Source of the DNA: a virus
Taxonomy: Duplodnaviria > Heunggongvirae > Uroviricota > Caudoviricetes
Reading direction: 5' to 3' (one strand)
IMG/VR virus record: IMGVR_UViG_3300022468_000772
Location: 22,224-86,223 of that record
DNA: 64,000 nt
Part shown: positions 1 to 64,000 of the stretch, in pieces
Layout: each line of letters begins with the position of its first letter
Position numbering within the stretch: position 1 is the stretch's first letter
Program-made: the position numbers and the translations under genes
The notes under the pieces: model-generated
Seen by the model: only the letters and a program-made list of their open reading frames with translations
Told to the model about the DNA's origin: nothing
Database searches by the model: none

Positions 1-578
1 GTTGGGTTGCTTTGAATGGCGATATGGCTGGTCTTGCTGCTCGTGTGGATCAAACCCACGACACATGGTATAGCCCTGCTGGTTACACCAAAGGTCAAGT
101 TAAGGGTGTTACTAAGTTGGCTTGGAATCCAAACCAATCTCAACGTGATGCGCTGTACAAGCAATCTATCAACTCTGTTGTGACTTTTGCTAATCAAGGT
201 ACTGTGTTGTTCGGTGACAAGACTGGTACAACAAAGCCAAGCGCATTTGATCGTATCAATGTTCGTCGGTTGTTCCTGAATCTGGAAAAATCGATTGCTC
301 GTATGTCGAAGTACCAATTGTTTGACTTTAATGATGAAGTTACTCGCCAACAATTCATTGCTGCTGTTGAGCCATACCTGCGCGGTGTTCAGGGTCGCCG
401 TGGTATCACTTCATTCCGAGTTATTTGTGACGCCACAAATAACACTCCTGCGGTTGTCTCTGCTAACGAATTTGCCGGAACAATTATTGTAGTTCCAAAC
501 TACAGCATCAATGCAATCGTTCTGACATTTACTGCAGCAAATGGTTCTGTTTCGTTCGACGTAGCAGCACAAGTTTAA
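1..578 (+). CDS. gp18: Tail sheath protein, C-terminal part (gene starts before window)
   Basis: FGDKTG...SAFDRINVRRLF and FNDEVTRQQF motifs; directly upstream of tail tube. Confidence 0.95.
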   Translation, partial: WVALNGDMAGLAARVDQTHDTWYSPAGYTKGQVKGVTKLAWNPNQSQRDALYKQSINSVVTFANQGTVLFGDKTGTTKPSAFDRINVRRLFLNLEKSIARMSKYQLFDFNDEVTRQQFIAAVEPYLRGVQGRRGITSFRVICDATNNTPAVVSANEFAGTIIVVPNYSINAIVLTFTAANGSVSFDVAAQV

Positions 579-596
579 TAGAAAGAAGAAAATAAA

Positions 597-1118
597 ATGG
601 CAACTCGTATTGACCAATTTCGCGCTATGCTTTCTGGTGGTGGCGCTCGCCCCACTCAGTTTAAAGTTATTTTGACATTCCCTGAGTGGGTAGCAGGTGC
701 GGATGCTGCAGTAAAAGGTGAGTTTTTAGTTAAAGCTACATCTTTGCCAGCATCCACCATCCAGCCTATCGATGTACCTTTCCGTGGTCGCCCTGTAAAG
801 GTGGCTGGTGAGCGTGTATTCCAAAACTGGAACGTGACTGTTTTGAACGATAACGACTTCCTTATTCGCAACGCATTTGAACGTTGGTCTAAGGGTGTTT
901 TGGATCATCGTACTGTTGGTGGTCGTTTGCAACCAGAATCATATGAACGTGATTTGATTGTGCAGCAACTTGATCGTAATGATAATCCTATCAAGACTTA
1001 CAAGATGTTCCATTGCTGGCCCCAAACAATCTCTGAAATCCAGCTTGACTTCGGTGCTACTACAGCAATCGAAGAATTCCAAGTTGAATTCTCAGTTGAC
1101 TATTGGGACACTGTTTAA
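597..1118 (+). CDS. gp19: Tail tube protein
   Basis: LPASTIQPIDVPFRGRPVKVAGER.F.NW.VTV.ND; synteny gp18-19-20. Confidence 0.95.
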   Translation: MATRIDQFRAMLSGGGARPTQFKVILTFPEWVAGADAAVKGEFLVKATSLPASTIQPIDVPFRGRPVKVAGERVFQNWNVTVLNDNDFLIRNAFERWSKGVLDHRTVGGRLQPESYERDLIVQQLDRNDNPIKTYKMFHCWPQTISEIQLDFGATTAIEEFQVEFSVDYWDTV

Positions 1119-1161
1119 TCGTCAATAAATAACTGATTACAACATCGTTATTTGGAATTGA

Positions 1162-2757
1162 ATGGCACAAACTGCAACAACTGATAATACTGGTATGACC
1201 ATCTTTGGCTTTCAAATCAAGAGAGCCAGAGATAACCTGCAACCAAAATCTTTTCTACCAACTGATAATCAGGATGGTGGATTGGTTGTTGACGCCAGTG
1301 TTGCGGGTACCGCAGCATACAATTCATTTTCTATTGATATCGATCCTTCATCCGCAGGTGGTGAAGGTGAGTTAGTTCAACGATACAGAGATATTTCCCT
1401 TATCTCTGATATCGATATGGCTGTTGATGAAATTGTAAACGAAGTGATTGTTTACGACGAACAAAAGCAGTCTGTCACTCTTGACTTCAGTGAGGATGTG
1501 GCAAAGGGTATTACGCAAAAGACAAAAGACATTATTATTGAAGAGTTTAACGAAGTTTTGCGCATGCTTAACTTCCAAGAAAATGCTCCAGAAATAGTAC
1601 GTTCTGCTTATGTTGATGGTCGTTTGGCCTATCATAAAGTATTGAACAAAGACAATCCATCTACAGGTATTATCGAACTGCGACCATTTGATGTTGCGCG
1701 TTTAAAGCGTGTCGTTGAAATCCAAAAACAAAAAGACCCAAAGACACAAGTTGATATCATTACTGGTCAAAACGAATACTATGTTTACGCAAACAAAGGT
1801 AGTTCAATTGGTGTTGCCGGTACTGGTCTTAAAATTTCTGTCGATGCTGTAGCATATTGTACATTCGGGCCTGTCGATAAAAACTCAGGTAACGTGTTGT
1901 CGTATTTGCACAAAGCTATTCGCCCATTGAATCAACTTCGCATGATGGAAGATGCTGAAGTTATCCATCGTTTGGTTCGCGCACCACAAAGACGTATTTT
2001 CTACGTTGATGTTAATGGTATGACAAAAACCAAGGGTGAACAACATATTCGTGATGTTATGTCACGATACAAGAATAAACAAGTCTATGATGCATCTACT
2101 GGTGTTATCAAAGACGATAAGAAACATACTTCTATTTTGGAAGATATCTGGTTGCCAAGAACTTCTGGTGGTAAGGCCACAGAAATCACAACCTTGGATG
2201 GTGCTGGTGATCTGGGTAGTATCGAGAACGTTAAATATTTCCAGAATCGATTGTATCAGTCTTTGAATATCCCTATTTCTCGTTTGAGTGGTGCGGGACA
2301 AAGCGCTTTCAATATGGGTAGAGAGAATGAAATCTCTCGGGATGAAATCAAATTCTCGAAATTCATTGACAAGCTGCGCAGAAAGTTAAATAAACTATTC
2401 TTAGATGTTTTGGAAACGAATATCATCTTGAAGGGTATTGCTACATCGGAAGATTGGGAAGCTATTAAGCCTCACCTTAACTTCAATTATGTGGTTGATA
2501 ACTTCTATGCTGAGATTAAAGAATCTGAAATGATGAAAGAGCGCTTAATGAGCGTTCAATTGGCAGACCCATTTGTCGGTAAATATATTAGTAAGCGTAA
2601 AGTGCAGCGTAACATTATGCGTATGACTGATAAAGAAATCGAAGAAATGGAAGAAGAAAATCAAGAGGATATGTTGGTTCAACAGAAACTTGAAATGGAT
2701 GTATTAAATAAATACGGTGTTGATCCAAATAATCCAACTGGAGCAGAAGAAAAATGA
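1162..2757 (+). CDS. gp20: Portal protein
   Basis: LSYLHKAIRPLNQLRMMEDAEVIHRLVRAPQRRIFYVDV, EDIWLPR, EISRDEIKFSKFI. Confidence 0.97.
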   Translation: MAQTATTDNTGMTIFGFQIKRARDNLQPKSFLPTDNQDGGLVVDASVAGTAAYNSFSIDIDPSSAGGEGELVQRYRDISLISDIDMAVDEIVNEVIVYDEQKQSVTLDFSEDVAKGITQKTKDIIIEEFNEVLRMLNFQENAPEIVRSAYVDGRLAYHKVLNKDNPSTGIIELRPFDVARLKRVVEIQKQKDPKTQVDIITGQNEYYVYANKGSSIGVAGTGLKISVDAVAYCTFGPVDKNSGNVLSYLHKAIRPLNQLRMMEDAEVIHRLVRAPQRRIFYVDVNGMTKTKGEQHIRDVMSRYKNKQVYDASTGVIKDDKKHTSILEDIWLPRTSGGKATEITTLDGAGDLGSIENVKYFQNRLYQSLNIPISRLSGAGQSAFNMGRENEISRDEIKFSKFIDKLRRKLNKLFLDVLETNIILKGIATSEDWEAIKPHLNFNYVVDNFYAEIKESEMMKERLMSVQLADPFVGKYISKRKVQRNIMRMTDKEIEEMEEENQEDMLVQQKLEMDVLNKYGVDPNNPTGAEEK

Positions 2758-3272
2758 AACTGATAGAACAAATTGAATCACTTGATGAAAGCGCTAAACA
2801 AGTATTGATGCAGGAACTGAGCAAACGTGCTTTGCGCAGCATTACTGAAGAAGTATTGGTAGAAGGTGAAGGCCAACGTTATTACATTCGGGATACGAAT
2901 AACAATATTGCTGGAAATAAAAAAGGTTATCGCACTTTTAAAGGTGCTAATCGTGAAGTTGAACATGGAAAAGCAAAGGCTGCTGTTTGGAGTGAGTATT
3001 ACAAACATCACGAAGAGAATCCCGGTTCTTCCAACAATCTTGTTCACACTATTAAACTGGAAGAAATCGAAGACGAAACAATCTCTGATTTAAATGAAGA
3101 GCAATATGGTTACCACGAAAGTAATCCAAAAATTGATCTTCACAACAAACATAGTGGTGAGTATATTGCATCCACAAATTATGCAAAAAATGTTAAGCAG
3201 GCTGTACAAAAATATGAGGAAAAATTTCCTGATATGAAGGGTCATGTTCGCGGCTATATTAATAAGAAATAA
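2754..3272 (+). CDS. Putative prohead core/internal protein (gp67/68 position)
   Basis: Lies between portal and protease; several (L/I)xE motifs resembling gp21 cleavage sites. Confidence 0.5.
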   Translation: MKLIEQIESLDESAKQVLMQELSKRALRSITEEVLVEGEGQRYYIRDTNNNIAGNKKGYRTFKGANREVEHGKAKAAVWSEYYKHHEENPGSSNNLVHTIKLEEIEDETISDLNEEQYGYHESNPKIDLHNKHSGEYIASTNYAKNVKQAVQKYEEKFPDMKGHVRGYINKK

Positions 3273-3274
3273 TC

Positions 3275-3646
3275 ATGGCATTGCTTAAAAAAGTTTTAAA
3301 AAACGATCCACGTGATGTGATTGTTAAGTGGACAGGTAATGGTACCGATACTTTAACATTGTCATCACTGACATCAACAGGACAAACTGTTCTTGGTACA
3401 CCTGCTGCGGGTGTTCATATTGTTGCAGTTTCTTCTTCTATTGCAGGCGGTGGTGATTGCACTATTACTCGTAATGGCGAAGTTCTTTTACATATTCATG
3501 ATAACTTCGAATTTCAAACCGATGGTATTATTCAAGCAGTGATATCTGAAAATCAAGGTAGCGATATTGTTGTAAGTTTAGCTAACAGTGGTACATTGAT
3601 TATTAAATTGCGTAAGGTTCAGGGCTATAGCGAAATTAGTTATTAA
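3275..3646 (+). CDS. Hypothetical head-module protein
   Basis: Tightly packed ORF in the head operon. Confidence 0.6.
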   Translation: MALLKKVLKNDPRDVIVKWTGNGTDTLTLSSLTSTGQTVLGTPAAGVHIVAVSSSIAGGGDCTITRNGEVLLHIHDNFEFQTDGIIQAVISENQGSDIVVSLANSGTLIIKLRKVQGYSEISY

Positions 3647-3677
3647 TTACCAATTTCGAATAACAATAAATACCTTT

Positions 3678-4370
3678 ATGAAACTAATTACTGAATTAAA
3701 TTACGATCCGTTGTCGCTTATCACTGAGGCTGATGCTTCTGGTGAGAAACACCTTTATATCAAAGGGCCAATGGCAGTATCGGAAGTTAAAAATAAAAAT
3801 GGTCGCGTTTATAAGAAGGCACTACTGGAAAAGGTCATTGAGAAATATACCAATGATTATATCAAAACAGGTCGCGCCCTTGGAGAATTGAATCATCCTG
3901 CTCGTTTAGCAGTTGATTATGAACGTGCTACTCACTTGGTTACCGAAATGGTTCAAGACAATAATGTCTGGATCGGTAAAGCTCGTGTGTTGAAAACTCC
4001 TATGGGACAAATCATTGAGGGTCTTTTGCGTTCCGGTGTGAATATCGGTATGTCTACTCGCGGTGCCGGTTCTATCGTAGAAGCAAATAACACTAAATAT
4101 GTTGGTGATGATTTTGTCATGACTGCTATTGATGCGGTTTCTGATCCTTCTGGTCAGTTCGCAACAAAAGACGGTTCCATGGCAGGATGCTTTGTTAACG
4201 GTGTTATGGAAGGTGTTGAATTTATTCAAACTCCTGATGGTCGGTGGCTTGAACAAGAAATTGCTGAAATGGCAAAAGCTGAGTACGACAAGAAAACATT
4301 AAATGAAGCTAAAGCACTTGAATTGTTTAGCGCGTTTATGACCGGGTTAAAAACTGGTCGATTAGATTGA
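3678..4370 (+). CDS. gp21: Prohead core protease
   Basis: KNKNGRVY, RALGELNHP, GMSTRGAGS, IDAVSDPS. Confidence 0.95.
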   Translation: MKLITELNYDPLSLITEADASGEKHLYIKGPMAVSEVKNKNGRVYKKALLEKVIEKYTNDYIKTGRALGELNHPARLAVDYERATHLVTEMVQDNNVWIGKARVLKTPMGQIIEGLLRSGVNIGMSTRGAGSIVEANNTKYVGDDFVMTAIDAVSDPSGQFATKDGSMAGCFVNGVMEGVEFIQTPDGRWLEQEIAEMAKAEYDKKTLNEAKALELFSAFMTGLKTGRLD

Positions 4371-4425
4371 TTAAGCAGTGATTTTAACCCAATAAATAAA
4401 CAATACTAACTAGGAATTTATAACC

Positions 4426-5376
4426 ATGACCTTAGAAGAAATTATCAAAGACCGCCTGAAAGCAGCAACAGCACAATTGTCTGAAGCTAAAAAGCCTGAA
4501 GAAGTGAAGGCAGAAGAGCCAAAAGAAACTGCTGAAGACAAAGGTGTAGAAGATACTGTTTCTACATCAGTTAAAGCTGATAAGAAGCCTGTGAAAGAAG
4601 AAGTTGCTGAAGTGTCTGCACCAGAAGTGACAGAAGCTAAATCTAGCGTGTCCAGCCAAGTGTCTGCACTGTTGGAAGCCGAAGGTCTTTCCGATGAATT
4701 TAAAACCCAAGCAGTAACTATTTTCGAAGCTGCTGTGGCTGATCGCGTTCTTTCTATTCAGGAAGAAATGCAAAAAGAATTTGATGCTCAATTGGCAGAA
4801 GCTAAAGAGCAATTGGATAATGATATTGATGAGTTTTTGAGTGAAGCCGTTGCCCAATGGCAAAAAGATAATGAAGTAGCAATCAAAACTAACTTTAATA
4901 CCCAAGTGACAGAAAGTTTTATGGATGGATTGCGTTCGCTTATTGCTGAACACAATATTGAAGTCCCTGAAGGTAAAGAAGATGCTTTGGCTACTGCCCT
5001 GTCAGAAGTTGAATCTTTGAAAGAATCGTTTAAAGAACAAGAAGCTGCTCAAGCTGCATTGCAAGAACAAATCAAACAGTTCGAAAGCAAGGCATTGCTC
5101 GAATCCTTCCGTTCCAAAATGACCGTTGTGGAATATGACCGCTTCGTTCAATTGACCGAATCTATCAAATTTGAAACTGCTGAACAATATGAAAAACAAC
5201 TGACTATTGTGCTGGAAAACTTCGGTTCTGCAGCAAAGAAAGTTGCGAAGCCTGTTGTAGAAGAAGTGACTGAAGTTGCTGTTGAAAAGACTGTGGTTGA
5301 ATCCAAAGTTGATCCTCGCATGGCAATGTATGTCTCTGCTTTGAAGACTGGTTCTGCAAAATACACCAATAGTTAA
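4426..5376 (+). CDS. gp22: Prohead scaffolding protein
   Basis: Acidic coiled-coil, FKTQAVTIFEAAV, between gp21 and gp23. Confidence 0.9.
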   Translation: MTLEEIIKDRLKAATAQLSEAKKPEEVKAEEPKETAEDKGVEDTVSTSVKADKKPVKEEVAEVSAPEVTEAKSSVSSQVSALLEAEGLSDEFKTQAVTIFEAAVADRVLSIQEEMQKEFDAQLAEAKEQLDNDIDEFLSEAVAQWQKDNEVAIKTNFNTQVTESFMDGLRSLIAEHNIEVPEGKEDALATALSEVESLKESFKEQEAAQAALQEQIKQFESKALLESFRSKMTVVEYDRFVQLTESIKFETAEQYEKQLTIVLENFGSAAKKVAKPVVEEVTEVAVEKTVVESKVDPRMAMYVSALKTGSAKYTNS

Positions 5377-5450
5377 AAACTAACGACATACGAGTTACCA
5401 TAAATAAGTATGTCAACTTTATAAAACTCGTCAATTAAAAGGAAACTAAA

Positions 5451-6782
5451 ATGACAATTCAAGCTGTACCTAATGTACAACAATTGCTCGAAAAATGGGC
5501 ACCCGTTCTGAATGCTGATGATGTGGCTCCAATCACTGATCGCGTTCGCCGTGAAACCACTGCTGTTCTGTTGGAAAACACCGAACAAGACATCTTCAAG
5601 AAGCAAGCAATGCTGAACGAAGCTGCTCCTATCAACACTACCAATGGTTACTCCAATGGTGCTGGTGGTGATGGTTTGGCTAAGTACGATCCAGTGTTGA
5701 TTTCCATGGTTCGCCGTGCTGCTCCACAAATGATCGCTTACGACATCTGCGGTGTTCAGCCTCTGCGTCAACCTACTGGTTTGATCTTCGCTCTGCGTTC
5801 CAAGTACGCTACCATGAACGGTACTGAAGCTCTGTTTAACGAAGCTGATACCAAGTTCTCCGGTGCTGCTTCTCCTGCTCACGCTGGTACAGACCCAACT
5901 GCTGATTTCGTTGACCAAGATTCCGGTACTGCTGGTAACCAATTCGGTACCTTCACAACTGGTACTACAATGACAACTCAGTTCGGTGAAACTTTGGGTG
6001 GTGGCGTTAACGCTTTCAGCGAAATGTCAATGTCCATCGAATCGATGACTGTGACTGCTGGTAGCCGTGCATTGCGTGCTGGTTACTCTGTTGAGTTCGC
6101 ACAAGACCTGCAAAACCTGCATGGTCTGAATGCTGACGCTGAACTGAGCAACATCCTGTCAACCGAAATGTTGTCTGAAGTGAACCGCGAAGTGCTGCGT
6201 ACTATGTACTCCATCGCTAAGGTTGGCGCACAAGATGCAACTACTGCTGGCGTGTTCGACCTGACTACTGATTCCGATGGTCGCTGGTTGGCTGAACGTC
6301 ATAAGGGCCTGTTGTTCCAGATCGAGCGCGAAGCTAACGCTATTGCACAACAAACTCGTCTGGGTAAGGGTAACTTCATCGTCTGTTCATCTGATGTGGC
6401 TTCCGCATTGGCTTTGACCGGTCTGTTGGATTACGCTCCTGCTCTGTCTGCTGGCACTTCCATGAACGTGGATGACAGTTCTGTTACCTTCGCTGGTATC
6501 TTGAACAAGCGTTTCAAAGTGTACATCGATCCATATGCTGGTGCTGCTGGTACCCAAAGCCAATTCTTCATGGTTGGTCACAAGGGTCAATCCCCATGGC
6601 AAGCTGGTCTGTTCTACTGCCCATACGTGCCATTGGATGTTGTGAAAACAACTGATCCTACCACTATGACTCCAGTGATGGCTTACCGTATGCGTTATGG
6701 CATCGCGAAGCACCCATTCTGGAACCAAGCTGGTCGTACCAATGCGTTCTACAGAATCGCCCGAGTGAAGAACCTGATCTAA
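5451..6782 (+). CDS. gp23: Major capsid protein
   Basis: LLEKWAPVL, YDPVLISMVRRAAPQMIAYDICGVQP, GLFYCPYVPL; LNE/A processing site near residue 57. Confidence 0.98.
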   Translation: MTIQAVPNVQQLLEKWAPVLNADDVAPITDRVRRETTAVLLENTEQDIFKKQAMLNEAAPINTTNGYSNGAGGDGLAKYDPVLISMVRRAAPQMIAYDICGVQPLRQPTGLIFALRSKYATMNGTEALFNEADTKFSGAASPAHAGTDPTADFVDQDSGTAGNQFGTFTTGTTMTTQFGETLGGGVNAFSEMSMSIESMTVTAGSRALRAGYSVEFAQDLQNLHGLNADAELSNILSTEMLSEVNREVLRTMYSIAKVGAQDATTAGVFDLTTDSDGRWLAERHKGLLFQIEREANAIAQQTRLGKGNFIVCSSDVASALALTGLLDYAPALSAGTSMNVDDSSVTFAGILNKRFKVYIDPYAGAAGTQSQFFMVGHKGQSPWQAGLFYCPYVPLDVVKTTDPTTMTPVMAYRMRYGIAKHPFWNQAGRTNAFYRIARVKNLI

Positions 6783-6820
6783 GGCATCTGACTAACTCTC
6801 GCAAGAGGTTAGTATAAAAC

Positions 6821-6846
6821 AAAAAACCCGCTTCGGCGGGTTTTTT
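6821..6846 (+). terminator. Intrinsic terminator after gp23
   Basis: AAAAAACCCGC-TTCG-GCGGGTTTTTT. Confidence 0.9.
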
Positions 6847-6989
6847 CATTATAGTCAAAAACTATTTGTATGATAGAAAAATACAATCATTTTTATGTAA
6901 AAATGAAGAGTGTATTACATTAAATAAAGGTGTAGATCGCGATATTACCAGTATCCACCTACTCTAATCAACCCAAGTTAAGGAGTCAT

Positions 6990-7766
6990 ATGACCAGCAA
7001 TGATATTTATGCTATTCTAGCATCAAAACCTCATAATCCACACTATTTGAAACGATATTTCAAATTTATTCAGTGGTGCCAACAAAATCCAACAAACGAA
7101 GAATACACTGAAGAACATCATATTTGCCCCAAGGCCGATGATCTGTTTCCTGAGTATAAATCTCTCTATAAAAATCCTTGGAATGCAATAAAACTATCAG
7201 CGAAACAACATATCATTGCACACATTTTTCTGTGGAAATCATATGGTGATAGTCAAAGCGCGGCATTAACTTTTATATTTTCAACAAGAAAAGTGATACC
7301 ATCTAAAATGATGCTAGATGCTGCTGCGAAATCTAGAATTGATGCAAATGAAGTTTTTAGAAAATTTTGGACAAACCGCAAACGATATATGACGCCAGAT
7401 GGTATCTACCATGGCTCATATCTGAATGATGATCCTATTATCAAACAACTCAATTTGATCCCTTTAAGAACCAAGGCACAAAGTGCCCAGAATGCTTCTA
7501 GAACTGATTTGGCGACTGCAGCTAAGTTGGGTACTAAAATCTACAACAACGGCCTAGAAGAGCGTTTTCTTGTCGCTCCTATAGATGATTCATGGATTCT
7601 TGGTCGTTTGCCTTATTCTGAAGAAGGTCGGAAAAATCAAAAAGATGCAACTCGTGCCGCATGTAAAGGTAAAAAGACCTATAACAATGGTGTTGTAAAT
7701 AGATTTTTTGGTGATGATGAAATTATACCTAAAGGATTTGTTCGAGGAATGAAACCTAGAAAATAG
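6990..7766 (+). CDS. Free-standing HNH homing endonuclease with C-terminal DNA-binding repeats
   Basis: YTEEHHICPK, NAIKLSAKQHIIAH, two YNNG..E/N.F repeats; late-promoter-like TAAATA and AGGAG upstream. Confidence 0.8.
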   Translation: MTSNDIYAILASKPHNPHYLKRYFKFIQWCQQNPTNEEYTEEHHICPKADDLFPEYKSLYKNPWNAIKLSAKQHIIAHIFLWKSYGDSQSAALTFIFSTRKVIPSKMMLDAAAKSRIDANEVFRKFWTNRKRYMTPDGIYHGSYLNDDPIIKQLNLIPLRTKAQSAQNASRTDLATAAKLGTKIYNNGLEERFLVAPIDDSWILGRLPYSEEGRKNQKDATRAACKGKKTYNNGVVNRFFGDDEIIPKGFVRGMKPRK

Positions 7767-7768
7767 TA

Positions 7769-7796
7769 GAGAAAACCCGCTTCGGCGGGTTTTCTC
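7769..7796. terminator. Bidirectional terminator between convergent genes
   Basis: 12-bp stem GAGAAAACCCGC/GCGGGTTTTCTC with TTCG loop. Confidence 0.9.
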
Positions 7797-7804
7797 ATTG
7801 GTAC

Positions 7805-7978
7805 CTAACAACTTCCATCACAGCCATAACCAAGCTGACAAGATTGGTTACAGTATCCTGTACTGTTTCCTCGACCACCATCATGCTCTTCACAAAGCCA
7901 TGCTTCTAGCTCTTCGTCATATATGTTTGCCTCATTCATGCAATTGCAAAATTCACAAACATGTTGTTCGCTTGCCAT
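7805..7978 (-). CDS. 57-aa Cys-rich hypothetical protein (not in ORF track)
   Basis: MASEQHVCEFCNC...GYCNQSCQLGYGCDGSC; AGGAG RBS. Confidence 0.7.
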   Translation of the reverse strand: MASEQHVCEFCNCMNEANIYDEELEAWLCEEHDGGRGNSTGYCNQSCQLGYGCDGSC

Positions 7979-7998
7979 ATTTTAGCTCCTAAAGTATA

Positions 7999-8178
7999 TT
8001 ACTCTTCGTACAAAAGACGCGAATCAATATCAAAACTGATACAAGAACCATATTGATCCTTCTCAGATTCGATAAACTTTTCGGCAGCTTTTCGGGTCAA
8101 AAACAACGCACAGGGAATATGCGTATCATCAGTGTCATCATTCATGATCACATCATAAACAACTTTTTCGTTTGTCAT
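7999..8178 (-). CDS. 59-aa hypothetical protein (not in ORF track)
   Basis: MTNEKVVYDVIMNDD...LLYEE; packed between neighbours. Confidence 0.65.
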   Translation of the reverse strand: MTNEKVVYDVIMNDDTDDTHIPCALFLTRKAAEKFIESEKDQYGSCISFDIDSRLLYEE

Positions 8179-8181
8179 ATT

Positions 8182-8379
8182 TTAGCTACGTACCTTTTCA
8201 AAACCTTTGGGGATGAAACCTCGGCGGATGTCATCTTCGTGTACCAGAATGCTCTTCACGACTGCATTCTTTGTAGAAAGCAACACACCTTCACACTCAA
8301 CAGTATCAACAATACCTTCTTCATCGAAGGTGATGATGTATGTCTTGTTTTTCTTAGAGAGTTTGCGCCTCATGGTCAT
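8182..8379 (-). CDS. Hypothetical protein
   Basis: Follows repeat promoter-leader with GAGG RBS. Confidence 0.65.
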   Translation of the reverse strand: MTMRRKLSKKNKTYIITFDEEGIVDTVECEGVLLSTKNAVVKSILVHEDDIRRGFIPKGFEKVRS

Positions 8380-8425
8380 TTTCAATACCTCTTTTGTGTT
8401 TCGATGGATGAATTATAGCACAGAA

Positions 8426-8962
8426 TTATTTGCGTATGAGCTTTTGATAAGCATTTTCGTGAAATATTTTTATTTTCTCAATCGACTCTTCACCAGCAAG
8501 TCGCATCAGAGTTTCACGATGAAATATTTCATCAGGTAAAACTTTACCTATCACTTCCCGAATATCACTTGGCGTCTGTGGCATGCCTAGAATAATCTCA
8601 AAACGATAAGAAGCTAATGCTTCACCAAAATAATTGGCTGCACAATATTCGGCAGTAGTTTTTACATTCGAAAGAACGTAATCCCAATAGAGACTTGGTT
8701 CACTGTCTGGATTAACAGAAATGTTTCGACTGGCAAAAAGATCAATCAGTAGATTGCTATGCTTTAGTTCGTCATCAGCAATGTTTTTAAGAATTAATCG
8801 CTCACGGTCTGAAACCTCGTTTTCAGCCATAAAAACAATGTGATCATCATACCCACTTAGTTCTGTGCGTTGCAGCTTCTGGAGCCATTTGGTGAGTTTT
8901 GCGGGGTCGTTTACAGTGCGTTCCCACCAAGCCTTAGTAAATTCAATGTCATCTTTATTCAT
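8426..8962 (-). CDS. Ferritin-like diiron-carboxylate protein
   Basis: Two DExxH motifs (DELKH, DEIFH) with upstream Glu ligands; helical pattern. Confidence 0.75.
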   Translation of the reverse strand: MNKDDIEFTKAWWERTVNDPAKLTKWLQKLQRTELSGYDDHIVFMAENEVSDRERLILKNIADDELKHSNLLIDLFASRNISVNPDSEPSLYWDYVLSNVKTTAEYCAANYFGEALASYRFEIILGMPQTPSDIREVIGKVLPDEIFHRETLMRLAGEESIEKIKIFHENAYQKLIRK

Positions 8963-8981
8963 AGATTACCCTTTCATAATA

Positions 8982-9008
8982 AAAAAAAACCCGCCGAAGC
9001 GGGTTTTT
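8982..9008 (-). terminator. Intrinsic terminator; exact reverse complement of the 6823/7772 hairpin
   Basis: AAAACCCGCCGAAGCGGGTTTT. Confidence 0.85.
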
Positions 9009-9021
9009 CAAATAACCATAG

Positions 9022-9423
9022 TTACTTGGCTTGCAATTCAGCAAGACGAGCCTGCAGTTGATCCATGCTCATGTTATCCAGCGCTTTGTCTTGCAACTTA
9101 GCCATCTGTTCCATGATACGTTGGGCTTCGATACGGTTTTCGGTTGCTTTACGTGCAGCAGCGTTTTCAGCCTTCTTCACATCAATAATAAGCAACACGA
9201 TATCCATACGCAAGCGATCCAAAGTATTTGCTTCGGTGGATTCACCCACAAAAGAAATGCTCTGCACACCATTCAGATTTTGATAAATCTTCTTTGCAAC
9301 AGAATCCAAAGACACACTCTTTTCGGAAGACAGGGGTAGTTCCCACAAATCTTCAACAGTCAGGTTACCCTTGGCAGACTCGAAACGCAAACGCAAACGA
9401 GATGCTTGTTCAAAAATGTTCAT
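9022..9423 (-). CDS. Phage hypothetical protein
   Basis: LRFES.KG.LTVEDLW.LPL; AGGA RBS. Confidence 0.7.
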   Translation of the reverse strand: MNIFEQASRLRLRFESAKGNLTVEDLWELPLSSEKSVSLDSVAKKIYQNLNGVQSISFVGESTEANTLDRLRMDIVLLIIDVKKAENAAARKATENRIEAQRIMEQMAKLQDKALDNMSMDQLQARLAELQAK

Positions 9424-9455
9424 AATATATTTCCTTTTCTATATAAAGTTACTGA

Positions 9456-11486
9456 TTAAAATACCACGCGAACCACTCGCGAAAACTTACCATTTACCTT
9501 CACCAACACCGAGTTACGAATTGTACTCGAAAAACCGACTCCAGACAATTGCTTTTCAGCTTTTTCTGTCTTTAGCTTAGAACCCACCATTTCCAAAGCC
9601 TTACGATGTGGTTTCAAGTCATCACGCAAGAATTCGTTATAGAATCCACGTGCTGTGTCTTCATTCGCACATCCTTCAATCATGAAGAAATAGTGTTTGT
9701 TACCAAAACTTTTTTCGTCCCAGAAGTTAGGTGAGTGCATCACCACATTCACAGGGACAAATGTGTTTGTCGCCACACCCCAAATTTGCTTGCTTGGGCC
9801 ACCAGAAACGCTACTCTTCATGACAGGTTCGACACGAATACCGTTTTTGTCTTTGATGATCTTTGCAATTTCAACAGTGGAACCATGTCCAATCACGTTA
9901 TTGGTTTCAAAGTGATGTACTTCACCAAAAAGGTCAATTTCCACTTGGAAACCAGCACCTTTAGATCGGCGTGAAAAGTTATAAACCTTCAGCGAATATG
10001 TGCCATTTTTCATACGGGAAACACGTTCATAGAAAATGTTTTCCACCGGATGATCCATCATTCCAGAACCACCGTTAGCATCCACATCCAATTTACCACC
10101 ATTACTAGAAAGACTGTGGCGTGTCATGTAGTAGATGTGTCCATCTGGTTCATACATATGGAAATCCAGATCGTCGGTATAATCCCAAGCCAAACGGCAG
10201 CACAATTCACCAGTCACGTTACCACCTGCAGCCTTGACTTTTTCCTTGATGGAATCAGTCAGATCACCAGTGTAAGACCAAGAGAAATCATTACCCCACT
10301 TGAATAGAGGGTTTGCACTTGCGTTCTGTGGAGCAATCAAGCTAACAAAGTTGCCAGCATGCTTGTTTTCCACCATGATTTCAATCGAATCTGCCTTTGG
10401 CAAAATGTCAGCAAGGAACTTTTCAATCCCGACTTCATCAACCTTATCCAACTTCTTAGGGTTGGTCTGCACAGACGCTGCGAGTTGATCGAACACATCA
10501 CCAGACATGACAGACTTTGCGTTACGGTTGGCGTACAGCACGTTGTTGATGGTAATGTCATCCAGAACCGCATATCGACGTTCCAGAGCAGAAGTCAATC
10601 CCAATTCAGTAATACTCTTCTTTGCATTTTCAATCATCTGCTTTGTCACCAAAGCAGTAGAGCGTCGATAGTTTATAGGTGCAACCATCAATTCATAGCT
10701 GCGAACTGCACTTTCCAGTTCTTCATCTTTTGATAGTGCATCCACCAGTTTACCAATGGATGTGTTGCGGAAGCCGCTAACGGAGCCCGGAATAGTTGCA
10801 ATATTTTCCCAAACATATGTAGCTTTCTTTGCAGCCGACAACTTATCCCACTTCTTCTTCATCTTCAAGAATTCGGTGACTTGGAACTTCATTTCGTCGC
10901 CACGATACAGAGAACCGTTTGCAATCAAATCCAAAACAGTATCTGCCGCATCTTCTGTCAATTCATTCAATGCACGAGTAGTGGTTTGTACAGATGTACG
11001 CACTGCACCAAGCATGGTTCCAATCTGGTCGCTACGCACAACATATTGGGCAGGAATCATCACGTGGAAGTGATCCCACTGAGCAGCACCACCACCGACC
11101 ATGGCAGAGAAATTCTTTTCTGTACCCGCAGAACGTTCGTAATGCAAGAATTTGTCGGTGACTGGTTTGCTCTTCACGTAAGATGCCAATGCATCTGCTA
11201 CGACTTGGTAAGCAGGTTCACCGGCTACAACACAATCCCAGATGGTTTCAACAACACCGTCTTTAACGGTTACTACGTTACCCACAGCACGAATGAACTG
11301 CTTGCAGCAATTGCAATCATGTTCGGTGCGATTTTTGTAGATTGGGTTGGTACCGTCTGGGAATGCGCCCAAATAGGTATCCCAGATTTCAGTTTTATCT
11401 GTGGCGGTGACAAACAAGTTGCCTGTCTTAGCCATCTTGTCAAATTGCTTTTGTACCGCATTGCGGAACTTTTTAAAATCCATCAT
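9456..11486 (-). CDS. 676-aa hypothetical protein; HDCNCC metal motif and YfaP/DUF2135-like C-terminal region
   Basis: EHDCNCCKQFIR; DDLDFHMYEPDG and GKLDVDAN...ENIF motifs. Confidence 0.6.
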   Translation of the reverse strand: MMDFKKFRNAVQKQFDKMAKTGNLFVTATDKTEIWDTYLGAFPDGTNPIYKNRTEHDCNCCKQFIRAVGNVVTVKDGVVETIWDCVVAGEPAYQVVADALASYVKSKPVTDKFLHYERSAGTEKNFSAMVGGGAAQWDHFHVMIPAQYVVRSDQIGTMLGAVRTSVQTTTRALNELTEDAADTVLDLIANGSLYRGDEMKFQVTEFLKMKKKWDKLSAAKKATYVWENIATIPGSVSGFRNTSIGKLVDALSKDEELESAVRSYELMVAPINYRRSTALVTKQMIENAKKSITELGLTSALERRYAVLDDITINNVLYANRNAKSVMSGDVFDQLAASVQTNPKKLDKVDEVGIEKFLADILPKADSIEIMVENKHAGNFVSLIAPQNASANPLFKWGNDFSWSYTGDLTDSIKEKVKAAGGNVTGELCCRLAWDYTDDLDFHMYEPDGHIYYMTRHSLSSNGGKLDVDANGGSGMMDHPVENIFYERVSRMKNGTYSLKVYNFSRRSKGAGFQVEIDLFGEVHHFETNNVIGHGSTVEIAKIIKDKNGIRVEPVMKSSVSGGPSKQIWGVATNTFVPVNVVMHSPNFWDEKSFGNKHYFFMIEGCANEDTARGFYNEFLRDDLKPHRKALEMVGSKLKTEKAEKQLSGVGFSSTIRNSVLVKVNGKFSRVVRVVF

Positions 11487-11562
11487 AAAATTTACCTTTC
11501 AAGTTTCGGAGATTTGTATTATATCATGGCTTAGTAACCACGAATCTAATTTTTAAAGACTG

Positions 11563-12369
11563 TCAAATAAAAAGAAACTTCACACGCTGCTCTTCAGTCA
11601 CTGCTTCCAGCTTTTCTGCAGCCAGTTCCACGTTTTCAACACGTGTGCGTACCGTCATATTGTTTGGATCGGGCCGAAATTTCTCTGGAATGTTTGCCAA
11701 TTCTGCATCAGACAATTTTACCATAGAAGTGACACGCCGAGCAAAAATACCTTGCTTAAAGTGAGTTGGATAGTCATTCCACTCGATATCTTTTTCTCTC
11801 AGCATCTTCAGCTTTGTGTTATGCCCTTTACCCTGCAGTTCTTTGTGACTGTAGTATGTACTTGCAGCCATAGTCACCGAATTGCGGATTGCGTCTGTTT
11901 CTCGCCACATCAAATTTTCTGCAGCCAGTTCTAATGACTCGTATTGCATTACACGTGCGTCAAATGTGGGCGTTAGTTCCCACTTGTCTTCAGGCAAATT
12001 GCGCACCGATTGTTTGAAAAATTCAACAGATGCAAATGCTGCAAAGCTGGACAAAATCTTGGAGACTTTGCCACCAAAGATCATTTGTGTGTTTGTGTCG
12101 AGTGTTTGGTTGGCAAACGCCAGCGTAATTTCATCGGATTGGGTATAGCCCACAGTTGGATGGAATTCTTTCACCAGCGCCTTCATAGTGGCTTCCATGG
12201 CGCGACTCATACCCGCATCATATGGTCGAGCAAGACCACGTGTATATGTGTGAAACGAGCGACCATCAAGGCGCACGACAAATGGTAAACCCTCTTTCAG
12301 AGTCTCCTGAAAGAGTTTTTCAAATGCCTTGTGCTTATCGCCAAGGGCTTCAAAATCAGTTGGATTCAT
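11563..12369 (-). CDS. thg1: tRNA-His guanylyltransferase (Thg1-like 3'-5' polymerase)
   Basis: VVRLDGRSFHTYT, GYTQSDEITL, FGGKVSK, FDARV, WRETDAIRNS. Confidence 0.92.
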   Translation of the reverse strand: MNPTDFEALGDKHKAFEKLFQETLKEGLPFVVRLDGRSFHTYTRGLARPYDAGMSRAMEATMKALVKEFHPTVGYTQSDEITLAFANQTLDTNTQMIFGGKVSKILSSFAAFASVEFFKQSVRNLPEDKWELTPTFDARVMQYESLELAAENLMWRETDAIRNSVTMAASTYYSHKELQGKGHNTKLKMLREKDIEWNDYPTHFKQGIFARRVTSMVKLSDAELANIPEKFRPDPNNMTVRTRVENVELAAEKLEAVTEEQRVKFLFI

Positions 12370-12858
12370 TTACTTTACCTTTACAAGAACACGAAGGTGC
12401 AGAGCTTGAATGTTGTAGCCACCTGCACGGATGGTTTCGATTGTAACACACTTATTACCCGCATCGGTGTGAACAATGAAAATACCGTTGAAACCGTCGC
12501 GACTGTGGGTGAATTCTTCGCTGATCACTTCTTTGACACCAGCTTTTGCCAACTTTGTAGCAATGCTTGCGTTACGCTTATCAGCGATTGCCTTGCAGTT
12601 CTTTACAACAAACTCTTCGATTTGTGTAGCACTGCTGCGGGAAAAGAGGGTGTACCAAGTCTTGCCACCGGCAATGGCAAAGAGTTTGTCGTAAACACCA
12701 CCCCATGCACCTTTCTTGTTTAGCTCTGTGTACTCTTCTGTTTGCTTGAATTCCTTCAGAGCCTGTACACGACCAATAGCCCACTGCTTAGAGGATTGCA
12801 GAACTTCAGCATCCAGATCAGCAAAGAGTTCATTCAGTTTTGCGGAGAGTTGAATCAT
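12370..12858 (-). CDS. Hypothetical early protein (start MIQL)
   Basis: Repeat promoter-leader and GAGG RBS immediately upstream. Confidence 0.7.
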   Translation of the reverse strand: MIQLSAKLNELFADLDAEVLQSSKQWAIGRVQALKEFKQTEEYTELNKKGAWGGVYDKLFAIAGGKTWYTLFSRSSATQIEEFVVKNCKAIADKRNASIATKLAKAGVKEVISEEFTHSRDGFNGIFIVHTDAGNKCVTIETIRAGGYNIQALHLRVLVKVK

Positions 12859-12936
12859 TTGGAGCCTCTTTTGTGTTTCGATGGATGAATTATAACACAA
12901 CTTTCCATTAAATAGAGAAAGTTTAGAGGAAAAAAT

Positions 12937-13554
12937 ATGAATGTCACAGAAGCAGTTGTTTTAGTTGTAGAACAAGAAAATTTTAAAAAGTGGTTTGGTA
13001 AATCTACATTACACCAAGATGGTAAACCACACACTTTTTATCACGGAACATCATCCGATTTCTCAGAATTTAAATCTGGCACAGGTAATCAGTGGGGTAA
13101 AGGTCTATATTTTATTCGATCCCCAAAAATTGCCAGTGATTATGCATCTGGTACAACCTCTGGGTCGCATGCACGTATAGCACCTTCTGGAAATGCTGCT
13201 CCTAATGTAGTTCCCGTGCATCTAAGAATGGAAAAACCTTTCGTAATGGATGCACCATTAGAGGCATCGACTGTTACGAAAGTAAAAAAACACTTAGGTG
13301 ATGGTGGTAAAGATTTAAAAGATCATCTATGGCAGGGTATGAAGAATAGGGATTTACACCAAGTTTTACACCAGCAGTTTCTACCCAATGTAGATGCTGC
13401 TAATGACGTTATACAAAAATCTGGCTTTGATGGTATTAAAGAAAAACATGATGACTCTATTCATATGGTTTTTCACCCAAATCAAGTCAAATCAGCAATT
13501 GGAAATAATGGCAACTATTCAAAAACATCAAACAACATTAATGAGTCTATCTAA
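12937..13554 (+). CDS. ADP-ribosyltransferase-like protein (ART-PolyVal-like)
   Basis: FKKWFGKS...FYHGT...GKGLYF...VVPVHL...GFDGI...VFHPNQVKSA.GNNG. Confidence 0.7.
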   Translation: MNVTEAVVLVVEQENFKKWFGKSTLHQDGKPHTFYHGTSSDFSEFKSGTGNQWGKGLYFIRSPKIASDYASGTTSGSHARIAPSGNAAPNVVPVHLRMEKPFVMDAPLEASTVTKVKKHLGDGGKDLKDHLWQGMKNRDLHQVLHQQFLPNVDAANDVIQKSGFDGIKEKHDDSIHMVFHPNQVKSAIGNNGNYSKTSNNINESI

Positions 13555-14054
13555 TGTCAATTCAACAAGATTACAACTCACTAAAAACGAATGCGTTTAA
13601 CTTTGTGTTGTCTCGCATACCAGAGACTGCATTTAGGGTTCAGGCATGCAATTTGCCTTCTGTGTACATTCCGACACCGGAGGAAAATCCGCCCGGCATC
13701 CTGCAATCGTGGTCTGGTACCGACAGTCGATTTGAGGAACTTACCATCAAATTCATTGTTGATGAAAATTTACGCAACTATCGTGAACTTTACAACTGGA
13801 TAACCATGCAGCGATATGCAGCACGTACCAACGAAGTTGCTCCCCAATTTCTGGAATCAGAACTGTATAGTGACGGTGCTTTGATTACTCTGACGAATGC
13901 AAGTAATCCAAACATTGTATTTTCATTCAAAAACCTTTTTCCAATTAGCATCAGCGAATTATCTTTTGACACTACAACACCGGTATCTCAAATAACGTGT
14001 CAAGTCGTTTTCAGATACTCATATTTCACCATGGGTGAAGAAGTTGCTGGTTAA
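13554..14054 (+). CDS. gp3: Tail completion / sheath terminator protein
   Basis: FEELTIKFIVDENLRNYRELYNWI, YSDGAL, FKNLFPISISEL.FD. Confidence 0.9.
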   Translation: MSIQQDYNSLKTNAFNFVLSRIPETAFRVQACNLPSVYIPTPEENPPGILQSWSGTDSRFEELTIKFIVDENLRNYRELYNWITMQRYAARTNEVAPQFLESELYSDGALITLTNASNPNIVFSFKNLFPISISELSFDTTTPVSQITCQVVFRYSYFTMGEEVAG

Positions 14055-14062
14055 ATACCTTA

Positions 14063-14686
14063 ATGATTAAACAAAAAGTTAAAGCCCAACCACATTCAAT
14101 TTTAGACCTAGTTCGTCAAGACCCTAGGTTTAATCAGACACGTTCTGTGGATTGGTTTAAGCAGAAAATTACACAATTGGGTGGTAACTCACCATCCGCA
14201 AAAACTGATCTGTTGGCAGAGACAAAGCATTTGCAGACGCAGATGTTTTTGCCGGGCGCGATGCACATGTTCGCCTACGATCCAAAATACAAAGAAGAAT
14301 TACCTTTCTACGATAAGTTTCCTTTGGCCCTGATTTTCAGCGTCGAAGGTGATTTAGTTCGCGGTATTAACTTTCACTATCTACCCTACGTTCTGAGAGC
14401 TAGACTTTTTGACAAGATGTGGCAGATCGCATCGAAGTATCACAACAACAAACAACAGGTCATGCGTCTTAACTGGAAACTGCTTGGTAATATTTCCAAG
14501 TTCCCAGAGGTTCAACCTGCTGTTAAAAGCTACCTGTATAGTCATGTTCGCTCACGGATTATTAAGGTACCAGTCGAAGATTGGAAAACTGCAATCTTCT
14601 TACCTACAGAGACTTTTGCTAAAAAATCGCAGGCTTATGTTGCACGTGATTCTGGTCAGCAAATTCGCAGACTCACTAACCGTTAA
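14063..14686 (+). CDS. gp2: DNA end protector protein
   Basis: FAYDPKYKEELPFYDKFPL, GINFHYLPY.LR, VKSYL.SHVRSR. Confidence 0.9.
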   Translation: MIKQKVKAQPHSILDLVRQDPRFNQTRSVDWFKQKITQLGGNSPSAKTDLLAETKHLQTQMFLPGAMHMFAYDPKYKEELPFYDKFPLALIFSVEGDLVRGINFHYLPYVLRARLFDKMWQIASKYHNNKQQVMRLNWKLLGNISKFPEVQPAVKSYLYSHVRSRIIKVPVEDWKTAIFLPTETFAKKSQAYVARDSGQQIRRLTNR

Positions 14687-14712
14687 ATATAGACTTTCAG
14701 GGAACAAATAAA

Positions 14713-15411
14713 ATGGGAACAGCATACCTAACAGAACTCAATTCACTCATTTCAGGTGAAGATCAAGTAAACAACTGGCTTCAAGTAGCCAACGGTGCAT
14801 CAGCGTATCAATACGTGCGCGGCGCTGTTTTGGGTGATACCACTACATATGGTGCTATTAACGGCTCCAATGGCGTTTTAATCGGTACTGCAGGTGCTGC
14901 CGGTGACTATCTTGCCCAACTGACTGCTATCGTCGCTACGTCTGCACAATCACGAATTGCACTTCAGGATGTTGCTTCAGTGTCTTACACATCGTCAGGT
15001 ACAGGAACTGCATTTACTTCGGCAACTGCAATCAACTTTGGTGTTACCGCAGCACAAACAACTGCTCAACTGGCTGCTATGGTTGGGCAATTTTTGATCT
15101 GCACTGCAACAGTTTCTGGTGTGAGTGTTTTGGTTGCACGGAAAATTACTGCCGCAGTTGCGGGGCCAGGTACAACTCCCAACTTTAACGTGACACTGAC
15201 TGTTGATACTCTTACCGTTAATGGTGTTGCTGCTACCGCAATCGACACAACTGCAGGTAGAGCATTTATCAGCCCATTGATTGAAATTCTGCCAGCGTCT
15301 GCACCAGTCGGGCCTATCACCATCCCACTAAACATCAAATCCAAATATGCTGGTTTCCGTGTTTTTGCTGACTCTGGCGTGTCTGTTATCGCAACTGGAA
15401 GATTCGCCTAA
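14713..15411 (+). CDS. Ala/Thr/Gly-rich hypothetical, probably virion-associated
   Basis: Late-promoter-like TAAATA upstream; beta-rich composition. Confidence 0.55.
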   Translation: MGTAYLTELNSLISGEDQVNNWLQVANGASAYQYVRGAVLGDTTTYGAINGSNGVLIGTAGAAGDYLAQLTAIVATSAQSRIALQDVASVSYTSSGTGTAFTSATAINFGVTAAQTTAQLAAMVGQFLICTATVSGVSVLVARKITAAVAGPGTTPNFNVTLTVDTLTVNGVAATAIDTTAGRAFISPLIEILPASAPVGPITIPLNIKSKYAGFRVFADSGVSVIATGRFA

Positions 15412-17621
15412 TGCCTAAATTAACAGCAGCTAACGGGATTTTATATCTCGATGGTGATGTATGTGATCATATTGGTTTCAACTACTATTCCGCAATGGAA
15501 AAGGAGTGGTCTAATCTCGCATATGACAATGGATACAGATATAAGGAAGATTTTCCAATTCTGAAAAATCGCGGAATCAAGATCGTCAAAACCATGATGA
15601 CGCCATTTGATTCCAGTACATATACCAGTGTTGTTGGTAACTCACTTACTGCTGTTAATGCTAACTATTACTTAGGAACAGTAAATGGTTCCTATCCTGC
15701 ATACAGTTACTACAATGGTGTTGATAAATTTTTAGAAACTGCACTTGATAATGATGTTGGTGTCATTCTGACGTTCAACTGGTTCTATAAAACTATTGCT
15801 GACATTTTCGATGCCGGTAATTATTCTAAGTGGAATGATCCAAATTCTAATTCACGAATTCATTTCAGAATGTTCATGAATGATTTTGTGACTCGTTACA
15901 CAACAGGTTCAAAGGCAAACTTGGGTGAAGCAATTGCTGGATGGTCATTCACCAATGAAGCAGAAGTTATTTTTAATAATTCATCGACATCATCAACTTC
16001 ATCAGATATCAACTTAGAAGGTTATCTTGGTATATTGTCTGATGCCAAGAAAATTGTAAAATCACTCGATCCATATGCCCGTATTGTTTGTGCGCAAACA
16101 ACTGCGCCTATTGTAAATGCTCGTCAAAAAGATGTTAATTCTGTAAGTTCAATTTTGGCTCGTTATTATGGAAGAATCCATGAAGTTGCAGATGTTGTAG
16201 AATTACATACATACCCTGATAATAAGTTCATGGGTGTGACTGATTTTGTTGAAAACAAGTACCCCTACAGAATGGGCGCTGTTGCTGGTTTTGAAAGTTT
16301 CTTAAAAGAAGCAGTTCGATATGCAGCTAGTATCAGGAAACCACTATTCCTTGGTGAATTTGGTGTGTCTCAAAGATTCAATGCAGAAAATTCAGATGTA
16401 TCTCCACTAGCGGTTACTGTTTCCAGTGTTGCTTCAGGAGTTTCTGTAATACCTTGCTCGAACACTACTGGAATTTCAGTAGGTATGATTGTTTCATCGT
16501 CAAACACTACAAATGGTACTGCTGTGTCTGGTGGAACAGTTATCACTGCCGTTGTTCCTAACACATCATTCACGATAGCACCCGCAGCAAAAACAACCAC
16601 ACCGACAACACTTTATGTCTATCAAAGTTCGGATACAGAAGAAAGAATGTTTTCTTCCATGGTGGATTCAATAAAGAAAGCTGGTGTTCAACTTTCCCTT
16701 TGCTGGAATTGGAATGAGAGCAAATATGTCTCTTCTCAGAACGTTTGGTCAGTATATCCAAATATTGATAGTGCTAGAAACTATCCGACTGGCAATGCAT
16801 ATCACAACACACGATATAAACAGATCGACATTATTGAGCAAGCAAACAAAACTTCACTGATTGGATCACCATACTCAAATCGGCTGCCTTCGCCACCTAA
16901 TAGCTTTTTGAGACTTCGTAGGCAAAGCGGATTTTTCCCATGTGTCGGTTTGACTGATGTGGCTAAACTACCAAACTTTTGGTCTAGGTTTTCTGCAAAT
17001 GGTGGAGACTTCACAATCAGTTTTTGGTTCAGACCTAATTCAATTTCAACCAGTTTCCCAACAATTTGGAGATATGGTAATGATGGTATCAATCAAATAA
17101 TACTTGCTCAACAACCATTAACAGGTTCTGTTTTACCTAATATCTATGCTGAAGGTAAAACTGCTAGTTCTACAACATTATCGACTGCCGGTATGAACAG
17201 AGGATTGGTTCAGTATGAGTGGCAGCACATGATCATTTCTGTTAAGACACATGCTGTAAATAAAAAGCAAACTAAGGTTTATTCACAGGGTGTTTTAGTT
17301 TCTCACTCACCATTGGGGAATTACACATTTGGACAACCAAATTCATCATCTACACAGGTATGGACAATTGGTACAGGTGGAAACATTGCTAGTAGCATTG
17401 CTGATACAAACTTTGATATGGCTAACTTAAATATTTTTGGTCGAGCAGTCACAGAAAGTGAAGCATATGACATTTATAACGGAGTCGTCCCGACTGATGT
17501 TATTGCGAGTTATCCTTTTGACGATACCAATACATATAATGATATTTCTGGGAATCAATTCCATTTAGCAACAGGCGCAAATTCTCAGATCGTTACTGCA
17601 CCAATTAAGACACAAAGATGA
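15411..17621 (+). CDS. GH5-like (clan GH-A) glycoside hydrolase fused to a LamG/ConA-like domain
   Basis: GFNYY, WSFTNEAE (acid/base), VELHTYP, PLFLGEFG (nucleophile); C-terminal FTISFWFRP, WQHM. Confidence 0.8.
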   Translation: MPKLTAANGILYLDGDVCDHIGFNYYSAMEKEWSNLAYDNGYRYKEDFPILKNRGIKIVKTMMTPFDSSTYTSVVGNSLTAVNANYYLGTVNGSYPAYSYYNGVDKFLETALDNDVGVILTFNWFYKTIADIFDAGNYSKWNDPNSNSRIHFRMFMNDFVTRYTTGSKANLGEAIAGWSFTNEAEVIFNNSSTSSTSSDINLEGYLGILSDAKKIVKSLDPYARIVCAQTTAPIVNARQKDVNSVSSILARYYGRIHEVADVVELHTYPDNKFMGVTDFVENKYPYRMGAVAGFESFLKEAVRYAASIRKPLFLGEFGVSQRFNAENSDVSPLAVTVSSVASGVSVIPCSNTTGISVGMIVSSSNTTNGTAVSGGTVITAVVPNTSFTIAPAAKTTTPTTLYVYQSSDTEERMFSSMVDSIKKAGVQLSLCWNWNESKYVSSQNVWSVYPNIDSARNYPTGNAYHNTRYKQIDIIEQANKTSLIGSPYSNRLPSPPNSFLRLRRQSGFFPCVGLTDVAKLPNFWSRFSANGGDFTISFWFRPNSISTSFPTIWRYGNDGINQIILAQQPLTGSVLPNIYAEGKTASSTTLSTAGMNRGLVQYEWQHMIISVKTHAVNKKQTKVYSQGVLVSHSPLGNYTFGQPNSSSTQVWTIGTGGNIASSIADTNFDMANLNIFGRAVTESEAYDIYNGVVPTDVIASYPFDDTNTYNDISGNQFHLATGANSQIVTAPIKTQR

Positions 17622-19909
17622 CAAGTTACTATATCGATGCTATCAACGGAAATAACTCAAATGATGGGTTAACTACAGCAACACCCAAAAAAGGTATTGG
17701 TCGCAGTATTGGAGATGACTACTATGAATATAGAAATGGTGGGTGGGAACTTACACCCACCATTTCGCGAGAAACAAATATGTTGACAGTTTCGGAGAAA
17801 AAGAACTCACCATATACTGTAATCTCATTATATTATTCTGAGTGGCAAACACCAGGCCAGAGCTATAACAAAACACCTTGGAATTGGTTTACTCGGGATG
17901 ATCTTGATGAAAGATACCCTCTGTTTGCTAAGACAAAAGACTATAAACCATTTTTGTATGACTTTTCTAATGAAAGAATCAGAAATTATGCCACAACAAG
18001 TAGTTCTACACTAACATCAACTGGTAGAACATTGATTCAAACTGCAACTGGTGCAGACCCTATTTTCTATCCAAATTTTCCTGTTTTTGACGGATCACAA
18101 TTTAGATATGTTCGTATATCTTTGCGACGTATTGCTGGTTCAGCTTGGGATGGTGCAGTTTATTACACTACATCTGGACATAGTTGGTCTGCATCATACA
18201 TGAAAACCAATTCGCAGCCAGTGTGGAATGCTAATGGTATGACCACATTTACTGCCGATATGCATTCTCTTACTGCAGGTGGTACAGATTGGGCAACAAA
18301 CAAAATTACTGGATTGCGATTAGACTTTGGTGCAAGTGTATCAGATGTTTTTGAAATTGCATCTGTTGAACTACTCACACCAACCGGTCAATCATATGTA
18401 GTTGAAATGACCGAACATGATCCTAATCAAGCTGGTTCTTTTGCACGTGAACAAAAAGTCGCATATAGCTATGGTATTGATGTATTTTCTTCTTGCTACT
18501 ATTGGGATGGCACAAAAAACTTCGCTGATTCATCGTTCAAAATGTTTGCAAACCACCCAGAGCGAAATCGACCAAAATTCTGTATTATGTGGGCAATCAC
18601 ATCATCCGCAAATCCTATTTCTGGGCCATTTGGTACTGTGAACAATGTACCAAATTTGACTGGATGGTATTCTTTGTTGGATGATTGGTATGAAATTTGG
18701 AAATCAGACAAATACTGGTTCAAAGGTGGTAAGCCTGTTGTTATGGCCTTTACTGCTGGTAACATTAGAGTCTCTGCCGCATGTAACTATGGATTTTTGA
18801 CATCTAAAGTTGTGTCAACACATACCGCAGGAACAAATATTGTTTCCTTACCTGATGTGACTGGTGTTACTGTGAACAACCGGGTTACAGGTACTGGTAT
18901 TAACACTGTTGGTGATGATATCTTTATCACTGCTATCAATGGTAATAACATAACGCTATCCAAGTCGATTTCTACCAGTCTCACAGGGGTAACTATCTCC
19001 ATCAGAAATGCAGCTACTGTGTCGGCAACCACACAGCTTTTAGCTGCTTTGGATGCATATGTAATTGCAAAACCAAATAGTATTGCTCCAAATGGTATTC
19101 ACTGGACAGCTATGAATGATAACACAGATCATCCAGATTATTTTGGTAAGGTTTCTGGAAACACTGAGGCATATCTGAAGACAATTGGTTTTAGTTCCAC
19201 TGGAACATATAACTTCTTTGATGGTTATGTAGGCCAAATACAATTCGGAACTGGTGGTCGGTCATCTGGTACAACTGCTGGATATAACTTCAAAGCCAAT
19301 TATATTGCTGCCGGTAAAGACCCAAATACATATGCATATCAAATGGATTTGTATGATAGCACACTCACTTATGCAGCAAACTCAGGAACTACAATTCCTT
19401 ATTTTGCATCTGTTATGGCGGGTTGGGAAAAGACACCTTGGACATTCTATGCATCAATTGTTTACATATCAAATGTAACTTGGTTGAATGGTGTGGCAAC
19501 AGTGTCAACATCAACCTCACATGGTTTTGTTACCGGTGACAAAGTAAGTCTAAAAGACATTTTGACAAATGGCTATACAGTTGACAACGGTTACAATAAA
19601 AAGCGTGTTTCTGTTACTGTATTAAATACTACACAGTTCACCTTCACATGCGAAAATTTTGGTGATTATGTTAGTGGTGGTGTATGTGTCAAAGACCCAG
19701 ATTCTTCACACAGAGCAGCAACCATTAAAGAATTCAGGGAACACTTGGTTCGCACCAAAACAATCATGGATGCAGCACCAGCAACAGGTACAGACAAGAC
19801 CATCATGATCTATGCTTGGAATGAATTTGGTGAAGGTGGATTTATATGTCCAACTCGTAAGTACGGATATAAGATGCTTGAAGCTATCAAGACAACATTT
19901 AATAAATAA
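17618..19909 (+). CDS. GH99/WbsX-like glycoside hydrolase domain protein with inserted beta modules
   Basis: EQKVAYSYGIDVF..CYYW, PKFCIMWA, GGKPVV, SVMAGWEKTPW, IMIYAWNEFGEGG.I.PT. Confidence 0.7.
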   Translation: MTSYYIDAINGNNSNDGLTTATPKKGIGRSIGDDYYEYRNGGWELTPTISRETNMLTVSEKKNSPYTVISLYYSEWQTPGQSYNKTPWNWFTRDDLDERYPLFAKTKDYKPFLYDFSNERIRNYATTSSSTLTSTGRTLIQTATGADPIFYPNFPVFDGSQFRYVRISLRRIAGSAWDGAVYYTTSGHSWSASYMKTNSQPVWNANGMTTFTADMHSLTAGGTDWATNKITGLRLDFGASVSDVFEIASVELLTPTGQSYVVEMTEHDPNQAGSFAREQKVAYSYGIDVFSSCYYWDGTKNFADSSFKMFANHPERNRPKFCIMWAITSSANPISGPFGTVNNVPNLTGWYSLLDDWYEIWKSDKYWFKGGKPVVMAFTAGNIRVSAACNYGFLTSKVVSTHTAGTNIVSLPDVTGVTVNNRVTGTGINTVGDDIFITAINGNNITLSKSISTSLTGVTISIRNAATVSATTQLLAALDAYVIAKPNSIAPNGIHWTAMNDNTDHPDYFGKVSGNTEAYLKTIGFSSTGTYNFFDGYVGQIQFGTGGRSSGTTAGYNFKANYIAAGKDPNTYAYQMDLYDSTLTYAANSGTTIPYFASVMAGWEKTPWTFYASIVYISNVTWLNGVATVSTSTSHGFVTGDKVSLKDILTNGYTVDNGYNKKRVSVTVLNTTQFTFTCENFGDYVSGGVCVKDPDSSHRAATIKEFREHLVRTKTIMDAAPATGTDKTIMIYAWNEFGEGGFICPTRKYGYKMLEAIKTTFNK

Positions 19910-19924
19910 CAGGGAACAAATAAA

Positions 19925-21292
19925 ATGCCAATCGAAGACACATCAAACTCGTATGAATATAAACTAAAACAAGCTGGCCTAGCAGAGCCGCTATCTACAT
20001 ACTTGGCTGACCCGTATGATGAAGATCGATTGGCTGCAGGGTTTCCTGCATTTAACTTTGATTCTAATGGTGGTGTTTCTGGTTTAAGATCGGTAGATGA
20101 TACTTCCATTAGATTCAATTCAATTTTTGGTAGTGGTTGGAATAGAGTTTTTAGTGGCCCACCCGCTGCAGCAACTGCGTATTCTTTCTGCAATCAAATC
20201 CCATCACGACCAAAATTTGTTGGTGTCCAACTCGGGTTTTTAAATTTGGGGGCTACACCATATACCGTATCTGGATGTAAAGTTGCTGCCACCCCTACCG
20301 ATGGTAATACTGGTCAGACATTAACATGGTCTGATGCTACATTTGATAGCGGAGTTTCGTCAAGCACTACACCTAAAGTAATTTCTGCAGGTTCTGGTGC
20401 TACAGTTAATGCAATTCCCGGTGGTTTGACTGCAACTGATGTAATTGCAGTCAATTCAGTGGAACGTACTGATATTGTTGGAAATCCATATTTGCTTCAA
20501 GTGAGAACATACATCAGTACGTCATCAAACTTGCATGCATCACAAGCAGGTGGTATCTCTGCATTTAGAACTGCAACTGGTCTTGAGTATGGCTCCACAA
20601 TTTTAGCAGGTGATCAAGTCACTAACCCAACTACAAACGCTATGACTCCAACTGGCGCTGGAACGTGGATTTGCCCAAGTGTAGTTAAATTCTACTATGA
20701 GGCACCAACAATTAATGTTGCAGGAATTGGCGATTCTCTTATGCGGGGCCAAGGTTCAAATTCTGGACACACAAGTGCTGAAGAAATTGCATGTCGCCAA
20801 CTTTCAAGTGCATCAAAAATGTATGCATATTCAAATTTTGGTGTTTCTGGTCAAGGTCTAGCAGCAAGTTTTGCAACAGCACAAGCAGTTTTGAATTCTG
20901 ATGTATTCCGACCACAAGTTTTAGTTTGGAAAGCATTCTCACCAAACGATGCATATACTCAATCAAATTTTGATGCGGCATATCTATACCTATTGAGATT
21001 GATGGATTTATGCAATCAGAAGGGTGTTAAGTTAATTGTTCGGAATGCACAGCGTTGGAATCAGTCAGTAGGTGTAACAGCTTCTATTGAAGTATTCAAT
21101 GCACGAGTTGCTAAATTAGCTGGTCTGAATATCAATGATGATTATGGTATTCTTTCTGCTGGTTCTTCCGATCCAACAAAAAATCTTTTGGCATATAGCG
21201 TGAGTGGTGCAGATGCTCACTTGTCTGATGCAGGGTATACTGCACTATCCCAAAGTATTAGAACATTGATTCAGTCTGTATATCCTGTATAA
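19925..21292 (+). CDS. SGNH/GDSL esterase domain protein
   Basis: GIGDSL (block I Ser), NFGVSGQ, SPND, D-A-H-LSDAGY. Confidence 0.8.
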   Translation: MPIEDTSNSYEYKLKQAGLAEPLSTYLADPYDEDRLAAGFPAFNFDSNGGVSGLRSVDDTSIRFNSIFGSGWNRVFSGPPAAATAYSFCNQIPSRPKFVGVQLGFLNLGATPYTVSGCKVAATPTDGNTGQTLTWSDATFDSGVSSSTTPKVISAGSGATVNAIPGGLTATDVIAVNSVERTDIVGNPYLLQVRTYISTSSNLHASQAGGISAFRTATGLEYGSTILAGDQVTNPTTNAMTPTGAGTWICPSVVKFYYEAPTINVAGIGDSLMRGQGSNSGHTSAEEIACRQLSSASKMYAYSNFGVSGQGLAASFATAQAVLNSDVFRPQVLVWKAFSPNDAYTQSNFDAAYLYLLRLMDLCNQKGVKLIVRNAQRWNQSVGVTASIEVFNARVAKLAGLNINDDYGILSAGSSDPTKNLLAYSVSGADAHLSDAGYTALSQSIRTLIQSVYPV

Positions 21293-21299
21293 ATAACCC

Positions 21300-21845
21300 A
21301 TGACGCAACCCGCAGCATGATAAATCAAAAGAATTAAAGAATAAGGAAAAGAGTACAGGCGTAGCCTTGCCGTAGGCACTTTCTAAGTGTTTCTACTACA
21401 ATGGTTATTACGTCTTGCTAACTTCTACCTATTCTTTAATTCCTGTTTATGTTATGCTGCTTCGAAGAGAGGGTTAGTCTCTAGCTCTTATGATGTTCCG
21501 TATCTCTTGGTGAGCCGTACTGGTCATTCAATCTTATCCAATTATCGACCGAGTTTTTATCGTTAGATTGCTCTAACGCTCAGACTCCATATGTGGTAGT
21601 GCGCTCCACACAACTGAGTTAAAATCATGCCTTTCGGTGGGTCGTGTCTTGTATGCCCAGATGAGACATACTTCCTGCGGGTTGCTAGTGAACAGGTGGT
21701 TGCTTGCTTACCTTCGTTATAATGGATCGCTAATCCATGTTCTTTTACGTCTAACTGAAACAGCAAGTAAAGACGACGACTTTTTTGGTACGCTCCCATC
21801 GTGAGGATAAATAGCAGATTGAGTACCACGAAACCCGCTAAGTTG
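21300..21845. ncRNA. ~550-nt highly structured intergenic element (ncRNA or origin candidate)
   Basis: No credible ORF; many hairpins and long-range complementarity; promoter-like motifs at both ends. Confidence 0.5.
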
Positions 21846-21932
21846 TATTATTTACTGCAACTATTTTTTGTCAAGAAGTCTTGCGTTTGTCTGTAAGATG
21901 CTATACAATGGTCTATTTATCATGAAATTCCT

Positions 21933-22373
21933 ATGCTGAACCACGAACAACTGATGGCTGAATGGGCCAAAGACTCTACTATCGATGAAACCAATCTGAT
22001 GAACGAAATGTATCGTCATCCGATGAAACATAGCAAGTATCTCACGCATCTACAAACTTACAAGGTGAAGCTGCGCCAGATGACCGCTAAATATATGAGT
22101 CTGCGCAGTGACAAGGTTCGGTACTACAACGGTGAAATGCCGAAGTCGGAATTGGCAGAACGGGGATGGCAGCAATATTTGTTTGCTAAACCGTTGAAGG
22201 CTCAGATGGAAGCGTTGCTTGAAGGTGACGCTGATCTGCAAAAGCTGCAGGAACAAACTTTGTATATTGAGACATTGGCACAGTCATGTGAGTCTATTTT
22301 GAAAGACCTTGGGAATCGGTACTACCTATTCAAGAGCATGGTCGAATACCAGAAATTTTTAAGTGGTGCATAA
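21933..22373 (+). CDS. uvsY: Recombination mediator UvsY
   Basis: EWAKDSTID, HSKYL, KVRYYNGE, ADLQKL; upstream of uvsW. Confidence 0.85.
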   Translation: MLNHEQLMAEWAKDSTIDETNLMNEMYRHPMKHSKYLTHLQTYKVKLRQMTAKYMSLRSDKVRYYNGEMPKSELAERGWQQYLFAKPLKAQMEALLEGDADLQKLQEQTLYIETLAQSCESILKDLGNRYYLFKSMVEYQKFLSGA

Positions 22374-22375
22374 TT

Positions 22376-23905
22376 ATGAGTGTTTTGGAGTATGGTGAAA
22401 ACGAGATAGTTGTATTCAAGCAAGATGAAAGCATGTTGAAGATTTTGTGCTTTCAATCTATTGCTATGGAAATCAATGAAGCATACAGCTTTCTTATGGA
22501 TGGCTATAAGTATTCGCCACTCTACAAACAGGGTCGGTGGGATGGATACATTCGTATTTTCAGCCTTGGGAAACGTACTCTACCTTCTGGTCTTTACTCC
22601 AATCTTCAAGCCATGTGCGAAGATAGAGGCTGGACACTTCGCACTGTTTTAAATCCACATAATGAATCTTACGGTCTTCCAAATCAGAAACTGGAATTAT
22701 CCAAAGAAGAATGTCAGGAGTATGTTGAAAGCCTGAACATTCATGCAGGTGGAAATAAGCTGATTGTAGACGATTTTCAGCATCATGGTATCTATCAGGC
22801 ACTGATGAATCGTCAGTGCATCCTACACGCTGCTACGAGTGCTGGTAAGTCATTGATGGTCTATTCGATTGCGCGATACATCACTGAAGAACTTGATGGT
22901 CGAGTGCTTGTACTGGTACCTACTGTTGGTTTGACTACGCAGTTTAAATCTGACTTTAAAGACTACTCCAGCGAGAACAAATGGGATACCGAATCCAACG
23001 TACATTTGATCAGCGCAGGTGTCGATAAGAAGACCAAGAAACGCATCACGATATCTACCTACCAATCACTGTCTAAAGAACCTGCAGAATACTTCAATTC
23101 ATTCACGTGTATTCTGACCGATGAAGGCCATAAGATTACTGCAGACACGTTCAAAAACATCTATGGTAAGGCAACCGAAGTACCTTATCGTTTGGCCTGT
23201 ACAGGTACGTTACAGGAACTGAAATGTAATCTGTTGCAGATGATTGGTCTGACAGGGCCAGTGATCCATGTGATCAGTGCTGCTGAGTTGATAGAACGTG
23301 GTCGTGCTGTGCCACTAAAGATTCGTGGTATTCAGTTGAACTACAGTGAAGATTGGTGTGCTGCTATGAAAAAAGCAGACTATGACCAAGAAATCACGTG
23401 GTTAACAATGAACCCACGGCGCAATACCTTTGCAGCAAAATTAGCATCGAAGTTGAAAGGTACGACTTTGGTGATGTTCAATTACTCTGACCATGGAAAA
23501 ATACTGTATGACAAAATTAAAGAATATGTTGGTGACACTCGCCCTGTCTATCTCATTGATGGTAACGTCAAGAAAGACCGTCGCGAAGAAATACGACTTC
23601 TGGCAGGGCTAGAAGACTGTATCATCGTCGCATCGCTTAAAACGATGGCTGCTGGTGTCAACATGCCAGCGATTGAAAACATCGTCTATACACACCCCAC
23701 CAAGGGCAAAATCCAGTACCTACAAACGCTTGGTCGTGGCATTCGACTCAAGAAAGGTAAGACTCATTGCAATCTTTACGATCTAGGTGATAATCTAACC
23801 TATAAACGGAAACCAAACAACACGTTTAAACATTTTGGTATTCGTATGGAAACTCTTTCTCAGGAGGGTCATGAGTTTGAGATTGTGATGGTAGATTTTA
23901 AATAA
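22376..23905 (+). CDS. uvsW: SF2 DNA helicase UvsW
   Basis: WDGYIRIF, ATSAGKS, DEGH, QTLGRGIR. Confidence 0.93.
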   Translation: MSVLEYGENEIVVFKQDESMLKILCFQSIAMEINEAYSFLMDGYKYSPLYKQGRWDGYIRIFSLGKRTLPSGLYSNLQAMCEDRGWTLRTVLNPHNESYGLPNQKLELSKEECQEYVESLNIHAGGNKLIVDDFQHHGIYQALMNRQCILHAATSAGKSLMVYSIARYITEELDGRVLVLVPTVGLTTQFKSDFKDYSSENKWDTESNVHLISAGVDKKTKKRITISTYQSLSKEPAEYFNSFTCILTDEGHKITADTFKNIYGKATEVPYRLACTGTLQELKCNLLQMIGLTGPVIHVISAAELIERGRAVPLKIRGIQLNYSEDWCAAMKKADYDQEITWLTMNPRRNTFAAKLASKLKGTTLVMFNYSDHGKILYDKIKEYVGDTRPVYLIDGNVKKDRREEIRLLAGLEDCIIVASLKTMAAGVNMPAIENIVYTHPTKGKIQYLQTLGRGIRLKKGKTHCNLYDLGDNLTYKRKPNNTFKHFGIRMETLSQEGHEFEIVMVDFK

Positions 23906-23912
23906 GGTATAA

Positions 23913-24914
23913 ATGCTTTTCATTGACATAAAATTTGCCAAGATGGTTGGGCAAAGAGTGGAGAGAGGTAGGATCAAAAACGATAACCCTTTTCACTTTC
24001 AAGGCAGGTGTGGAGTCTGCGGAGACTCCAAAGAATCCAAAAGTAAGATGCGGTTCCATATGCGAACACTTGATGATACCGTCATGTGTTCGTGTTTCAA
24101 TTGTGGCCTAGCATTACCGATTGGTGCATACATGAAGTTGTATGAACCGGATTTGTTTGCGGATTACAAGTTTGAAAAATATCGGATCAATGGTGATGGT
24201 GGCGCAGTCATTACAACCAAAGAGGAACCCGTTAAACCGCCACCAGAATCGATTTGTACGCTTGACCTTGAACTGGTATCAGAAATGCCAGAAGACAGCA
24301 TGGTGGCCCAATACGTGGCCTCACGACAGCTTCCTAAGTACCCCTTTTACTATGCAGAGAAATTCAGCGAGTTCTCTGCGCAATTCAATCCAGAAATGGC
24401 AAAGGCTCCAGAGGGGCCTAGACTTGTTATTCCATTTTTTGACAAGCGGGGTAACATATACGCATATCAAGGTCGTGATCTAACAGGTGAGTCAAGTCAT
24501 AAATATCTCACCGTGAACATCGATAAGAAGATGCCAACAATTTTTGGTATCAATAGGGTCACGCGAAAGAAAAATATTCTGTTGGTCGAAGGGCCTTTGG
24601 ATTCGTTATTTTTACCGAACTGTCTTGCTTCGGTTAATGCGGGTCTTCTATCAACAGCAAAAAAACTCGGTGTTGACAAGAACAACATAACTTTGATATT
24701 TGATTGTGAACCAAGAAACAAGGATATTGTTTCTATGTATAAAAAGGCACTTGAAGAGGGCTACAAGGTTGTTATATGGCCCAACACAACTGCCAAAAAG
24801 GTTGATATTAATGACTTGGTTAGAGCAGGTAAAGACCCTGTGAAAATAATCAATGACAACACATATCAGGGGCTTATGGGAATGATGAAATTTAACGAAT
24901 GGAAGAGAGTATAG
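23913..24914 (+). CDS. gp61: DNA primase
   Basis: Zn finger CGVCGDS...CFNCG; LVIPFFD, YQGR, VEGPLDSLFL, FDCEPRN. Confidence 0.93.
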   Translation: MLFIDIKFAKMVGQRVERGRIKNDNPFHFQGRCGVCGDSKESKSKMRFHMRTLDDTVMCSCFNCGLALPIGAYMKLYEPDLFADYKFEKYRINGDGGAVITTKEEPVKPPPESICTLDLELVSEMPEDSMVAQYVASRQLPKYPFYYAEKFSEFSAQFNPEMAKAPEGPRLVIPFFDKRGNIYAYQGRDLTGESSHKYLTVNIDKKMPTIFGINRVTRKKNILLVEGPLDSLFLPNCLASVNAGLLSTAKKLGVDKNNITLIFDCEPRNKDIVSMYKKALEEGYKVVIWPNTTAKKVDINDLVRAGKDPVKIINDNTYQGLMGMMKFNEWKRV

Positions 24915-27200
24915 ATGCTAAAAACGTTGATTAAGAGAGATGGTACAGTTCAAGAATATGATGCAAACAAAGCCAATGGTTGGGGTGAGTTTGCTGCGAA
25001 GACTTTAGGTAGCTATGTTGATTGGAGTTCTATTGTTCTGGAGACTGTTTCCAGATTGGGTGATCAATGCACTACGTTGGATTTTCAGAAGGGTCTGATC
25101 TACTCATGCTTGAATCGTAAGACATGGGAATACAACCGTATGGCTGGACGCTTGTATGCACCACAACTGGTTCGTGAGTTCTATGGTGACAAGCATCCTA
25201 CCGTGCAACAACTGCATGCGGAATTGTTTAGCGTTGGATTGATGGTTTACCTGAATTACTCTAGCGAAGAGTATGCACAGGTTGAAGACATGATCAACCA
25301 CAATCAGGATTTGAAGTACGCACACTTCCAGATTCATCAGATTCGCACTAAGTACGCACTGCGTAACAAGGTGTTGAAGAAAGAGTATGAAACTCCACAA
25401 TTCGTTTTCATGCGTATGGCAATGGCTTTGGCAGAAAACGAGCCAAAAGAGCAGCGTATGGAGCATGTTAAGAAGTGGTACACATACCTCTCTAAGAACA
25501 AGATCAATGCGCCTACACCTAACTATGTGAATCTTGGCACACGCCTGAATGGTTATGCGTCTTGCTGTGTCTACACTACACATGATACTGCTGCTTCATT
25601 GGCTGCTGGTGATCATATCGCTTACATGATGACATGCATGTCTGCTGGTATCGGCTCACACATCAAGACTCGTTCCTTGGGTGATCCTATTCGTGGTGGA
25701 TTGATTGAACATCAAGGTAAGCTGCCTTACTACCGTGCCATGGTTGGTGCTATCGGCGCTAACTTGCAAAATGGTCGTGGTGGTGCATCGACAGTTCACT
25801 ACACTGCATTTGATCCTGAAGTTAAGACAATCCAGAAACTACGTCACCCGATGACTCCTGCAGCTAAACGTATTGCAGGCGCACACTACTCATTTGGCTC
25901 TAACAAACTGTTCGCACGTAAGGTTGCACGTGACGAAATGTATGCACCATTTTCTTACCACTCTAATCCTGAATTGTATAACGCTCAATATGCAAAAGAT
26001 CAAAGCATTTTCGAACGTCTGTACATGGAGTATGAAAAGACTGCAACGTTCAAACTAAGCGCTCGTGAAGTGCTTGTAGATGCTCTGCGTCAGGCTTATG
26101 AAACTGGTGTGCAGTATGACCATCGCACCGATGAATTGAATAAGCACACACCTTTTATTGACCCAATTTGGTCATCTAATTTGTGTCAAGAAATTGGTCT
26201 TCCAAGTAAAGGCTATCAATCAGTCAAAGAACTGTATGAAGAGTACAAAGAGGGTGATGGTGAAATTGGTCTTTGCTCTTTGGGTGGTGTGGTTGTTGGT
26301 AACATCGACTCCGATGAAGAGTACGCTGATGTCGCATACTACACGCTGAAAATGATCGATGTTTGTATCCACAAAGCAGACTATGTTTTCCCAAGTTTGG
26401 AACACACTGCTAAGTCTCGTATGAGTGCTGGTGTGGGTGTTATTGGTCTTGCACACTTGATGGCTAAGAAACATTTGAAGTTCGATACACAGGAAGGTCG
26501 TAACTTCATCCACGAGACATTTGAAACCCACTACTGGCACTTGCTGAATGCGTCTTTGCGCCTCGGTAAAGAGTTGGGTAATGCTCCATGGATGCACAAG
26601 ACTTTGTGGCCTAAAGGATGGTTACCTCTCGATACATACAACAAGAATGTTGATAGCCTCGTCACTGTAGAGAACAAGCGTGATTGGGAATGGATACGCA
26701 AAGAAATCATTGCAAATGGTGGTATTCGTAACTCGGTTATTGCTGCCCATATGCCTGCTGAATCTTCGGCATCCGCATCAGGCACAACTAATGGTGGATA
26801 TGCTATTCGTTCATTGTCTATCATGAAGACAAACGATACAGCAACTACATATTGGGAAGCACCTGATGCTGGTAAACTTGGTAAGTGGTATCAACTTGCA
26901 TGGGATATTTCAAACACGGATCACATCAAGAATTATGCTGTGATGCAGAAGTGGACAGATCAAGGTATCTCTGCTGATCTTTATGCAGATGTGTCGGGTA
27001 ACACCACTATTTCTTCGTCTGAGATCATTCAGGATTATTTGTCAATCGCTAAGTATGGTTTGAAGAGTCGCTACTACGTTGTTTCTAAGACTTCTGATGG
27101 TGTGGATTTGACTTCAACAGAGAATGCAGTATCATTAAATACTGTCCCGACTGCAGAAGTCGAGGAAGATGATTCGGTCTGCGAATCATGCACTTTGTAA
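24915..27200 (+). CDS. nrdA: Class Ia ribonucleotide reductase alpha subunit
   Basis: N-terminal ATP cone, ASCC, SSNLCQEI, GLKSRYY, C-terminal CESC. Confidence 0.96.
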   Translation: MLKTLIKRDGTVQEYDANKANGWGEFAAKTLGSYVDWSSIVLETVSRLGDQCTTLDFQKGLIYSCLNRKTWEYNRMAGRLYAPQLVREFYGDKHPTVQQLHAELFSVGLMVYLNYSSEEYAQVEDMINHNQDLKYAHFQIHQIRTKYALRNKVLKKEYETPQFVFMRMAMALAENEPKEQRMEHVKKWYTYLSKNKINAPTPNYVNLGTRLNGYASCCVYTTHDTAASLAAGDHIAYMMTCMSAGIGSHIKTRSLGDPIRGGLIEHQGKLPYYRAMVGAIGANLQNGRGGASTVHYTAFDPEVKTIQKLRHPMTPAAKRIAGAHYSFGSNKLFARKVARDEMYAPFSYHSNPELYNAQYAKDQSIFERLYMEYEKTATFKLSAREVLVDALRQAYETGVQYDHRTDELNKHTPFIDPIWSSNLCQEIGLPSKGYQSVKELYEEYKEGDGEIGLCSLGGVVVGNIDSDEEYADVAYYTLKMIDVCIHKADYVFPSLEHTAKSRMSAGVGVIGLAHLMAKKHLKFDTQEGRNFIHETFETHYWHLLNASLRLGKELGNAPWMHKTLWPKGWLPLDTYNKNVDSLVTVENKRDWEWIRKEIIANGGIRNSVIAAHMPAESSASASGTTNGGYAIRSLSIMKTNDTATTYWEAPDAGKLGKWYQLAWDISNTDHIKNYAVMQKWTDQGISADLYADVSGNTTISSSEIIQDYLSIAKYGLKSRYYVVSKTSDGVDLTSTENAVSLNTVPTAEVEEDDSVCESCTL

Positions 27201-27207
27201 AGGAAAT

Positions 27208-28308
27208 ATGAGTAAAGTTTTTAACACAGGAAAAACGATTGAGGAATACATGGAAAAGGGTACGCCCCTTTTCCTTGGAGTAGAGCCTGGTCTTTTTAAC
27301 ACTATCAACAAACAGTACCCAAAACTCTGGGATTTGTACAAGGAAATGAAGAGTTTGGATTGGGATGAAGTCGAGTTTGACTACTCTCAATGTAACCAAG
27401 AATTCAAGACATGTGACAGATCAACATACCAAATGATGTTGATTAACCTTGCATGGCAATGGGGTGGTGATTCTGCCGCAACATCCATCACTGCCATTCT
27501 TGGTAGCGTCATCACAGACTCTTCTTTGTGGGCACTGACAGGTCGAATCTCTGACAACGAAGTCGTACATGCATCCACATATTCTGAGATTGTGCGGATG
27601 TCTTTTGATAATCCAGAATTGGCTCTGCGGGAAGTTCTGGATGCGAAAGAATCTATCAATCGACTGACTCATGTTGTTGCTGTTTTTGAAAACGCAAAAC
27701 GACTTTGTAGTCTGTATGGTGCGGGTGAAGAGGTTGATAAGCAAGAGTTGTACGATGCAATCTTTTTGATGTATTGCGCACTGCTGATGTTGGAGCGAGT
27801 TCAGTTTACAGGTTCATTCGGTGTGACGTTTACGATCTGTGCTACAGGTCTGTTTCAGGCTATCGGTAAAGCGATCCAAAAAATTTGCCAAGATGAATTG
27901 GAAGTACATGCCATGGCAGATAAAGAAGTGTTGCGCATCGAACTCAAAACTCAGCGTGGACAAGACTCTTACAACCGTCAATTGCCAAAGATCAAACAAC
28001 TCTTCAATGAAGTGATTGGTGCAGAATTCAGCTTCATCGATTACATGTTTTCTGAAGGTCGTTCTTTGACTGGTGCTACGGCAAATACCATGAAGCAATG
28101 GGTTTTGTTTAACGCACGTGATGTGGACAAGTTTTTGGATTTGAATAGTGAATTCACATTCCCCACCAAAAACCCATGCCCTCACTTGGAAGATTGGGTA
28201 AATATTGGCAATGTACAGGCTGCTCCACAGGAAGAAGTCAACAATGCATACAAGGTCAACACTATTGTGAATGACGATTCTGGTAAAACTTTTGAGGTAG
28301 ATTTCTAA
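27208..28308 (+). CDS. nrdB: Ribonucleotide reductase beta subunit (start MSKVF)
   Basis: NEVVHASTYS, LERVQFTGSF, DELEVH; AGGA RBS. Confidence 0.95.
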   Translation: MSKVFNTGKTIEEYMEKGTPLFLGVEPGLFNTINKQYPKLWDLYKEMKSLDWDEVEFDYSQCNQEFKTCDRSTYQMMLINLAWQWGGDSAATSITAILGSVITDSSLWALTGRISDNEVVHASTYSEIVRMSFDNPELALREVLDAKESINRLTHVVAVFENAKRLCSLYGAGEEVDKQELYDAIFLMYCALLMLERVQFTGSFGVTFTICATGLFQAIGKAIQKICQDELEVHAMADKEVLRIELKTQRGQDSYNRQLPKIKQLFNEVIGAEFSFIDYMFSEGRSLTGATANTMKQWVLFNARDVDKFLDLNSEFTFPTKNPCPHLEDWVNIGNVQAAPQEEVNNAYKVNTIVNDDSGKTFEVDF

Positions 28309-28562
28309 TGGGTGATTTTGTAGTTTATTCCAAACCGGCTTGCGTTCAATGTGATCAGGCAAAGGCTTTGATCAAGGCAAAAGGTAAGACTTATATTGAA
28401 AAACAAATTGATGTTGGTCAGGATAAGAAGCCAGATGTTGAATATGTTGAACTGCAGACTTTGAAGCAACAATATTCGAACATTCGTATGGCTCCTGTCA
28501 TTACTGATATCAACGGAAACTTTATTGGTTCATTACCCGAGTTGCGCAAACTGTTGAGTTGA
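28308..28562 (+). CDS. nrdC: Glutaredoxin
   Basis: VYSKPACVQC; follows nrdB. Confidence 0.85.
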   Translation: MGDFVVYSKPACVQCDQAKALIKAKGKTYIEKQIDVGQDKKPDVEYVELQTLKQQYSNIRMAPVITDINGNFIGSLPELRKLLS

Positions 28563-28588
28563 TAAATACTGACTTATGGGAGAAAACT

Positions 28589-29038
28589 ATGAGTCAGTGG
28601 ACATACAATGGTGTTATAATGGCATCACAGGATCAGTTTCCTAGTGATGCCTTTTCATTTGTGTATAAGATTACACGAATATCCGATGGGAAGTTCTATA
28701 TCGGTAAAAAATTAGCATTCTTTCAGAAGACAACCCAGAAAACGGTTAAACTGAAGAATGGAACAAAAAAAGTCAAAAAAATTAAGAGTCTGGTACCTTC
28801 CGACTGGCTCACGTATTGGAGTTCATCTGCTGAACTTATCAAGGATGTAGAAACCCTTGGTGAAGATGCTTTCACACGTGAAATACTCTGCTTTTGTCTC
28901 AGTAAATCACACGCATCATATCTCGAAGCCAAATATCAGTTTGATCATAAAGTTCTTGAAATTGATAAGGAAAAGACATATAACGGCATCATAAACTGTC
29001 GAATACATCATTCTCATGTGAGAAAGTTTTTTAATTGA
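28589..29038 (+). CDS. GIY-YIG family nuclease
   Basis: FVYKIT...KFYIGKK, WLTYWSSS, FTREIL, YNGII. Confidence 0.75.
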   Translation: MSQWTYNGVIMASQDQFPSDAFSFVYKITRISDGKFYIGKKLAFFQKTTQKTVKLKNGTKKVKKIKSLVPSDWLTYWSSSAELIKDVETLGEDAFTREILCFCLSKSHASYLEAKYQFDHKVLEIDKEKTYNGIINCRIHHSHVRKFFN

Positions 29039-29079
29039 TCTAAACTTGTGTTATAATTGATGTAACAAAGGAAAATAAG

Positions 29080-29595
29080 ATGAAAACTTTTTACATTCAC
29101 GGTTACGGCTCTTCTCCCAAGTCACAGACTTTCTTGGATATGCAAGCAGCTATTCCTGATATCGAATGCTTGACATATGATAGTAATTCGCCAATCAGTT
29201 CTATTTTTCTATTTGTCGGCCAAGTTTTAAAGGTTGATGAACCGATCCATATCATTGCATCGTCATTGGGCGGTTGGTATGCAGAACAGATTGCATCCAT
29301 CATTCCAGTGTCTTTGACCCTATATAACCCTTCACTGAATCCACGTGAATCTTTGAAGAAGTATGGGTTGCCTGAAAGCGTTACAAATTTGTATCGTGAC
29401 GTTTTGATCAACCCAAATGTTGATCGCACTGTTGTCCTTTCAAAGGATGACACTGTGGTTTCTCCTGATAACGCAATGGTTAAATATGCAGACATTGCAA
29501 ATATGGTCATCACAGAAGGTGGTCATAGAATGACCCCAACAAACTTAGGTATTATCGTAGATGACTGGAAATTTAGATCAAATCAACTTGGATGA
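29080..29595 (+). CDS. YqiA/YcfP-like alpha/beta hydrolase
   Basis: YIHGYGSSP, ASSLGGWYA, NPSLNP, DDTV, GGH. Confidence 0.85.
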   Translation: MKTFYIHGYGSSPKSQTFLDMQAAIPDIECLTYDSNSPISSIFLFVGQVLKVDEPIHIIASSLGGWYAEQIASIIPVSLTLYNPSLNPRESLKKYGLPESVTNLYRDVLINPNVDRTVVLSKDDTVVSPDNAMVKYADIANMVITEGGHRMTPTNLGIIVDDWKFRSNQLG

Positions 29596-30592
29596 AGTAA
29601 TTTTCGAAAATGTTACTGTGAATTTTAGATTCTCAGATTTTCGAAAGCTAAATGAAGGGTTTAAGAACTTTTTACCATCTGATGTAGAAAAGAAACGTGC
29701 CCATGCCGATGAAATCCATGCAATGCTTACAAAGGCATATGCTGATCAAGGTGGTATAAAAGGTACCGGTTTTGAATCACCTGAAAGTATGGTTCATAAC
29801 ATTCCTATGTGGAAAATCCATAAACAAGATGGAAAGATTCGCAGTGTGGCTATGTATAAAGATTCGGATGGTCGTAAACGTGTTGCTATTGCTACCGATG
29901 GTACTCCAGAAGGAAAGGCATCTGCAGCCAAAGTTGTTGATGCTGATTTAAGAAAGCATCGTGCCCACATGGAAGTTTCTGGTAAATCACTTTCTGTTTT
30001 AAAGAAAATGGTTCCTATCAAAGACTTTGCACGTAGTTTTGAGGATGCTGAAAAATTTCATGCTTCACGTGGCGATAAAATTGAGCGACCAACAGATGAT
30101 GATCCAGAGGCTGTTCGTCATCCAGAACTGAAGCATCTGATGTACACTCGCGAACTCGGTGGTGAGAAAAAGACCAAGATTATGCTTGGTAAGCAGGGTT
30201 TGAAGATCACCGAAGCCACTGCCGAAGACCACTTCAAGGCATCTAAGTCACGATTCAACCGTAGCCACTATTCGACAGGTGGTTGGACAGTTGTTCCTAA
30301 CACACACCCTGCAGCACAAGCTGCTGATCGTCGGCCTGAGTTTTCAACCGATGACTGGAATAAGTTGCATGACAAGTCTATCGCTGCTATCCATAAGCAT
30401 AAAGTGCCTTCAGGCTATCATGTCATGTTTAGTCGGCATATGGATCAGGGTTATGTCACTCACGTTGATCATGACTCGAAGAAGTTAAATATTGTCACAG
30501 TTTTGCCACGTGGGAAGTATCGACCAACAAAAGAAGGTGATGGTCGAGTTATTTTTGAATCTATTTCAGAAAATTTTGTTGACATAGACTAA
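29561..30592 (+). CDS. Hypothetical, candidate capsid-internal two-domain protein (true start uncertain, possibly 29618)
   Basis: FSDFRKLNE leader-like motif and internal ITE/A; basic and His-rich. Confidence 0.55.
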   Translation: MTGNLDQINLDEVIFENVTVNFRFSDFRKLNEGFKNFLPSDVEKKRAHADEIHAMLTKAYADQGGIKGTGFESPESMVHNIPMWKIHKQDGKIRSVAMYKDSDGRKRVAIATDGTPEGKASAAKVVDADLRKHRAHMEVSGKSLSVLKKMVPIKDFARSFEDAEKFHASRGDKIERPTDDDPEAVRHPELKHLMYTRELGGEKKTKIMLGKQGLKITEATAEDHFKASKSRFNRSHYSTGGWTVVPNTHPAAQAADRRPEFSTDDWNKLHDKSIAAIHKHKVPSGYHVMFSRHMDQGYVTHVDHDSKKLNIVTVLPRGKYRPTKEGDGRVIFESISENFVDID

Positions 30593-30611
30593 ACTGTGTT
30601 ATAATTCGGGT

Positions 30612-30875
30612 ATGACACAGACACATACCCAAATCCGCGAAGCTAACATTCTTTCCCTGCTGCGTAAACACGATCCAGCAGGCGTTGGCATTTTTCCAGA
30701 ATCAGAAATCAACTACATTGAGTATGCTCATGAAGCATCGCTCTTGGTTACCGTTTCTGACGAAAATTTCATCACTGCAGCATGTAAATTTCTAGAATCA
30801 ACATATGGCCGTGTGGTTGATTCTTATATGGTCAATCGTGTTACTTTAGTTGCTGCTGAACTACGAAAGATGTAA
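30612..30875 (+). CDS. Hypothetical protein
   Basis: Follows AAACTGTGTTATAAT promoter motif. Confidence 0.65.
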   Translation: MTQTHTQIREANILSLLRKHDPAGVGIFPESEINYIEYAHEASLLVTVSDENFITAACKFLESTYGRVVDSYMVNRVTLVAAELRKM

Positions 30876-30881
30876 ATCTTT

Positions 30882-31562
30882 ATGCTCAAGAAAAATAAAC
30901 TACCAACTCTAAAAATCACCAATGCTTTTGGTGATGCTGTCATCAAAGTGAAGAAAAACCGCTGGATTCAAGGTGCCAAGTGGTTTATTGCTATCGTAAT
31001 TATAGCAATTGCTTCCGCAACTTACACTGTGGGTAAATCGACGTATCAAGAATATGTTGCAAAACAAAACTATGTTGCTGAAGAAACCAAGAAAGCACTC
31101 TCTGGTGAAGATTCTATAGTCATTCAAGCTACTGCAGACATCATCAAGCGTGATGCTAAGGTGCCTACTTCTAACGAAATTGCCAAGAAATATGCAATGT
31201 GGGTCTATCAGGCTGCGTCTAAGTATTCCGTTGATCCAGTGCTGGTATTGTCCGTGATGCGTAACGAATCACAGTTTGACTACAAGGCAACTTCTCCTAC
31301 TGGCGCACGTGGTTTGATGCAAGTGATTGCGTCTTGGCATCGTGAAAAAACAAGTGAAGTGGCACTGTATGATCCTAAAAATGCTATCTTTGTAGGAACA
31401 CAAATTCTTGCGGAATATGGTGCTAGGTCTAAGACTGAAGCGGAAACGTTGCTTCGATACAACGGTTCTTTGAATCAAGCACCTGTGTATGCTACAAAGG
31501 TGCTACTGACCAAGCGTAAATATGATGATGAAATCTATAAAGCAATCATCAATGATGTATAA
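30882..31562 (+). CDS. Lytic transglycosylase (SLT domain) with N-terminal membrane anchor
   Basis: VMRNESQF...SPTGARGLMQV, YNG; hydrophobic N-terminal helix. Confidence 0.9.
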   Translation: MLKKNKLPTLKITNAFGDAVIKVKKNRWIQGAKWFIAIVIIAIASATYTVGKSTYQEYVAKQNYVAEETKKALSGEDSIVIQATADIIKRDAKVPTSNEIAKKYAMWVYQAASKYSVDPVLVLSVMRNESQFDYKATSPTGARGLMQVIASWHREKTSEVALYDPKNAIFVGTQILAEYGARSKTEAETLLRYNGSLNQAPVYATKVLLTKRKYDDEIYKAIINDV

Positions 31563-31570
31563 GGAAAATA

Positions 31571-31741
31571 ATGGCAACTGCGCACAATGACATTACTAAC
31601 GACAAGATCGCTTCTAAGGTACCTTCTCAGGATTACCTTAGTAATTTCGACTTGATTTTTCGTAAAAACAAGCCTGTTGAGGCACCAAAAGTTGAAGACG
31701 ATAAATATGTAATCGAATCTCAACAACCAACAGGAAATTAA
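31571..31741 (+). CDS. 56-aa hypothetical protein (not in ORF track)
   Basis: MATAHNDITNDKIASK...NFDLIF; AAGGA RBS. Confidence 0.65.
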   Translation: MATAHNDITNDKIASKVPSQDYLSNFDLIFRKNKPVEAPKVEDDKYVIESQQPTGN

Positions 31742-31743
31742 TA

Positions 31744-33486
31744 ATGCAAACTTTCAAGGAATTTAGAGCAGAGCGGATGAATCCGACTGAGGCTCATGTT
31801 CAAGCCAAACACTTTGACACTCAAGAATATGATGTGCTGACTGGTAAAGAAGCAACAAACGAATCAGTTTCTCCTGATCCAGAAAATGCAAAGCGCATCA
31901 TCATGCGTCACGATGGCGAAGGTGCGCCTAAAGGTGTTTCTGGCTTGAGCGTTCCACGCCACATGTGGGAAGGTTCTAAGACCATGACTGGTATGGCAGA
32001 GCGTAATAAAGCACGTGCTGAAGTATATGGCTCCGAACATCGCGAACCCCTCTCGGTTTCCGAAATGGAAGAAAGCCATAAATCTGTTTTGGATGAACAC
32101 TTTGCAAAGCCAAAAGCACTGCAAATCGCTCATGAAAAAGAAGCTATTGGTCGTCTGAAGGCTGCTAAACATTTGGATTCCGGTAGTACAACCGACGAAT
32201 CTGAAAAAACCGATACCATCCTGCATGAAAAGGATAAATCTGGTCGTGGCTACATTGCTGCAGCGTGTAAAGGTGTGGCTGGTCATGCTGTTTACACTTC
32301 TGGTGGTGGTGAGCATGCGCAGCATCGGGTGGTGAATACCTGCCCGGGTCAGACTCGTGGTTGTGGTGGTGGTGTTGATGCCCATGGCGTTGCGAACACG
32401 ACTAAGGGTACATGTTTTGCACCTAATGCCGAGGCACAGTATCCGGGCGCTTCGATCCGTCGCGCATACCTTGATCAGTCAAAACATGATCCTAAGATGA
32501 CCAAAGACTACATCTTGGCTCATACTCACTCTATCCGTATGGGTGCTGAAAAGGCTGACAAGAAAGACAAGAATTTCGTTATTCGACCAAACACTTTGAA
32601 TGAGAATGATCGTTCGACAAAGCACGTTGTGCGCCAACTGAATGCACAACGTGCTACAGAAGGTAAGTCTAAGATCATTAGCTACCAGTACAGCAAGACT
32701 AACGAATTGAACGATCCAGAAAACGGTACTCACGTTACCCACTCCAACATTGGCCCAAAGGTGATCAATGGTAAGATGGTGCGTGAAAACGTTAATCGTG
32801 ACTCACATCGCGTTAACAACACTGTGACTGCAACTAAGTCTTCTGGTGAAGATTTGCGAAACGTGCAAGGCAACAAGACCCCTGCTATGCACTCTTACTT
32901 GGTTACCAATTTACCACGTGGTGGTGCTATGGACAAAGAGTACCAGAAGCATGCAAAGACCATTAAGTATTGGGATCGTGGTACAAAGCTGTCTGAAGAC
33001 GAATTGAAGTCTAGCCCTCGTGAAGGTCACTTTGACGGTGCTGGTAAGCCTACAACCGAAGATAAGGCACACCATGGATTTAAGGTGGTTGGTGAGCGTA
33101 AGTATGAGTATCAGAATCAACACATCTTGCATCCACGGATGACCAGTGTAAACGGGCATGATATTCCTTCTGACTCACGTTTCAAAGACGACGAACATAT
33201 GCCCTCTGAGGCTACCCGTTTCAAGTCTAAAAACGGTAAGTCTGCCGGTGGTGTGGTTGTGACTTCTGCAACGACTTCTACCAGTGGTGAGCGTAGCAAT
33301 TCTTCCTTCACGCATCGTATTGATCAACACAAACTTGATAAAATCAAGCAGACTGGAGTTCATGAAATCGATGCGCCTGAAGAGCAAGAGGCAGCACGTG
33401 GTAAAGACTACAATGGTGAAGAACATGCAGTTCCATTGAGCAAAATTGGTGGTCTGAAGAAAACTCTCAAAGAGTCTGAAGAATAA
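31744..33486 (+). CDS. 580-aa candidate injected internal protein with GP88-like Cys domain
   Basis: N-terminal MQTFKEFRAE; TCPG..GC...CFA; IRPNTLNE; late motif GATAAATA upstream. Confidence 0.6.
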   Translation: MQTFKEFRAERMNPTEAHVQAKHFDTQEYDVLTGKEATNESVSPDPENAKRIIMRHDGEGAPKGVSGLSVPRHMWEGSKTMTGMAERNKARAEVYGSEHREPLSVSEMEESHKSVLDEHFAKPKALQIAHEKEAIGRLKAAKHLDSGSTTDESEKTDTILHEKDKSGRGYIAAACKGVAGHAVYTSGGGEHAQHRVVNTCPGQTRGCGGGVDAHGVANTTKGTCFAPNAEAQYPGASIRRAYLDQSKHDPKMTKDYILAHTHSIRMGAEKADKKDKNFVIRPNTLNENDRSTKHVVRQLNAQRATEGKSKIISYQYSKTNELNDPENGTHVTHSNIGPKVINGKMVRENVNRDSHRVNNTVTATKSSGEDLRNVQGNKTPAMHSYLVTNLPRGGAMDKEYQKHAKTIKYWDRGTKLSEDELKSSPREGHFDGAGKPTTEDKAHHGFKVVGERKYEYQNQHILHPRMTSVNGHDIPSDSRFKDDEHMPSEATRFKSKNGKSAGGVVVTSATTSTSGERSNSSFTHRIDQHKLDKIKQTGVHEIDAPEEQEAARGKDYNGEEHAVPLSKIGGLKKTLKESEE

Positions 33487-33506
33487 ATTATTTTCAAAAA
33501 TAATTC

Positions 33507-33531
33507 AAAAAGGCCCCTAGGGGCCTTTTTT
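33507..33531 (+). terminator. Intrinsic terminator
   Basis: AAAAAGGCCCC-TA-GGGGCCTTTTTT. Confidence 0.85.
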
Positions 33532-33575
33532 ATTGTATAATTCATCCATCGAAACAAAACTTCAAAAGGTACGAT

Positions 33576-34085
33576 ATGAAACAAGTAATTAACAAATCCA
33601 TCGCTCAAATCTTCTCTGCTGTGAACGGCAACACCATCATCAGCATGGACACTGAAACAGTTCCTGTTCTGAAGGGTGGCAAGAGCAATCCTCTGCAAGG
33701 TCGCGTTACCAAAGTCATGCGCGGTGCGTCGGTGATGGTTTTCCAGAACAAGAACAGCAACGGCTACGAAAACATGGTTCGTCGTCGCCTTGAAAAAGAA
33801 GGTAAAGATGTAGATTTCCAAGTTGGCCCTCGTGCATGGGGTACTCGTGTCGAAGGTACTCCTATCGTTGAACACAAGGGCAAGACCTACCTCGAAGTCA
33901 TCTTCCTCCGCGCTGGTGAAGTCGAATATCGACTGGATGGTAAAGCAATTGATGCTGAACTGGTTGGTGAACAAACTTCCAGCAACGGTCAACAAGCAGG
34001 TCTGGATAACAAAGTTGTTATTCGCACTTTTGCTGAAGACTCCATCAAGCGACTCAAAGTTGGTGGCATCACCTTCGAAGCATAA
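33576..34085 (+). CDS. Hypothetical early protein
   Basis: Repeat promoter-leader upstream, terminator downstream. Confidence 0.75.
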   Translation: MKQVINKSIAQIFSAVNGNTIISMDTETVPVLKGGKSNPLQGRVTKVMRGASVMVFQNKNSNGYENMVRRRLEKEGKDVDFQVGPRAWGTRVEGTPIVEHKGKTYLEVIFLRAGEVEYRLDGKAIDAELVGEQTSSNGQQAGLDNKVVIRTFAEDSIKRLKVGGITFEA

Positions 34086-34086
34086 G

Positions 34087-34110
34087 AAAAGACCCTTCTG
34101 GGTCTTTTTT
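34087..34110 (+). terminator. Intrinsic terminator
   Basis: AAAAGACCC-TTCT-GGGTCTTTTTT. Confidence 0.8.
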
Positions 34111-34158
34111 GTTGACAATATAAAAATCTTGGTGTATATTACCGAAAAAGGATTTATT

Positions 34159-34524
34159 ATGAAACTACTTACAAAACTGCGTCTGAAGACGATCTTTACA
34201 ACTATCATGTTTGCTTTTGTACTGGCAAACTGCGCTCCAAAGCCTGCACATGCTCAATTGACTGATGGGCAGTCTGCAGTGCTTGGTGGCATCATTGGAT
34301 ATGCTCTTGGCAAGGATAAACGTGAAATTCAATACGTTCCTGTCTATCCTACATACGTTCCGCAGGCTCCAGTCTTTATCCACCCTTCTCAGGTACAGGG
34401 ATACAACTCAACCGACCATGGATACTGCGCACCCTACTTGAATGAAGCGTATTATCAGTGCCTTGGTAACCTGCAGCGCCAACGAAATGAGGCTGCTTAC
34501 CAGCGAGGATTGCGCGGTTATTGA
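34159..34524 (+). CDS. Secreted/membrane protein with glycine-zipper-like segment
   Basis: Signal-like hydrophobic stretch, AVLGGIIGYALG. Confidence 0.6.
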   Translation: MKLLTKLRLKTIFTTIMFAFVLANCAPKPAHAQLTDGQSAVLGGIIGYALGKDKREIQYVPVYPTYVPQAPVFIHPSQVQGYNSTDHGYCAPYLNEAYYQCLGNLQRQRNEAAYQRGLRGY

Positions 34525-34598
34525 CGAACTAACAAACGTAGGTTATGATTTCAATAGAACTAAGTTCGAAAACGGTTTTTATTTTATAAAGGATTAAA

Positions 34599-35534
34599 AT
34601 GGTAAAAGTGAGTGGAAAGAATGGTATTACCGTAACAGTCATTGCAGACTCGGTAAATATCTTAGGCAATCGAATGACAACTTTGGAATTGGAATATCCA
34701 CGGTTTATCCATTCTGAGGTTATGACACATCGCATGTTGTCGAAAAATGCAGCCAGTTCTCGCGCTATCCCCATTAAAACCACAATTGAGCATGTAAAAA
34801 AATTTCCTGCTACACCTGTGCATTGGGGTAAAAATCAAGCCGGTATGCAGGCAAAGGAAGAGTTAGATGCTCCATCGATTGCTCGTGTGGAACATCTTTG
34901 GCATTCAGCTAAAGAGTCTGCTATTCATTACCTTGAAGAGTTGCAAAGTGCCGGATTGCATAAGCAAATTGCGTCAAGAATTATTGAGCCATGGTTTATG
35001 ATGAAGACCGTAATTTCCGGTACTGAATGGAACAACTTGATCTGGTTGCGTGACCATGAAGATGCACAACCTGAATTTGCTGAACTAGCTAAGTGTATTG
35101 TTGATGCAGTAAACAAGTCTACACCGATTCTCTTGCATGCCGGTGAATGGCATCTACCTTATGTCACAACTGCTTTTTCTATCAGTGAAGATGGTCTAGA
35201 CGAAAATATTGTTTACCTCGATACCGATGGTAATAAAATCGACTTGGATACTGCACGTAAGGTTTCCGCATCATGCTGCGCACAGGTATCTTACCGTAAG
35301 CTGGATGACAGTGTAGAAAAGGCTATTGATATTTTCAACAAGCTGTTTAGCGGTAGTCGAGTACATGCATCTCCTGTTGAGCATCAAGCCACTCCGATGA
35401 TTGAAGAGCAGGGTGATCCCTTGGATTGGGAAGCAGGCGTTACTCACGTGGATCGCAACGGTAAATACTGGTCTGGTAATCTTTGTGGATGGATTCAGTA
35501 CCGTAAGTTGATTGCTAATGAGGCAGTTTGGTAA
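34599..35534 (+). CDS. thyX: Flavin-dependent thymidylate synthase
   Basis: PRFIHSEVMTHRMLSKNAASSRAIP, LRDHEDAQPE, HASPVEHQATP. Confidence 0.88.
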   Translation: MVKVSGKNGITVTVIADSVNILGNRMTTLELEYPRFIHSEVMTHRMLSKNAASSRAIPIKTTIEHVKKFPATPVHWGKNQAGMQAKEELDAPSIARVEHLWHSAKESAIHYLEELQSAGLHKQIASRIIEPWFMMKTVISGTEWNNLIWLRDHEDAQPEFAELAKCIVDAVNKSTPILLHAGEWHLPYVTTAFSISEDGLDENIVYLDTDGNKIDLDTARKVSASCCAQVSYRKLDDSVEKAIDIFNKLFSGSRVHASPVEHQATPMIEEQGDPLDWEAGVTHVDRNGKYWSGNLCGWIQYRKLIANEAVW

Positions 35535-35731
35535 TGTTTCATTGGTTATCACACTTAACAGGACAAAATCTTGGTAAGGTGGTAACTTACCGAGAAAACG
35601 GCTACATTTATGTGGGCTTTGAATGTAGCAAGTGTAAGAAAATAGACCCGAAAACCCTTGAAAAAATTGAAGAAAGTGAAATTATACATGACAACACAAG
35701 ACCTGACCCAGACTACGACGACTCAGATTGA
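35534..35731 (+). CDS. Hypothetical protein with CxxC
   Basis: Coupled to thyX stop. Confidence 0.55.
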   Translation: MFHWLSHLTGQNLGKVVTYRENGYIYVGFECSKCKKIDPKTLEKIEESEIIHDNTRPDPDYDDSD

Positions 35732-36029
35732 CTCAGATGTGATGCTTATCGGCCTCCCTTCCGGTGAAAAAGTGGTCGCTGATGTGACCTTTGATGGTGG
35801 CTCACTGATCCTACGGAATGTGCTTGAAATTCTGACCATGGCGGATGGCGCGGGTAACTACAAGTTCAGTCTTGCACCGTTTATGGTTTATGCTGATCCT
35901 GAAGCTGGTATTTCTGTGCCGGTGACTCAAGTGCTGATGTCGATTCCGGGCGGCGAGTTGCGCGAAGCCCATAAGCGTCAATTCAGCAAAATCATTCTGC
36001 CTGAATCCAACTTGGTTCTTTCTAGCTAA
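35688..36029 (+). CDS. Hypothetical protein
   Basis: Phage-like codon usage, operon context. Confidence 0.6.
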   Translation: MTTQDLTQTTTTQIDSDVMLIGLPSGEKVVADVTFDGGSLILRNVLEILTMADGAGNYKFSLAPFMVYADPEAGISVPVTQVLMSIPGGELREAHKRQFSKIILPESNLVLSS

Positions 36030-36034
36030 TCCAG

Positions 36035-36319
36035 ATGCCAACATACGATTATCACTGTAAAGCCTGTAGCAGCACGTTTGAGGCTGTTAAAAAAATTGCA
36101 GACAGGGACAATACTACTGATCTAGTTTGTCCAGAATGCGCTGGACACGGTTCTATTGAGCGGCAGGTAGGTGCGCCTATGTTTGCCTACACAGTCGTCA
36201 CCAAGGGCGGTTATGGCTCGAATTTGGGCGGTTTTAAAGATGTGTTGGCTAAGGTTCACTCAAGAACTGTAGGTTCAAACCTCGACAAACTAAGTAGCTA
36301 CGAAGTTGGGAAGTATTAA
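36035..36319 (+). CDS. FmdB-like zinc-ribbon protein
   Basis: MPTYDYHCKAC...CPEC. Confidence 0.8.
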   Translation: MPTYDYHCKACSSTFEAVKKIADRDNTTDLVCPECAGHGSIERQVGAPMFAYTVVTKGGYGSNLGGFKDVLAKVHSRTVGSNLDKLSSYEVGKY

Positions 36320-36391
36320 CTGCTTCCATTAAATCGATTTGAGGGCGCGTGAGTACCCTCAAATTTTGATTAACAACTATGGAGTTTTAAC

Positions 36392-37216
36392 TTGGCACGA
36401 TCTGCTACTAAAAAATCTACACTCACTTCCGCACCACCTGCTTTGCAACGTCAAGCCAAACGGCTCACACGACAGCAGAAACGCCTTGAACAGGAACTTA
36501 TGGCGGCAGCGCCATTGACCACTACAAGTGCAACAACTAGAAGTCGCGGCATTACTTTAAAAGACCTGAAAGTGATTGAACCAATCACTGAAACTCAGGA
36601 AGATTTTTTTGATAATTATGTTGACAATGATGCAATCGTACTGGCTGGTTCCGCAGGTACTGGAAAATCTTACATTGCCATTTATCAGGCATTGCTCGAT
36701 GTTCTGGAACCAGAATCACAGTATCATAAAATCGCTATCATTCGTTCGACAGCGCAGGTTCGGGATATGGGTTTCTTGCCCGGCACTGATGAAGAAAAAA
36801 TTGCTCCCTTCGAGGAACCATACAAAGAAATTTGTGCCAATCTTTTGAAGCGCAAAGACGCATACGACAAGCTGAAAGATATGGGTAAAATTGAGTTTGC
36901 ATCCACTTCCTTTTTGCGCGGCATGACCTTCGATAATACGATTGTTATCTTTGATGAATGCCAGAATGAAACCTTTGCTGCTATAAATACAGTAGCAACC
37001 CGCATTGGTAAAAACTCTAAGTTGCTCATGATTGGTGATGGTGCGCAAACCGATATCTCTAAGAACAAATCAGACATGTCTGGTTTTGCCGATTTTATGA
37101 GAGTGGCGCGTACTATCCCTGACTTCCGTATTCACACATTTACTAGCAACGACATTGTTCGCAGCGGTTTTGTAAAACAGTGGATCATAGCTTGCGAAAA
37201 ATTAGGCTTACTGTAA
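36392..37216 (+). CDS. phoH: PhoH-like ATPase
   Basis: GSAGTGKS, MGFLPG, FLRGMTF, DECQN, GDGAQTD, DIVRS. Confidence 0.93.
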   Translation: MARSATKKSTLTSAPPALQRQAKRLTRQQKRLEQELMAAAPLTTTSATTRSRGITLKDLKVIEPITETQEDFFDNYVDNDAIVLAGSAGTGKSYIAIYQALLDVLEPESQYHKIAIIRSTAQVRDMGFLPGTDEEKIAPFEEPYKEICANLLKRKDAYDKLKDMGKIEFASTSFLRGMTFDNTIVIFDECQNETFAAINTVATRIGKNSKLLMIGDGAQTDISKNKSDMSGFADFMRVARTIPDFRIHTFTSNDIVRSGFVKQWIIACEKLGLL

Positions 37217-37222
37217 AATAAA

Positions 37223-37242
37223 AAGGGGCTTCGGCCCCTTGT
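37223..37242 (+). terminator. Terminator hairpin
   Basis: AAGGGGC-TTCG-GCCCCTT. Confidence 0.75.
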
Positions 37243-37264
37243 TAACTTTTAGGATAAAACAAAT

Positions 37265-38797
37265 ATGGTTTCATGCACACACTGTAATTCTACTGATGTA
37301 AAATATAAACGTGATCGCGTTAACTCTGATGGGTCTATATCTAATCGGTACGTTTGTGGCTCTTGCGACAAGTGGTTTTCTGTGAGATGCGACAAGGCCG
37401 AGCCTAGTGAAGGTGACTTATCCGCACTGACTTCATCCACCAAATTTGTTATTACTTCATGCCAGAATAACACTCCGGTTCATGAAGAGTTTTTGTATGC
37501 TCTGGAAAACTATTGCAATTACCACAAAGCACAGTTGCTCATTGTTCCTATCAACTATCGTGCTAACGATTTTGACGAACTGACATACGAAATACCAGTA
37601 GATATTCGACACACTCTGGTAACGACGAAACTGCAGATTCACCCTGAAGTGTTTGTCATGGGTAAGTTCAACTTTATCCCCACGACAGTAAACCCTTTGG
37701 CTGGTCTGGAATCACTTTCACGTGGTGATACGTTGATTGTACCTTCTCCACAATTGCGCATGAAAGCCAGTGCTGTAAGTGCTTCTAGACACCCTGCTAT
37801 CTTGCATACGACTGGTGCGATTAGTCATCCACAATACGCAAATAACAAGGTCGGTGAAAAAGCATTGTTTAATCATTCTTACTCTGCCGTTCTGGTTGAT
37901 ATCGATAGCGACAATGATTTTCATATTCGAGTTCTTTCCTGTGATCAAGAAAACCGTTTCCGTGATCTTGGTGAAGTCTGGTCTGCAAACAGCATCCATG
38001 GCCCAGACGGTTTCGATGCGCCTACTGCTTTGGTGACAGGCGACGAACATGCTATTTTTGCCTCACCAAGTGTTAAAGAAGCCACTTATACCAATTCTGA
38101 TTCTATTGTTCGTGTTTTGAAACCGACATTTGTAGTTCGTCATGATGTGCTGGATATGTACTCAGGTAGCCACCATCATAAGGGTGATGCTATTAAAACA
38201 GTAGCTAAACATACCTTTGGTATGGATAAAGTTGAAGATGAATTAGAAAAAACTGTCGAATATATCAAAGAAACCACTATTGGTGATTATTTCAATATTA
38301 TTGTTCCATCTAATCATAGTGATCATTTGACAAAGTGGTTATCCACTGTTGATATCAAACAAGAGCCATGGAATGCTTTGTTCTATCACAAAATGATGTA
38401 TAATATCCTTAGCACTTTGAAACAAACCGAAAGTGGTGTTTCTTATGCTGATCCGTTTAAGTTATACTGTGAGTCTGTTGGCGCACCTAATACACGCTTC
38501 TTAGCCCATGGTGAATCTTTTAGTGTTGCTGGTGTTGAGTTGGGTTCCCATGGTCATGAAGGTAAGAATGGCGCACGTGGATCGATTAACCAGTATGCAG
38601 ACCTATCACAGCGATATGTGATTGGGCATAGCCATACGCCGGGAATTATCTACGGGGCTTACCAAGTCGGCACTTCCAGCAATCTCAAGCTGGAATATTC
38701 TCGCGGCCCATCAAGCTGGATCGCTTGCCATTGCGTTGTATATAGCAATGGCAAGCGCCAGTTAATTAATGTCATCAATGGTAAATGGAGAGCCTAA
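37265..38797 (+). CDS. Metallophosphoesterase-fold nuclease, T5 A1-like, with N-terminal Zn ribbon
   Basis: FVITSCQNNT, GDEH, HDVLD, SNH, HGH, GHSH, GPSSW, NGKRQLI. Confidence 0.65.
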   Translation: MVSCTHCNSTDVKYKRDRVNSDGSISNRYVCGSCDKWFSVRCDKAEPSEGDLSALTSSTKFVITSCQNNTPVHEEFLYALENYCNYHKAQLLIVPINYRANDFDELTYEIPVDIRHTLVTTKLQIHPEVFVMGKFNFIPTTVNPLAGLESLSRGDTLIVPSPQLRMKASAVSASRHPAILHTTGAISHPQYANNKVGEKALFNHSYSAVLVDIDSDNDFHIRVLSCDQENRFRDLGEVWSANSIHGPDGFDAPTALVTGDEHAIFASPSVKEATYTNSDSIVRVLKPTFVVRHDVLDMYSGSHHHKGDAIKTVAKHTFGMDKVEDELEKTVEYIKETTIGDYFNIIVPSNHSDHLTKWLSTVDIKQEPWNALFYHKMMYNILSTLKQTESGVSYADPFKLYCESVGAPNTRFLAHGESFSVAGVELGSHGHEGKNGARGSINQYADLSQRYVIGHSHTPGIIYGAYQVGTSSNLKLEYSRGPSSWIACHCVVYSNGKRQLINVINGKWRA

Positions 38798-39586
38798 ACT
38801 TTCAAAATCTTCTAGACTATATGCTTTAAAACCTTTATGTGATTTAGTTCTTCCATGGATTACATCACAAACAGATGAATACTTTAAATCGTTATCTCTA
38901 CAAAACTGCGCAAGACCTCTTATTGTTTCTTGTTTTCCGCAAGGATGAATAATAACGTAAGATTTTTTACGGTTTTCTGTTCTTTTAGCGACATGATCTT
39001 GAGATTGTTTTCTACCTTTTCCTGCATCACTCATTTTTTGTTTTGCTTCATCGGATGGTTTTCTATTTCTATTTTTTAAATTTGGTTTACCCTTTCTCAT
39101 TTTAGATTGGGCTTCGCAAAATTCCTTTGACATCTTTGCACCTTTTCTATTTGAGACTCTACCTTTTAGCTTTTTGGAAATAGCTGCTCTATGCTCTTCT
39201 GTGATCGTTTTGCCACTATGTATTTTTGAAAGTTTGTCCTTTGTTTCCTGACTACGCTGTAAACCCTTTTGTGACATTCCAAAAAACCCGTTCACACTTG
39301 CATTTGACATGTTTATGTAAAGGGGAGATTTTACAACGTTCAGTGACTTTTGAACTCTGAATTCTGCTTCAATAGCCTCTTTTCTACTTTCATATGTTTT
39401 TATAATTTGGGTCTTGAATAGATGCTTGTTATTTTTTAGTTCTGATAGCCATATCTCTTTGTACTTTTTCGACACAACAGTTCCATGATATCCATCCTTG
39501 ATTCGACTCACTGACGAAGAACCGATATAAAACATAGGCATTTTATTACCCATGTATGTTGTCAAATAGATTGCATATGTTTTCAT
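38762..39586 (-). CDS. Free-standing GIY-YIG homing endonuclease (Seg-like) with NUMOD3-like repeats
   Basis: AIYLTT...FYIGSS, SRKEAIEAE, ETKDKLS/EEHRAAIS/EAKQKMS repeats; AT-rich. Confidence 0.85.
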   Translation of the reverse strand: MKTYAIYLTTYMGNKMPMFYIGSSSVSRIKDGYHGTVVSKKYKEIWLSELKNNKHLFKTQIIKTYESRKEAIEAEFRVQKSLNVVKSPLYINMSNASVNGFFGMSQKGLQRSQETKDKLSKIHSGKTITEEHRAAISKKLKGRVSNRKGAKMSKEFCEAQSKMRKGKPNLKNRNRKPSDEAKQKMSDAGKGRKQSQDHVAKRTENRKKSYVIIHPCGKQETIRGLAQFCRDNDLKYSSVCDVIHGRTKSHKGFKAYSLEDFESLGSPFTIDDIN

Positions 39587-39739
39587 TTTTACTCCTATAT
39601 TTTTCCTATTCTTTATTTATTGTTTTTCAACACTCATTGAGTCGTTTATAATGATGGAAATTCAATTTTAATGTCGATTAGAGTTGACTCTCTAATTTTT
39701 CATGTTATACTGGTCATTTTTGATCAATAAAGGAATGAA

Positions 39740-39970
39740 ATGAGTGAAGAAACAAAAGATACAGAACAAGAAATTATTGATGTAATCGAAGATCAAGGTC
39801 GGCCTCGTGTGTTCAGTTATAAGTTCACTGCTCCCGATGGGGATTCTAAGGTTGTGGCTGTTATTGCAATGTGCGCAACTGATGCTAAAATAGCTTTACT
39901 CTCCCAATTACCGGAAGGTTCTACGCTTTTAAAAGTCGGCGTCATTGCCGATTTTGTTTTGCAAGCGTAA
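39740..39970 (+). CDS. Hypothetical protein
   Basis: AAGGA RBS. Confidence 0.6.
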   Translation: MSEETKDTEQEIIDVIEDQGRPRVFSYKFTAPDGDSKVVAVIAMCATDAKIALLSQLPEGSTLLKVGVIADFVLQA

Positions 39971-40016
39971 CTGTCGCTGAATCAGATATTCAGTATTTTT
40001 ATGAAAGAAGTGTTAT

Positions 40017-40199
40017 ATGATTGTTAAAACTGGTGAAAAATTTGCTTCTCGTGCATCTGGTCAAAAAATTCGCGTTGTGGGTACTTTGGGTACTGAAACA
40101 GCGATTATTGTTAACCTGAAGGGTAATGGTCATCGTGATGCATCAACAACTCGTGCAGTGGTTGTTGACTCGATCCGTCGCAAGTACCAACGGGTGTAA
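40017..40199 (+). CDS. Hypothetical protein
   Basis: Coupled to next gene. Confidence 0.55.
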   Translation: MIVKTGEKFASRASGQKIRVVGTLGTETAIIVNLKGNGHRDASTTRAVVVDSIRRKYQRV

Positions 40200-40594
40200 T
40201 GCGAGTAGCTGTAGTTGGCGGTAGAGATTTTACTGACTATGGCTTGTTGAAGACAACATTAGCACCACTCAAAATAAGTCATATTATTTCAGGTGGTGCT
40301 AATGGTGCTGATACGTTGGCTGTTCAATATGCTATAGAAAAAAGCATACCATTTACAGAATTTATACCTCAATGGTATGTGAATGGTCGATACGATAACC
40401 GTGCAGGATTTGTACGAAATAAACAAATTGTACATGCGTCTGAAGTTGTCTATGCTTTTTGGAATGGTAAATCAAAGGGTACAAAATCAACAATTGATTT
40501 TGCCAATAAAATCGGTGTTAAATGTTTTGTGGTAACGTATGAAACATTTTATGAAATAGAAGAGGAAAACGATTTATGGAAAATAACCTTGTAA
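40199..40594 (+). CDS. SLOG-family (YspA/DUF2493-like) protein
   Basis: VAVVGGRDF, IISGGANGAD, AGFVRNKQIV, FWNGKSKGT. Confidence 0.85.
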   Translation: MRVAVVGGRDFTDYGLLKTTLAPLKISHIISGGANGADTLAVQYAIEKSIPFTEFIPQWYVNGRYDNRAGFVRNKQIVHASEVVYAFWNGKSKGTKSTIDFANKIGVKCFVVTYETFYEIEEENDLWKITL

Positions 40595-41265
40595 AACGCA
40601 GCCGTAACGAAGAAGACGGTGATGAAATTGAAATGATTCAGATTGGTGCCTCACAATCATCTATGATCCGTGCTTCGCGACACACAATTAACAATTTTCG
40701 TGTGTACTTAGATGAAAATATCGGTGAAGCTAAAAAATATCGTGATTTGATTGATGCTTTGGTTTCGGCAGGACAGCATGACGAGTTCAACCTGTTTATC
40801 AATAATGGTGGTGGATATCTGTATACTGCACTGGCTATCATCGAAGCAATTAAGGCAAGTCAGGCAACTGTCCGTGCTATTGTGGTTGGTGAATGTCACT
40901 CCGCAGCCAGTATTATCACTCTGTCATGCCATGAAATCATGATCACAGATGCTGCAAATATGATGGTTCACTCCGCATCATTTGGCTCTGGTGGTTTTGC
41001 TCACAACGTCAAGCATCATGCAGATTTTTCTGTAGCTCAATTGGGTGTGTTGTTTGATGAAGTTTATGGTGGTTTCCTAACCGAAACCGAAATGAAAGAG
41101 TTGAAGAGTGGTCGCGAATTCTGGTTCAATGCAAAAGAAATTGCAAAACGTGTGGCTAATCGCATGAAACATCAGCAATCAAAAACCAAGGCTTCTATCA
41201 AGAAAGCTGGAAGCACTCCAAAACGTACCAAAAAGGTCGTAGGCGAAGATTTGGTTTCTGATTAA
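40576..41265 (+). CDS. ClpP-like serine protease
   Basis: LFINNGGGYL, CHSAASII, MMVH, FWFNA. Confidence 0.8.
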   Translation: MENNLVKRSRNEEDGDEIEMIQIGASQSSMIRASRHTINNFRVYLDENIGEAKKYRDLIDALVSAGQHDEFNLFINNGGGYLYTALAIIEAIKASQATVRAIVVGECHSAASIITLSCHEIMITDAANMMVHSASFGSGGFAHNVKHHADFSVAQLGVLFDEVYGGFLTETEMKELKSGREFWFNAKEIAKRVANRMKHQQSKTKASIKKAGSTPKRTKKVVGEDLVSD

Positions 41266-41316
41266 TAGCAACCTAACAATAATTATGGAAAGCGCTCTAA
41301 CGGGCGCTATTGAATT

Positions 41317-42987
41317 TTGAAGTATCAAACTTTAATTGAGACTGTTTTCAAAGATATTCAGCGGGAGCCACGTGGCAATCAAGTAGAGATTGTCAACCAA
41401 GTTCTCACTGAATTTTTTGACAACGACAAGCAAAACGTAGTTTTAAACGCACCAACGGGTATCGGTAAGTCGATCCTTGGTGCTGTCATTGCTGGATGTG
41501 TTGAATCACTCTCCGAACAAACAAATGGCTTGTCATCTATTATTTTGATGGGCACCAACGGGCTTGCAAAGCAATACAGTGAGTCTTTTGATCATCTTGA
41601 TCACCACAAATTCTTTCAGATTAAAGGCGCTTCAAATTATCCCTGCGCCTTCATGGAAGCACAACCAAGCGCCACATCCACAACCGGTGAAGAGTGTTGT
41701 AAGCCCCTTCTCCATGAAATGGAAGTATCGAAGTATTGCCGAGGCTGTGAGTTTGACCATGCTAAGAAGATGGTCAACAAGACAGCGAATCTGATTACCA
41801 ACTTTTCCTACTTCCTTACTGCCAGTTTGAATTCTGGGCACTTGGAACCTAGGACACTACACATCTTTGATGAAGCACACACGTTCAATGATGCATATAC
41901 CAGCTTCACCGAAATTTTGATCACATCCGAATTGCTTGGTAAGTATGTTTCCGAACTGAGCAATGTGAATGATCGTTGCAACGAAGAAGCTGCTGCTCTG
42001 GCTATGCTTAAACAGAAGCTGGAAAACAATGAAGTGCATGAATCCAGTTATGAGCAAATCATCAACGTTCTGATGAAGATTTATGAGAGTGCCGCATCCA
42101 CTTTAACATCACAATCTTCTTTGATTGCGGGACATGATAAGGTGCTTGCAATGAAGTATGCGAAGATGGCGAAGAAGTACGAAAACAACTATCAACGCAT
42201 CAAGTTTTTGATTGAAGGTGAGTATGAGCATGTTTTCGATAATACTGCTCCAAATTGTGCCGCAATTAAGACTATTTTTGTCTCTGACTCTATCGAAGCA
42301 TGCTTGGGTAAAAAGAACCTCTTCATGTCTGCTACCATCACCGAAAATATCGCTTGGAACATCATTGGATTGGATCGGGAGAATAGTGCATTCATCATGC
42401 TCGATCCTGTCTTCCCACCAGAGAACAAACCAATCTTTTTCATTGGTAAACACTCCCTGAATTTCAACACTCTGAAAGACCCTGAAGTCTTGAACAACTT
42501 GAAGACTTCCGTTCAAAAAATTTCTGAGCGGTACCCAGATTCTAAGGGTCTGTTGATCGCACCATCGTTCTATCTTGGTTCAGTTGTTGCAAAAAATGTG
42601 AAGGGTGTTAGACTCTTTGAACATGTGTCTGGTGGAAAGAAACTACCTGAGTTGATCAAAGAGTTTAAGGCTTACAAAGGCGGTGCCTTGCTGGTGTCTC
42701 CGAGCATCTGGGAAGGTTTCGATATTGCAGAGTCTGACTATCAGATTTTGCTTAAAGCACCCTACGCATCTTTGGGAGACAAGCGTATCAAGTACATCTG
42801 TGATAACTATCCGATTGTCTATCAAGAAATGACACTGCTAAAGATACTTCAGGGTATTGGTCGTAGTGTTCGTTCCCCTACTGATCGTGCAGACACATAC
42901 ATGCTTGATGCCGGTATTGAGAAGCTGTTTAACAGCAAATCCAATCTCTGGAAAAACCACTATAAAGTTTTGAGTAAAGGAAAATAA
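41317..42987 (+). CDS. DinG/YoaA-like helicase (TTG start)
   Basis: APTGIGKS, Cys cluster, IFDEAH, MSAT, QGIGRSVR. Confidence 0.85.
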   Translation: MKYQTLIETVFKDIQREPRGNQVEIVNQVLTEFFDNDKQNVVLNAPTGIGKSILGAVIAGCVESLSEQTNGLSSIILMGTNGLAKQYSESFDHLDHHKFFQIKGASNYPCAFMEAQPSATSTTGEECCKPLLHEMEVSKYCRGCEFDHAKKMVNKTANLITNFSYFLTASLNSGHLEPRTLHIFDEAHTFNDAYTSFTEILITSELLGKYVSELSNVNDRCNEEAAALAMLKQKLENNEVHESSYEQIINVLMKIYESAASTLTSQSSLIAGHDKVLAMKYAKMAKKYENNYQRIKFLIEGEYEHVFDNTAPNCAAIKTIFVSDSIEACLGKKNLFMSATITENIAWNIIGLDRENSAFIMLDPVFPPENKPIFFIGKHSLNFNTLKDPEVLNNLKTSVQKISERYPDSKGLLIAPSFYLGSVVAKNVKGVRLFEHVSGGKKLPELIKEFKAYKGGALLVSPSIWEGFDIAESDYQILLKAPYASLGDKRIKYICDNYPIVYQEMTLLKILQGIGRSVRSPTDRADTYMLDAGIEKLFNSKSNLWKNHYKVLSKGK

Positions 42988-42988
42988 A

Positions 42989-43378
42989 ATGACTGATAAA
43001 AATGTAGATACAACGTATCCATACCCAACGGGCGGTGTGCCATCGATTAGCGCTGGTGGTGTCAGTTCGCGTGAGTATATCCCAACACGTGACGGTACAC
43101 CAGTGCATGTTAACGGTTGGGTGGATAATGTGATTAATCTGAAGACATTCGATAAACGCGCACACAACCACTATTTCAAAGATGTTTCGAAACTGGATTT
43201 CATTGATGTGTATCGTGTTCTGCAGTTGTTTGCTGTGAATGATCCCTGCATTCAACATGCAGTGAAGAAACTGCTTGTTGCCGGTGGTCGCGGTGCTGGC
43301 AAAGACATCAAAAAAGACATTCAAGAAGCTATCGATTCATTGACTCGTTGGCAAGAAATGCAAAAAGAAAATGGCTAA
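42989..43378 (+). CDS. Hypothetical, DUF3310-like C-terminal domain
   Basis: NHYF, IQHAVKKLL...GKD..KDIQEA. Confidence 0.5.
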   Translation: MTDKNVDTTYPYPTGGVPSISAGGVSSREYIPTRDGTPVHVNGWVDNVINLKTFDKRAHNHYFKDVSKLDFIDVYRVLQLFAVNDPCIQHAVKKLLVAGGRGAGKDIKKDIQEAIDSLTRWQEMQKENG

Positions 43379-43907
43379 ATTTAACAATGTGATGCTCGAC
43401 TTGGAAACCCTTAGCGAAGTACCTACTGCTGCAGTAGTCGCTATCGGTGCTGTTGCTTTCAATATGGAAAATGACAGCGTTGCCGAGTTCTATATAAACG
43501 TCGATCCACGTGACTGTAAAGAGTACGGTATGGATATCTCTGAGAGTACCGTAGCATGGTGGCGTAAACAGAATCCAGAGGCTACGAAGGCGTGGATAAC
43601 CGATGCTGTGAGCGTTGTAGAAGCAGGGACAAAGTTTGTAGAATTTATGGAGGAACACACCGATAAACAGACCGTAAATGTCTGGGCTAACGGTATCGAC
43701 TTCGACTTACCTATCCTGAAGAATTTGCTAAAGGTGATTAAAGCGCAGCCATGGTTATTCTGGAATCAATATGATGCACGAACTATTTTTAAACTGGCAA
43801 AGTTTGACACTAAAACTGCTTCACGGGTTGGTAAATATCACAATGCTTTGGATGATTGTAATAATCAAATAAGATGGATTAAGAGTATCGTAAATGGAAC
43901 ATCTTGA
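43371..43907 (+). CDS. 3'-5' exonuclease (DEDDh, Rv2179c-like)
   Basis: VMLDLETL, WANGIDFDLPIL, D.RT, HNALDDC. Confidence 0.85.
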   Translation: MAKFNNVMLDLETLSEVPTAAVVAIGAVAFNMENDSVAEFYINVDPRDCKEYGMDISESTVAWWRKQNPEATKAWITDAVSVVEAGTKFVEFMEEHTDKQTVNVWANGIDFDLPILKNLLKVIKAQPWLFWNQYDARTIFKLAKFDTKTASRVGKYHNALDDCNNQIRWIKSIVNGTS

Positions 43908-44247
43908 GTCTTACAAAGGCCACTTCGTAAAGATCATAAAGAATTCGGCGCAATGTCGTTTATGTGGTGACATTATTACATCTAAACATGTTCATGATTA
44001 TGAACGTTGTAAATGTGGCGAAATAAGTGTTGATGGGGGTAATGAATATCTCCGAAGGTCAGCAAAGGATTTACATAATTTAATTGATTGCAGTGAGAGT
44101 CGTAACCTCAGTTTTCAGGAGATTAAAAATTTGAAAACTACCGCAATGAAACAAATGCGCGAATCTTCTTACTCGGATTCTTACTACAAAAATCTGATTG
44201 CTGCTGCAGAGTATTACGCAAACCTTTGGTACTCTTGCAAAATTTGA
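43894..44247 (+). CDS. Cys-rich hypothetical protein
   Basis: CRLCGD...CKCG..SVDGG. Confidence 0.65.
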   Translation: MEHLESYKGHFVKIIKNSAQCRLCGDIITSKHVHDYERCKCGEISVDGGNEYLRRSAKDLHNLIDCSESRNLSFQEIKNLKTTAMKQMRESSYSDSYYKNLIAAAEYYANLWYSCKI

Positions 44248-44292
44248 AACCCGTTATAGAATTGAATTTTTAACCCTAGAAAGATATACATT

Positions 44293-44970
44293 ATGAAATT
44301 GAGCAAAGCAACTTTGGCGGTACTGAAGAATTTTTCTTCTATCAATGGAAACGTCATGATCGAAGCAGGTAACTATCTGCACACCCGTACCGTGGAGCGT
44401 AACATGTACGCATGCGCAACCGTGGAAGACGAATTCCCCAAAACCTTTGGTATCTATGATCTGTCACAACTTTTGGGTGTGATCAGTTTGTTCAGTGAAC
44501 CTGAGTTGGAATTTGGTGAGTCTTCCCTGACCATTAGCCAAGGTAAGAACCGTGTTGAATACCGTTATGCATCATCAGACATTCTGGCTTTCCCAGACAA
44601 GAAACTGACTGAGCCTAGTGTTGATGCGACATTCACTCTGACCGAAGAAAACCTGAAGTCTCTGCTGAAAGCCGGTGCTGTTTTGGGATCGCAGATGTTG
44701 CGTATCGGTGGTGATGGTAAGACCATCACATGTACACTGTTAACACTGGATAAGGACAATAACCCATCCACATCGTTTAACACCTTCAGCGTTGATGTTG
44801 GTGACACTGATAGCACTTTTAGTGTAGATATTCGCCTTGAAAATATTAAGATGATGTCTGGTAACTATGAAGTGTCTTTATCCAAAAAGAAGATCGCTAA
44901 ATTTGCAAACACAGGCACATCATATACCCTGTATGTGGCAAACGAAAAGTCTTCTAAGTGGGAAGACTAA
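44293..44970 (+). CDS. gp45: DNA polymerase sliding clamp
   Basis: MKLSKATLAVLKNFSSIN, FGIYDLSQLLG. Confidence 0.93.
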   Translation: MKLSKATLAVLKNFSSINGNVMIEAGNYLHTRTVERNMYACATVEDEFPKTFGIYDLSQLLGVISLFSEPELEFGESSLTISQGKNRVEYRYASSDILAFPDKKLTEPSVDATFTLTEENLKSLLKAGAVLGSQMLRIGGDGKTITCTLLTLDKDNNPSTSFNTFSVDVGDTDSTFSVDIRLENIKMMSGNYEVSLSKKKIAKFANTGTSYTLYVANEKSSKWED

Positions 44971-44972
44971 TA

Positions 44973-45179
44973 ATGGCTGAAGTTAAATCTCCACCTACTC
45001 TTTTTCGTGTTAACATCATGGAATATGAACGGGGTTGGGGTTGCAAAGTGGATGGTGTAGAGTATTTCGATACCGAAAAATCAGCCAAAGAATTTTGCAC
45101 TAACTTCAACTCTCAGAACACATCCGAAAGCGTACCAAGCTGGTACATGGTTGCTGAATACATTGGACAGGTTTCCTAG
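44973..45179 (+). CDS. Hypothetical protein
   Basis: Coupled to gp45. Confidence 0.65.
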   Translation: MAEVKSPPTLFRVNIMEYERGWGCKVDGVEYFDTEKSAKEFCTNFNSQNTSESVPSWYMVAEYIGQVS

Positions 45180-45300
45180 GGTGGGAAGAGCATCGTAACC
45201 GGACACGATGTAAAATAAAAGAAAGCGTGAACTATTTGAATGTTGACCACGAAAGGGTCAAGACGGACACATAACCGTCACGAATAACTATTGGATAAAT

Positions 45301-45612
45301 ATGACTCTTGTTACATCACAGATATCACGAATTGGTTTTACTGTAGAACGATTCGACAGTCGTTGGGTTCCATTCGAATACCGCATGTTTTACTGTCGTC
45401 AAAACAACGACTTGAAGAACAGCATTTTCTATAAAGAATGGGCACGTGAGTGCGTCAGTCTGATGTCACAATTTGGTTTCAATCACACTTTCAGAAAAAT
45501 GGAAGTTGGAGAGAGCAGACGATACTTTGCTCATGTTGAGTTTTCACATTACCGAGACTATTGGGGTGAGAGTGATTACGACATGGAAATCATAAAAATG
45601 CGGCGCGTGTAG
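45301..45612 (+). CDS. Hypothetical protein
   Basis: ORF track; plausible composition. Confidence 0.55.
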   Translation: MTLVTSQISRIGFTVERFDSRWVPFEYRMFYCRQNNDLKNSIFYKEWARECVSLMSQFGFNHTFRKMEVGESRRYFAHVEFSHYRDYWGESDYDMEIIKMRRV

Positions 45613-45637
45613 AAAACTGTGTTATAATTTGTCTATT

Positions 45638-45758
45638 GCGAGGGTGGCGAAATAGGTAGACGCACTGGACTTTTACAGAATATCTTCCTAAGAGGGTATT
45701 CGATAAAATCCAACGGGGAGTGATCCTCATACGGGTTCGATCCCCGTCCCTCGTACCA
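45638..45758 (+). tRNA. tRNA-Leu-type gene with 32-nt hairpin insert in anticodon loop
   Basis: Acceptor GCGAGGG/CCCTCGT, Leu-type D and variable arms, T arm, CCA; insert at ~45672-45704. Confidence 0.8.
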
Positions 45759-45760
45759 GT

Positions 45761-45834
45761 GGCGCACTGTCAGATTGGTTATGTACGGGATTGCAAATCC
45801 TGATAGATCGGTTCGATTCCGGTGTGCGCCTCCA
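45761..45834 (+). tRNA. tRNA-Cys(GCA)
   Basis: GGCGCAC/GTGCGCC, loop TTGCAAA, U73, CCA. Confidence 0.9.
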
Positions 45835-45859
45835 AGTGAAACAAAACAGGAGTTATATT

Positions 45860-46354
45860 ATGTCTCAATTTAAAGTAGGTGATAAAGTTCGTCGCACAGA
45901 AGAAGGTGGCAGTGACGATAAGTTTGGTATATATGTTGGAAAAATTTATACTGTCTCCAGTAGCGGATCGTGCGGATCGTTCATTCTTTTAGAAGGTATA
46001 GCGGGTTCATGGAACTCCAACTATTTTGAGTTAGTGGATGATAACGGTGAGTTTCAATCAAAAAAGCATCCTCACGCTGATCTGATCATTGCATGGGCTA
46101 ACGGTGCTAGCATTGAGCAACTTGGTCAAGGCAAAAATGGAAAGTGGGTAGTTGTTTCGCAGCCATCTTGGGCTGTTAACTCTAAATTCCGTGTCAAGCC
46201 AAAAGTTGTTGAACCAGTTACCGCGAAGCGTAGAATTGCAGCAGTTGGATCAGCTATTGGTGATTACCTGACATGGTATACAGATGGTGTTCCCAATGTC
46301 GAAGTGACCTACAATCCAGAGACAAAAGAAATTCTGACTATCAAACAAATCTGA
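45860..46354 (+). CDS. Hypothetical protein (KOW/SH3-like start, then HPHADLIIAWANG domain)
   Basis: AGGAG RBS; FKVGDKVR. Confidence 0.7.
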   Translation: MSQFKVGDKVRRTEEGGSDDKFGIYVGKIYTVSSSGSCGSFILLEGIAGSWNSNYFELVDDNGEFQSKKHPHADLIIAWANGASIEQLGQGKNGKWVVVSQPSWAVNSKFRVKPKVVEPVTAKRRIAAVGSAIGDYLTWYTDGVPNVEVTYNPETKEILTIKQI

Positions 46355-46356
46355 TT

Positions 46357-46698
46357 ATGGAACTAAAAATCAAGAAGGAACTTCGTACTACGAAGTCTGG
46401 TCAGCCTGAATTCTCAAATAAATTTATTGAGGTCAAGTATGACATGGAACACAGGACAGCAACATTTCATAACCCTTATATTGACGTATACACGCATGAA
46501 TTAAAAATATTTGCCAAGGGTCAATTTCCATCTGATGGTACACCTGATCACAGTATAGCAAGAAATGGCTTGATGTCTTTCCTGTACTCTGATATAATTC
46601 ATGAGTTGCATCTTTTGGCAAATGATATTTCACCTAGAAATACAGATGCAATAAAAAGAATTCGACAAATGCAGCATGATTTGTCCACATGGGAATAA
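46357..46698 (+). CDS. Hypothetical protein
   Basis: Coupled to upstream gene. Confidence 0.6.
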   Translation: MELKIKKELRTTKSGQPEFSNKFIEVKYDMEHRTATFHNPYIDVYTHELKIFAKGQFPSDGTPDHSIARNGLMSFLYSDIIHELHLLANDISPRNTDAIKRIRQMQHDLSTWE

Positions 46699-46740
46699 AG
46701 CGTGTTATAATTCAGTCTTCGAAACACAAAAGGAAATCCT

Positions 46741-46896
46741 GTGAATACTGTGAAAAATGTAATAGTAAATGGGTTTGAGATTGGAAGAGTTGAGGGCAGT
46801 CGTTTTTACGGTTGTATTAAAATTGGTGAAAAACGCGGATTTCTGTTTAATACAAAAAAAGCTGCAGTAAGTTTTGCAAAAAATCAAAAACTGTGA
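46741..46896 (+). CDS. 51-aa hypothetical protein (GTG start)
   Basis: Directly behind repeat promoter-leader with AAGGA. Confidence 0.55.
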   Translation: MNTVKNVIVNGFEIGRVEGSRFYGCIKIGEKRGFLFNTKKAAVSFAKNQKL

Positions 46897-47232
46897 TATA
46901 ATTCAGTTATCCTACATACATCGAATGGTTCGGACAAGATAGCAAGAGTTATCTGCGTAGGATTCTCAACAAAAAAGCCGTGACAGTTGAGAACTTGTTG
47001 AGGAACTAAAAATAGTTCCCACATGTAAGCAAAATAGTGATATAATGCTTACATGTGACAGCAAACTGACGAGTTTATTGTTGCTATAGGAAGTAATTAA
47101 TCCTAGACCTAGTATAGTGTAGTTGGTAAGCACGTGCCCATTCGTAGGTTCGAATCCTACCACTTCTGTAATGGAAGTGTAGCCAAGAGGTCTAAGGCGG
47201 GTTCGAATCCCCTACATAAGGTCATATATAAA

Positions 47233-47322
47233 TTTGCTTGTAGACGAAATTAGGTAAAGTCGCCGTGAAAACCGGCAAAAAATATCGAAAGATATTTGGT
47301 GGTTCGAATCCACTCCGGCAAA
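47233..47322 (+). pseudogene. Degenerate class-II tRNA-like element
   Basis: D arm GAC..GTC, shortened anticodon arm, long variable arm, GGTTCGAATCC; no CCA. Confidence 0.45.
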
Positions 47323-47355
47323 TTTGTGTTATAATTGATTGAAGACTAATATGAT

Positions 47356-47572
47356 GAGTGTATACCTTAATAAAACAGAGGCGAAGGAAAGAATCGCCAA
47401 TGTGGTCTAAAGGGAACACTTCCAACATGGTATCGGAGAATAGGGCAGTAGTGACATAAGAGTGGTATCTTATGAATCGAAGTCGGGATAAGTACCAATC
47501 CCGCTAAACAGGAATCCGAACGATACCGGAGAAGATGTTTGATTTTAGGTTCGAATCCTAATGTACTCACCA
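47356..47572 (+). ncRNA. 217-nt tRNA-like RNA with large internal insertions
   Basis: GAGTGTA/TGTACTC stem + ACCA, canonical T arm, several internal hairpins. Confidence 0.5.
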
Positions 47573-47602
47573 TATTAGTTTTAATGTTAATTTGGAGTTA
47601 TT

Positions 47603-47848
47603 ATGAAAAAGTTTTTGGTTATCGCTGCAGTTGCACTTTTGAGCGCATGTACAAATACATCCAACGCAGAGCGTGTGTTGGCTGATAATGGATATACCGA
47701 TATCCAAATGACTGGTTATAGTCTATTTGGTTGTGATAAAAACGACACTTTTTCAGATGGCTTTAAAGCAAAAAGCCCAAATGGAAAAATGGTGGAAGGT
47801 GTTGTTTGCTCTGGAGTTTTTAAAGGTGCCACCATCCGGTTTAATTGA
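47603..47848 (+). CDS. Putative lipoprotein
   Basis: Signal peptide with lipobox LSAC. Confidence 0.75.
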   Translation: MKKFLVIAAVALLSACTNTSNAERVLADNGYTDIQMTGYSLFGCDKNDTFSDGFKAKSPNGKMVEGVVCSGVFKGATIRFN

Positions 47849-47857
47849 TATAAATAC

Positions 47858-47931
47858 TTACTCGTAGCTCAGTGTAGAGCGCCCTACTTTTAATGGGGAG
47901 GTCGGTGGGTCGTTCCCATCCGAGTAAACCA
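47858..47931 (+). tRNA. tRNA-Lys(TTT), atypical T loop
   Basis: TTACTCG/CGAGTAA, loop CTTTTAA, CCA; TATAAATA upstream. Confidence 0.8.
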
Positions 47932-48047
47932 AGTTTGTAACCCTAAACGTCTAAGTAACCGAGACATGACGTTGAATTGCAAGAGAACTGCTGGCAAAGT
48001 CGATAAATTCCTTCTCAGGATGTGCAGTTAGCAAAGGGTTCATTTAT

Positions 48048-48171
48048 TTTGTTGTGAAGGGGAATTGGTATACCCTACTGGTTGGATAATAGTGGGAAAG
48101 CGGTGTTTATCACCTTAAAGTAGCCCTCCTGTAAGCCGGTGCTTGTTTAGGTTCGAATCCTATCAACAAAA
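48048..48171 (+). tRNA. tRNA-like gene with ~45-nt insert in anticodon loop, no encoded CCA
   Basis: TTTGTTG/CAACAAA, D arm AGGG/CCCT, stem CTGGT/GCCGG around a 52-nt loop, T arm. Confidence 0.5.
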
Positions 48172-48256
48172 AAAGAGCAAGTCGGGTAGCGCCCGAACAA
48201 CTCAGATCAAGAGTTACATTGTTGATCCTGCGGGTGCAAGAAGTCCCGACCAAATT

Positions 48257-48346
48257 GGGGTGTTGGCCGAGTGGTCTAAGGCAGCGGTCTTGAAAACCGT
48301 CACTGGCGCAAGCTGGTCGTGGGTTCGAATCCTACACGCCCCGCCA
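48257..48346 (+). tRNA. tRNA-Ser(TGA)
   Basis: Cloverleaf, long variable arm, G73, CCA. Confidence 0.92.
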
Positions 48347-48501
48347 CTATATTATTAGGAAACAGTATGGCATTGCTAGAGTTTTGTTTTGCAATCTATC
48401 TAATTTTCAATGATCATCCAGTCATTGGAATAATTTTGTTGCTTGATTCTGTTTCACGTACATCTTAGTGCTATAATCATTGAAATACAAAAGAGGTAGC
48501 T

Positions 48502-49116
48502 ATGCCAACATTCCGCGAAAAAATGATTGATGCAGTTCAGACACAGGAGGGATTTGATGTAAATCCTGACGATTTCTTTTTTGAAACTGGTATTGGTGGA
48601 ACTGACATCGATTATGAAAAGTTTGATGCGCGGTTTAAGAAATATCCAGTTTATACATGGGTGTGTACCGACACTTCTGTTGGCATCTATGCCATTACAC
48701 TCGATGGTGTACTCGTCGCATACACAACACAAAATGCCCGTAAAAACCCTGTAAACGTTTACTACTTTTCAAAGCTCATACAAGATTTGGTTGTTAAGGC
48801 GGTTTGCGAATGTGAACTTAACTGTGAATCTGAAAAGAATTATAGTCTGGTTGATGAATCAATTCTTGATTCTGACTATGACAAGATCAACGCTTTTGAA
48901 AATCGCATGTTGGTAACTGAGTTCCCTGCATTGGTTTCCATGGGTCTGACTATTGAACAAAATGAAAACAAATTTATTGTGTTGAAAGACAGTGTTCGGA
49001 TAAACGATTTCTCTCATGAAAGTATGGATACTGTTGAACAATGCGCCAAGCATCATGTTAGTTATTCGTCTGATCCAGAATCTTTCATCAAACTATTTCT
49101 GTTGCCTGAAATGTAA
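48502..49116 (+). CDS. Hypothetical protein
   Basis: Repeat promoter-leader with GAGG RBS. Confidence 0.7.
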   Translation: MPTFREKMIDAVQTQEGFDVNPDDFFFETGIGGTDIDYEKFDARFKKYPVYTWVCTDTSVGIYAITLDGVLVAYTTQNARKNPVNVYYFSKLIQDLVVKAVCECELNCESEKNYSLVDESILDSDYDKINAFENRMLVTEFPALVSMGLTIEQNENKFIVLKDSVRINDFSHESMDTVEQCAKHHVSYSSDPESFIKLFLLPEM

Positions 49117-49121
49117 TTACT

Positions 49122-49198
49122 GCGACCATAGCTCAATTGGATAGAGTTACTGTCTTCTACACAGTCTGTTGGGGGTTCGAATCCCTCTGGTCGCACCA
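49122..49198 (+). tRNA. tRNA-Arg(TCT)
   Basis: Cloverleaf, loop CTTCTAC, CCA. Confidence 0.92.
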
Positions 49199-49210
49199 AT
49201 CAAAAATATT

Positions 49211-49540
49211 ATGACAAAACATCTGTATAGATTTGTTGATTCTGATTATGGAATTGATCCCATTATTGAGAAATTTCCAATCATCAAAGAAACCCCTTGC
49301 GCGTATTGGATTGACCGTTCATACAATGAGCCAAAACTTGTCTATAAAAATTCCACTCGTGGTTTTGCCAAGCAAACAATCGAAGAAGCTATGGAGAGCT
49401 ATTATCGAAGAAAATTGCGACAACTATCTATTTTGAATAGTCATGTTTCTCGTGTGGAGAGTATTCTTGAAGAAATCAAGACAAAAGAGCAGCGTGGCGA
49501 TATTGTCAATAAATCATTAGAAAGAGTCAAAGAATGGTAA
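49211..49540 (+). CDS. Hypothetical protein
   Basis: ORF track with corrected start. Confidence 0.6.
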   Translation: MTKHLYRFVDSDYGIDPIIEKFPIIKETPCAYWIDRSYNEPKLVYKNSTRGFAKQTIEEAMESYYRRKLRQLSILNSHVSRVESILEEIKTKEQRGDIVNKSLERVKEW

Positions 49541-49821
49541 GAATTCTTCATAGTTCATTTGCGGGTTCATACTATCAAGAGTGTACAATTGTTGATCATG
49601 TCAAGTTTGACCCTGTAAAACACGGAAGTGACTTGAATAAGGTTATGATTGCCTTCGGTTATAGTAAAGCAGAAGATCACCCACACTTCGATAAAGATGG
49701 TGTCATTGTTTCATATTATGATGATGTTTTGGGTGAGTCTGTAGAACAATGGGTGGAGTTCAGTCGAATAGAAACCATGCGTGATGGGAGTGGTTTAGCT
49801 CGGTTTAACAAGGTGGATTGA
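49534..49821 (+). CDS. Hypothetical protein
   Basis: Overlapping operon ORF. Confidence 0.6.
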   Translation: MVRILHSSFAGSYYQECTIVDHVKFDPVKHGSDLNKVMIAFGYSKAEDHPHFDKDGVIVSYYDDVLGESVEQWVEFSRIETMRDGSGLARFNKVD

Positions 49822-49823
49822 AA

Positions 49824-50165
49824 ATGAGTAATCTGAAACTGTATATCGCGGTTCTAGACGAGTTTCCAGACTATATGACACCTACCCTAGTGGCACATGC
49901 TGTTCTCGCTGCAGATCGCGAATTTGTAGGAACCAAACTGTATGAACAATGGTTTGCTGATTCATTTAAGAAAGTTGTTGTTCGGGTCAACCAAAAAGAG
50001 TTTGACAAGATTAGTCAACTATTTGGTGTGCATCTGGCGCACGAAAACAAGACACTTGGCGGTAAGAAAGCATGTGCTGTTGTATGCCCTCGCGAAGATG
50101 TGCCCAATGTATTGAAATTTGCTAAGACTTGGAAACCACTTCCGGCATCTAGTGAGGTCAGCTAA
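49824..50165 (+). CDS. Peptidyl-tRNA hydrolase 2 (PTH2)-like protein
   Basis: KLYIAV...VAHA...W...SFKKVV.RV pattern matches the PTH2 fold signature. Confidence 0.55.
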   Translation: MSNLKLYIAVLDEFPDYMTPTLVAHAVLAADREFVGTKLYEQWFADSFKKVVVRVNQKEFDKISQLFGVHLAHENKTLGGKKACAVVCPREDVPNVLKFAKTWKPLPASSEVS

Positions 50166-50246
50166 AGGTTAAGCTGTTGCCCTCGATATCAGAAAAAGGC
50201 GTCACTGATTGGCAACAAATTTTTGGTTCGATTCCAAAATCTCATA
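50152..50246 (+). tRNA. tRNA-like gene with ~22-nt hairpin insert in anticodon loop
   Basis: GTGAGGT/ATCTCAT, D arm GCT/AGC, GTTGCC/GGCAAC around 29-nt loop, T arm. Confidence 0.5.
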
Positions 50247-50291
50247 CAAACCGTGTTATAATTCAGTCATCGAAATTCAAAAGGTGGTCTT

Positions 50292-50510
50292 ATGAAAAAT
50301 ACAAAATACTTTTGGAAAGAAGTTCCACTCAAAGCTGATATTGAGCGGCACCGTAAACAAGAAAAAGAAATTCAAGATAAGATTGACTTGCTTGAGTCGA
50401 TTGTTGAACCAACAGAAATGCAATTGAGAACACTTGCTACATATCGAAATTTTATGTATCAACTGCAACTGTCTAAAGCAGAAGTTGTTTCTAAGATTGG
50501 TAAGAAATGA
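50292..50510 (+). CDS. Hypothetical coiled-coil protein
   Basis: Behind 38-bp promoter repeat. Confidence 0.65.
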   Translation: MKNTKYFWKEVPLKADIERHRKQEKEIQDKIDLLESIVEPTEMQLRTLATYRNFMYQLQLSKAEVVSKIGKK

Positions 50511-50863
50511 CACCACTGAATAAATCTTTTATTGGTGCCGCGAACACCAAACGTGCAAGTCTAAACGCTATCTTGATTCGCTCAAAAATTGACAAAATTG
50601 TCTATCCATCGTTCCATTTAGTGGAACGTATGGTTGAGCGAAATATTGATGTTGTCGATGTTGCACGGATGACTGTGCCAATTGTCAAATACTTTCGAGA
50701 AACCACATTCAACGACAGAAGCTGTTTAGTTCTGTGGCGCGACCTGAAGCTGGCGGCTGACATTCGGATTGGAACCGTTACTGGTAAACGTTCGATTATT
50801 TTGAAAACCATTGTTGATGATGTTTCTCGAAAAACTTTTGATGAAACGTTCAAAATCGAATAA
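50507..50863 (+). CDS. Hypothetical, possible DUF4258/BECR-like fold
   Basis: SFHLVERMVERNI motif. Confidence 0.45.
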   Translation: MTPLNKSFIGAANTKRASLNAILIRSKIDKIVYPSFHLVERMVERNIDVVDVARMTVPIVKYFRETTFNDRSCLVLWRDLKLAADIRIGTVTGKRSIILKTIVDDVSRKTFDETFKIE

Positions 50864-50907
50864 AACCGTGTTATAATTCAGTCATCGAAATTCAAAAGGT
50901 AAACAAA

Positions 50908-51144
50908 ATGACTACATTCATCACTTCTTACAGCCAGTTGAACAATGGTGATCGTATTTCTTATGAATCTAATTGTGGTACACTAACTGCCACTGTGAGT
51001 CACATTCGAATCGGTAAGAATGGTCTTGGTAAGATGGTTCCATTTTTGGGCCTGAATGTTGATGCAAAGAATGGTCGCAAGGCACATCGGCTTGAATTGC
51101 TTGGTGGTAATTCTTTGCCTATGTACAGAATTCAGAAACTGTGA
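50908..51144 (+). CDS. Hypothetical protein
   Basis: Behind 38-bp promoter repeat. Confidence 0.65.
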   Translation: MTTFITSYSQLNNGDRISYESNCGTLTATVSHIRIGKNGLGKMVPFLGLNVDAKNGRKAHRLELLGGNSLPMYRIQKL

Positions 51145-51159
51145 TAGAATAAAGAAAAC

Positions 51160-51235
51160 GCACCAAGTCATCTAGAGGCAAGGATACGTACCCGTCTTGT
51201 GGTCGCAACGTAGGTTCGAATCCTACCTTGGTGCA
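51160..51235 (+). pseudogene. Degenerate tRNA-Asp(GTC)-like gene
   Basis: GCACCAAG/CTTGGTGC, Asp/Glu-type D arm and T arm; anticodon stem poorly paired; no CCA. Confidence 0.5.
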
Positions 51236-51267
51236 TTTAACAAATTGATAATGAAAAGGAAAATATT

Positions 51268-51915
51268 ATGAGCGAAAAACAATTGATCAGTGTGACACGT
51301 GCTTTGGCTTTGTTGAAGCAAACCGACGAGCGTATTCAGCGCGCAATGAGCGACAAGTTCATTGATGTGTCTGTTGGTAAGGGTAAGAACCGCCGTGTTC
51401 AGCGTGGCGGTAGCGATACAGTTGATGTGGTCGAAAAGAACATTCAGTCTGCTATCGACTCCGTGCGTGATTTGCTGTCTCGCCGTGCAGCTATCAAGGC
51501 AGCTATCGTTGCTTCGAACGCAAAGACTGGCCTGACTGTTGCCGGTGAATATGTGACTGTGGCAGAAGCTATCGAAATGAAGCGTTCTGTTGAGTTCAAG
51601 CGTCAACTGGTTAACGCCATGAAGACACAGTATCTTCAGGCTAACAATACAGTTGCTACTCTGAATGTGAAGGTGGAAGCAAGTATTGATGCTATCATCA
51701 ATACCATGATGGCTTCTGATAAATCTACAAAGGTCGATCCTTCGGTTTTGGCTGCGATTGGTGAACCCCAACGCAATCAAAGTGAAGCAGCTTTGATTGA
51801 TCCTGCAAATCTGTCTACCTTCATCAAGAAGTTGGAAGACGAGATTTCCGAGATTGACACCGAACTGGATTTCTTGTTGAGTGAAATCAACGCGAAGACA
51901 CATATTCTGGTATAA
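51268..51915 (+). CDS. Coiled-coil protein, DIP1984-like
   Basis: RALALLKQ.DERI, AAI.ASNA.T, TVAEAI, LSEINA.T pattern; AAGGA RBS. Confidence 0.6.
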   Translation: MSEKQLISVTRALALLKQTDERIQRAMSDKFIDVSVGKGKNRRVQRGGSDTVDVVEKNIQSAIDSVRDLLSRRAAIKAAIVASNAKTGLTVAGEYVTVAEAIEMKRSVEFKRQLVNAMKTQYLQANNTVATLNVKVEASIDAIINTMMASDKSTKVDPSVLAAIGEPQRNQSEAALIDPANLSTFIKKLEDEISEIDTELDFLLSEINAKTHILV

Positions 51916-51919
51916 ATAA

Positions 51920-52185
51920 CATTTCAACGTCCTAGGTGAACAGTCTAAGATGACCTTTCGAGCAGAGAGAATCAAAACATCTGCAACTTTGCTTAAAAAG
52001 TACAAATTAAATCTGGAACTTCAAAATTCAAAGATCAAAGTTTATGCTTCAAAGTTTAAGTTTTAAGTTTTAGAATATCATGTTTTAAAATTGAAAGTTA
52101 AAAGGTCTTCAAATCCTGATCAACGGTTTTATGGTGCTGGAGTCGCACCTAGATTGTACCGCAGGCTGCTTAGTGGGGTTGAAAT
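51920..52185 (+). ncRNA. ~265-nt structured RNA with central 7-nt periodic tract
   Basis: Terminal stem ATTTCAAC/GTTGAAAT, inner CTAGGTG/CACCTAG; TATAAATA at 51911. Confidence 0.6.
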
Positions 52186-52186
52186 T

Positions 52187-52271
52187 GGGAGAGTGGCGGA
52201 ATAGGTAGACGCGCCGGTTTAAGAAGCCGGTACCGTAAGGTGTGCAGGTTCGATTCCTGTCTCTCCCACCA
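52187..52271 (+). tRNA. tRNA-Leu(AAG)
   Basis: GGGAGAG/CTCTCCC, loop TTAAGAA, variable arm, A73, CCA. Confidence 0.88.
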
Positions 52272-52278
52272 AATTTAT

Positions 52279-52351
52279 GCGGGTAAGCTAGAGGTTAGTC
52301 GCCAGCCTTCCAAGCTGTGCAGAGTGGAGTTCGATTCTCCCTACCCGCTCA
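52279..52351 (+). tRNA. tRNA-Gly(TCC), incomplete CCA
   Basis: GCGGGTA/TACCCGC, loop CTTCCAA, ends TCA. Confidence 0.8.
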
Positions 52352-52736
52352 TGATTATAATAATCAGACATCGAAAATACAAAAGAGGTAATTATGGCAA
52401 ACCATGGATTCAAATTATGTGGTAATTTTCCATACAAATTTATGGCATATTCACCATCCGACCCTTCCAAAATGGGATTGGGTTTCACTGATATGTTATC
52501 TGCTCAGAGACACTGTAACAAATGAACAGTCTTATTGAAACTGAGCCGGAAATATTTGATGTGCAGCATTGGGGTACTGATAAACCAGAAAAGTGGATTG
52601 CAGAACAATTACCGTGAATAAGAGTTCGCATAGCACGATATGGTGATTATGCGAAAAGTTCCTCAAAAATTCATGTAGAACTGGCAAAATCTATGTTATA
52701 ATTCATTCATCAAAAACACAAACGAGGTAACGAATT

Positions 52737-53108
52737 ATGGCCTACATGTCTCAACAACAAAAAGCTGCTATGTCTCCCGCTATCAAGGCTGTGCTGAAGA
52801 AGTACAATATGAAGGGTACTATTGCAGTTCAACATAAGTCTACTCTTGTTGTGAATATCAAATCCGGTAAACTAGATGTGATGGGTGAAACAACAGGTTG
52901 CCAAGGTCGCAAATATATTAGCATCAACCCTTACTACCTGAAAAATAATCATCAAGGTGACACATACTTCTTTTTGAAAGAGTTGATTGCTGTTATGAAT
53001 GATGGTAACTACGACAACAGTGATGTCCAGACAGACTATTTTGACACTGGTTGGTATGTTTCTGTTAACATCGGCTCTTGGGACAAACCTTACACTGTGG
53101 TGGCTTGA
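52737..53108 (+). CDS. Phage hypothetical protein
   Basis: Promoter-leader repeat; DNSD.QTDYFD.GWY. Confidence 0.75.
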   Translation: MAYMSQQQKAAMSPAIKAVLKKYNMKGTIAVQHKSTLVVNIKSGKLDVMGETTGCQGRKYISINPYYLKNNHQGDTYFFLKELIAVMNDGNYDNSDVQTDYFDTGWYVSVNIGSWDKPYTVVA

Positions 53109-53110
53109 TC

Positions 53111-53281
53111 ATGGCAAATCAGTACAAATCCAAAACAGAAGCTGAACTGAGGTTCATCATCAAAGATGCTGGTGAAGCAGCTAAGTGTATGCGGGATATC
53201 AATCCTGCTGCAGAAGCAAAATATCTTGATCAGGTGAATGACGCCTGTAGTGAACTTTATCGTAGAAAGAACAAGAAATGA
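53111..53281 (+). CDS. Hypothetical protein
   Basis: Coupled ORF. Confidence 0.6.
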   Translation: MANQYKSKTEAELRFIIKDAGEAAKCMRDINPAAEAKYLDQVNDACSELYRRKNKK

Positions 53282-53601
53282 TTAGTGCAAAAGAAGCCAA
53301 AGAACTATACGACAACTCTGGTGCTGAAGTTGAGGATTTTCTGGCAAAAACTGTCGAGCCTGCGGTTATTAAAGCAGCCAGGGGTGGTAAGCGACAAGCC
53401 ACTATTCATATTGGTTGTCAACGTGCCAGTATGCCTTATGAAATAAAGTCACTGGATAGTAATGTTCTCGCTAAATTGCGAAATCTTGGATATACTGCTG
53501 GAATTCAATGGATTGATGAAGAATATGTACCAAGAGGTCTGCAAGATGATAACGGTAAAGGTACACTCCATCGTAACTATGGCTATCTCATTAAGTGGTA
53601 A
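53278..53601 (+). CDS. Hypothetical protein
   Basis: ATGA overlap. Confidence 0.65.
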   Translation: MISAKEAKELYDNSGAEVEDFLAKTVEPAVIKAARGGKRQATIHIGCQRASMPYEIKSLDSNVLAKLRNLGYTAGIQWIDEEYVPRGLQDDNGKGTLHRNYGYLIKW

Positions 53602-53603
53602 TT

Positions 53604-54074
53604 ATGAAAGTTTTTAAATCTCCCCAAGATACAAGTAACGTAAAAGATAGTGATTTTTCTATCTTTTTGGCAGGCTCTATTGAAATGGGCGTTGCTGAAG
53701 ACTGGCAGACTCGACTCACTACCGCAATAGCTCTAGGTGGTATTGAAATTACCATTTTTAATCCTCGTCGCGATGATTGGGATTCGTCATGGGTTCAAAG
53801 TATTCATGACAAGCAGTTTAATCAGCAAGTGACATGGGAAATTGATCATTTGCTACAATCATCATTTATCGTTTTTTACTTTGATCCAAACACTAAATCA
53901 CCTATCACTTTAATGGAGTTAGGATTGATAGCAGGCCAGTGTCGGGATGCTGTTGTTTGTTGTCCAGACGGTTTTTGGCGCAAAGGTAACGTGGAAATGA
54001 TTTGTGACCGTTTCAATATTCCTATGGTTGAAAGTTTGGAAGAGCTTATTCAGTATGTGAAGCAAATTGTATGA
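53604..54074 (+). CDS. Nucleoside 2-deoxyribosyltransferase-like protein
   Basis: IFLAGSI, DWQ, FNPRRDDW, QVTWE, SPITLMELG. Confidence 0.8.
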   Translation: MKVFKSPQDTSNVKDSDFSIFLAGSIEMGVAEDWQTRLTTAIALGGIEITIFNPRRDDWDSSWVQSIHDKQFNQQVTWEIDHLLQSSFIVFYFDPNTKSPITLMELGLIAGQCRDAVVCCPDGFWRKGNVEMICDRFNIPMVESLEELIQYVKQIV

Positions 54075-54862
54075 AATTTGTAATTCAACACAACCTTATC
54101 AATAAGCAATCACTCGAAAAGATTAGGAAGGCCACAGAGCATCTTCCTGTTGTTTGGGTAGGTGCTATACCATTCTCTGAAGAAATCGCTTCTAACGATG
54201 AACTGGAGGGTCTGGAGTACATTCCTTATGGCTCGAACCTTCTGGCGCGTGTAGCAGCTAAAAGAGGCTGGAAAGGTCTACATCATGATCTTACAAAGCT
54301 GAACTATCGCAACTTTGTTGAACATCGTGCCGATATGCTGAATTGTAATGTCATGTCTGCGGAGAGAGTTGTTGACTTTTTGGAAGTTGTCAATGGAATT
54401 CCATGGCCCAAAGAATATTTCATTCGGCCTAGTCTAGATGACAAGCAATTCTCCGGTACAGTCATGGAACCGAAAGAAATCATTGAGTGGTTTAAATCGA
54501 TGATGGAGAGTGGGCCGGGCAGCTACTACATGTCTCCAGAGACAGATATTGTTATTGCTCTACCAAAGAAAATTCAAGCCGAGTGGCGATGGTTCATTGT
54601 TGGTGGTAAGATTATTTCTGGCTCCATGTATCGTGCCCATGATCAGATGCAGTTGAAACAAGAAACCGACATCGAAGTCATTAAAGAAGCGCAAGCACTT
54701 GCAGACGTTTGGTTGCCATGCGATTGTGTCGTGATGGATACAGCCTTAGTTGATGACAAGGTTTATGTGTTGGAGTTTAACAACATTAACTCCAGTGGTT
54801 TTTATGAACACGATATTGGCGCGGTTTTTAACGCACTGTACGGATATCATACTAAACTGTGA
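54071..54862 (+). CDS. ATP-grasp domain protein (R2K/DUF4343-like)
   Basis: FIRP..DDKQFSG, EWRWFIVGG, VMD, VLEFN..NSSGFY. Confidence 0.75.
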   Translation: MKFVIQHNLINKQSLEKIRKATEHLPVVWVGAIPFSEEIASNDELEGLEYIPYGSNLLARVAAKRGWKGLHHDLTKLNYRNFVEHRADMLNCNVMSAERVVDFLEVVNGIPWPKEYFIRPSLDDKQFSGTVMEPKEIIEWFKSMMESGPGSYYMSPETDIVIALPKKIQAEWRWFIVGGKIISGSMYRAHDQMQLKQETDIEVIKEAQALADVWLPCDCVVMDTALVDDKVYVLEFNNINSSGFYEHDIGAVFNALYGYHTKL

Positions 54863-55106
54863 TACAATAATAGTTCGAAATCGAAAGGACAACATGACAT
54901 TTGAAGTGACACCATATGGATAACTCAAAAAAAGTACCCATGAAACCAGAATTCGAAAAATTCTGGAAAGAAGCCCATAAATCGGGAGGCATTATTCATA
55001 CTTTTGAGTTGAATAAGTTTGCTGAATTGGTTTGGGAAGCTGGATTTAAAGCTGGTGCAAAAGAAAAAAATAATAATGGCTAAAGCAATACGAATGGAGT
55101 TTGAAA

Positions 55107-55529
55107 ATGAGTAAAGAAGTAGAAAAATTGACCCCTATGCAAGAAGAGTTGTTGAGTCGCGCAGATAGCATTTTTGCTACTATGAAAGAAGCTGCTATGG
55201 CAGCTAAAGACTTTGCGATGGATCAATTGCCTGATATTGTTCATCAGTTGATCGTGTTCGAGCGTGTCTACTTGACATGTATTGTATTAGCTCCAATTAT
55301 TTTATTGCCACTATTCATCGCACTGTGGTTTAAAACAACAAAAATAGATGCTTACGAAAATGATGGTATTATAATTTTATTTGGTGCAGGTACCATAATG
55401 CTTGGTGTATCATCGTTTTTGGCATTTATATCTATGTTAGCCAATTTTAAATCGTTTCTGATGGTTTGGTTTGCTCCTAAGATTTATCTGATCCAGTATT
55501 TGACTGAACTGTTGAAGAAAGCGACTTGA
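55107..55529 (+). CDS. Membrane protein
   Basis: Two to three hydrophobic helices. Confidence 0.65.
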   Translation: MSKEVEKLTPMQEELLSRADSIFATMKEAAMAAKDFAMDQLPDIVHQLIVFERVYLTCIVLAPIILLPLFIALWFKTTKIDAYENDGIIILFGAGTIMLGVSSFLAFISMLANFKSFLMVWFAPKIYLIQYLTELLKKAT

Positions 55530-56290
55530 TATGACATTGCGTAAATTACGGAAACTTCGAAGCAATCGTGCTGGATGGAACCACTTTTTTATGCAGTCAT
55601 GTCAATTTTTAAGCGTCTTCGGTGTGGATGATAAACAAAAATATCCCATTTTGACAGTCGGGTGGCGAGAATTGAAAGACTTGTGATATAATACAGCTAT
55701 CGAAAACAAAAGGTAAAATTATGGCAAATTTAAAAATTGTTAAGACTTATGTAACAAACAGCAAAGGCACTATGAAAGTTGCTTGGAACGTGGTTGAAAA
55801 TGATGGTTTTGTTGTGGAAACATTCAGTCTGAAGCGCGATGCAGCAAAGTGGCTGAAAAATACAAAGTGAGTCAAACATGAAATACGATGGAACATTTGA
55901 AGATTTTGTCAATGAAGCACTCCGCGCTGCGTTTGATGGTTTGATCACCGGTGGAACAAAGGGTATGAAAACTGTCATCTACCAGTATATCAATATCGCT
56001 GTCCAACTTGGTCGTGACGGTTCTCAGTTCAAGACTCGGGATTGAGTATGAAAGCTATATATGGAATTTTGAATGCTATTTTTAGTATAATTTTAATAGC
56101 TGCTTTCTATACATTTACATTTTTCTGTTATGTATTGGAAGAAACAAAACGTACATACTATACTGTTTTTGGGATTCCCTATTACACATTCAATGATAAA
56201 ATGCATAATTACTACAAAAGAAAATGATATTTGTATGAAATCCGTGCTATAATAGCACAACAGCAATTAATGATCGAGTTGATTGCTGAT

Positions 56291-56734
56291 AAGTTCTTTA
56301 GAAATTACTGTTGGAGGTAGGCTTAGAAGTAGCCATTCTGATACAAGAAAGGTATTACCGAATTAAGTTAGGGTAAGGTTTCTCAAGGTCAGACGCAAGT
56401 TAGATGATTCTCATATGAGGATTCTCGTAGTCAACAAGGTAAGGAAAACTGACTGACTTGTGCCTTTAAAGAGTCGAACAATAGCATGATTGTGACATCT
56501 ACAATTCTTAGAAGGGCATCAATAAGAATTGGAATTCAAAAGTGTTTCTGGTGAATATGGGGAAGATCGGAAACATCAGCAAATCAACTTTCGCGGGTTG
56601 ATGAAGCAATGGGGTAGCGCCCCTGAGAATTGTTGCACATGGGCCACTTGGTTAAGTACAGAGGCACCCCAGAAATGGTAAGGCTGAAGTTTCGTTTGGT
56701 GTAGAAACGCACAACAGTAATTTCTAAAGAATTT
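56291..56734 (+). ncRNA. ~440-nt RNA with 23-bp terminal stalk and 23S rRNA L11-site-like segments
   Basis: GAGGTAGGCTTAGAAGTAGCCAT at 56314; TTTAAAGAGT at 56465; no ORF. Confidence 0.7.
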
Positions 56735-56758
56735 CAAAAACTGTGTTATAATAGCTAT

Positions 56759-57001
56759 ATGAAAATTTTTGAAGTACCAAAAAACGAAGCAGAAATCAAG
56801 CGTGGCTTGATTCTTATTGGAATTGAAGGTTCAGAGTTTGAAGTGGAATCGGTTACAAAACTGATTTCAAAATCATATCCTAGTACAAATTGTTCTGATG
56901 TGGGTGATAAAGAAGGTTATGTAATTGAATATTTTTGCATAAACCGTTCTGATAAGTCTCATTTTGTTAATCTTTACAAAACAGCAAAATCTGGTTTATA
57001 A
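56759..57001 (+). CDS. Hypothetical protein
   Basis: Promoter motif upstream. Confidence 0.55.
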   Translation: MKIFEVPKNEAEIKRGLILIGIEGSEFEVESVTKLISKSYPSTNCSDVGDKEGYVIEYFCINRSDKSHFVNLYKTAKSGL

Positions 57002-57077
57002 TAAGGTGAATATATGCAATTCTTATGAAAAGAGGAAGATAGTTTGACCGAAGCATTTAACAAAGGAACCTACTGAA

Positions 57078-57326
57078 ATGGAAAATTTCTATACAGTTTG
57101 GATTGTCGCCAGTGTCATCACTTTTGTTTTGTACATTTTTGATTATCGTCATCGTAGTAGCGTCACGGTAGGTGAAGTTTTTGCGCATATTCTTTTAACA
57201 GTGTTGCCGACATCCATCCTCGTTGTTGTGATTGTGGCTGTCGTCTATGTTTGGGAATCGGCACTCGGTGGGTTTTCAAGAATTAGTGATATTCTTGATC
57301 GTGAAATAAAATTGAAGGGTAAATAA
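57078..57326 (+). CDS. Small membrane protein
   Basis: Two hydrophobic helices. Confidence 0.6.
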   Translation: MENFYTVWIVASVITFVLYIFDYRHRSSVTVGEVFAHILLTVLPTSILVVVIVAVVYVWESALGGFSRISDILDREIKLKGK

Positions 57327-57365
57327 ATGACACGCTGTTAAAAGTGTGTTATAATTGAGAGATAC

Positions 57366-57451
57366 GGACAGGTGGGTGAGTGGTTAAAACCAGCAGACTG
57401 TAAATTTGCCGCCTAACGGCTACGTAGGTTCGAATCCTACCCTGTCCACCA
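57366..57451 (+). tRNA. tRNA-Tyr(GTA)
   Basis: Cloverleaf with variable arm, CCA. Confidence 0.92.
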
Positions 57452-57550
57452 AAAAGTTTAAGGAGTATAAAATGAACGAAGGTTCAGGATACGCATAAAT
57501 AGTTGACACTCTATAAAAGTGTGATAGAATTAAGTTTTAGAGTATTGTGT

Positions 57551-57636
57551 CTGGGATTAGCTCAGTCTGGTCAGAGCACCTGATTTGGATTCAGGAGGCG
57601 AAGTCGTATACGTAGGTTCGAATCCTACATCCCAGA
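57551..57636 (+). tRNA. tRNA-Pro(TGG) with long variable region and extended acceptor stalk, no CCA
   Basis: CTGGGAT/ATCCCAG, loop TTTGGAT; stem continues 10+ bp. Confidence 0.7.
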
Positions 57637-57736
57637 CACAATACTTTGAAGCGATTTCGGAATGAAATACTGAGTTCGAAATCTAACGGTTGTAAGTGAC
57701 GATGAAAAACGGAACTTCCATTTTAAAGTTCTTTGT

Positions 57737-57813
57737 CAGTGTGTAGCTCAGTCTGGTAGAGTACCCTCACTGTTCAAGAGGGTTGTCGCTGGTTCGAATC
57801 CATGCCGCACTGA
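57737..57813 (+). tRNA. tRNA-like gene with 9-nt anticodon loop on extended stalk
   Basis: CAGTGTG/CGCACTG plus 13 further bp; CCCTC/GAGGG with ACTGTTCAA loop. Confidence 0.5.
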
Positions 57814-57965
57814 CAAAGAATTTTATAGACATACGGTGGAACCTGATACGTCATCCGAAGATCATTGAATCATTAGGCGTCCTGCGGCATCGAAAGTACC
57901 CCGCATCAACATGAATTAAGTTTTATGCTCTGTTATAATGCAGGTTTTCTATAAAATTTTGAAAT

Positions 57966-58042
57966 AGAGCGGTAGTTTAATTGGCAAAATTCAGAACTCC
58001 AAATTCTTGAGACTCTAGGTTCGAATCCTAGTCGCTCTGCCA
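57966..58042 (+). tRNA. tRNA-Trp(CCA)
   Basis: AGAGCGG/TCGCTCT, loop CTCCAAA, G73, CCA. Confidence 0.85.
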
Positions 58043-58051
58043 ATGGTTTAT

Positions 58052-58146
58052 ATGTCGGTAGCTTAAAGAGGTGCGCAACTAAATCCTCAACGTCAGAGCG
58101 CCTATTCGCGATAGGAGGTGGGGTTAGATTCCTTCCCGGCATGCCA
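58052..58146 (+). tRNA. tRNA-like gene with D-loop insertion (anticodon possibly CGC)
   Basis: ATGTCGG/CCGGCAT+GCCA; GCTT/GAGC enclosing 31 nt; CCTA(T)/(A)TAGG arm. Confidence 0.5.
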
Positions 58147-58225
58147 TATTGTTAGTTTTATCGGTGAGTGAAAAGTTGGGAGAGATTGTGTATACCATAA
58201 ATATATGTATAGTTGAGGTATACAC

Positions 58226-58615
58226 ATGGAAAAAACTTACGAATGTCTACACTGTAGTAAAATTTGCATTATGCATCGGGCAAAGGTTAACAAATATTGT
58301 TCAAACCAATGTCAAAAAGATTATGAATTCTATAAGTCAGTGGAATCTGGGACAGCATCGCATAGAGTTATAAAACGGTATTTGATTGAAAAGAATGGAT
58401 CAAAATGTTTTGAATGCGGGATCAGTGATTGGAATGGTTTATCTTTGGTAATGGAGTTGGAGCATATTGATGGCAATTCTGAAAACAATAGTTTAGCCAA
58501 TGTTAAACTATTGTGTCCAAATTGTCATTCCCAGACGCCAACATATAAGGCTAAAAATGTTGGAAATGGAAGGCATTCGCGTCGAATTCGATATCAAAGT
58601 GGAAAAAGTTATTAG
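58226..58615 (+). CDS. HNH endonuclease inside the tRNA cluster
   Basis: CFECG, LEHIDGNSENN...LLCPNCHS. Confidence 0.88.
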   Translation: MEKTYECLHCSKICIMHRAKVNKYCSNQCQKDYEFYKSVESGTASHRVIKRYLIEKNGSKCFECGISDWNGLSLVMELEHIDGNSENNSLANVKLLCPNCHSQTPTYKAKNVGNGRHSRRIRYQSGKSY

Positions 58616-58703
58616 CTGGATTGTCTGAGTGGTTGAAAGAAACGGTTTTGTAAGCCGTTGGGTTAACTCCCCATCGCAGGTTCGAATCCTGTGTCCAGCA
58701 CCA
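58615..58703 (+). tRNA. tRNA with Thr(TGT) anticodon on a class-II body
   Basis: GCTGGAT/GTCCAGC, loop TTTGTAA, long variable arm, CCA. Confidence 0.8.
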
Positions 58704-58780
58704 GTTAGCGTGATAGACCACGCACCAACGTTAGAAGTAACGTTAATGACTTCAATCAAGTGCGAATCTTGTTAAAATTT

Positions 58781-58856
58781 GGGTCTTTAGCTCAGTTGGG
58801 AGAGCCGTGCCCTTGTAGGGCGAAGGTCGGCAGTTCAAGTCTGTCAAGACCCACCA
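58781..58856 (+). tRNA. tRNA-Thr(TGT)
   Basis: GGGTCTT/AAGACCC, loop CTTGTAG, CCA. Confidence 0.8.
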
Positions 58857-59081
58857 AATTGTGGTATAATGTAGGTATACTAAGTTGCTTGTGATTAGTA
58901 GAGTAGATGAAAACCGAGCCAGAGCGCAAAGAACTGGTCTTCAATCATTAGATTGACGTTTACGGAAGGAAGTCGGTTCAGTAGGGAGTCGAAAGCAAGC
59001 AATAGCGGAAAGAGTTGGTTGGACGACAAAAGTTATGAGTTTGTTCCTCAAATAACGCCGTGTATTCGTTCATAGATTATT

Positions 59082-59156
59082 GGGTTGTTAGTGTAATGGT
59101 TAGCACCAGAGATTGTGATTCTCTTAGTTCAAGTTCAAATCTTGAACAACCCTCCA
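59082..59156 (+). tRNA. tRNA-His(GTG) without encoded G-1
   Basis: GGGTTGT/ACAACCC, loop TTGTGAT, T at -1, T73, CCA. Confidence 0.9.
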
Positions 59157-59428
59157 AAGTTGTGGTATAATTGCTTTATCAAAGGATAAATAATTATGTC
59201 AGCCTTATCACCTGATAGAAAATAGACACCGAATTATGTGGTTAGCGTAGTTCTATAGATGTCTGGGGTAAGAATCCTAAGTTAACCACGAATTAATCGA
59301 TCTGATCAGTCGAAAAGTAAGTAGTAGGGTGTCATGTTACAGCGGCGCTCTTTGCAGTGATATACTGCGTCAGTCTGAGGAAGATTGAGAAACACTGTGG
59401 TAAAAACCCAAACGTAGCTGTAACCTAT

Positions 59429-59505
59429 GCCCCGTTGGACTTCTGGTTGAGGTCATCACCCTTTCAAGGTGAGCAGGCTCGGTTCGAATCCGGCACGGGG
59501 TACCA
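59429..59505 (+). tRNA. tRNA-Glu(TTC)
   Basis: Cloverleaf, loop CTTTCAA, CCA. Confidence 0.9.
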
Positions 59506-59517
59506 AGTTTTATTTGT

Positions 59518-59596
59518 TGCGGATTAGAGAAGCCCGATCTATCTCACTTGGCTCATAACCAAGAGGTCACTGGTTCAAATCCAGTATCCGCTACCA
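59518..59596 (+). tRNA. tRNA-Met(CAT), initiator-like 1:72 mismatch
   Basis: TGCGGAT/ATCCGCT, loop CTCATAA, CCA. Confidence 0.85.
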
Positions 59597-59607
59597 ATAA
59601 AATTTAT

Positions 59608-59686
59608 TCCACAGAACCCGAGCGTGGTGCATGGGCCGGACTGTTAATCCGTGGTTAGCTGGGATCGTCACCCAGATGTGGAGCCA
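59608..59686 (+). tRNA. tRNA-Asn(GTT), atypical D/T loops
   Basis: Loop CTGTTAA, G73, CCA. Confidence 0.78.
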
Positions 59687-59706
59687 TATTTGAAAGAAAA
59701 ATATTA

Positions 59707-59883
59707 TGAGTGCAAAACTGATTGGTGAAGATATTCCAAAGAGCATTGGTAAATACAATATCGCATCTGAGCGAATTCGTACTATGATTCCATTTTTTGC
59801 GACCTTTGATGGTGAAAAATGGGTTGATATTCCATCTTTTTTCCTAAATGAAGGTGGTAAACTCTATTTCTTTGAAGATTGAT
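59707..59883 (+). CDS. 58-aa hypothetical protein (not in ORF track)
   Basis: MSAKLIGEDIPK...LYFFED. Confidence 0.55.
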
Positions 59884-59891
59884 ATATCGGG

Positions 59892-59967
59892 GGGGGTGTA
59901 GCTCAGTTGGGAGAGCGGTTGCTTTGCAAGCAATAGGTCGCAGGTTCGATTCCTGTCACTTCCACCA
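59892..59967 (+). tRNA. tRNA-Ala(TGC)
   Basis: G3:U70, loop TTTGCAA, CCA. Confidence 0.93.
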
Positions 59968-59968
59968 T

Positions 59969-60080
59969 ATTTGAAGGCCAAATTCTCCTGGTGAGTATTA
60001 AAAGGCGTTGCGGCACTCGGAAGAGGCGTTAAACATCGAAGCGCAAACTAATAGGGTTGTGTCCCTGCCTGCCTTCAAAT
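59969..60080 (+). ncRNA. ~110-nt RNA closed by a 10-bp terminal stem
   Basis: ATTTGAAGGC/GCCTTCAAAT. Confidence 0.45.
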
Positions 60081-60245
60081 TATTATTATGAAAGTGAACT
60101 ATGAAACTTGTTGATATCTTCTTGGTGGATGGTATTCGAGTCTACGGCTATACACTTGAAGGTCACTCTGGTATTTGGCGTTCCATGACTTACTACCCTG
60201 AAACATGGCACATCCCAATGATCAAAGATATCTGGTTCGACTGAC

Positions 60246-60796
60246 ATGACACATCTTCCAATCCAATACATTCCATGTGCCATAGATTACCCTACACAGG
60301 CTTTCAAACGGCTTTGGAATGAACTGCAGTGGGATCGTCGTGGTTCAACTCCACGTAGAGAATACTACTGCAACGATGTCAACGTGTCCCTTACACCTAT
60401 GGCTCTGGCTCTGGTATCAGAACATATGAACCAAGGCTAATGCATCCTGTCATAGCTCAGATCAAATCTGATTGTGAGTTAATCATGAACACAAAATTTG
60501 AAGTAGTGTTTTTGAATGGATACGAGAATTCACGTGATCATCTTGGATGGCATGCTGATGACTCCCCAGAAATGGATGATACCAGACCCATTTGCATTGT
60601 TTCTCTTGGTGCAGAGCGTGAGATTTGGTTCAGGCCACAGAACGACAAAGACGAAGTGACTAAACTTGTGTTGCAGCATGGAAGCCTTTGTGTGATGGAA
60701 GCTGGTATGCAGGATACACACTATCACCGAATTCCCAAAGCCAGCTTTGAATGTGGGCCTAGAATCAGCATTACACTGCGCGGATACACTGAATAA
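60246..60796 (+). pseudogene. AlkB-family 2OG-Fe(II) dioxygenase split by a frameshift near 60385
   Basis: WHADD, SLGAER, H.IPK, RISITLR; conserved-looking PYTYGSG..IRTYEP lies in the shifted frame. Confidence 0.8.
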
Positions 60797-60797
60797 T

Positions 60798-61088
60798 ATG
60801 CCAGAGCAATACAATACATTTCCAAAATTCCCTGCTATGTCACGTGCTTTAGCTGATGTACGTCTTATGTTTGGGCTTACCGACTATCCTATTAGATTTA
60901 CCAAAGAAGAGCTTGAAATCGCTTCTAGGTTTGATGCTGCTTTAGAATTACGTAAAGTAATGGAACGTAGAAAAGCTATGAGGGAAGAGCAACAGCTTAA
61001 TGAATTTGATGTGTCTGAATTCATAGAACAGCAAAAACAACTATCTGAATACAATAAAAATAATCCAGATAATCCCGCAAAGTTCTAA
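60798..61088 (+). CDS. Hypothetical protein
   Basis: Coupled ORF. Confidence 0.6.
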   Translation: MPEQYNTFPKFPAMSRALADVRLMFGLTDYPIRFTKEELEIASRFDAALELRKVMERRKAMREEQQLNEFDVSEFIEQQKQLSEYNKNNPDNPAKF

Positions 61089-61134
61089 ATCTTGTGGTAT
61101 AATTCATTTATCTAAATTCAAAAGGAAATTCAAA

Positions 61135-61554
61135 ATGAACACCACATACGCTATTGCATATGTTTCGAATGGAAATACCTATCATAATTGGAGTGGTCAA
61201 ATTCAAGACTCTTTTGTGACCAAAACCTACGGATCGCAGCGTTTTGAGAGTGAAAGCGAAGCAGAGTTTTATATGGAAAAACTCTTCCGCGATTACCATG
61301 CAATTAAAAAAACAGAGCAAGAATTGTTTAGTGTTGATAAGAAACACTCAAATTTTCTTCGCTCTGAGAAAAAGGTTTCGCCTTACTGTGATGAAGTGAT
61401 CCGCCTTCATGATGAAGTTGAAACGAAAAAACAAGATTTTCAACTGGAATATGGAATTCGATTCCAAGATTTGGATTTTCATACGTCAGAAAATCACTTT
61501 CAAATCCATAAGCAGTATAACTATGACCCAGACGCATACAAGGGGTATCCATGA
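61135..61554 (+). CDS. Hypothetical protein
   Basis: Promoter-leader repeat upstream. Confidence 0.65.
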   Translation: MNTTYAIAYVSNGNTYHNWSGQIQDSFVTKTYGSQRFESESEAEFYMEKLFRDYHAIKKTEQELFSVDKKHSNFLRSEKKVSPYCDEVIRLHDEVETKKQDFQLEYGIRFQDLDFHTSENHFQIHKQYNYDPDAYKGYP

Positions 61555-61847
61555 TCACCATTGCTGAAGATAACCACATCCCCTTACTGCATAAGTTATC
61601 GATAACCGAAACTAAAAACGCCTTGAAATGGGGTTCTTTAGTTGATATCGAAGAATTCAAGCGGCAAGTTAATTCAGGGTTAGTCTCATATGACGAATCT
61701 GCGTTATGGGCATGCGAACACGAAACCAGAATCTACACTGGTGAAATGGTTGAATGGGAACTCAGCGAGAACGACAAAGACGAAGAAATTGTTTTACTTT
61801 TGAATAAACCCGAGTGGGCCACTATGGTTTACTGGTACGGCAAGTAA
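61551..61847 (+). CDS. Hypothetical protein
   Basis: ATGA overlap. Confidence 0.6.
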   Translation: MITIAEDNHIPLLHKLSITETKNALKWGSLVDIEEFKRQVNSGLVSYDESALWACEHETRIYTGEMVEWELSENDKDEEIVLLLNKPEWATMVYWYGK

Positions 61848-61865
61848 TGTGCTATAATTCCATTC

Positions 61866-62918
61866 ATGAAAACATCTATCTCTCAACTCAAAACATATTT
61901 GGTCGGCGGCGCAGTTCGCGATATCTACATGGGAGAAATCCCAAAGGATCGTGACTACGTTGTGCTTGGTTCCTCTCCAGAAGAAATGCTTTCTCTGGGC
62001 TTCGAACAAGTCGGTGCTGACTTCCCTGTGTTTCTACATCCAGAGACAAAGGAAGAGTATGCTTTGGCTCGTCGTGAGCGCAAGGTTGGTTCTGGTTACC
62101 TTGGTTTTGAGTGTGAGTTTGGTGCTGATGTTACACTTGAAGAAGACCTGAACCGTCGCGATTTCACTTGCAACTCCATGGCAATGGATTTGGAAACAAA
62201 CGAAATCTTTGACCCGTTTGATGGTCGCCACGACATCGACAGAGACACTCTCCGTATTACCTCTCCTGCCTTCAAAGAAGACCCTCTGCGCGTCTTGCGC
62301 ATGGCACGTTTTGCTGCGCGTTATGATTGGCATATTTCGTCTGAGTCTGTTGGTATTGCACGAGAAGTTGTACTCTCCGGTGCATTGAATGAACTGCCTG
62401 CAGAGCGTTTCTGGAAAGAGATTGAAAAGTCTTTTGATGACGAATCATTGCGTGATTTTTTTGTTAACTTGGATTACCTTCTGGTTATGAATTTTTCCGA
62501 GTTTTTTAAGAATGCACTACCAAAGTGGGCTGTTTATAAATCACATTTTGATGATCTTGAAAATGTGGAGTGGCTTTCTGCTCTGCTGTCGAATGAAAAT
62601 ACAACAATCTGGCTATCTGCACGTGCCAAACGCATTGCTAAGGCTTTGATGCTGGTTACACCGAGGAATGCAGAAACAATGTATAGTTACCTACTTGGAT
62701 GTGATGCATTCCGCATGAGCAGTATCTTGCGCGATGTTGTAAGTATCAAAAAAACAGTATATTTTAATACATCAACACAAATCACCATTGGTGCATGTAA
62801 CCTGTGCAAGACAGTCACTGCAACCGACTTCCCAAATCTGGAAGGAAAAGCGCTTGGTGATGCTATCAAAGACAAACGCATGCAATTGATCGCATGTCTC
62901 TATAACGATTTATTTTAA
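61866..62918 (+). CDS. cca: tRNA nucleotidyltransferase (CCA-adding enzyme, class II)
   Basis: YLVGGAVRD, DRDYVV, ALARRE, EEDLNRRDFTCN, EDPLRVLRMARFAAR, ERFW.E. Confidence 0.93.
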   Translation: MKTSISQLKTYLVGGAVRDIYMGEIPKDRDYVVLGSSPEEMLSLGFEQVGADFPVFLHPETKEEYALARRERKVGSGYLGFECEFGADVTLEEDLNRRDFTCNSMAMDLETNEIFDPFDGRHDIDRDTLRITSPAFKEDPLRVLRMARFAARYDWHISSESVGIAREVVLSGALNELPAERFWKEIEKSFDDESLRDFFVNLDYLLVMNFSEFFKNALPKWAVYKSHFDDLENVEWLSALLSNENTTIWLSARAKRIAKALMLVTPRNAETMYSYLLGCDAFRMSSILRDVVSIKKTVYFNTSTQITIGACNLCKTVTATDFPNLEGKALGDAIKDKRMQLIACLYNDLF

Positions 62919-62921
62919 GGA

Positions 62922-63116
62922 ATGAAAATGTTAAAAGATCGTAAAGTATTGGTTGAAAATGAAATTGAAAAACTCAAACGTGAATGTGGGCAGGAATATC
63001 TATCTATGATCCGTGGAGTGAATATTATTGGATATGATGACAAGCGTGAAAAGCTAACTTCACTTATGGTTGACCTTTCTTTGATTGAAAAGATGATTTC
63101 TGATGGACAAGAATGA
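62922..63116 (+). CDS. Hypothetical protein
   Basis: AAGGA RBS. Confidence 0.6.
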   Translation: MKMLKDRKVLVENEIEKLKRECGQEYLSMIRGVNIIGYDDKREKLTSLMVDLSLIEKMISDGQE

Positions 63117-63253
63117 CAAAGAAACACGTGAGTGGCTAACTTCGTGTTATAATCAGGCCAATGACATTACAGTGAAGAATCCTCCGCTATCTACGGATCG
63201 AATCTTTGCTGCAATGTTGTATATGTACGAGCTTGGAAAGAAAGAAACTCAAA

Positions 63254-63478
63254 ATGGAATTCACCGATCTACTTGACGATTATTTGGCGCAAAAAGAAGT
63301 GATCGATAAACTGCGTATAGAATACAGTCAAAATCTATATGCATACAGTACAACTTTCAAATCTTTTGATGATTACTATTTCGAGCCTGTAGAAAAATAT
63401 CAACAGGCTCGAAATCGTTTGAACGAATTTATGAACCGCAAGTCTCTCAGTGAAATACGCTTCGGCGGGAGTTTATAA
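63254..63478 (+). CDS. Hypothetical protein
   Basis: Corrected ATG start. Confidence 0.55.
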   Translation: MEFTDLLDDYLAQKEVIDKLRIEYSQNLYAYSTTFKSFDDYYFEPVEKYQQARNRLNEFMNRKSLSEIRFGGSL

Positions 63479-63924
63479 TGTACAGCACCACACCACTACC
63501 AGACCCGAATCAGGGTCATGTCGGTTTTTATTTCGCAATTGTAGGTTTGCTACTTCTGGGTATCATTTCTTATATGGTATCACTCCAACATCACTCTACA
63601 TATGAAGACAAATATGAACCATGGAGTCTTAAAAATTCTCCTGTGTTTACAACATTTTTTGTGATTTACATCATTTTGTTTTTCGCGGCATTTTATGGTT
63701 CATTCATTGATACCAAACCTGTCCCAAAGAACGAAGTCGTTATAGCAGAACTGGTTGATTTGGACACTAAGATGGTGCAGAAAAACTTTGGTAGCACTAA
63801 GCATCCTGAATGGCGTTCGGTTCAGCAAGGTTTCCTTGTTTACAAAACTCCTGATGGCTATTTGACACTACCAAACAGTCATTTACAGATCGTACATCAA
63901 CGGATTATTTTATACAAGAATTGA
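63478..63924 (+). CDS. Membrane protein
   Basis: Two hydrophobic helices. Confidence 0.65.
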   Translation: MYSTTPLPDPNQGHVGFYFAIVGLLLLGIISYMVSLQHHSTYEDKYEPWSLKNSPVFTTFFVIYIILFFAAFYGSFIDTKPVPKNEVVIAELVDLDTKMVQKNFGSTKHPEWRSVQQGFLVYKTPDGYLTLPNSHLQIVHQRIILYKN

Positions 63925-64000
63925 AAATAAAAGTTGAATATCTTTATTTCGTGGTATAATTCAGTTATCGAAACACAAAAGGAAAATGAAATGCTACTCT

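What the first reader, a model, noticed from the sequence alone, without database searches (positions are those of the whole stretch)
51268..52185. Coiled-coil protein plus downstream structured RNA with a 7-nt periodic tract: candidate new ribonucleoprotein system
Seen: a 215-aa helical protein whose stop codon overlaps a TATAAATA late promoter. It is followed by ~265 nt closed by ATTTCAAC/GTTGAAAT and CTAGGTG/CACCTAG, with GACCTTT/AAAGGTC flanking about 12 near-heptamer units (TTCAAAA TTCAAAG ATCAAAG TTTATGC TTCAAAG TTTAAG TTTTAAG ... TTGAAAG TTAAAAG, 52019-52105) that appear largely unpaired. Inference: the protein (DIP1984-like by motif resemblance) oligomerises on the repeat tract, one subunit per repeat, as an RNP or an RNA-antitoxin-type pair. 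The tract is too short-unit and spacer-less for CRISPR.
Basis: partly seen in the sequence, partly recalled or inferred. Interest (0 to 1): 0.8.

Follow-up and report, generated by a model that had tools for sequence, protein, structure and literature searches.

The report
Phage protein gene with heptamer-repeat RNA
The 270 bases after this phage gene encode a real, knotted non-coding RNA with about eleven evenly spaced 7-base units. The same protein-plus-RNA pair recurs in phage T5, many other phages and bacterial tRNA arrays, so it is probably an undescribed protein-RNA particle whose function is unknown.

Summary
ORF 51268-51915 encodes a 215-aa helical protein (PHROG 1491, no Pfam or NCBIfam family). 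It is followed by a 265-nt RNA (51921-52185) that ends one base before tRNA-Leu.

The 7-nt periodicity is significant (lag-7 autocorrelation z = 5.1), and this is the only strong heptamer array in the 198-kb genome.

The window copy is a compact, divergent member of a large family. All 80 viral loci and 65 of 80 bacterial loci that encode a homologue carry the same RNA directly downstream. Shared features are a covarying closing stem, a pseudoknotted 5'/3' core, and an array of 7 units, a hinge, then 4-5 units. Rfam holds only a lineage-specific 86-nt 5' piece (RAGATH-27), which the window copy lacks.

New here: in about half of the lineages, though not in this window, the protein gene's own 5' UTR carries three or more in-phase heptamers over the Shine-Dalgarno site. 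This points to the protein as the heptamer binder, with translational feedback. A control-backed model supports self-association as a symmetric dimer.

Not supported: the DIP1984 assignment, the late promoter, the CTAGGTG/CACCTAG helix and the RNA-antitoxin idea. Function is unknown. This scan noted the same module twice before on other DNA.

The parts
51268..51915 (+). Gene for a 215-aa helical protein (helix, beta-hairpin, helix; pI 6.6). It belongs to PHROG 1491, whose 'tail fiber protein' label is not supported by any evidence here. It is the homologue of phage T5 gene T5.085.
   Evidence: ORF. phrog_1491 E = 2.9e-57. No Pfam, NCBIfam or PADLOC family. AlphaFold2 mean pLDDT 78.9. 3384 clusters at 50% identity in the profile search. 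T5.085.
51921..52185 (+). Full non-coding RNA: a compact (265 nt), divergent member of the heptamer-array RNA family. Relatives are 320-470 nt.
   Evidence: Alignments A2 and A3. 3'-domain model R1 scores 42.7 bits, E = 2e-5, at 52097-52181. Core is 95-100% identical in relatives whose protein gene is only 73-93% identical. No Rfam hit at E <= 10.
51921..51938 (+). P1 closing stem, 5' strand (ATTTCAAC, then TCC and TAGGTG with bulges). It ends in the family-wide G.U pair G51938.T52167.
   Evidence: Family P1 is 98% canonical over 14 pairs with 117 doubly changed cells; shuffle maximum 74%, slid partners at most 55%. The L086 T-to-C change turns a U.G pair into C-G.
52167..52185 (+). P1 closing stem, 3' strand (TGCTTA, GGG, GTTGAAAT). 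It ends one base before tRNA-Leu.
   Evidence: tRNA-Leu starts at 52187.
51940..51947 (+). P2 pseudoknot, 5' strand (ACAGTCTA). This is the window's version of the family 'GAAAACC' box.
   Evidence: Columns 25-44 / 619-623 of A2 are 92% canonical (shuffle maximum 84%), with 19 doubly changed cells. L084 T52154-to-C turns G.U into G-C.
52150..52157 (+). P2 pseudoknot, 3' strand (TAGATTGT). It lies inside the region enclosed by P5.
51962..51984 (+). P3 hairpin (GCAGA / TCTGC with a 13-nt loop).
   Evidence: Compensatory A-to-G with T-to-C change in L084 and L089.
51952..51958 (+). GACCTTT, which can pair with AAAGGTC at 52101-52107. This is a lineage-specific helix bracketing P3 and the array, and its reality is untested.
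   Evidence: Complementarity seen. Both sides are invariant in close relatives, one mismatch in L002, and no equivalent in the wider family.
52006..52114 (+). Heptamer array of about 11 units, consensus N-T-Y-A-A-A-G. Best units are TTCAAAG at 52027 and 52048, ATCAAAG at 52034, TTAAAAG at 52098 and TTCAAAT at 52108. The hinge lies around 52069-52083. No covarying pairs were found inside the array.
   Evidence: Family layout of 7 units, a 16-20-nt hinge, then 4-5 units. No covarying pairs in the tract.
52115..52126 (+). P5, 5' strand: CCTG (52115-52118), internal loop, then CGG (52124-52126).
   Evidence: P5a 98.7% and P5b 94.8% canonical with many compensatory changes. L084 changes C52124-G52161 to U-A.
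52159..52165 (+). P5, 3' strand: CCG (52159-52161) and CAGG (52162-52165), followed by the conserved GCTG box.
52133..52149 (+). P4 hairpin (GGTGC / GCACC).
   Evidence: L002 has GGTGG / CCACC. L084 and L089 keep the pairs through wobble changes.
52187..52271 (+). tRNA-Leu (AAG) abutting the RNA. RNase P cleavage at its 5' end would create the RNA's 3' end (inferred).
   Evidence: ARAGORN and Rfam. A tRNA starts within 7 nt of the RNA's end in 6 of about 15 loci examined. No terminator-like site in 50400-53000.

Best explanation
This is a two-part cassette: a protein gene and, on the same transcript directly behind it, a dedicated structured non-coding RNA.

Shown:
- The RNA's two ends pair in a long closing stem (P1).
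- Its first ~30 and last ~90 nt form a pseudoknotted core (P2 crossing P5, plus P4).
- Between them lies an array of about 11 heptamers (N-U-Y-A-A-A-G) with no covarying pairs inside it, in a conserved layout of 7 units, a 16-20-nt hinge, then 4-5 units.
- The pair is inherited together across phages and bacteria.

Inferred (most likely mechanism):
- The protein, which self-associates as a symmetric dimer, binds the heptamers and builds a particle of defined stoichiometry on the scaffold. One possible arrangement is dimers bridging the two arms of the array.
- In many lineages, surplus protein binds a mini-array of the same heptamers over its own ribosome-binding site and shuts off its own translation, as ribosomal proteins and TRAP do. 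This window's 5' UTR lacks that mini-array.
- The RNA's 3' end is probably made by RNase P cutting the abutting tRNA-Leu.

What the particle does is unknown. Its habitual place inside phage and mobile tRNA arrays suggests a role in translation or tRNA biology during infection.
For: Linkage: model R1 of the 3' domain finds one copy per locus, always on the same strand and downstream of the gene, in all 80 viral loci and in 65 of 80 bacterial loci not used to build it. In the remaining loci with enough downstream sequence the heptamer tract and closing stem are still detected. In Sporosarcina the gene plus RNA form a stand-alone unit ending in an intrinsic terminator, with no tRNAs nearby.

Structure: P1 98%, P5 95-99% and P2 92% canonical, each above all 300 shuffles and all slid controls, with many compensatory changes. 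Compensatory changes also occur among close relatives.

Selection: the RNA core is 95-100% identical where the gene is 73-93% identical.

Array: significant 7-nt period, unique in the genome. 187 of 303 steps between units are exactly 7 nt, and the median is 11 units.

Same motif at the gene's own start: 13 of 28 dereplicated loci exceed the maximum of 132 control gene starts for three in-phase heptamers in the 60 nt before the start codon (Mann-Whitney p = 2e-7). This is also seen in several bacterial lineages.

Self-association: four copies scored ipSAE 0.43 against a best control of 0.06. That mark was reached by 20 of 30 proteins solved as pairs of one chain and by 1 of 23 solved as single chains. 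Runs agree in at least 87% of contacts, partner pLDDT is at least 77, and the interface is symmetric (strand 32-36 against 173-177). The model supports binding but does not show it, and the calibration used two copies.
Against: - No protein-RNA contact has been measured or modelled.
- The protein is acidic to neutral (pI 5.1-6.6 in 23 of the 26 family members aligned, 7.05 and 8.4 in two) and has no recognised RNA-binding domain. Fold searches return only generic helical bundles.
- The 5' UTR mini-array is absent from this window (score about -4, p = 0.18) and from roughly half of the lineages. A/U-rich leaders could also be ordinary translational enhancers.
- The loci counted are dereplicated but not phylogenetically independent.
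- The modelled interface is a dimer, which does not by itself explain about 11 sites.
- No expression data could be obtained.
Confidence: 0.5

Rival explanations
1. Decoy or sponge for a host factor. The single-stranded A-rich heptamer array titrates a host RNA-binding protein or ribonuclease (for example an S1/Hfq-type binder or an endonuclease that cuts A/U-rich single strands). The neighbouring protein helps in some other way, such as chaperoning or protecting the RNA, without reading the heptamers.
For: Many evenly spaced short sites on a structured scaffold is the design of known sponges such as CsrB and RsmZ (established knowledge). The protein is acidic and has no RNA-binding domain. 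The module sits in tRNA arrays, which are themselves thought to counter host attack on translation.
Against: The module is conserved in phages of Gram-negative and Gram-positive hosts and in cyanobacteria, Bacteroidota and Bacillota, so any host target would have to be universal. The strict one-to-one linkage with one protein family and the same heptamers over that gene's own ribosome-binding site are explained more simply if the protein is the binder.
Confidence: 0.2
2. Cis-acting 3' UTR or processing element. The structured RNA stabilises or times the upstream mRNA, or organises cleavage of the polycistronic tRNA precursor. The heptamer tract is a flexible spacer, and there is no stable particle.
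For: The RNA starts 5-45 nt after the stop codon in most loci with no promoter or terminator between. It often abuts a tRNA.
Against: A spacer would not keep a 7-nt phase, an N-T-Y-A-A-A-G consensus and a 7 + hinge + 4-5 layout across distant lineages. The core is a conserved pseudoknot, more conserved than the gene. In L054 a small ORF separates the gene from the RNA, and the RNA is retained.
Confidence: 0.12
3. Type III toxin-antitoxin-like pair. The repeat RNA neutralises a toxic protein.
For: A repetitive RNA sits next to a small protein gene. Phages are known to carry or mimic such RNAs (established knowledge of ToxIN).
Against: Units are 7 nt, not about 34-45 nt. The RNA follows the gene, whereas in ToxIN the repeats precede it. 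No ToxN/AbiEii-like nuclease fold or PADLOC family was found. The RNA has a large non-repetitive pseudoknotted scaffold. The pair is conserved in strictly lytic phages such as T5.
Confidence: 0.04

Closest known systems
RAGATH-27 RNA motif (Rfam RF03100; candidate motif of unknown function from the 2017 comparative survey, PMC5737381)
   Same: In many relatives the first ~86 nt of the same RNA match this model (L060 97 bits, L004 80 bits; sub-threshold in L035, L013, L024 and L053). It is therefore a fragment of the same RNA family, in the same position directly after the PHROG 1491 gene.
   Different: The Rfam model covers only a conserved 5' stretch and one hairpin. It lacks the closing stem, the heptamer array and the 3' pseudoknot domain. 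The window copy, its close relatives, T5 and the six bacterial copies tested do not match it. No paper in the searched library mentions it, and no protein partner is on record.
TRAP with the trp leader and trpG/trpE start sites (Bacillus); similarly HutP
   Same: An oligomeric protein reads an array of short, evenly spaced single-stranded repeats. The same repeats over a ribosome-binding site give translational control.
   Different: TRAP is an 11-mer beta-sandwich ring reading (G/U)AG triplets in a regulatory leader. Here the protein is a helical dimer-forming family of unknown fold class, the units are heptamers, and the array is embedded in a stable pseudoknotted scaffold RNA downstream of the gene. 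Binding has not been shown.
CsrA/RsmA with CsrB/RsmZ sponge RNAs, and ribosomal-protein feedback on their own mRNAs
   Same: There is a multi-site RNA plus sites overlapping a Shine-Dalgarno sequence. The logic is a primary RNA target plus a mimic in the protein's own mRNA.
   Different: No other heptamer arrays were found in this 198-kb genome, so there is no sign of a regulon. The sites are not GGA in hairpin loops. The RNA and protein are encoded as one cassette.
GOLLD and ROOL large ornate RNAs (phage and prophage associated, often near tRNAs; form RNA-only cages, bioRxiv 10.1101/2024.12.08.627333)
   Same: Both are large, elaborately folded non-coding RNAs of unknown function that travel with phage tRNA clusters.
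   Different: There is no Rfam match to either. This RNA is much smaller, has a dedicated protein gene and contains a simple repeat array.
ToxIN-type (type III) toxin-antitoxin systems
   Same: A repetitive RNA is encoded beside a protein gene.
   Different: Repeat length, gene order, protein fold and the presence of a non-repetitive scaffold all differ.

Membership tests
Heptamer-array RNA family (unnamed; full-length form of RAGATH-27) | Long closing stem formed by the 5' and 3' ends, ending in a conserved G.U next to the GAAAAC-type box and the GCTG box | tested here: met
   51921-51938 pairs with 52167-52185. Family covariation; window pairing.
Heptamer-array RNA family (unnamed; full-length form of RAGATH-27) | Array of about 8-14 N-T-Y-A-A-A-G units at 7-nt spacing, split by a hinge | tested here: met
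   11 units at 52006-52114 with steps of 14, 7, 7, 14, 7, 7, 22, 7, 7, 10 nt. Periodicity z = 5.1.
Heptamer-array RNA family (unnamed; full-length form of RAGATH-27) | 3' domain (AAATCC, P5, GGTTT, hairpin, GGCTG) recognised by covariance model R1 | tested here: met
   42.7 bits, E = 2e-5 at 52097-52181. The window was one of the 32 training rows, but close relatives not in the model score 38-43 bits.
Heptamer-array RNA family (unnamed; full-length form of RAGATH-27) | Position directly 3' of a PHROG 1491 gene on the same strand | tested here: met
   The RNA starts 6 nt after the stop codon.
RAGATH-27 (Rfam RF03100) | Match to the Rfam covariance model at or above the gathering score of 76.1 bits | tested here: not met
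   No match at E <= 10 in 51100-52420. Relatives L060 and L004 pass.
DIP1984 family (NCBIfam NF038048) | Match to the NCBIfam model at its curated cut-off | tested here: not met
   The window protein has no NCBIfam hit at E <= 1. Among the 26 aligned family members, 1 matches at E = 0.045, among other noise hits.
DIP1984 family (NCBIfam NF038048) | Shared fold with the solved Corynebacterium diphtheriae protein | tested here: inconclusive
   3kdq_C appears at Foldseek rank 48 (E = 0.47, TM 0.25/0.34). An AFDB 'Septicolysin' entry is at rank 16 (E = 0.13). DUF6847 reaches TM 0.61/0.72 in the Atlas. All of these are helical bundles.
Type III toxin-antitoxin (ToxIN-like) | Tandem ~34-45-nt RNA repeats preceding a ToxN-type endoribonuclease gene | tested here: not met
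   The units are 7 nt, the RNA follows the gene, and no nuclease fold or PADLOC family was found.
TRAP-type repeat-reading ring protein | Beta-sandwich subunits forming an 11/12-mer ring | tested here: not met
   The model is helix, beta-hairpin, helix, and the modelled assembly is a two-fold dimer. The resemblance is in logic only.
CRISPR array | Repeats of 24-48 nt separated by unique spacers | tested here: not met
   The 7-nt units are contiguous with no spacers.

The most novel reading that the evidence does not exclude
This would be a previously unrecognised class of ribonucleoprotein particle. A pseudoknotted scaffold RNA presents a fixed array of 7 plus 4-5 heptamers, and dimers of a dedicated helical protein zip the two arms together into a particle of defined stoichiometry. 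The protein feeds back on its own ribosome-binding site. The particle acts on translation or tRNA metabolism in cells that carry phage or mobile tRNA arrays. It is present in model phage T5 and in thousands of protein lineages.
Probability: 0.35. Interest if true: 0.85.

Novelty: new variant of a known kind. Interest (0 to 1): 0.72.

Why it matters
The protein family is large: 3384 clusters at 50% identity, all about 205-228 aa, with no Pfam family. Its members come with a private structured RNA. Together they form one of the most widespread uncharacterised gene-RNA cassettes in large phages and in bacterial tRNA arrays.

Public catalogues hold only an 86-nt fragment of the RNA and mislabel the protein as a tail fibre.

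The cassette is present in phage T5 (gene T5.085 plus the unannotated 363-nt gap after it), so binding, stoichiometry, autoregulation and phenotype can be tested directly in a standard laboratory system.

If the particle model is right, it adds a new way for a protein to read RNA (7-nt units on a scaffold). It may also explain part of what phage tRNA regions do beyond supplying tRNAs.

Tried and rejected
- Rfam gave nothing for the window's RNA, at gathering threshold on the whole window and at E <= 10 on 51100-52420.
- Nucleotide search of phage records matched only the flanking tRNAs.
- Protein fold searches returned only generic helical bundles: Foldseek against PDB and AFDB clusters, and VIA-align wide with best Z 9.3 in the range expected by chance for helical proteins. 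A PDB sequence-profile search found nothing below E = 0.27.
- The Atlas gave weak prefoldin-like (TM 0.37) and DUF6847 (TM 0.61) leads that I did not pursue further.
- DIP1984 was not supported.
- PADLOC gave only a noise hit to JetC.
- The T4-type late promoter was rejected on frequency and conservation. Sigma-70-like sites are at chance level and there are no terminator-like sites.
- The idea of a regulon of heptamer arrays elsewhere in the genome was rejected. The only array outside the tract's plus strand above 13.7 bits is the 14.8-bit hit on the tract's own opposite strand.
- A helix between the first unit CTGTAAAG and the TTTTACA box was considered and dropped, because the 3' side varies while the 5' side stays constant.
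- My first idea that the GAAAACC box pairs with GGTTT was replaced by the better-covarying partner at A2 columns 619-623.
- I looked for a link between the RNA and one particular downstream tRNA (Leu is common). The tRNA varies among Leu, Ile, Met, Gln, Ser and Ala, so there is no specific link.
- The 38-aa ORF was rejected as coding.
- Literature searches for RAGATH-27, T5.085, phrog_1491 and YP_006913 found no paper. The 2017 survey's supplement is not held.
- Model R1 does not detect the T5 or EPS7 copies at E <= 0.01, although they are visible by eye.
Full report
**What is in the window**

The window is part of a 198-kb IMG/VR virus record. It holds a large tRNA cluster, with 15 tRNAs found by ARAGORN.

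ORF 51268-51915 (+) encodes a 215-aa protein. It is flanked by a degenerate tRNA-like sequence at 51161-51234 (34 bits). Downstream, after 271 non-coding bases, come tRNA-Leu(AAG) at 52187-52271 and a second weak tRNA-like sequence at 52279-52349.

The 7-nt periodicity is real. Lag-7 autocorrelation in 52006-52110 is 0.56 against 0.316 +/- 0.048 in 1000 dinucleotide shuffles (z = 5.1).

When the whole genome is scanned with the family heptamer matrix, the two best in-phase arrays (24.4 and 18.2 bits) both lie in this tract. The best array anywhere else scores 13.7 bits; a 14.8-bit hit lies on the tract's own opposite strand.

The stretch is not coding. Its only sizeable ORF (38 aa) is cut to 31, 17, 33 and 15 aa in close relatives.

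TATAAATA over the stop codon is not evidence of a late promoter. The octamer occurs 4 times in the window against 3.07 expected, and it is altered in relatives L088 and L089.

**The protein**

It matches PHROG 1491 (E = 2.9e-57), whose label 'tail fiber protein' has nothing behind it here. It has no Pfam, NCBIfam or PADLOC family.

A profile search finds 3384 clusters at 50% identity (1428 at E <= 1e-30). The best 150 hits are all 203-228 aa and match end to end.

tblastn finds it in 733 phage records:
- T5-like phages
- Felix O1-like and rV5-like phages
- SPO1-like Bacillus phages, and phage G
- jumbo phages
- Lactococcus and Vibrio phages

In T5 it is gene T5.085.

The AlphaFold2 model (mean pLDDT 78.9) is helix, beta-hairpin, helix. 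Fold searches give only generic helical bundles.

NF038048 matches none of the window's protein and 1 of 26 relatives at E = 0.045. The solved C. diphtheriae protein 3kdq appears only at Foldseek rank 48.

The family is acidic to neutral (pI mostly 5.1-6.6).

A four-copy model passed its controls:
- ipSAE was 0.43 against a best control of 0.06.
- That mark was reached by 20 of 30 proteins solved as pairs of one chain and by 1 of 23 solved as single chains.
- The three runs agree in at least 87% of contacts, and partner pLDDT is at least 77.
- The calibration used two copies, not four.
- The interface is two-fold symmetric: strand 32-36 pairs with strand 173-177 of the partner.
- This supports self-association but does not show it.

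**The RNA is a family, and the window holds a compact member**

Eighty viral loci encoding homologues (30-53% identity) all show the same architecture right after the stop codon.

I aligned 32 dereplicated copies (A2). RNAalifold, my own covariation scan and shuffle and slide controls support these helices:

| Helix | Pairs | Canonical | Shuffle maximum | Note |
|---|---|---|---|---|
| P1, closing stem | 14 | 98% | 74% | 117 doubly changed cells |
| P5a | 5 | 98.7% | 82% | |
| P5b | 3 | 94.8% | 79% | |
| P2 | 4 | 92% | 84% | pseudoknot that crosses P5 |
| 5'-domain hairpin | 7 | 87% | 66% | |

No covarying pairs fall inside the heptamer tract.

A covariance model of the 3' domain (R1) finds exactly one copy per locus, always downstream on the gene's strand. 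It hits all 80 viral loci and the close relatives. It also hits 65 of 80 bacterial loci that played no part in building it.

In the window the elements map as follows:
- P1: 51921-51938 with 52167-52185
- P2: 51940-51947 with 52150-52157
- P3 hairpin: 51962-51984
- Array: 52006-52114
- P5: 52115-52126 with 52159-52165
- P4 hairpin: 52133-52149

Among close relatives (protein 73-93% identical) there are compensatory changes in P3, P5b and P2.

The RNA cores are 95-100% identical in those relatives, while the protein gene is 73-93% identical at the DNA level.

**Relation to Rfam**

In many relatives the first ~86 nt match RAGATH-27 (RF03100). L060 scores 97 bits and L004 80 bits; several others fall below threshold. 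The catalogued motif is therefore a fragment of this RNA.

RAGATH-27 is a lineage-specific peripheral domain. The window copy and six bacterial copies tested do not match it.

No paper in the searchable library mentions RAGATH-27, T5.085 or the PHROG.

**The array has a fixed layout**

Across the 32 copies, 187 of 303 steps between successive units are exactly 7 nt and 27 are 14 nt.

The typical pattern is seven units, a 16-20-nt hinge, then four or five units, with a median of 11 units. The window follows this plan with some degenerate units.

A conserved number and arrangement argues for a complex of defined stoichiometry rather than an open-ended coat.

**New evidence on who reads the heptamers**

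In many loci the 60 nt before the protein gene's start codon contain three to five of the same heptamers in phase, the last running into the Shine-Dalgarno sequence.

Scored with the matrix derived from the RNA tracts:
- 20 of 29 dereplicated loci fall in the top 5% of all 60-nt windows of their own locus, and 14 fall in the top 1%.
- Against 132 other gene starts with a Shine-Dalgarno site, 13 of 28 exceed the control maximum (Mann-Whitney p = 2e-7).
- At least six or seven separate clades show the signal, as do several bacterial lineages.

The simplest reading is that the gene's own product binds heptamers, and that surplus protein represses its own translation. The window itself does not have this mini-array (score about -4), so the feedback part is a family trait that is not shown here.

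**Context**

The cassette usually sits inside tRNA arrays, both in phages and in cyanobacterial chromosomes, where up to 24 tRNAs lie within 4.6 kb.

In Sporosarcina it is a stand-alone unit with its own terminator, between unrelated genes. The gene-RNA pair is therefore the unit that is kept.

In the window and in 5 of about 15 other loci examined, a tRNA starts within 7 nt of the RNA's 3' end. No terminator-like site lies in 50400-53000. RNase P cleavage probably makes the RNA's 3' end; this is an inference.

In T5 the RNA lies in the unannotated gap 43142-43504 after T5.085.

**Verdict**

The RNP reading is the best available explanation, but protein-RNA binding is unproven.

The same module was noted twice before by this scan on other DNA (e1-5390134 and e1-5344020). 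I re-derived their main points independently. I added the 5' UTR mini-array, the 7 + hinge + 4-5 layout, the self-association model and the window-specific structure.

Noticed in passing
window 51161-51234: tRNA-like sequence (Rfam tRNA 34 bits, above the gathering score) with about 15 nt in place of the normal anticodon stem-loop segment. ARAGORN does not call it. It lies directly upstream of the protein gene.
   Followed up: no
window 52279-52349: Second weak tRNA-like sequence (27.1 bits, just under the gathering score of 29; TCC in the anticodon position), 8 nt after tRNA-Leu(AAG).
   Followed up: no
L083 (phage T5, NC_005859) 43142-43504: T5 carries the heptamer-array RNA in an unannotated 363-nt gap after T5.085. 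It is not among T5's annotated 'stable RNAs of unknown function' (RNAX, RNAI, RNAIII and others), which lie elsewhere in the same tRNA region.
   Followed up: partly
L105 2631-2970 (Sporosarcina sp. ANT_H38 chromosome): Here the gene plus RNA form a stand-alone unit that ends in a clear intrinsic terminator. It lies between a LytS-type histidine kinase gene and an acetyltransferase gene, with no tRNAs within 2 kb. The same arrangement is seen across many Sporosarcina species.
   Followed up: partly
L053 1446-1573 and 803-857: The same viral locus also holds a strong RAGATH-36 RNA (103 bits) and a sub-threshold type-P1 twister ribozyme match (43 bits), both upstream of the cassette.
   Followed up: no
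L024 3652-3859 and 5208-5307: A group I intron-like match (40 bits, below threshold) lies just after the RNA, and there is a sub-threshold drum RNA match (35 bits).
   Followed up: no
L054 454-863 and 3136-3400: This phage locus has a tmRNA gene upstream of the cassette. A small lipoprotein-like ORF is inserted between the protein gene and its RNA, and the RNA is retained 284 nt downstream.
   Followed up: no
L014 4801-4875: ARAGORN calls a tRNA with anticodon CTA (amber-reading, labelled Pyl) in a phage tRNA cluster next to the cassette.
   Followed up: no

Follow-up and report, generated by a model that had tools for sequence, protein, structure and literature searches.

The tRNA gene island of this phage carries, on the plus strand, a putative gene for a non-coding RNA of ~445 nt, at positions 56291-56734 of the window, by which we mean the whole 64,000-nt stretch of DNA that was analysed. 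The window belongs to a complete 198-kb virus record in which the element is single-copy, and no ORFs of note run across 56291-56734. The RNA is closed by a 23-bp stalk that includes one G-U pair (56291-56313 with 56712-56734). This stalk, already reported in the first-pass annotation, can be read directly and closes the element in the minimum free energy (MFE) fold (-131 kcal/mol, z = -3.9; 0 of 100 shuffles fold equally well).

Inside the stalk lie pieces of the GTPase-associated centre (GAC) of 23S rRNA. The GAC comprises the top of H42 together with H43 and H44 (E. coli 23S positions 1051-1108); it is the 58-nt domain that binds uL11 and thiostrepton, and it holds the uL10 site. When indexed to E. 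coli rrlH, all pieces of the phage RNA, each on the plus strand, are in register. The 5' strand of the closing stalk (56291-56313, with G1055 at 56313) is the counterpart of the top of H42. It is followed at 56314-56336 by G1056-U1078, which make up the 5' strand of H43, the UUAGAAGUA loop and the start of the H43 3' strand, with G1062 at 56320, A1067 at 56325, U1072 at 56330 and U1078 at 56336. Insertion 1 (56337-56462) then separates U1078 from C1079, and the segment beyond it, C1079-U1090 (56463-56474), contains the end of the H43 3' strand, the junction UUUAAAG, A1088 and G1089-U1090. Insertion 2 (56475-56694) separates U1090 from G1091 and is joined by a UUUG linker (56695-56698) to the counterpart of H44, G1091-A1103 (56699-56711), in which G1091 is at 56699, A1095 is at 56703 and U1092 pairs with A1099. 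The 3' strand of the stalk (56712-56734) begins with C1104 at 56712. The two insertions, previously estimated at ~125 and ~220 nt, are thus 126 and 220 nt long.

The segment 56314-56336 shares 20 of its 23 nucleotides with E. coli 23S 1056-1078, and it is the only H43-type site with at most 3 mismatches in the 64 kb, where 0.00 are expected (100 shuffles). Within it, the H43 hairpin (56320-56334) has the 9-nt loop UUAGAAGYA, containing A1067 and closed by the pairs 1064-1074 and 1065-1073. The next segment, UUUAAAGAGU at 56465-56474, equals 23S 1081-1090. The H44 hairpin (56699-56708) is formed by the pairs 1091-1100 and 1092-1099, with G1093/A1098 closing the loop that contains A1095; the H44 copy by itself has 5 differences from E. 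coli and is not significant, and its assignment is backed by the family alignment and by the covariation of a base triple described below. An H43 copy just inside the stalk, a following rRNA segment at 56465 and a GTAGAA-loop hairpin standing for H44 had all been proposed in the first-pass annotation, and each of them holds. Because no Rfam LSU rRNA match reaches the gathering score in the 64-kb window and the whole 198-kb record contains one GAC-like site and no other rRNA, the element is, as judged from its sequence, a copy of the GAC domain and not a 23S rRNA gene.

A promoter-like site with a TG extension (ATGATA-18-TATAAT; 56224-56253, plus strand) lies ~38 nt 5' of the stalk. It came from a consensus scan in which promoter-like sites around the element were no more numerous than in shuffles, and it is a candidate only. 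No intrinsic terminator was found 3' of the element. Extended -10 boxes of the form TGnTATAAT lie ahead of the RNA (56245-56253), of the small ORF that comes next (56743-56752) and of the tRNA-Tyr block (57347-57355), and their recurrence suggests a row of short early-type transcription units.

Related elements were found in phage contigs, in cultured phages and in a few bacterial assemblies. By blastn, Pseudomonas phage pf16 and Aeromonas phage 4_4572 were found to share a block of 60 nt with insertion 2, in each case in an unannotated gap adjoining tRNA genes, and in both phages the H43 copy and UUUAAAGAGU are contiguous, as they are in 23S rRNA. Pattern scans of IMG/VR contigs yielded dozens more loci, and 52 unique elements were parsed in full. 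A covariance model, R1, was then built from 13 short members (alignment A2). Among the fetched loci R1 recognised ~70 full-length members at E<1e-12, including variants with diverged junctions. With H43 split by the 126-nt insertion 1, R1 sees the window copy itself as two partial matches only (26.8 and 20.9-21.8 bits). The cultured carriers include Pseudomonas phages pf16, Astolliot, Milchi and UNO-G1W1, Aeromonas phage 4_4572, Xanthomonas phages XacN1, XbC2 and XaC1, Cronobacter phage GAP32, Pectobacterium phage CBB, Serratia phage BF, several Erwinia and Yersinia jumbo phages and a Vibrio phage. At most of these loci the RNA falls in an unannotated gap, as in GAP32 and Astolliot, or beneath a 'hypothetical protein' call, as in Milchi and Kaldavass; in UNO-G1W1 a small hypothetical ORF is annotated across the RNA on the opposite strand. 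In Xanthomonas phage XacN1 (L067, 1481-1843) it occupies an unannotated gap just after a gene annotated as a 2'-5' RNA ligase.

One relative, L004, is identical to E. coli 1055-1088 at 34 of 34 positions, and canonical relatives are matched by the Rfam model LSU_rRNA_bacteria over model positions 1084-1153 (E 2e-6) and 1094-1147 (E 1.4e-3). Relative to 23S 1051-1108, the core has zero indels in 37 unique elements.

The invariance of the 5' core (1065-1076 and 1081-1090) is partly imposed by the search patterns, so that for each pattern only the half it leaves free is independent evidence; these free halves are conserved as well. In the 82-row R1 alignment, 93.6% of the cells are paired, compared with 69.8% after shuffling and 36-54% when the alignment is slid; the covariation score is 0.506 against at most 0.145 in the controls, and 20 of the 25 pairs show changes on both sides. 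The family stalk continues the helix at 1051-1055/1104-1108 with a variable sequence: among 37 elements, pairing in the nine pairs of the stalk (1047-1055 with 1104-1112) amounts to 84-100%, and each shows 5-6 pair types, while most shifted registers reach 24-49%, and compensatory changes occur in all nine (82-row alignment). Within H43, the pair 1058-1080 is G-C in 16, U-A in 13 and A-U in 7 elements, and the pair 1064-1074 also covaries. The helix at the base of the insertion at 1090/1091 consists of four pairs that are 89-97% paired with 4-6 types each, and all four change on both sides. The partner of U1090 at 1101 is A or G. When ten diverse members were folded with RNAalifold, the stalk, H43, the insertion-base helix and H44 were all recovered, and 14 of the 24 pairs carried compensatory changes.

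The tertiary contacts of the GAC are also kept. C1072-C1092-G1099 and G1071-G1091-C1100 are documented H43-H44 docking contacts of the E. coli GAC (PMC2952862). In the phage family, the triple 1072/(1092-1099) switches as a unit, 38 rows having C/(C-G) and 26 rows U/(U-A) (64 of 64, with no exception); the window copy holds the U/(U-A) version. The pair 1092-1099 as such is C-G in 42 and U-A in 28 cases, and neither 1092 nor 1099 is constrained by any search pattern. G1071/(G1091-C1100) is invariant. So are U1060 and A1088, in all 37 elements, which we take to be the pair of the known GAC structure. In the exposed loops, A1095, which lies outside the search patterns, is A in 68 of 70 rows, and A1067 is near-invariant; the latter is fixed by the 5' patterns, yet members retrieved with 3'-side patterns have A here as well. 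The UUU of the linker, which lies outside the 5'-core search pattern, is near-invariant as well. A pairing of this UUU with A1084-A1086 was considered and rejected, as it shows no covariation.

Compared with the GAC of 23S rRNA, the phage RNA shares the sequence in register, the helices, U1060/A1088, the 1071 and 1072 triples, the A1067/A1095 loops and the UUAAA junction. It differs in being a free-standing gene, ~445 nt long here, with a covarying closing stalk of its own, in having U1090-A/G1101 where E. coli 23S has A-U, and in being interrupted at 1090/1091 in all fully parsed members and at 1078/1079 in this member and L095. We are highly confident that the element is a selected structural copy of the GAC and belongs to a real phage RNA family. 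The first-pass reading of the element as a mimic of the L11/GAC region of rRNA is accordingly well borne out at the level of sequence by the register over 1051-1108, the covariation of helices and triple, and the LSU model matches in canonical relatives.

All 52 fully parsed elements carry an insertion between 1090 and 1091. The residue before it is U, and its last residue is G in 34 of 37 elements and A in three. In the window copy, this insertion starts from a 4-bp helix (CGAA 56475-56478 with UUCG 56691-56694) followed by a conserved C at 56479, and near its 3' end it holds a 'type i' block, GGCACCCC-AGAAAU-GGUAAGGCUGAA (56663-56688), that includes a GAAA-loop hairpin (56669-56678). Insertions of this type, which end in GGCACCCC, a GNRA-type hairpin and GGUAAGGCUGAA, are common to the window RNA and 22 other unique elements; the invariance of the block is likewise partly imposed by the search patterns, and only the half outside the pattern is independent. 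The flanking GKC/GMY triplets covary by eye (GGC/GCU, GUC/GAU, GUC/GAC and GCC/GGU). The inserts of other family members at 1090/1091 are of mutually unrelated types and range from 62 to 330 nt. Because these unrelated inserts occupy the same point, the GAC copy is best read as the common functional core and the insert as an accessory.

Insertion 1 folds into two hairpin domains. Only L095 also has an insert at 1078/1079, a 20-nt hairpin, and no close relatives sharing insertion 1 were found among 75 loci with the identical H43 15-mer. The 56291-56734 RNA is also the longest family member in the sample (446 nt in this comparison, against a median of 213 nt), and its stalk is the longest perfect one (23 bp against a family median of 9 bp). 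The heptamer GGUAAGG has three copies in the element (56372-56378, 56438-56444 and 56677-56683), two in insertion 1 and one forming the invariant part of the 'type i' block; the 64 kb contain 10 copies on both strands, with 3.25 expected for the whole window. GGUAAGG may be a repeated recognition or tertiary motif. A resemblance of AAGUACAGAGGCACC in insertion 2 to the sarcin-ricin loop was rejected, as relatives do not keep AGUA...GAGA...GA. A sarcin-ricin-like 14-mer with at most 2 changes is absent from all inserts of the sampled elements, the window RNA included, and local alignment of the inserts to the remaining E. coli 23S rRNA gave short, inconsistent matches only.

In all, 48 loci were counted in viral contigs, while a scan of prokaryotes at one genome per species (185,579 species) returned five elements and two genuine 23S variants. 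The five elements come from Clostridiaceae, a Flavobacteriales MAG, Acidithiobacillus, Anaeroplasmataceae and an unclassified MAG. The split-GAC RNA family is, in essence, viral. Its host span runs from Proteobacteria to Clostridia, Bacteroidota and Mollicutes-like bacteria. The uninterrupted core, in which the 5' core is directly followed by H44, gave 0 matches in viral contigs, so the family matches are not stray rRNA. As a control we used L069, the record of Paenibacillus phage Pd_22F, which holds a genuine uninterrupted 23S piece. L069 and many short 'phage' records carry such genuine uninterrupted 23S rRNA, likely as host contamination or transduced DNA. The 15.8-kb viral contig L006 contains two full family copies (2699-2895 and 4759-5056) with different inserts and diverged cores, both of the U/(U-A) version, as well as a weak fragment (3886-4039) that may be a third, degenerate copy with H43 only. 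The T4 stable RNAs rnaC and rnaD were considered as relatives and rejected, since they show no GAC-like sequence by eye and R1 has no match in T4.

Where the core varies, it does not follow the host: gamma-proteobacterial phages have G1089-U1090/A1101, whereas E. coli has A1089-A1090/U1101. All 52 fully parsed elements, by contrast, have the insertion site, the UUUG linker and the conserved C in common, and together these observations suggest a single ancient origin followed by spread among phages, and not repeated capture.

The neighbourhood of the RNA is that of phage tRNA genes. The island in the window comprises 15 tRNA genes, all on the plus strand, and the RNA at 56291-56734 has tRNAs and small ORFs as its neighbours, with the nearest tRNA 650 nt downstream. 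In this it is unlike many relatives, which are flanked at 6-16 nt on both sides by tRNA or tmRNA genes. Overall, tRNA or tmRNA genes occur less than 4 kb away from 29 of the 37 elements, and all 209 such genes are on the strand of the element. We infer that tRNA processing would release the family RNAs, which form units of the tRNA arrays. In the viral contigs L031, L042 and L051, a tmRNA gene lies in the tRNA array a few hundred bases from the RNA (~90 nt downstream in L051).

No recurrent neighbouring protein family was found, the best cluster being common to 3 loci only. There is no uL11 gene in 32 carrier records and neither a uL11 nor a uL10 gene in this phage genome; therefore, any protein partner of the uL11/uL10 type must be the host's. 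Elsewhere in the same genome (~157740-158153, minus strand; L073:1396-1809), a 137-aa ORF contains the factor-binding motif of the bL12 C-terminal domain, matching PF00542 over residues 75-103 only at 27 bits, barely above the cut-off. Of 42 other carrier records, only two have similar partial bL12 matches (Pseudomonas phage UNO-G1W1 and the L036 record). A phage bL12-like protein was rejected as a partner of the family, the gene being present in only 3 of 43 carrier records.

No description of a split-GAC RNA family was found in Rfam 15 or in full-text searches of the literature. The first-pass annotation had suggested kinship with GOLLD, a suggestion that is not supported: GOLLD, ROOL and other Rfam families have no match to the element at E<=10, GOLLD and ROOL none to the window at the gathering score, and the only matches among six relatives searched at E<=1 are to LSU. 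The covariance-model check that it had called for thus finds no described family that matches the element over its full length, and LSU matches canonical relatives only. The only trait shared with GOLLD and ROOL is that of a large structured non-coding RNA among phage tRNA genes, and we know of no rRNA-like domain in either. With the leaders of r-protein operons (e.g. L10/rplJ, RF00557), the phage RNA shares the imitation of an r-protein site on rRNA. However, L10-type leaders are cis-acting mRNA leaders of bacterial r-protein operons that mimic a local motif only, whereas the phage RNA stands alone in tRNA arrays and copies a whole tertiary domain; neither L10_leader nor any other leader in Rfam matches the element or the six relatives. 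A further likeness is to phage anti-defence RNAs, which are phage-encoded look-alikes of host RNAs and of which the tRNA examples occupy the same genomic neighbourhood; phage tRNAs replace or outcompete tRNAs cut by anticodon nucleases. To our knowledge, the split-GAC RNA has no cognate defence system. Unlike the tRNA and pseudo-ToxI mimics, it imitates a domain of ribosomal RNA. Pseudo-ToxI, an antitoxin mimic, is reported to be a phage RNA that defeats abortive infection (PMC3594212).

We then propose a model for the function of the RNA. On balance, we lean towards the view that the locus is a gene for a stable ncRNA of ~445 nt, an elaborate member of the phage family, whose GAC replica acts as a decoy or sponge. 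The RNA would fold off the ribosome into the native tertiary structure of the GAC, with one or two insertions projecting from three-way junctions and leaving the fold intact. Like its neighbours, it would be released from tRNA-type transcripts, and in this phage perhaps be made from a promoter of its own. It would then engage in trans something that normally recognises the GAC, either uL11 of the host, alone or together with uL10/bL12, or some factor or enzyme reading the A1067/A1095 cleft, and this partner would thereby be titrated or diverted from ribosomes. In the ribosome, the A1067/A1095 loops are contacted by EF-G, by the tRNA elbow in the A/T state, by thiopeptides and by modifying enzymes. 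Because the tertiary contacts are kept and the exposed A1067/A1095 loops are near-invariant, the imitation appears to extend to the ligand surface, and such imitation favours a trans-acting decoy or sponge of a GAC ligand. For the RNA at 56291-56734 in particular, insertion 1 (1078/1079) breaks the H43 3' strand, a stretch that we take from L11-RNA crystal structures to be part of the uL11 footprint, and canonical binding of uL11 is for that reason less certain here than for typical members. A decoy directed against a catalytic enzyme would need high abundance or tight binding.

For the family as a whole, we put at slightly under an even chance the broader proposition that phages of many bacterial phyla deploy the GAC replica, either as a decoy that absorbs a toxin or as a sponge for uL11 or the stalk that would leave ribosomes blind to RelA or re-tune the recruitment of factors. 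Among the specific roles, one that we hold to be possible, if rather doubtful, is that the RNA presents an excess of naked GAC sites to an enzyme, from the host or a competitor, that disables ribosomes at the GAC, sparing the ribosomes that the phage needs. Such a role would parallel that of phage tRNAs against anticodon nucleases, the RNA itself sitting among phage tRNAs, and it would have a precedent in pseudo-ToxI; the exposed A1067 and A1095 loops are, moreover, almost invariant. A toxin aimed at exactly the GAC exists: Tre23 ADP-ribosylates H44 at 1095-1098 and blocks the GTPase activity of EF-G (PMC8661411), and the cutting of translation-machinery RNAs by defence systems is emerging as a theme (bioRxiv 10.64898/2026.07.14.738597). 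However, Tre23 is an interbacterial T6SS effector, and hosts that span Proteobacteria to Mollicutes-like bacteria would demand a very widespread threat. We know of no anti-phage system that targets the GAC and of no GAC enzyme that accepts the free GAC domain. Capture of free or exchangeable host uL11 is an unlikely alternative role: ribosomes poor in uL11 would still translate but could not activate RelA, and neither starvation nor a flood of phage tRNAs would then set off the stringent response. Mutants in rplK (relC) have a relaxed phenotype, and RelA activation requires uL11. The core copies the minimal uL11-binding domain and keeps every fold-determining contact, the RNA is co-located and probably co-expressed with tRNA genes, and the carriers lack a uL11 of their own, so the protein would be the host's. 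On the other hand, the variable core positions are not matched to the host (G1089-U1090/A1101 in gamma-proteobacterial phages), insertion 1 of the RNA at 56291-56734 lies at the possible seat of uL11, and the benefit to the phage is speculative. Less likely still, and improbable in our view, is a soluble particle of the RNA with host uL11, uL10 and bL12 that would bind translational GTPases (EF-G, the EF-Tu ternary complex, IF2, RF3 or RelA) or tRNA elbows and, as a mini-stalk rather than a passive decoy, re-tune translation. The stalk helix does imitate H42, the factor-contacting loops are conserved, and a protein bearing the factor-binding motif of the bL12 C-terminal domain is encoded here and by 2 of the 42 other carriers; yet the stalk sequence below 1051 is unconserved, a bL12-like gene occurs in 3 of 43 carrier records, and no copy of the sarcin-ricin loop is present in the element or the sampled inserts.

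We regard it as very unlikely that the gene encodes a precursor from which intron-like inserts are removed to yield a contiguous GAC RNA of roughly 60-100 nt. Without insertion 2 and UUUG, GAGU meets a GCGUAA-type sequence, which is the junction of many bacterial 23S rRNAs (control L069), and the U before the insert and the usual G at its end are as at group I splice sites. However, Rfam group I and group II introns have no matches in the element or six relatives, the inserts go down to 62 nt, below the ~200-nt group I core, and in the three exceptions the insert ends in A. Moreover, the insert leaves from a three-way junction and not a bulge-helix-bulge, and the insert types are mutually unrelated. 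Bulge-helix-bulge and group I splicing of the insert were both rejected, as topology and sizes do not fit and Rfam gives no match. The explanation that the element is a non-functional captured rRNA fragment, assembly contamination or a cis-regulatory leader of the r-protein type is the most improbable of all and is refuted as far as sequence analysis reaches. Stray 23S pieces do occur in phage databases (L069 and short records), but this explanation is contradicted by compensatory evolution over ~70 members, a constant insertion site, the lack of any uninterrupted copy in viral contigs, and a single copy on a complete 198-kb record that has no other rRNA. Bacterial r-protein leaders do mimic rRNA sites, yet the neighbours here are tRNAs and not r-protein genes, and no Rfam leader matches.

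A free-standing, virus-encoded copy of a functional rRNA domain is undescribed, as far as Rfam 15 and full-text searches of the literature show. The family is widespread, with at least ~70 phage lineages that include well-known cultured jumbo phages; it is under clear structural selection, and it is placed with tRNAs, the best-known translation cargo of phages. Should the RNA prove to titrate a GAC-directed toxin, uL11, stalk proteins or GTPases, phages would have in it a new route to manipulate or protect host translation. If so, the family members would also be natural insertion-tolerant scaffolds of a classic RNA tertiary fold. Whether as a decoy for a toxin or as a sponge for uL11 or the stalk, the replica, if true, would constitute a new class of viral RNA mimicry that targets a functional centre of the ribosome. 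The cultured carriers make the RNA directly testable.

The ribonucleotide reductase of this phage is closest (58%) to the enzymes of Variovorax and Acidovorax phages. The tRNA island of the window also holds, at 45638-45755, a 118-nt tRNA-like gene that scores 41.6 bits with the Rfam tRNA model and was not called by ARAGORN. It has an apparent insert of ~40 nt after the anticodon stem, and several other tRNAs of the island (e.g. 57551-57637) have unusual extra segments.
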